DNA of 8,037 nt. Source: an uncultured Pleurocapsa sp. GTDB lineage: Bacteria; Cyanobacteriota; Cyanobacteriia; Cyanobacteriales; Xenococcaceae. Position numbers and translations under genes: made by a program. Of the stretch, positions 1-8,037 are shown piece by piece. Positions within the stretch are counted from its first letter, which is position 1. The number at the start of each line of letters is the position of its first letter. The stretch is from NCBI GenBank assembly GCA_937884735.1, contig CAKZYI010000074.1, forward strand, positions 1 through 8,037. The letters are read 5' to 3'. The notes below the pieces were generated by a model, which worked only from the letters and a program-made list of their open reading frames with translations, did no database searches and was not told where the DNA came from.

Positions 1-658
1 ATCTGATGCCTTAAAGCTTCTGCCACCCAATGACGGTAGACCTAAGTATTCTTTCCGTCGCTGGGCTGAAGAGCGTAATGGCTGGAGTTTTATTGGATCT
101 AGGGGAGTAGGAGAAAGTGCAGCCCTTCGCCCTATCGTAAGTACCTTCTTAGATACTGCATTTAACAAGCTGCTAGAAAATGAGGAGGCAAAACCTTGCT
201 GGGTATTTATAGACGAACTTGCCTCTCTCCAGCGATTACCAAAAATTAAAGATGCGATGACCAGAGCCAGAAAGTACAACTGTAGACTGTTACTGGGCTT
301 TCAAGGTCGCTCTCAATTGGAAGCCCTCTACGGCAAACAAGCCGAAGTGCTAATGAGTTCGACTGACGCGAGAATTTTCCTTAAGACTACGGAATATAGT
401 GCCAGTGAATGGATTGCTAATAATATCGGCAAACCAGAGCGTCAAAGACAGGTTGAGTCTTTTACTTCTAGCTTACTCAGTAATGGCAGAGATTCTATTT
501 CTACTAGAACTGAGACGAAATCGGAACATTTGATACTACCGAATCAGATTCAGAATCTTAAAAAGCTTTCTGGCTATCTTCGGTACGATGACTACGCTAC
601 GTTCTTTCGGTTTCCTTATCCAGAGATAGAAAAGAAAAATGTTGTTGCTGGTAGTTGA
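1..658 (+). CDS. Type IV coupling protein (TrwB/TraD/VirD4-family ATPase), C-terminal part; 5' end lies outside the window
   Basis: Frame 2 is open from nt 2 to TGA 656-658; the ORF track shows it only from the internal Met at 257. The translation has the T4CP motif order: Walker B-like CWVFIDELASL (from ~197), then RKYNCRLLLGFQGRSQLEALYG (269-334, the G-x-Q-x3-QL-x3-YG box), then SSTDARIFLKTTEYSASEWIANNIG. The same motif order recurs in the 550-aa ORF on the minus strand. Confidence 0.8.
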   Translation, partial: SDALKLLPPNDGRPKYSFRRWAEERNGWSFIGSRGVGESAALRPIVSTFLDTAFNKLLENEEAKPCWVFIDELASLQRLPKIKDAMTRARKYNCRLLLGFQGRSQLEALYGKQAEVLMSSTDARIFLKTTEYSASEWIANNIGKPERQRQVESFTSSLLSNGRDSISTRTETKSEHLILPNQIQNLKKLSGYLRYDDYATFFRFPYPEIEKKNVVAGS

Positions 659-693
659 AACGAATAAATAGTCATATATCTCAAAACTAGAGA

Positions 694-723
694 ATGGCTT
701 CATAGATTGGCAACTAAAGCCAT
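694..723 (+). terminator. Weak hairpin downstream of the T4CP gene (possible terminator)
   Basis: ATGGCTT (694-700) pairs with AAGCCAT (717-723), a 7-bp stem with a 16-nt loop, 36 nt after the TGA. The nearest T-run (~745-749) is about 20 nt away, so this is not a canonical intrinsic terminator. Confidence 0.2.
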
Positions 724-855
724 GAACATAAAGTTCTATAGTATTTTTGACTTTAGTAATCTAACCTAACGAATTAAATTCTTGCCATACAATCACATCA
801 ACCAATAGAAACTACTTTCAGGTTTAAATCACAAACGATAAACCATTTCCAAGAA

Positions 856-887
856 TATAATTGATTATGTTTTTTTAGTATTACAAT
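856..887 (+). promoter_or_regulatory. Candidate sigma70-type promoter elements for the NLR module
   Basis: A perfect TATAAT lies at 856-861. A second pair is TTGATT (861-866) with TACAAT (882-887), spacer 15 nt. The second -10 ends only 7 nt before ATG 895. No purine-rich SD lies upstream of the ATG. Confidence 0.25.
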
Positions 888-894
888 CAAATTC

Positions 895-1347
895 ATGGAA
901 CCAATTACAATAACTACAGTCGCTATTGCAATGTCGACAATTTTTTCTGTTAAAGCTTCTGAAAAAACTGGCGAAAAATTTGGAGAATTCTTATCAGATC
1001 TAGTTTCAAAATCAGCTCTAAAACTAAGTAAAAAATCAACTCTAATTAAAAACTTATTACAAGCGGAAGAAGCAGAACCCCTTCAAATAAGCGGAGCAAT
1101 TCTAGAAGTAAAACAAATTGCCGATCGCGATCCAGAAATAGCAAAAACTATTTCAGAGATAAATACAAAAGCCAAACAAGAGCCTAATTCTCAGTTTCAA
1201 TCTAAAATTAATCAAGTTAGGTTAGAAGCAGATAAGTTAGATAATCAACAACCAGCAATTCAAAATCTAACAGAGTTAGCCAACAAAATTGGAGTTGTCA
1301 ATCAAGCTACAACTATAAATCAAACGATTAACCAAAACATATTTTGA
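895..1347 (+). CDS. Hypothetical 150-aa helical protein with an N-terminal hydrophobic helix and a Q/N-rich C-terminal tail; candidate Bell/HeLo-like effector module of the downstream NLR
   Basis: ATG 895 to TGA 1345-1347. Residues 3-19, PITITTVAIAMSTIFSV (901-951), are hydrophobic. The middle is K/E/Q-rich and helix-like. The tail is ELANKIGVVNQATTINQTINQNIF (1273-1344). It shares frame 1 with the NB-ARC ORF. The functional call is by architecture only. Confidence 0.6.
   Translation: MEPITITTVAIAMSTIFSVKASEKTGEKFGEFLSDLVSKSALKLSKKSTLIKNLLQAEEAEPLQISGAILEVKQIADRDPEIAKTISEINTKAKQEPNSQFQSKINQVRLEADKLDNQQPAIQNLTELANKIGVVNQATTINQTINQNIF
1345..1347 (+). other. Single in-frame TGA separating the 150-aa ORF from the NB-ARC/TPR reading frame
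   Basis: 895, 1345 and 1495 all fall in frame 1 (each is 1 mod 3). TGA 1345-1347 is followed by C (TGA-C). The 49 codons 1348-1494 contain no stop and no ATG, GTG or TTG. Confidence 0.9.
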
Positions 1348-3783
1348 CAGAATTCGTCTGAAGGGAAACAGACAAAGTTTAATCCCAAAAAATTTACTTC
1401 TGAACGTGGCTCTAGTAATTTCGTTGGTCGGGAAACGGAATTACAAAACCTACACAAACACTTACAAGAAGGAAATAGTATTTCTATAGTAGGAATGGGA
1501 GGAGTTGGAAAAACAGAATTAGCTACTCAATATGCTATTAAGTACAAATCCTATTACGATGCAATTCTTCGGTTTAATTTTACTTCTAATGACTTGTTCA
1601 CGCAGGTACTAAGATTTTTCAAATTCACTCTTGGGTATCAAGTTCCTCAAAAAACAAGAGAAGGAATATTAAATGAAGAGCAACAAGTTAAGCATTGTTG
1701 GGATAATTATCCTAATCTAGATTTACCAGTTTTAGTTATTTTTGATAATGTAGATGATGCAGAAAAGTTAAGAAAAATTATTCCTAACGATCAACAGTTT
1801 CGATGTGTTGTTACTACTCAAAAGACAAGATTAGACAGCAAACTTATTATAGATATTCCAATAAATATTCTTTCATTAAAAGAAGCAGTAACTTTTTTAC
1901 AATTACTATTAGGTGCAACCGATAAACGTATATCCAGTGAGCGAACAAAAGCAGAAAGCATTTGTAATTTTCTCGAATGTTTACCTTTAGCGATTGAGCT
2001 AGTTGGGGGATATTTAGCAGGAGATCCCTATCTATGTCTTGGCGATATGATGGAAAAATTAGAAAAAGAAAAATTAAACCATACAGCCTTCATCGATAAA
2101 GATAAACTTACTATAGGTGTCCGAGTTGCTTTTTCTTTAACCTGGTCTAAACTAAGCTCTAATGCAAAACAGCTTGGAAAATTAATTAGCTTATTTCCAG
2201 CAAAGAAAATTCATTGGGACTATGTTCAGCTTGTAATAGAATTCCCAACTAAAGAAGAAGAAGAACTTCCTATATGGGATAATAAATGTATAGATGAAGG
2301 GAAACGAGAATTACATAGAAGAAATATTATTGTTATTCAACAAGATAGTATAGAAAGCTATTATCAGGTTCATTCTTTACTAAGATATTATTTGCAAGAA
2401 CAATTAACAGAAGAAAATGAAACAAATTTAATTTTAATCAGTATCTTTGTAAGGTTTATAGAATATAATTCTAATGCTATGAAGCTAAAAATGCTTCATA
2501 CAAAAAAAACATATTTAAAAGAAATAGCTTTTTATATGGAGAACATAGCACAAGAATTATTATTTGAAATCAATCAAAATAATGAGACTGGAGTAATTTA
2601 TTTAAACAGAATTAAAAACGATCAAATAATTTCAATATTTTTAGGAATAGGCTCATTTTATTTAGTAGAAGGATTATATGAATCAGCAGAATTATGGCTA
2701 GATAGATCCATTAATGCTTGCAAGCTTCTATCTTTAGAAAATAAGGTAAGTATGATACATAGCCTAAATGCTTTAGCTATGCTTTATGTTAATCAAGGAA
2801 AATATTCTGAAGCAGAATCGCTTTTTGATAAGCTTTTTACCATTGCAAAAACTTTTCCTCCTGAAGAAGATTTAAATATAGATACGTGTTGGGATAATCT
2901 GGCTTTACTTTATCAATATCAAGGAAGAGAAAAAGAAGCTGGAAGTTTGCTTTCAAAGTCTTTAGGAACGGTGCAAGATATTGAAGTAGCAGATAGTCCT
3001 ATTCTAGCGAGAAGAAAAAACAATTTAGCACATTACTATATGACTATAGGAAAGTACGAAGAAGCTTTACCCCTATTTATCGAGTCATTGGAAATGAGAC
3101 AACGATTATTTAAAGGAGAAGATCATCCTGATATTGCGATTAGTCTAGATAATTTAGGTTTGCTTTACTATTATCTAAGAAAACCAGAGCAAGCTGAACC
3201 TATTTCTTATCAAGCCTTAGAAATGAGAAAAAGACTGTTTGATAAAAATCATCCTGATATTGCCAGAAGCTCACATAACTTAGGTTTAATCTATTCTTAT
3301 CTAAGAAAACCAGAACAAGCCAAACCTTTGTTTATCAAGTCATTACAAATAAACAAAGCTAATTTTGGAGAAGCTCATCCTGATATTGCAACTTCTATGG
3401 ATAGTTTAAGTAACATATATAAATTTCAGGGAAACTGGAAAGAAGCTGAATATCTTTGTTCAAAGTCATTGGAAATGAGACAGCGATTATTCAAGGAAGA
3501 TCACCCTAGCAAAGCTAGAAACTTGATGAATTTAGCTTTGCTATATGAACTAATATGGGGTCTGGAAGAAGCTTATTTCTATATTGAACAGGCTTTAGAA
3601 ATGGCAGATAGAATTCTTGAAGCCAATGATCCTTTAAAAGCGGATATTCAAAATAATTTCACACGTTTAAGTAAAAAGCTTGCCTTTTTTCCATTAAGAA
3701 AGCGAAGATTTTTATTAATAATAATATTAGTCTTGATAATAGTATTATTATCTTTTTCATTTAAAAAATTGTTAGTTAATTGA
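1348..3783 (+). CDS. NB-ARC + TPR STAND NTPase (bacterial NLR-like / Avs-like sensor) with a C-terminal TM tail. It has no start codon of its own upstream of the P-loop and may be a pseudogene or a recoded continuation of 895-1344
   Basis: FVGRETEL lies at 1420-1443. The P-loop G-MGGVGKT is at 1492-1515, and the ORF-track Met 1495 sits inside it. Walker B VLVIFDNVDD is at 1729-1758. The GLPLA-type motif CLPLAIELVGGYL starts at ~1978 (LPLAI = 1981-1995). The MHD-like VHSLLRYYL has its His at 2371-2373. About 7 kinesin-light-chain-type 42-aa TPR units follow. Stop is TGA 3781-3783. Confidence 0.85.
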   Translation, partial: QNSSEGKQTKFNPKKFTSERGSSNFVGRETELQNLHKHLQEGNSISIVGMGGVGKTELATQYAIKYKSYYDAILRFNFTSNDLFTQVLRFFKFTLGYQVPQKTREGILNEEQQVKHCWDNYPNLDLPVLVIFDNVDDAEKLRKIIPNDQQFRCVVTTQKTRLDSKLIIDIPINILSLKEAVTFLQLLLGATDKRISSERTKAESICNFLECLPLAIELVGGYLAGDPYLCLGDMMEKLEKEKLNHTAFIDKDKLTIGVRVAFSLTWSKLSSNAKQLGKLISLFPAKKIHWDYVQLVIEFPTKEEEELPIWDNKCIDEGKRELHRRNIIVIQQDSIESYYQVHSLLRYYLQEQLTEENETNLILISIFVRFIEYNSNAMKLKMLHTKKTYLKEIAFYMENIAQELLFEINQNNETGVIYLNRIKNDQIISIFLGIGSFYLVEGLYESAELWLDRSINACKLLSLENKVSMIHSLNALAMLYVNQGKYSEAESLFDKLFTIAKTFPPEEDLNIDTCWDNLALLYQYQGREKEAGSLLSKSLGTVQDIEVADSPILARRKNNLAHYYMTIGKYEEALPLFIESLEMRQRLFKGEDHPDIAISLDNLGLLYYYLRKPEQAEPISYQALEMRKRLFDKNHPDIARSSHNLGLIYSYLRKPEQAKPLFIKSLQINKANFGEAHPDIATSMDSLSNIYKFQGNWKEAEYLCSKSLEMRQRLFKEDHPSKARNLMNLALLYELIWGLEEAYFYIEQALEMADRILEANDPLKADIQNNFTRLSKKLAFFPLRKRRFLLIIILVLIIVLLSFSFKKLLVN
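2740..3630 (+). repeat. Tandem 42-aa (126-bp) TPR units inside the NLR gene
   Basis: The (D/N/A)HPDIA box recurs at 3121, 3247, 3373 and 3499, exactly 126 nt apart. TTATCTAAGAAAACCAGAGCAAGCTGAACCT (3171-3201) matches 3297-3327 at 28/31 nt. GTCATTGGAAATGAGACA is identical at 3084 and 3465. Confidence 0.85.
3709..3762 (+). other. Predicted C-terminal transmembrane tail anchor of the NLR-like protein
   Basis: RKRR (3697-3708) precedes FLLIIILVLIIVLLSFSF (3709-3762), followed by KKLLVN and the stop. This is a basic flank plus 18 uninterrupted hydrophobic residues. Confidence 0.55.
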
Positions 3784-3834
3784 ATTATTTTATAAATAAA
3801 GAACAATGATATAAATACATTAAGAAATTGAGTC

Positions 3835-3853
3835 AAAAAAAAGCGATCGCTAG
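3835..3853 (-). repeat. HIP1 octamer GCGATCGC inside a 10-nt palindrome, followed on the minus strand by T8 (at best a weak terminator for the minus-strand operon)
   Basis: GCGATCGC lies at 3843-3850 and the palindrome AGCGATCGCT at 3842-3851. An A8 run at 3835-3842 gives U8 after the palindrome on the minus-strand transcript. The stem would be only 3 bp around a 4-nt loop. Confidence 0.4.
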
Positions 3854-3926
3854 AGAACTGTGACCGCCCATTAACTACTTAACTACCTCTCAAACTCAAT
3901 AACATCATTATCTTCATCGTCATCTT

Positions 3927-4691
3927 CTACAGGCTTGAGATTTTGCACTCCAAAAGCTTCCTCTCCCCATTGAAGACCCTGAGTGGGTTTTTGCGCTCTG
4001 ATTTCTTCGTACCCGCTTTCATTCGATGTGCTGAATCTACAACCTGTTGGCTAAATCTGCCCGATTGTTTGAATTGAGCTACCATACTCAGGGCATCTGC
4101 GTTGTCTATAATCTCGGAAACTGCATTATCCACAACGCCTTGAACGAACTGCTGTGCTGCCTGACCAACGACTTGGTTAAACCCCTGCTGCATTGCTAAA
4201 TCTTCTTCTGGTGTGGGCGTTGTTGGTTGAGGTGAACGAGCATCTTGATGGGGTGGTTTAAATCTAGAATCAGTATTGGCTGAAGAACCTTGGGAATTGC
4301 CAGTGTAGGGAGTAATTGAGCCAGAATCTTGTTGATTGGTCTTGGCTTGAGCCACTTCTGCTTCAATCTCTTTGAGGCTCATTCCGTCATCAAATTTCTC
4401 GCGCCAATAGTCCAGGTATTCTATATCTAATGGGGTGTATGTCTTCTTATGCTCTGAGCCAGTAGCATTAATAAACTTGTTTAGGGAGGCTTTCTTAACG
4501 TGATATCGTCCCTCTAGTCCTTCCGCTCCTTCTTTTGGTAGTCCGTTTTCGGGAATGCTCTTCTCGGAATAGTTAGTCATGATATTTAGTTGGTTGTAAA
4601 GAATGTAGATAATGAAACTAAGCACCAGGACGTGAATTAGGGTCACATCCCGATTTAGGTAATTTGAGGTCGCACCTAATAAAAAAATCAC
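3927..4691 (-). CDS. Hypothetical protein with a MerR-like HTH/wing segment, a Q/P/S/T-rich low-complexity linker and a possible N-terminal TM helix
   Basis: GTG start at 4691 overlaps the upstream TGA by 4 nt (GTGA, 4688-4691). An alternative ATG start is at 4580 (MTNYSEK). ASLNKFINATGSEHKKTYTPLDIEYLDYWREKFDDGMSLKEI aligns by eye with the 68-aa upstream protein. VTLIHVLVLSFIIYILY is hydrophobic but present only with the GTG start. Stop is TAG 3927-3929. Confidence 0.6.
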   Translation of the reverse strand: MIFLLGATSNYLNRDVTLIHVLVLSFIIYILYNQLNIMTNYSEKSIPENGLPKEGAEGLEGRYHVKKASLNKFINATGSEHKKTYTPLDIEYLDYWREKFDDGMSLKEIEAEVAQAKTNQQDSGSITPYTGNSQGSSANTDSRFKPPHQDARSPQPTTPTPEEDLAMQQGFNQVVGQAAQQFVQGVVDNAVSEIIDNADALSMVAQFKQSGRFSQQVVDSAHRMKAGTKKSERKNPLRVFNGERKLLECKISSL

Positions 4692-4894
4692 TCAACTTTT
4701 TTAATGCGCTCCATTTGCTTGATTTGTTTTTCGGTATAACCGCCTTTTAATAAGGCTCGGTACTTACAAAATCTCTGAAATTCACTATCTGAATAGGAAC
4801 GTTTTTTGGTGGGAAGATTGGCTAATGCCAGGGTGCGGTTGACGGTGGCATAACTGATGGAGAAGGTTCTCATTAATTGGTTTTTGGTATACAT
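4688..4894 (-). CDS. Small MerR-like / excisionase-like helix-turn-helix DNA-binding protein (68 aa)
   Basis: ATG at 4894. FSISYATVNRTLALANLPTKKRSYSDSEFQRFCKYRALLKGGYTEKQIKQM follows the MerR N-terminal pattern: an HTH, then R-x-Y-x3-[DE]-h, then G-x3-[EK]-x-I. It begins 12 nt after the T4CP-like gene stop. Confidence 0.6.
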   Translation of the reverse strand: MYTKNQLMRTFSISYATVNRTLALANLPTKKRSYSDSEFQRFCKYRALLKGGYTEKQIKQMERIKKVE

Positions 4895-4906
4895 AGGATT
4901 ATGGGA

Positions 4907-6559
4907 TTATTTACGGCGATGGGAATCGTTGTGGAGAATGTCTTCGACCATAATTTCGACGATAGTTGTGACAAAATCCCAGACACTTTCGGCAAAAGGA
5001 AACTTGGCAAAACGTTTCATGAAATTGGCTTTGGCATCGGACGAACGAAGTTTTTGCAGGAGGTCAAAGGAAAACTGCTGGGGTGAAAAACTGTTTTTTG
5101 GTCTGGTTAACTTCAAACGAGATTTTTTCTTGGTGTAGCTGGCGCGGATAAATGCTTTCCCAGTGGATTTTGGCTTGAGCTTTTCTATTTCCTCACTGGA
5201 GATGTGGCATTTGTAGATACCGCCCCAGTTGGCAATGGTTCGGGCAAAAAACTCTACCCCAAAGGATTTATCGGCTATCCTGAGCTTGAATAAGTCAGAA
5301 GTAACTAAATAGGGGCGTAATGCCTTATGACGACTGATGGAACGCCCCTGACTGGTTAGAGATAGGGAAGATTCTTGGACGTATCGCTCTCCTACCTGTT
5401 GCGTAACCCATTTGGCACTATCGCTAGAAGCAGGAGTAAAGTAGACCTGAAAGCCACAGTTACCAAGAATGGCATTAGCTTTTTCCTTGCCATAGATTTG
5501 AAACATTGCCGATACGTCTTGCAGGACAATGGATGCGCGAAATCCTTTTGAAGTCAAAAATTGCAAAGCTACATCCAGTTTTGGCAGGGGTTTCCAGACA
5601 GGTAGCTCATCTGCACTAAAGAAGATAATCTTGTCACTTCTGTCTTCTTGACTGCCGATATAGCCCACCAAAGCTTCAAAGATAAATCTGACGATGGGGC
5701 TAGTGCTGTTCATGGTTTGGAGAGAGGCACTAAAGACGGTTACTACATCTTCTTCCCCAACTATGTCTTCGTAAGAGATCCACTGACTAGGTGGGGTATT
5801 ACGCTGGAGTTCGGCACAGGCTCGTAATTGGGAGACTGACGTATTTAACTGTGTCAGGATGCCAAATTTAGTATTAGCTCCCCCTTCATCTCCCAGCAGT
5901 TTGTCGGCTATTTCTTTGCTGGCGGGACATAGGGATAGGTATTCGATTAAATCTCCGATAGGTAGGGAACTGATATCAACAAAGTCATGGATGCCCCAGG
6001 TATTATCTTTGAGGTAAATCAGACATTGAATAATGGAGATCGCAACCTCCTGGGCAGACAACGCCCAGAATGGCTCTCCCTTATCGGGTACAGGAACAAT
6101 GATTGCTACCAGAGCTTTTATTAGCAGGGGATTGCCATCAACCATTCTGCCTACGTCAATCGCACCACTGCGAGCATCTTCTAGTTTGATAATATTGAGC
6201 TTAATTCCGCATTCATCGCAGAGAGGTTCAACCCAAGACAATAAGTCGCCTTTAGCATCGAGCAGAATCAGATTCTTGATATAGTCTGTATCAACCTTAA
6301 TTAATGACTGAAGAAATTGATTGTACATTAGGCTCTTACCAGACCTAGTTATGCCGAGCCACAACTGGTGAGAGCGGAGTTGTCTGAGGTCGAGCATTTT
6401 GCCGATTAACGAAACTACATTACGGTCGTTTCGTGGTGGTTCATCGCCCAAATGCGGTTGGCGATATTTAGCCTCTTTTTTGGCTTGGCTGCGCTGTTTT
6501 CTGCTCTTTCTGCGCTGTTCTAATTTATGAAATTTTGGTTTGCCAAATCCTTTGAACAT
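4907..6559 (-). CDS. T4CP-like (TraG/VirD4/TraD-family) P-loop ATPase with a basic N-terminus and no TM anchor
   Basis: Walker A GITRSGKS is at 6355-6332 and Walker B IIFFSADELPVW at 5629-5594. Next come SIVLQDVSAMFQIYGKEKANAILGNCGFQVYF (Q-x5-Q-x-YG box) and TPASSDSAKWVTQQVG. The first ~65 aa are K/R-rich (KPKFHKLEQRRKSRKQRSQAKKEAKYRQ) and contain no hydrophobic segment. Confidence 0.75.
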   Translation of the reverse strand: MFKGFGKPKFHKLEQRRKSRKQRSQAKKEAKYRQPHLGDEPPRNDRNVVSLIGKMLDLRQLRSHQLWLGITRSGKSLMYNQFLQSLIKVDTDYIKNLILLDAKGDLLSWVEPLCDECGIKLNIIKLEDARSGAIDVGRMVDGNPLLIKALVAIIVPVPDKGEPFWALSAQEVAISIIQCLIYLKDNTWGIHDFVDISSLPIGDLIEYLSLCPASKEIADKLLGDEGGANTKFGILTQLNTSVSQLRACAELQRNTPPSQWISYEDIVGEEDVVTVFSASLQTMNSTSPIVRFIFEALVGYIGSQEDRSDKIIFFSADELPVWKPLPKLDVALQFLTSKGFRASIVLQDVSAMFQIYGKEKANAILGNCGFQVYFTPASSDSAKWVTQQVGERYVQESSLSLTSQGRSISRHKALRPYLVTSDLFKLRIADKSFGVEFFARTIANWGGIYKCHISSEEIEKLKPKSTGKAFIRASYTKKKSRLKLTRPKNSFSPQQFSFDLLQKLRSSDAKANFMKRFAKFPFAESVWDFVTTIVEIMVEDILHNDSHRRK

Positions 6560-6585
6560 TTTTAGTTATTAATGAACGTGAATAG

Positions 6586-6601
6586 GGGCGATTTCTCGCC
6601 C
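6586..6601 (-). promoter_or_regulatory. Intergenic stem-loop with a GAAA tetraloop between the membrane-protein gene and the T4CP-like gene
   Basis: The minus-strand RNA is GGGCGA-GAAA-UCGCCC, a perfect 6-bp GC-rich stem with a GNRA loop. It lies 13 nt after stop 6615-6617 and 26 nt before start 6559. No U-run follows it. Confidence 0.45.
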
Positions 6602-6614
6602 TAATGTGGAACTA

Positions 6615-7904
6615 CTAAGAATCTTTATTGAAGTCACCTAGATCGGTTATGCTGCCGTCAAGAGAGCGATTGATACTCGCAATTTCTGCCTTAAAATCGT
6701 TGATTTCTGATTCGGCAAGGCTTTGTTCTTCATTGAGATTCAAAACTAAGCGTTTGAACTGAACGCTGTCATCGCTATAAGAGCCTTTCTGTCTGATTTT
6801 CAGTAGATTTTCGCGGATGAAGGAAATCAGGAATTTACGATTTACGATTTTGGTAGCGAGTAAGTCTTTTTTGAGTTTGAGTACCTTGAGCTTGGTGGAG
6901 GGAAAAGGGATGCGCTCCGATCGACGAATCTTGAGATTTTCCGCTTCTTCCTCAGCTTCAATCCGTTCTTTTTCTGCTTTAAATGTTTCTAAGAAAGCAT
7001 CGGATATTTCTTGAGAATCCCTGGCTGCGGTCATCTCTCGATAAGCCTGTTCGGTAATGGATGTACCCCTGTAGGCTTCTCGACCTGTGAGTTCGTCTAG
7101 AAAACCATTAATTGCCTCAATTTTTGCCCTTAGTCGGGGAATATCGATGCTATCGAGGATTTCTTGGTACTTTTGGCAGATTTTTTCACTGGCTTCATCT
7201 TTACCAACCATTGAAAAACGCAGATAGCCGATAGTTATGGGCATGGCGAAGACCAAAGCACTTAGGGCAATGGAGATAGCAGTTTCGCCACTGTTAAGGA
7301 CGTTAACCATCACTACCTCAGATATCAGTACCCCAATACCAGACATTATCGCGATCTTAACTGTCTTATTAAGCCGATAGTCTGCGTGGACTTTATTAAC
7401 AGTTTTGATGAACCCCTCAAGTTGAGACACTGTGAGAGGGCTGGTAACTTCTGGAGGGTCTAGTTCGGAACGTCCTCCTGCTGCTTCTACCTTTTCAGAC
7501 TCTAAATCCTTGATCTTTAAACGATAATCTTGGGAAAAGTGAACGATAGTGAGAATTTTGCTAATGCAGTACTCGATTATAAATACCAGAACAAAGGCGA
7601 TTCCTACTATCACAATTAGGTTGTCTTGACCTTCTTTGGTAGCTTGGCTTTGGACGATTTTGGTATTGAAAATCGCTGCCACTGCCGTTGCGACGATGAG
7701 AATTATTTCACTGAGAGCATTTATCTTGGCATAGTAGGCAGGAATACCTTCGATACAAGCATCGGCTCGTCCTTTTTCCTTGGCAAGACTCATCACCTGG
7801 GGTTTGACCTGGATCAGTTCAAACTGGGATTGGGAAGCGATGTTTCTGGCATCAATATCGGGTATCGCGACAGTTGTTTTGGTTCTTTTATTTCTTCTAC
7901 TCAT
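6615..7904 (-). CDS. Hypothetical membrane protein: two 2-TM hairpins followed by a long coiled-coil-like C-terminal region
   Basis: Hydrophobic segments are LSEIILIVATAVAAIF, LIVIVGIAFVLVFIIEYCI, IAIMSGIGVLISEVVMVNVL and AISIALSALVFAMPITIGYL. The C-terminal ~190 aa are E/K/R/L-rich. The ATG at 7904 is preferred: the ORF-track start 7940 is a TTG, and the ATG overlaps the stop of an upstream open frame (ATGAGTAG). Confidence 0.65.
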   Translation of the reverse strand: MSRRNKRTKTTVAIPDIDARNIASQSQFELIQVKPQVMSLAKEKGRADACIEGIPAYYAKINALSEIILIVATAVAAIFNTKIVQSQATKEGQDNLIVIVGIAFVLVFIIEYCISKILTIVHFSQDYRLKIKDLESEKVEAAGGRSELDPPEVTSPLTVSQLEGFIKTVNKVHADYRLNKTVKIAIMSGIGVLISEVVMVNVLNSGETAISIALSALVFAMPITIGYLRFSMVGKDEASEKICQKYQEILDSIDIPRLRAKIEAINGFLDELTGREAYRGTSITEQAYREMTAARDSQEISDAFLETFKAEKERIEAEEEAENLKIRRSERIPFPSTKLKVLKLKKDLLATKIVNRKFLISFIRENLLKIRQKGSYSDDSVQFKRLVLNLNEEQSLAESEINDFKAEIASINRSLDGSITDLGDFNKDS

Positions 7905-8037
7905 GATTTTGGGTGGTAGTGGTGTTTTGAGGTGTTTCAATTACGTGGCGATCTCGAATTCTGTCGATTTCATCAAACACGGCGGTAGCTCTGGAAGTGA
8001 AGAAGAAATCGTACTGGGAGAGGGTAGCGTTTAACTT
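7897..8037 (-). CDS. Possible 3' end of an upstream operon gene (partial, hypothetical)
   Basis: The minus-strand frame is open from the window edge to TAG 7899-7897: ...KLNATLSQYDFFFTSRATAVFDEIDRIRDRHVIETPQNTTTTQNHE*. It overlaps ATG 7904 of the next gene by 8 nt, which is typical operon coupling. It is absent from the ORF track because it has no Met. Confidence 0.3.
   Translation of the reverse strand, partial: KLNATLSQYDFFFTSRATAVFDEIDRIRDRHVIETPQNTTTTQNHE

Follow-up and report, generated by a model that had tools for sequence, protein, structure and literature searches.

An in-frame UGA between a Bell-type effector and an NB-ARC/TPR sensor in Pleurocapsa: comparative evidence for probable programmed readthrough

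Why should the gene for a bacterial NLR-type sensor be split by a lone stop codon, beyond which the same reading frame runs on for hundreds of codons and offers no evident place for a second protein to begin? The question is raised by an 8,037-nt stretch of DNA from an uncultured Pleurocapsa sp. (GCA_937884735.1, CAKZYI010000074.1:1-8037), which we call the window and from whose first letter all positions are counted. A preliminary description of this DNA proposed that one frame, broken by a single TGA, joins an effector-like ORF to an NB-ARC/TPR sensor, and offered three explanations: (a) recent inactivation of a fused gene by nonsense mutation or sequencing error, (b) low-level UGA readthrough, and (c) an unusual reinitiation.

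The interrupted frame and its protein domains

Translation of positions 895-3783 bears out this account of the frame. A 150-codon ORF (895-1347, opening with ATG 895) and the ORF at 1495-3783 lie in the same frame with TGA 1345-1347 as the sole stop between them, after which 811 codons remain open (1348-3780) up to TGA 3781-3783, and a 2.9-kb frame with a single stop far exceeds what chance would produce. Codon scanning likewise upholds the claim that the 49 codons 1348-1494 are startless, ATG, GTG and TTG all being absent, and since the Walker A motif occupies 1492-1515, Met 1495 does fall inside the P-loop, as the preliminary description had it. The window organism uses the standard genetic code: the T4CP gene upstream closes with TGA at 658, as does the NLR frame at 3783, and Trp is encoded eight times in the frame by TGG. 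An alternative code, with TGA read as Trp or Gly, was considered and rejected because TGA serves as a stop both for neighbouring genes and for the NLR frame. A search for near-identical DNA among plasmids gave no match to the window.

The upstream ORF, formerly described only as effector-like, can now be identified from its sequence as a Bell-type domain followed by an amyloid-like motif. A homologue is the effector gene (132 aa) of a two-gene pair in Fischerella NIES-4106 (locus L009, 3282-3680). The N-terminus of the window ORF, MEPITITTVAIAMS, like that of its relatives, MEPISITAVATAI, forms the hydrophobic “MEPIS” helix reported in Bell, Hell and Bab domains (bioRxiv 10.1101/2024.11.07.622273), which in Bell proteins heads a helical domain of ~100 aa and here one of 122 residues. 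The AF2 model is all-helical (pLDDT 80). The Bell assignment is drawn from the sequence motif and from the homology to L009, because there is no Pfam model for it and Foldseek gives nothing significant: the ORF has no match in Pfam, PADLOC or NCBIfam, the best Foldseek and profile matches of the model being Mcl-1/Bcl-2-like and Rx-CC helical bundles (E > 0.8, as for all Foldseek matches to the PDB), and a profile search of PDB sequences likewise returning nothing significant; neither search recovered the Bab structure 9H9V.

The last residues before the stop, QNLTELANKIGVVNQATTINQTINQNIF, resemble a bacterial amyloid signalling sequence (BASS) in both composition and position, in keeping with the account by Dyrka et al. 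(2020; bioRxiv 10.1101/2020.01.06.895854) of a stretch of some 25 residues in which Q, N, G, V and I abound. Stand-alone NLR homologues open with the same motif (MPEDSGKFAEKIGVYVAPGGQASIGTQII) and the partner effector closes with it, so that in the two-gene relative L009/P0019 effector and NLR alike carry a copy, that on the NLR standing at its N-terminus. In the window there is one copy, 5' of the UGA, and none in the sequence after it (QNSSEGKQTKFNPKKF...); by this reasoning the window NLR would acquire the motif only via readthrough.

The frame beyond the TGA is, by its sequence, a STAND NTPase of the bacterial NLR class, with a Walker A-bearing NB-ARC domain followed by repeats. Both the NB-ARC and the TPR_10/TPR_12 assignments of the preliminary description are confirmed by Pfam within this frame (Table 1), and the effector ORF lies next to, and collinear with, this NB-ARC/TPR protein, as in Bell/NLR systems. 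Hydrophobic C-terminal tails similar to that of the window are also seen in L003, L008 and L057.

Table 1. Coordinates of the protein and RNA features of the window gene
Feature	Position	Strand	Basis
Bell-type helical effector domain, residues 1-122, starting MEPITITTVAIAMS (“MEPIS” N-terminal hydrophobic helix)	895-1260	+	Sequence motif, homology to L009
C-terminal Q/N/G/V/I-rich motif QNLTELANKIGVVNQATTINQTINQNIF, sole copy in locus	1261-1344	+	Alignments, composition
In-frame UGA followed by C, proposed readthrough codon (Trp)	1345-1347	+	69/69 frame-linked junctions TGA; contiguous relatives TGG
Linker, then helix and strand of the STAND N-terminus; 49 startless codons (FVGRETEL 1420-1443)	1348-1494	+	Frame reading, dN/dS
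8-nt spacer from UGA to hairpin	1348-1355	+	Alignment A2, columns 10-17
Conserved hairpin S1: GUCUG (1356-1360), loop AAGGGAAA, CAGAC (1369-1373)	1356-1373	+	Covariation, RNAalifold
Tentative pseudoknot stem S2: loop GGGA (1363-1366) with UCCC (1383-1386), linker conserved A-rich AAAGUUUAA	1363-1386	+	Pairing
NB-ARC NTPase domain, Walker A GMGGVGKT 1492-1515	1432-2019	+	Pfam PF00931, E = 4.9e-11, residues 29-224 of post-TGA frame
TPR_10/TPR_12 repeat sensor region	2677-3486	+	Pfam TPR_12 E = 1.5e-55, TPR_10 E = 1e-52
C-terminal hydrophobic helix FLLIIILVLIIVLLSFSF and true stop TGA 3781-3783	3709-3783	+	Sequence reading

The junction and its RNA structure in related genomes

The window can be set against 106 homologous junctions, all distinct, drawn from genomes and metagenomes of Nostocales and Pleurocapsales, a count that overstates the number of independent events because many of them are closely related Nostoc copies. 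We call a junction frame-linked when the frame stays open past the stop of the upstream ORF for at least 100 codons or up to the contig end. By this definition 69 of the 106 are linked, and in all 69 the stop is TGA, followed by C in 58, A in 8 and G in 3; the downstream frames, most of them between several hundred and 1,300 codons long, encode NB-ARC/TPR or NACHT/HEAT modules. Among 30 unlinked, mostly two-gene junctions, on the other hand, the stop is TAA or TAG in 24 and TGA in only 6, and the frame shuts immediately (Fisher p = 1e-17 for TGA use in linked versus unlinked junctions, not corrected for phylogeny). The preliminary description had proposed asking what orthologues carry at position 1345, and the answer is a conserved TGA at the identical in-frame position, both across the linked junctions and in the individually compared loci L003, L004/5/6, L007 and L008, which have 50-62% identity to the window. 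At least five different downstream modules share the junction, among them NB-ARC/TPR, NACHT/HEAT/NCC-H and NB-ARC/APAF1_C. Thus an in-frame stop of one specific codon, in a specific context, is kept among diverged homologues, as is expected of a readthrough signal.

Where the gene is contiguous, all three relatives found (P0041, P0157 and P0209) have Trp (TGG) at the position of the TGA; the NACHT-type junction has no contiguous form among 5.8 billion protein clusters. The ratio dN/dS stays under 1 before as well as after the TGA and ranges from 0.15 to 0.78 for 1348-1494 against homologues, so that the downstream frame behaves as coding sequence under purifying selection while having no initiation site of its own, a second property expected of readthrough. 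Within these 49 codons synonymous divergence is also lower than in the neighbouring segments.

This segment also holds a hairpin, S1, at a fixed distance of 8 nt from the UGA. Across the 69 junctions 98.8% of cells are paired, as against 27-62% in slid controls; three of the five pairs show compensatory double changes, and RNAalifold predicts the same helix independently. Fixed spacing together with covariation is what one looks for in a stimulatory structure, but the covariation could stem in part from linked amino-acid preferences (Ser/Thr versus Pro/Val). S1 has only 5 bp, and in the window one of these is U:A where most sequences have C:G. The minimum-free-energy fold of the window sequence alone has a different local pairing. 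In 711 kb of sequence a covariance model of the junction finds matches at junctions alone and none in two-gene loci, an Rfam scan around the UGA gives nothing above noise, and the wobble G of a TCG codon is 99% conserved. Because S1 is kept in the TGG variant L001, it may have some other role.

A second pairing, S2, is ~90% paired with little covariation, and its register in the window is one column off that of the alignment; the geometry of S1 and S2 fits an H-type pseudoknot, which may thus form here. The hairpin loop contains a Shine-Dalgarno-like GGGGAG, whose use for internal ribosome binding we considered and rejected, there being no usable in-frame start downstream. In the Nostoc group an AUG does follow GGGGAG, out of frame and with no spacer.

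Readthrough weighed against other readings

From these comparisons we consider it probable that positions 895-3783 are one gene that makes two proteins by programmed UGA readthrough, namely an abundant Bell-motif effector and a rare Bell-motif-NLR, so that of the three original explanations the comparative data favour low-level readthrough. Most ribosomes would stop at the UGA and release the 150-aa product, a Bell-type, membrane-targeting helical domain with its C-terminal amyloid-like motif. A minority would decode the UGA, most likely as Trp by near-cognate tRNA-Trp, with help from the weak UGA-C context and from the hairpin or possible H-type pseudoknot that begins 8 nt downstream, and the product would be a Bell-motif-linker-NB-ARC-TPR protein. 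As the sensor part has neither a start codon nor a motif of its own, its production and its coupling to the effector would come about only through readthrough. If two-gene Bell/NLR pairs and HET-S/NWD2 are a guide, a ligand would cause the long form to oligomerize, and the motifs so clustered would template the abundant short form and thereby switch on the Bell domain; the gene would then belong to a cyanobacterial NLR-type cell-death or immunity system. The literature searched holds no account of such UGA readthrough in Bell/NLR genes.

What would the same junction look like if the UGA were an ordinary stop and the NB-ARC/TPR protein were made separately, by termination-reinitiation or by internal initiation at Met 1495 or at a non-canonical or near-cognate start? 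In known pairs the Bell and NLR genes frequently overlap or are closely coupled (Dyrka et al. 2020), gene callers do place the starts of the downstream parts at internal Met codons, and reinitiation is possible in the four of 69 junctions that have ATG or GTG directly 3' of the TGA. Yet a start codon after the TGA is conserved nowhere, the commonest next codon being CTA; the first ATG lies at or past the Walker A motif in 41 of 64 loci, and in the window the AGGA sits flush against ATG 1495 with no spacer. Strict frame linkage and exclusive use of TGA would be needless for independent genes, and an NLR so made would lack the signalling motif that its two-gene relatives bear at their N-termini. 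We therefore regard separate synthesis, and with it the reinitiation of the preliminary description, as unlikely. Orthologues in which the NB-ARC gene has a normal start and RBS, which had been named as evidence that would count against readthrough, do exist, but only in the separate two-gene architecture, as in L009, where the NLR has its own motif copy and the frames are unlinked.

That an all-in-one Bell-NLR gene was lost in the window strain by a TGG-to-TGA change, or that the stop is an assembly error, might be suggested by the single transition that separates the TGG of contiguous relatives from TGA, by the shortness of the metagenomic contig, and by the decayed family members with second stops (L046, L074, L076, L090 and L113). 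The window gene itself bears none of the marks of such decay, neither extra disabling mutations, nor relaxed selection, nor a private lesion: it has a single stop, 811 further intact codons and dN/dS below 1 on either side, its hairpin is preserved through the compensatory U:A pair, and its TGA is common to 69 distinct junctions in many genera, whose downstream frames are mostly intact. Damage is thus scarcely credible as an explanation: the sequence comparisons refute both a recent nonsense change and an error of sequencing, and indicate that the TGA splitting the sensor gene is not a lesion.

Two further readings accept that the UGA is decoded. Bacterial SECIS elements are, roughly, hairpins with loop G residues about 18-20 nt after the UGA, and the window hairpin, with loop Gs at about that distance, approaches this geometry. 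Selenocysteine insertion has nonetheless been rejected as having a negligible chance of being correct, for there is no Rfam SECIS match around the UGA, a survey of 61 cyanobacterial genomes found no tRNA-Sec (PMC6933170), the contiguous relatives have Trp rather than Cys, and the position of the UGA in a linker makes a redox role implausible. The long form might, alternatively, depend on an opal-suppressor tRNA (phage-encoded, for example) or on impaired RF2, the UGA then being an infection-gated switch and not a constitutive leak. Such dependence agrees with all of the evidence for readthrough, and UGA-only usage would fit a single decoding agent; against it, no suppressor tRNA with a UCA anticodon is reported in the 61 cyanobacterial genomes (PMC6933170), and the conserved cis hairpin suggests that readthrough is stimulated intrinsically, so that we hold this very improbable.

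Relation to known systems and what readthrough would mean

The window gene has its closest counterparts in the Bell/BASS and NLR pairs of filamentous and multicellular cyanobacteria, with which it shares a ~120-aa MEPIS-type domain and a ~25-aa Q/N/G/V/I motif in an effector lying collinear with, and directly 5' of, an NB-ARC/TPR or NACHT NLR; L009, its direct homologue, is a textbook two-gene pair. The window differs in having one motif copy and an NLR with neither start codon nor motif, and in an effector stop that is always TGA, in the NLR frame, and followed by the conserved hairpin. Dyrka et al. (2020; bioRxiv 10.1101/2020.01.06.895854) describe two-gene and all-in-one forms, and the terms “stop codon” and “readthrough” are absent from their text. 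The E. coli Bab/Agp system likewise has a small Bell-related MEPIS domain and C-terminal amyloid motif, there activated by a sensor carrying the same motif, and for it phage defence by amyloid-signalling abortive infection has been proven experimentally (Ibarlosa et al. 2024, bioRxiv 10.1101/2024.11.07.622273); unlike the window, it consists of two genes with two motif copies, has a TPR-GreA/B-PIN sensor in place of a STAND NTPase, and involves no recoding. The predicted readthrough product, with helical effector, NOD and repeats, would have just the architecture of all-in-one Bell-NLRs and of the MEPIS-bearing antiphage NLRs Avast2 and bNACHT02/11/23 (as cited in bioRxiv 10.1101/2024.11.07.622273), in which there is neither an internal stop nor a separately released effector and an amyloid motif is usually lacking. 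In fungal HET-S/NWD2 and other NLR/amyloid effector pairs, too, a short amyloid motif common to both partners lets the NLR template a pore-forming helical effector, as we suggest by analogy for the window, but those systems are eukaryotic, with separate genes and with the motif at the extreme N-terminus of an NLR that has no effector domain attached.

As to the recoding signal itself, the UGA of the Q-beta coat/A1 gene is read as Trp, and MuLV gag-pol has a UAG, an 8-nt spacer and a pseudoknot. The signal proposed here would be similar in its leaky stop, its major short and minor C-terminally extended products, its UGA decoded as Trp, its 8-nt spacer and its downstream structure. Those are viral genes, whereas the candidate signal of the window type, with its 5-bp stem, is found in immune genes of bacterial chromosomes and mobile elements, where readthrough is predicted from sequence.

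The UGA may also tie the amount of sensor to the state of termination, such that phage opal-suppressor tRNAs, depletion or inhibition of RF2, or altered tRNA-Trp would raise the level of full-length Bell-motif-NLR and so arm or trigger death. This extension we think quite improbable; if it were true, a UGA-gated sensor would be an immune gene that detects tampering with decoding itself.

If readthrough is confirmed, the family would offer a widespread case, in the cellular genes of bacteria, of programmed stop-codon readthrough assisted by structure. To our knowledge, apart from selenocysteine and pyrrolysine, such recoding is known almost solely from phages and eukaryotic viruses. Many entries annotated as “tetratricopeptide repeat protein” or “NACHT domain protein” would then be misannotated, starting at an internal Met that often lies within the P-loop, with their real N-terminal half filed apart as a “hypothetical protein” of ~146-150 aa. 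The arrangement would represent a third architecture for NLR/amyloid cell death, between “two-gene” and “all-in-one”, in which the two templating partners, identical in their motif, come from a single gene that also sets a low ratio of sensor to effector, and through which the limits on autoactivation of bacterial NLRs, and their coupling to pore-forming effectors, would become testable.

A single TGA within an effector–sensor reading frame

The Bell-type effector ORF (ORF1) and the NB-ARC/TPR frame (hereafter the NLR frame) share one reading frame, with a single TGA at 1345–1347 between them. The sequence also bears out the preliminary description in that ATG, GTG and TTG are absent from all 49 codons of 1348–1494, the Met at 1495 lying inside the P-loop, and Pfam finds the suspected NB-ARC (E = 4.9e-11) and TPR_10/TPR_12 (E about 1e-53) domains beyond the TGA; ORF1 drew no Pfam match. 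The host organism uses the standard genetic code, since TGA terminates both the upstream coupling-protein gene and the NLR frame, and tryptophan is encoded by TGG, of which the NLR frame has eight.

Features of the window, with coordinates
Feature	Position	Strand	Remark
TraG/TrwB-type type IV coupling-protein gene	1-658	+	extends past window start
ORF1	ATG 895 to TGA 1345-1347	+	150 codons
NLR frame	1348 to TGA 3781-3783	+	811 codons without stop, same frame as ORF1
Helix S1	GUCUG 1356-1360 : CAGAC 1369-1373	+	5 bp, begins 8 nt after UGA; from alignment A2 (69 junctions)
AAAGUUAA	1374-1382		A2 columns 39-47, 3' of hairpin
FVGRETEL	1420-1443	+	encoded within the 49 post-TGA codons 1348-1494
Walker A GMGGVGKT	1492-1515	+	preceded by strand encoded in codons 1348-1494
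Hydrophobic helix FLLIIILVLIIVLLSFSF	3709-3762		closes NB-ARC/TPR frame
ORF	3927-4691	-	254 aa
TraG/TrwB-type type IV coupling-protein gene	4907-6559	-	other side of NLR locus
ORF	6615-7940	-	441 aa

GC content is about 30% at positions 501–4000, as opposed to 40–46% in the flanks, and with coupling-protein genes on either side this low-GC stretch gives the NLR gene the look of horizontally acquired cargo within a conjugative element. The 254-aa and 441-aa ORFs beside the coupling-protein gene have no match in Pfam or NCBIfam. The C-terminal hydrophobic helix is kept in the closest TGA-linked relatives (loci L003, L008 and L057) and missing in L067, L073, L080 and L086; this helix may anchor the sensor itself in the membrane.

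ORF1 opens with MEPITIT... and its relatives with MEPISITAVATAI; this is the "MEPIS" N-terminal helix reported for the membrane-targeting cell-death domains Bell, Hell and Bab (bioRxiv 10.1101/2024.11.07.622273). In the AF2 model (pLDDT 80) the domain is all-helical and followed by a disordered tail, and fold and sequence searches of ORF1 against the PDB returned nothing significant. The final 28 residues, QNLTELANKIGVVNQATTINQTINQNIF, are Q/N/G/V/I-rich, the same description given of bacterial amyloid signalling sequences (BASS; bioRxiv 10.1101/2020.01.06.895854). In Fischerella NIES-4106 (L009), a 132-aa ORF1 homologue ends in ...LAKLADKIGQVVMPGGTGNIENMSF-TAA, and about 320 nt beyond it lies a separate NLR, P0019, 42% identical to that of the window and with the N-terminus MPEDSGKFADKIGAFAAPGANVNIGTQII; this pair has the published two-gene Bell-BASS/BASS-NLR architecture. 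Among stand-alone NLRs, the closest homologues of the window's all have the motif at their start, about 25 residues upstream of where the window has its TGA. The window family has a single motif copy, located upstream of the UGA, and its NLR part lacks both a motif and a start.

Conservation of the stop codon and of the segment beyond it

The suggestion that the TGA is a recent nonsense mutation or a sequencing error is contradicted by related genomes. The contig of the 51% identical protein P0022 (L003) has a 149-aa upstream ORF in the same frame, a TGA at the homologous position and then the same 49 codons. The ORF1 homologues retrieved are all ORFs of 150–154 aa, and in L004–L008, a Xenococcus MAG included, they end in TGA with the NB-ARC/TPR frame continuing in frame. 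A further 108 loci were gathered with an ORF1 profile from species-representative genomes and metagenomes, and each junction was analysed by script, being called linked if the frame stays open for at least 100 codons past the stop or up to the contig end. The frame is open in 70 of 106 distinct junction contexts, most for several hundred to 1,300 codons, and the stop is TGA in 69 of these (next base C in 58, A in 8, G in 3); the sole exception, L058, has a premature TAG within the Bell domain. The remaining 36 contexts use TAA (20), TGA (11) or TAG (5), five of the TGA cases being decayed linked-type copies with a second stop nearby. Setting aside these five and the true end of a contiguous gene (L002) leaves 30 unlinked junctions, mostly two-gene loci, and the ratio of TGA to other stops is then 69/0 for linked versus 6/24 for unlinked junctions (Fisher p = 1e-17, a value that ignores ancestry, many junctions being related Nostoc paralogues or orthologues). 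The window TGA is conserved and no lesion.

Linked junctions occur in Xenococcus, Nostoc, Anabaena, Halotia, Scytonema, Brasilonema, Tolypothrix, Calothrix, Aetokthonos, Stigonema, Iningainema and Hassallia, and at least five unrelated modules follow them: NACHT+HEAT+NCC-H (41 junctions), NB-ARC+TPR (17, window counted), NB-ARC+APAF1_C, NACHT alone and a PsbP-like membrane protein. In the last case (Nostoc L050, 4001–5101, and L052), the Bell-motif-TGA-hairpin cassette precedes an in-frame 221-codon membrane protein with a PsbP_2-like domain and no STAND NTPase, so the cassette is not confined to NLRs. One metagenomic contig, L111, carries tandem TGA-linked Bell-NLR genes (1074–3620 and 4001–4741) with differing NB-ARC modules downstream.

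When the conceptual translation was searched against 1.84 billion representative proteins, three contiguous proteins were found to keep the junction, and all three have Trp at the stop position: P0041 (...NQEF-W-LYSPERERVK, codon TGG in L001), P0157 (...STFNF-W-QHSSDGERTK) and P0209 (...LPKD-W-LNSSERDRTK). With a NACHT-type junction as query, none of the 43 matches (coverage at most 47%) spanned both halves. TGA is thus strongly preferred over its one-step neighbour TGG, and any sense codon found in its place encodes Trp. Near-cognate tRNA-Trp is known to decode leaky UGA codons as Trp, examples being Q-beta A1 and B. subtilis. P0041 (L001/L002, 2253–4277), the one full contiguous relative, matches NB-ARC and DUF7779 without TPR; as a DDE transposase gene (4426–5574) follows, the P0041 gene may be truncated.

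In eight pairwise comparisons, the 49 codons from the TGA to the P-loop Met have dN/dS of 0.15–0.78, and their synonymous divergence is below that of the segments on either side, a pattern consistent with a coding sequence under an additional RNA constraint. The distance from the TGA to the first in-frame ATG, GTG or TTG ranges from 0 to 146 codons, such a codon adjoins the stop in four junctions only, and the first ATG falls at or past Walker A in 41 of 64 junctions. The downstream segment is probably translated, then, and not from a start of its own. P0001, the database copy of the window's downstream ORF, is annotated from the P-loop Met, as are P0022, P0047, P0048, P0050 and P0113; P0149 and P0159 are also among the many public NLR entries starting at the GMGGVGKT Met or other internal codons. 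The upstream halves are deposited apart as hypothetical proteins of 146–150 aa, and the in-frame TGA is the cause of this systematic annotation artefact.

A conserved RNA element 3' of the UGA

Past the stop, nucleotides are more strongly conserved than the encoded protein calls for: the third codon, TCG, is 99% conserved at its wobble G, and conservation is above 90% at several further third positions. S1 is paired in 98.8% of cells of A2, and three of its five pairs show both-sided changes (U:A to C:G in 16 sequences, G:C to C:G in 33, C:G to U:A or G:C in 7); when the 3' partner is shifted by 1–3 columns, pairing falls to 27–62%. RNAalifold, unprompted, predicts exactly this helix. A possible second stem, between the G-rich loop and a conserved CCC 10–13 nt downstream, across a conserved A-rich linker, is 90% paired; given its little covariation, this stem, which would give an H-type pseudoknot geometry, is tentative. 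Run against 711 kb of fetched loci, a covariance model of the junction matches at junctions only and at none of the two-gene loci, and the hairpin is still present in the TGG relative P0041 (58.6 bits). Rfam, SECIS families included, has no match to the element. At AAAGUUAA, nucleotides are kept despite residue change, the final A of codons TTA, TCA, CCA, GAA and GCA always being retained, which hints that the RNA signal reaches past the 5-bp stem.

Probable readthrough and its alternatives

Conservation of the TGA throughout the family excludes a pseudogene or sequencing error. Production of the NLR part by independent initiation or reinitiation is improbable, as it leaves the frame linkage, the exclusive use of TGA and the missing starts unexplained. 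A selenocysteine UGA is disfavoured by Trp, not Cys, in homologues, by the lack of a SECIS match in Rfam and by a survey of 61 cyanobacterial genomes in which tRNA-Sec was not found (PMC6933170). Readthrough that depends on a suppressor or on the termination state is possible.

Under UGA readthrough, the favoured model, termination would yield the Bell-motif effector and an occasional leak the Bell-motif-NLR, the long form being the sole route to sensor synthesis and to a sensor bearing the effector-coupling motif, and the leak rate would set a low sensor-to-effector ratio. Following the logic of HET-S/NWD2 and Bab/Agp, sensor oligomerisation would template the motif, activating Bell and damaging the membrane.

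Bell/BASS-NLR signalling and UGA readthrough with 3' structure are each known. The words "stop codon" and "readthrough" are absent from the two key Bell/BASS papers (bioRxiv 10.1101/2020.01.06.895854; 10.1101/2024.11.07.622273), and in further full-text searches no account of readthrough turned up for NLR genes of cyanobacteria or other bacteria; the combination appears undescribed. It would constitute a third architecture, in which both partners come from one gene, and one that is widespread in cyanobacterial chromosomes.

Follow-up and report, generated by a model that had tools for sequence, protein, structure and literature searches.

The window analysed here, a stretch of 8,037 nucleotides from an uncultured Pleurocapsa sp. 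(contig CAKZYI010000074.1 of assembly GCA_937884735.1), carries a small open reading frame (ORF, 895..1347) upstream of an ORF for an NB-ARC/TPR protein (called 1495..3783). Both lie in a common frame, and translation of 895-3786 shows that the frame 895-3783 is open throughout except for one internal stop. The features of this region are the following.

895..3783, + strand: candidate recoded gene as a whole (Bell-like domain, motif, UGA, linker, NB-ARC, TPR, C-terminal TM helix)
895..1347, + strand: short product of 150 aa, a predicted all-helical Bell-like domain with a C-terminal motif, ending at the UGA
1273..1344, + strand: tail ELANKIGVVNQATTINQTINQNIF, a BASS5-like NLR-associated motif in single copy, followed by the TGA at 1345-1347
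1345..1348, + strand: UGA in frame, C at +4; proposed site of recoding by read-through
1348..1419, + strand: 24-codon linker from the UGA to FVGRE, free of ATG, GTG and TTG, with a halved synonymous rate (RNA-level constraint)
1356..1373, + strand: hairpin S1, 8 nt past the UGA, formed by GUCUG (1356-1360), the loop AAGGGAAA (1361-1368) and CAGAC (1369-1373)
1383..1386, + strand: UCCC, complementary to GGGA in the loop (1363-1366), a possible second stem of an H-type pseudoknot
1432..2019, + strand: NB-ARC nucleotide-binding domain (PF00931, 42.8 bits against a cut-off of 23.5, E 4.9e-11)
1492-1515, + strand: Walker A motif GMGGVGKT, within the NB-ARC domain
2677..3486, + strand: TPR repeat (sensor) region (TPR_12, E 1.5e-55; TPR_10, E 1e-52)
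3709..3762, + strand: C-terminal hydrophobic (TM-like) helix FLLIIILVLIIVLLSFSF, predicted from sequence only

The 150-aa ORF terminates in ...NLTELANKIGVVNQATTINQTINQNIF, followed by the TGA, and its close homologues are all 150-154 aa long. Beyond the stop, FVGRE begins at 1420, 24 codons on, and the first ATG, GTG or TTG is the ATG at 1495, which encodes the M of the Walker A motif. An earlier note on this DNA had described one motif copy shared between effector and NLR, with the NLR separated from it by the stop codon only, and this is literally so: the frame is the same and no start intervenes. With its NB-ARC domain, Walker A motif and C-terminal repeats, the downstream half of the window gene is an NLR, or STAND NTPase, of the NB-ARC-TPR type; the orthologue at locus L004 has a similar hydrophobic C-terminal end. 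The small ORF had no match below E 0.06 in Pfam and NCBIfam, and megablast of the whole window against the PLSDB plasmids gave no match. Gene callers annotate such loci as a hypothetical small protein followed by an N-terminally truncated NLR.

The C-terminal motif and the Bell-like domain

The 24-residue tail quoted in the earlier note is encoded exactly by 1273-1344 and, as claimed there, is uncharged past K131. Its last 20 residues contain 14 (70%) Q, N, G, V or I, one K, and neither P nor L, a composition that fits the bias of BASS motifs (rich in Q, N, G, V and I; poor in K, P and L). The motif forms the extreme C-terminus (last ~20 residues) of the small protein, with the NB-ARC/TPR protein downstream on the same strand. 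All eight close homologues retain the tail, with K131, I132, G133, V134, V135, N136, Q137, Q143, I145, N146, Q147 and I149 invariant, and it is conserved across a family of 169 representative clusters, almost all of them 120-160 aa in length, with the consensus KLAEKIGVVNQGxIxNQTNNxxF. The role given to it in the earlier note, that of a C-terminal motif of small proteins upstream of NLRs, is a conserved feature of the whole family.

In alignments of homologous tails and NLR N-termini, the tail is conserved and recurs at NLR N-termini in relatives. The motif occurs twice in 12-13 related cyanobacterial loci (canonical two-copy relatives L057-L062, L064-L067, L069 and L071), at the end of a small helical protein and at the start of the adjacent NLR, which in one example begins M-TEPIAEKIGVVNQGTVYNQTNNITI.... 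Judged by their sequences, these loci are canonical amyloid-signalling pairs, paired occurrence being the operational definition of BASS motifs, and the family motif is similar to BASS5, a published class (Table S2 of Dyrka et al. 2020, bioRxiv 10.1101/2020.01.06.895854). A second copy on the NLR side is absent from the window, where the NLR has no start of its own; the distance from the motif to F(V/Q)GRE equals that of the NLR-side motif in canonical pairs.

The earlier note had staked its amyloid reading on a BASS profile match and on the tail not being an ordinary helix, and both points came out mixed. With a BASS5 HMM that we made from the Table S2 sequences (distinct from the authors' own profile) and 2000 shuffles as a control, the window copy scored 7.3 bits, within the shuffle range (maximum 8.8), whereas the 60%-identical Xenococcus orthologue scored 19.9 bits and a Nostoc tail 19.5. 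AlphaFold2 predicts a helix at residues 122-136 (IQNLTELANKIGVVN) and coil at 137-150 with a pLDDT below 50, so that an ordinary helix over residues 125-150 is predicted as far as 136, whereas the remainder is low-confidence coil. The predicted helicity of half of the motif and the weak score of the window copy against the BASS5 HMM are caveats for the amyloid reading. Dyrka et al. 2020 (bioRxiv 10.1101/2020.01.06.895854) tested BASS1 and BASS3 experimentally but not BASS5, the class that amyloid-motif grammars captured least well and that lay nearest to the disordered-region controls (PMC8086366). The motif may form amyloid.

The small protein starts MEPITITTVAIAMSTIFSV, with M-E-P, invariant among the close homologues, leading into a hydrophobic N-terminal helix. 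This appears to be the hydrophobic N-terminal alpha-helix with an acidic residue at position 2 or 3 found in Bell domains, which are short (~120-140 aa), all-helical and mostly stand-alone; the AlphaFold2 model of the 150-aa protein (seven helices, pLDDT 78) and the family lengths given above are in keeping with such a domain. Alignment by hhalign of the window N-domain with the small protein of a canonical overlapping pair, which is plasmid-borne in Nostoc sp. C057 and carries a BASS4-like motif, gave a probability of 97.8% (E 8.8e-13). From its motif and context, the Nostoc protein is probably the Bell side of that pair; no Pfam model matches the window ORF. A Foldseek search against the PDB (entries to April 2026) returned nothing at E <= 0.001 (best E 1.1), and HeLo, MLKL and Bab entries were absent from the 50 matches listed. 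The potato Rx CC domain ranked second in this search, non-significantly.

A conserved in-frame UGA and a covarying hairpin

All eight close homologues (57-62% identity) have TGA at the identical codon, and the seven with enough downstream sequence all stay in frame, with FVGRETEL...GMGGVGKT conserved past the stop. A genome scan found the single-copy in-frame TGA layout at 48 of 61 loci, hosted by Nostocales, Oscillatoriales, Pleurocapsales and Coleofasciculaceae, and in most loci the frame beyond the TGA is open for 600-1261 codons, into NACHT or NB-ARC domains. Among the carriers are the culturable Tolypothrix tenuis PCC 7101 (locus L037) and Nostoc strains; AP018248.1 and CP170648.1 are carrier genomes. 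The same arrangement is present in four further loci with other tail variants and in one metagenome match, which came from a narrow pattern scan that left the stop as NNN and again returned TGA. In total, over 50 loci keep the single-copy layout pointed out in the earlier note; they come from several orders of cyanobacteria and from independent assemblies spanning about 30-60% protein identity, and the stop is always TGA, always at the same codon and always in frame. Among the distinct junction sequences, 51 of 51 have TGA, followed at +4 mostly by C, otherwise by A or G and never by U. In contrast, the 13 loci in which the NLR has a separate start and its own motif use TAG (n = 8), TAA (n = 4) and TGA (n = 1) as stops, place the NLR in any frame and lack the RNA element described below. 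Plasmids searched with the junction peptide (tblastn) held no in-frame-UGA case, only the canonical BASS4-like pair and NACHT homologues.

The window and loci L001 and L004 have no canonical start ahead of FVGRE or Walker A, and 10 of 46 loci offer none in frame until the P-loop or beyond. In many NACHT-type loci, an ATG or GTG that could start a truncated NLR follows in frame about 23 codons past the stop, and in L028 and L054 a GTG directly follows the TGA; no start position downstream of the TGA is conserved across loci. FVGRETEL and, in the NACHT clade, DWRE(V/I)C are conserved upstream of any usable start. Indels in the junction alignments are multiples of 3, preserving the frame in every locus, and omega is low on both sides of the stop (about 0.1-0.3; 0.09-0.26), which shows that the window gene is not a decaying pseudogene. 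In the post-stop linker, pS is 0.32-0.37 compared to 0.6-0.77 elsewhere, with the same effect in the Nostocales set; the pN/pS of 0.7-0.8 in the first ~21 post-stop codons does not demonstrate constraint at the peptide level. A junction-spanning profile searched against 5.8 billion proteins recovered no sense-codon variant at the stop among the best 120 of 132 matches, all of which are 93-177 aa long and cover at most 46% of the query.

The sequence after the stop contains an RNA element of about 40 nt, and in the single-copy layout its hairpin invariably begins 8 nt past the TGA. In the alignment of hairpin S1, 94.7% of the cells are paired, compensatory double changes occur at four of six pairs, and covariation reaches 0.606 compared to 0.255 in shuffles (0/500). 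A covariance model found each in-frame-UGA locus once and nothing further in 488 kb. The window hairpin is weak by itself (5 bp, -6.1 kcal/mol), and when the post-stop region is folded as a single sequence, its z-scores do not stand out from those of shuffles; it is through the comparative data alone that the hairpin is convincing. Searching 1200-1550 against Rfam at E <= 10 returned only noise and no family match. The second stem was scored by per-sequence complementarity, differences in loop length shifting the G-run between alignment columns. Complementarity between the loop and the downstream sequence extends over 4-6 bp in most clades (mean 4.5 compared to 3.3 in shuffles) and is weak, at 2-3 bp, in the Xenococcus clade, to which the nearest relatives of the window belong. 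GGGA and UCCC are mostly invariant, with one clear compensatory case, the variant AGCGGA/UCCGCU in L072, and for this second pseudoknot stem the data are suggestive only.

Proposed read-through of the UGA and rival explanations

On balance, we lean slightly towards reading 895-3783 as one gene that is decoded two ways, into a short Bell-like effector and a long read-through fusion of effector, motif and NLR that have one motif in common. Most ribosomes would terminate at the UGA (1345-1347) and release a membrane-targeting effector of 150 aa, helical and Bell-like, with the BASS5-type, amyloid-signalling-type NLR-associated motif in its last ~20 residues. A minority would pass the UGA, probably decoded by a near-cognate tRNA, and produce a fusion of ~960 aa consisting of the Bell-like domain, motif, NB-ARC, TPR and C-terminal TM helix, with read-through promoted by the weak UGA-C context and by the hairpin or pseudoknot 8 nt downstream. 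The single motif copy would then end the abundant effector and, in the rare receptor, immediately precede the NOD. Driven by a ligand, the long form would oligomerise and cluster its motifs, which would template or recruit the short-form motif in the manner of HET-S/NWD2 and Bab/Agp, and a membrane-damaging cell-death response would thereby be amplified. A function in death or defence is suggested by analogy with those systems, and we infer the read-through itself, its efficiency and the inserted residue.

The earlier note overlooked that the single-copy layout would make sense only with translation through the stop; the in-frame UGA is invariant, a covarying 3' structure follows it and the NLR lacks a start. 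A conserved in-frame stop, coding constraint on both of its sides and lack of an independent start are together the mark of read-through genes, and the comparison of loci points to all three. The stop context in the window, UGA with C at +4, is of a kind expected to be leaky, and the hairpin 8 nt past the UGA supplies a 3' RNA structure with a predicted stimulatory role; known signals for read-through include UGA-C and UGA-CUA contexts and a pseudoknot placed after a spacer of 8 nt (PMC7026636).

A rival explanation is an arrangement of two cistrons, in which ribosomes never pass the UGA and synthesis of the NLR depends on termination-reinitiation or on internal initiation (at a non-canonical codon or a downstream AUG/GUG), the hairpin with its Shine-Dalgarno-like loop is a coupling or standby-site device, and the NLR, itself lacking a motif, encounters the effector by another route. 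The Nostocales loop GGGGAGGAU is indeed SD-like, the GTG in L028 and L054 and the ATG or GTG of many NACHT-type loci could serve as starts, the genes of Bell/NLR pairs typically overlap or show tight coupling (Dyrka et al. 2020), and a pN/pS near 0.8 just past the stop fits an untranslated spacer. We nevertheless consider this arrangement improbable: a canonical start is missing ahead of FVGRE or Walker A in the window, L001 and L004, starts elsewhere are not conserved in position and in 10 of 46 loci come at or after the P-loop, the frame is preserved in every locus, with junction indels in multiples of 3, and FVGRETEL and DWRE(V/I)C are conserved although they lie upstream of usable starts. 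Moreover, only UGA occurs as the stop, in contrast to truly separate pairs, among which all three stops and all frames are found. Selenocysteine insertion, with the hairpin as a bacterial SECIS bound by SelB, is a far more remote prospect. Bacterial selenoprotein genes likewise combine an invariant in-frame UGA with a conserved hairpin close behind it, the apical loop here is G-rich, and the published bacterial SECIS consensus misfits some known selenoprotein genes (PMC9312934). However, neither a Cys homologue nor any other sense-codon homologue spans the junction among the best 120 of 132 matches, the site lies in what appears to be a non-catalytic linker after a Q/N-rich tail and not at a redox site, the loop is apparently paired downstream in a pseudoknot, a match to an Rfam family is absent, and the literature reports no Sec trait in Cyanobacteria.

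The lone in-frame stop in an otherwise continuous frame could also be a nonsense mutation or sequencing error in an all-in-one Bell-NLR gene, with the Q/N-rich segment as an ordinary interdomain linker. Some related loci do look decayed (the frame is cut after 41-324 codons, and the small ORF of L053 is broken), but the comparative data already contradict this explanation, which we regard as barely credible: the TGA stands at the identical codon position in more than 50 independent assemblies, both halves are under purifying selection, the best 120 of 132 matches include no sense-codon relative, the site comes with a covarying RNA element, and the segment is reused elsewhere as an NLR N-terminal motif. 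A modest share of probability, still well short of the preferred reading, goes to genuine read-through with a tail that is not an amyloid switch, acting instead as a helix-plus-peptide interaction or degradation tag or as a nascent-peptide promoter of read-through, the short form being a regulator (inhibitor or decoy) of a long all-in-one NLR. The predicted helix at residues 122-136, the poor fit of BASS5 to the grammars and its nearness to disordered controls (PMC8086366), and the presence of an effector domain already within the long form would all suit such a tail. The canonical two-gene pairs, however, use the same motif at both positions that define amyloid signalling, and its composition matches the BASS bias. 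The HET-S motif, too, partly overlaps the last helix of its effector domain, which counts against a non-amyloid tail.

Other forms of recoding were tried and rejected. A prfB-like +1 frameshift at UUU-UGA-C does not fit, since the NLR lies in frame 0; the +1 frame is unconserved and in Nostocales closes after 12 codons. A -1 frameshift would need a slippery heptamer with a sense codon in the A site, which is absent, as are conserved matching take-off and landing codons for ribosome hopping. Reassignment of UGA is at odds with the use of TGA to end the NLR and two other ORFs in the window, in which TAA and TAG are used as well.

Relation to known systems

BASS5-type Bell/BASS/NLR pairs (Dyrka et al. 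2020, bioRxiv 10.1101/2020.01.06.895854) share with the window a small all-helical protein with M-E-P and a hydrophobic N-terminal helix, a ~20-residue C-terminal motif rich in Q, N, G, V and I of the form KLA(E/D)KIGxVxxGG..., an NB-ARC or NACHT NLR immediately downstream on the same strand, and cyanobacterial hosts, and close relatives of the window motif form such canonical pairs. The window differs in its one motif copy and in its NLR, which has neither a start codon nor an N-terminal motif of its own and is joined in frame to the small ORF across a conserved UGA, with an RNA structure on the 3' side. To judge from its methods, the 2020 screen needed the motif on both proteins, and thus single-copy loci would go unlisted. 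The proposed mechanism has the same logic as HET-S/NWD2 (Podospora) and Bab/Agp (E. coli; bioRxiv 10.1101/2024.11.07.622273), in which a receptor motif templates the C-terminal motif of a pore-forming helical effector, with regulated cell death or abortive infection as the outcome. Those systems have two genes, two motif copies, and two promoters or ribosome-binding sites, whereas the receptor of the window, known from sequence alone, would also carry the effector domain, and stoichiometry in its family would be set translationally. All-in-one NLRs (fungal HeLo-NACHT-WD proteins and bacterial Bell-NLR fusions) have the architecture of the proposed read-through product, but no stop and typically no amyloid motif between effector and NOD; P0100 (700 aa), a distant fused relative, lacks the motif.

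Known cases of read-through include MuLV gag-pol (stop, 8-nt spacer and pseudoknot), phage Q-beta A1 (UGA), Sindbis and other UGA-C or UGA-CUA sites (PMC7026636). With these the window family has in common a leaky UGA that is followed by C at +4 (in Nostocales the context is UGA-CUA), a spacer of 8 nt, a hairpin or perhaps a pseudoknot and, as proposed for the window, an abundant short product and a rare C-terminally extended one with a common N-terminus. Structured read-through signals are known from viruses or eukaryotes, the bacterial cases being essentially phage Q-beta and B. subtilis SacB, of which SacB is the sole cellular one (PMC7026636); here, by contrast, a cyanobacterial chromosomal or plasmid gene family would be concerned, with an extension of 800-1200 residues.

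We found no prior description in the literature of a shared-motif layout or of programmed read-through in amyloid-signalling NLR systems. We give roughly even chances to the broader proposal that both amyloid-signalling partners are encoded in one frame, with structure-stimulated UGA read-through setting the effector:receptor ratio, and that the cassette of Bell-like domain, motif, UGA and pseudoknot is a mobile module combined with NB-ARC or NACHT NODs. This would be the first conserved structured read-through signal known from a family of cellular bacterial genes, and NLRs would have a third architecture in addition to all-in-one and two-gene. If confirmed, the read-through would be a clear, evolutionarily conserved, structure-assisted case in cellular bacterial genes, and the compact RNA element could serve as a portable cyanobacterial read-through tool. 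Screens for two-copy motif pairs would overlook such loci. If the proposal is true, the receptor and effector of an amyloid-signalling pair share one motif, with their stoichiometry set by translation, and such loci would bridge the all-in-one and two-gene NLR architectures, hinting at how one evolves into the other.

The window gene and its surroundings

The stop codon between the small Bell-like ORF and the NLR is a conserved candidate programmed read-through site, and this is a weightier finding than the tail motif in front of it. Read in one frame, 895-3786 encodes 150 residues, the last being ...NLTELANKIGVVNQATTINQTINQNIF, then a TGA at 1345-1347, 811 more sense codons and a second TGA at 3781-3783. 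The 24 codons QNSSEGKQTKFNPKKFTSERGSSN lie between the first TGA and FVGRETEL, and GMGGVGKT follows 48 codons past the stop. The small ORF was without any match in a Pfam search, and the rest of the frame carries two families:

Post-stop part of the frame, forward strand: NB-ARC domain (Pfam, 42.8 bits vs. a cut-off of 23.5)
Post-stop part of the frame, forward strand: TPR repeats (Pfam, E 1e-55)

No in-frame ATG, GTG or TTG is present from 1348 up to an ATG at 1495, which encodes the M within the Walker A motif, so that canonical initiation cannot yield an NLR with an intact nucleotide-binding domain. Reassignment of TGA was ruled out, as other ORFs of the window end at TGA, TAA and TAG alike. 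At its C-terminus, the NB-ARC/TPR protein has a TM-like helix of strongly hydrophobic sequence (FLLIIILVLIIVLLSFSF, 3709-3762, forward strand), and the orthologue in the related locus L004 has a similar C-terminal end (FLGILLGIVILPFYLLWLLV, about 6270-6340). A C-terminal membrane anchor is unusual for an NLR.

The neighbouring features are:

257-658, forward strand: type IV coupling protein (TrwB/TraG-D), C-terminal fragment (profile positions 267-377 of 387 only)
3927-4691, reverse strand: 254-aa Q/S/P-rich ORF, no family match
4688-4894, reverse strand: 68-aa MerR-like HTH ORF (weak Pfam match, E 5e-4), overlapping the 254-aa ORF by 4 nt
4907-6559, reverse strand: type IV coupling protein (TrwB/TraG-D), full length (E 2e-22)
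6615-7940, reverse strand: 441-aa protein with hydrophobic segments, no significant family match

The two coupling-protein genes place the NLR in a conjugative-element-like context; none of the plasmids in PLSDB matches the window. The Xenococcus contig L001 has tandem NLR genes: another NB-ARC/TPR gene (2582-5239), encoding 885 aa, precedes the small ORF by about 760 nt.

The tail motif and its Bell-like carrier

The segment at 1273-1347, proposed in the earlier note as a candidate amyloid signalling motif, comprises exactly the last 24 codons of the small ORF plus the stop. In the close homologues (n = 8; 57-62% identity, 150-154 aa), KIGVVNQ...Q.INQ.I is invariant. The tail is also conserved family-wide: among 1.8 billion cluster representatives, a profile search found 169 members, nearly all of 120-160 aa, with the N-terminus MEPxTLTAxATAIATxxxTKAxEKTGEKLGE and variants of KLAEKIGVVNQGxIxNQTNNxNF at the C-terminus. 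A scan of one genome per species yielded 61 cyanobacterial loci, in 12-13 of which (Leptolyngbyaceae, Phormidesmidales, Nodosilinea, Stenomitos, and Snowella) the NLR downstream starts at an ATG or GTG of its own and the same motif recurs at its N-terminus (e.g. MTEPIAEKIGVVNQGTVYNQTNNITIHEGQK...FQGRE...GEGGIGKS). Such pairing of a motif at effector and NLR is the genomic signature defining bacterial amyloid signalling sequences (BASS), and the BASS5 entries in Table S2 of the same study include the Bell-side tails GKLAEKIAVVAQGGTTNINTIN and KLADKIGQVVMPGGTGNIQNQ (Dyrka et al., bioRxiv 10.1101/2020.01.06.895854), which by sequence are plainly the same kind of motif as the family tail. Against a BASS5 HMM built from the Table S2 sequences, the Xenococcus orthologue and Nostoc tails scored 19.9 and 19.5 bits, respectively (maximum of 2000 shuffles, 8.8 bits), and the more diverged window copy 7.3 bits, a weak match. 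The amyloid-signalling reading is partly supported: motif identity by family and the single-copy layout hold, and amyloid behaviour is a candidate property.

Three Bell hallmarks (Dyrka et al.) are seen in the N-terminal domain: it is small, its first helix is hydrophobic and its second residue is acidic. AlphaFold2 (74 homologues) predicted a helical bundle (pLDDT 78). In this model, residues 122-136 are helical and 137-150 unstructured (pLDDT <50). Using hhalign, the family matched, with 97.8% probability, the smaller partner of a Bell/NACHT pair at 2002-3580 of Nostoc sp. C057 plasmid p057_H (L076). The two genes of this canonical pair overlap, and both products carry a BASS4-like motif; the Bell-type gene is labelled 'Fis family transcriptional regulator' in RefSeq, which looks like a misannotation. 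Foldseek found no significant match to the predicted small-protein structure in the PDB, which leaves a fold-level kinship with HeLo or Bab unsupported.

Conservation of the junction and its RNA structure

The shared single copy at the effector/NLR junction described in the earlier note holds, and is kept in frame in 48 of the 61 loci (Nostoc, Anabaena, Halotia, Calothrix, Tolypothrix, Scytonema, Hassallia, Laspinema, Phormidium, a Coleofasciculaceae MAG, and Xenococcus). There, a TGA closes the small ORF and its frame continues past the stop, open for 600-1261 codons in most loci, into a NACHT (GEPGAGKT) or NB-ARC domain; gene callers annotate each locus as two genes, one for a small hypothetical protein and one for an NLR starting at an arbitrary internal codon. 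Four extra loci picked for other tail variants and one metagenome match, retrieved with the stop as NNN, have the same layout. The stop is TGA in 51/51 distinct junction sequences; in the 13 loci whose NLR has a motif of its own, the stop is TAG (n = 8), TAA (n = 4) or TGA (n = 1), with the NLR in any frame. Close homologues have the TGA at the same codon (8/8) and the NLR in the same frame with a similar post-stop peptide (7/7 with enough downstream sequence; KDSSGSERTKLSPSKCISYRGSVHFVGRETEL vs. QNSSEGKQTKFNPKKFTSERGSSNFVGRETEL). The base after UGA is C in most junctions (UGA-CUA in Nostocales) and A or G in a few. The first in-frame canonical start past the stop has no conserved position: it is at codon 0, 22-50, 63, 75, 109 or 137-146, and for 10 of 46 loci no earlier than the P-loop. 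Indels in the junction alignments come in multiples of three. Between the window and its orthologues, omega is about 0.25 in the N-domain, about 0.1 from FVGRE to the P-loop and 0.17-0.3 in the remaining NLR, indicating purifying selection on both halves. A junction-spanning profile had 132 matches among 5.8 billion proteins; the best 120 are 93-177 aa long and cover the upstream half only, with no sense-codon relative at the stop position among them.

Over about 21 post-stop codons, synonymous divergence is halved (pS 0.20-0.37 vs. 0.4-0.77 elsewhere; pN/pS 0.7-0.9), indicating nucleotide-level constraint. Every locus has a 5-7 bp hairpin 8 nt past the UGA; the window has GUCUG-N8-CAGAC, Nostoc has GUCCC-N11-GGGAC or GUCUC...GAGAC, and Laspinema has GCCGGA-N6-UCCGGU. 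In a 22-sequence alignment, 94.7% of hairpin cells pair, vs. 20-45% with the 3' partner slid; four of six pairs have changes on both sides, and the covariation score of 0.606 (shuffles 0.255 +/- 0.035) was reached by 0/500 shuffles. A covariance model of UGA plus hairpin matched 58 in-frame-UGA junctions once each, among them those of four loci outside its training set, and had no other match in 488 kb and none at two-copy loci. No Rfam family matches the structure.

1356-1360/1369-1373, forward strand: hairpin stem S1, weak alone (-6.1 kcal/mol)
1363-1366/1383-1386, forward strand: putative second stem S2, from loop complementarity

In most clades, a UCCC/CUCCC located 8-9 nt past the stem complements the purine-rich GGGA/GGGAG loop (mean 4.5 bp vs. 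3.3 in shuffles), with a compensatory variant in one related locus (AGCGGA/UCCGCU, L072) and longer pairing in two others (L063, L075). The evidence for an H-type pseudoknot is suggestive, given that the nearest relatives of the window show weak pairing here. The Nostocales loop (e.g. L013, 4424-4483) reads GGGGAGGAU, a near-perfect Shine-Dalgarno sequence overlapping an out-of-frame AUG of a 4-codon ORF (MGQS and stop) that ends in a conserved GUUAAC. Seven in-frame-UGA loci look decayed (L013, L017, L021, L023, L035, L045, and L053), with the post-UGA frame cut after 41-324 codons or an early TAG breaking the small ORF (L053); all seven keep a recognisable RNA element.

Candidate read-through and its alternatives

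The invariant UGA, leaky +4 base, structure after an 8-nt spacer, frame kept on both sides, lack of a usable start and absence of sense-codon variants among the best 120 junction matches form a comparative signature of recoding. Known read-through signals include UGA-C and UGA-CUA contexts and, in MuLV, an 8-nt spacer plus pseudoknot (PMC7026636). Selenocysteine is the obvious alternative for a UGA with a hairpin, but the site lies in a linker and no Cys homologue is among the best 120 junction matches. Termination-reinitiation is possible for loci with a nearby start, including two Laspinema/Phormidium copies with GTG directly after the UGA (AUAUGAGUG; L028 1684-1695 and L054 4418-4430), which might have switched to, or gained, this mechanism; however, it leaves the window, the frame conservation and the UGA invariance unexplained. 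Programmed UGA read-through at 1345-1347 is thus the reading favoured by these comparisons.

A full-text search, of incomplete coverage and so giving absence of evidence only, found neither read-through nor in-frame stops described for Bell/BASS/NLR systems or cyanobacterial NLRs, and 'stop codon', 'readthrough' and 'in frame' are absent from the text of the BASS preprint (Dyrka et al.). The system is a variation on two known kinds, BASS/NLR pairs and programmed read-through. In a crude NJ tree, the two-copy layout forms one nested clade, and the in-frame-UGA layout, partnered by NB-ARC as well as NACHT domains, is spread over several deep branches. This suggests that the candidate read-through cassette is old and modular.

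Termination at the UGA would give the 150-aa Bell-like effector as the major product, and read-through a minor effector-motif-NB-ARC-TPR protein of ~960 aa. In this long form, about 25 residues would separate the single motif from FVGRE, comparable to the spacing of about 20 residues between NLR-side motif and FQGRE in canonical two-copy pairs. By analogy with HET-S/NWD2 and Bab/Agp, whose logic this model borrows, we infer that receptor oligomerisation would cluster the motif and template the short effector, which may then damage the membrane.
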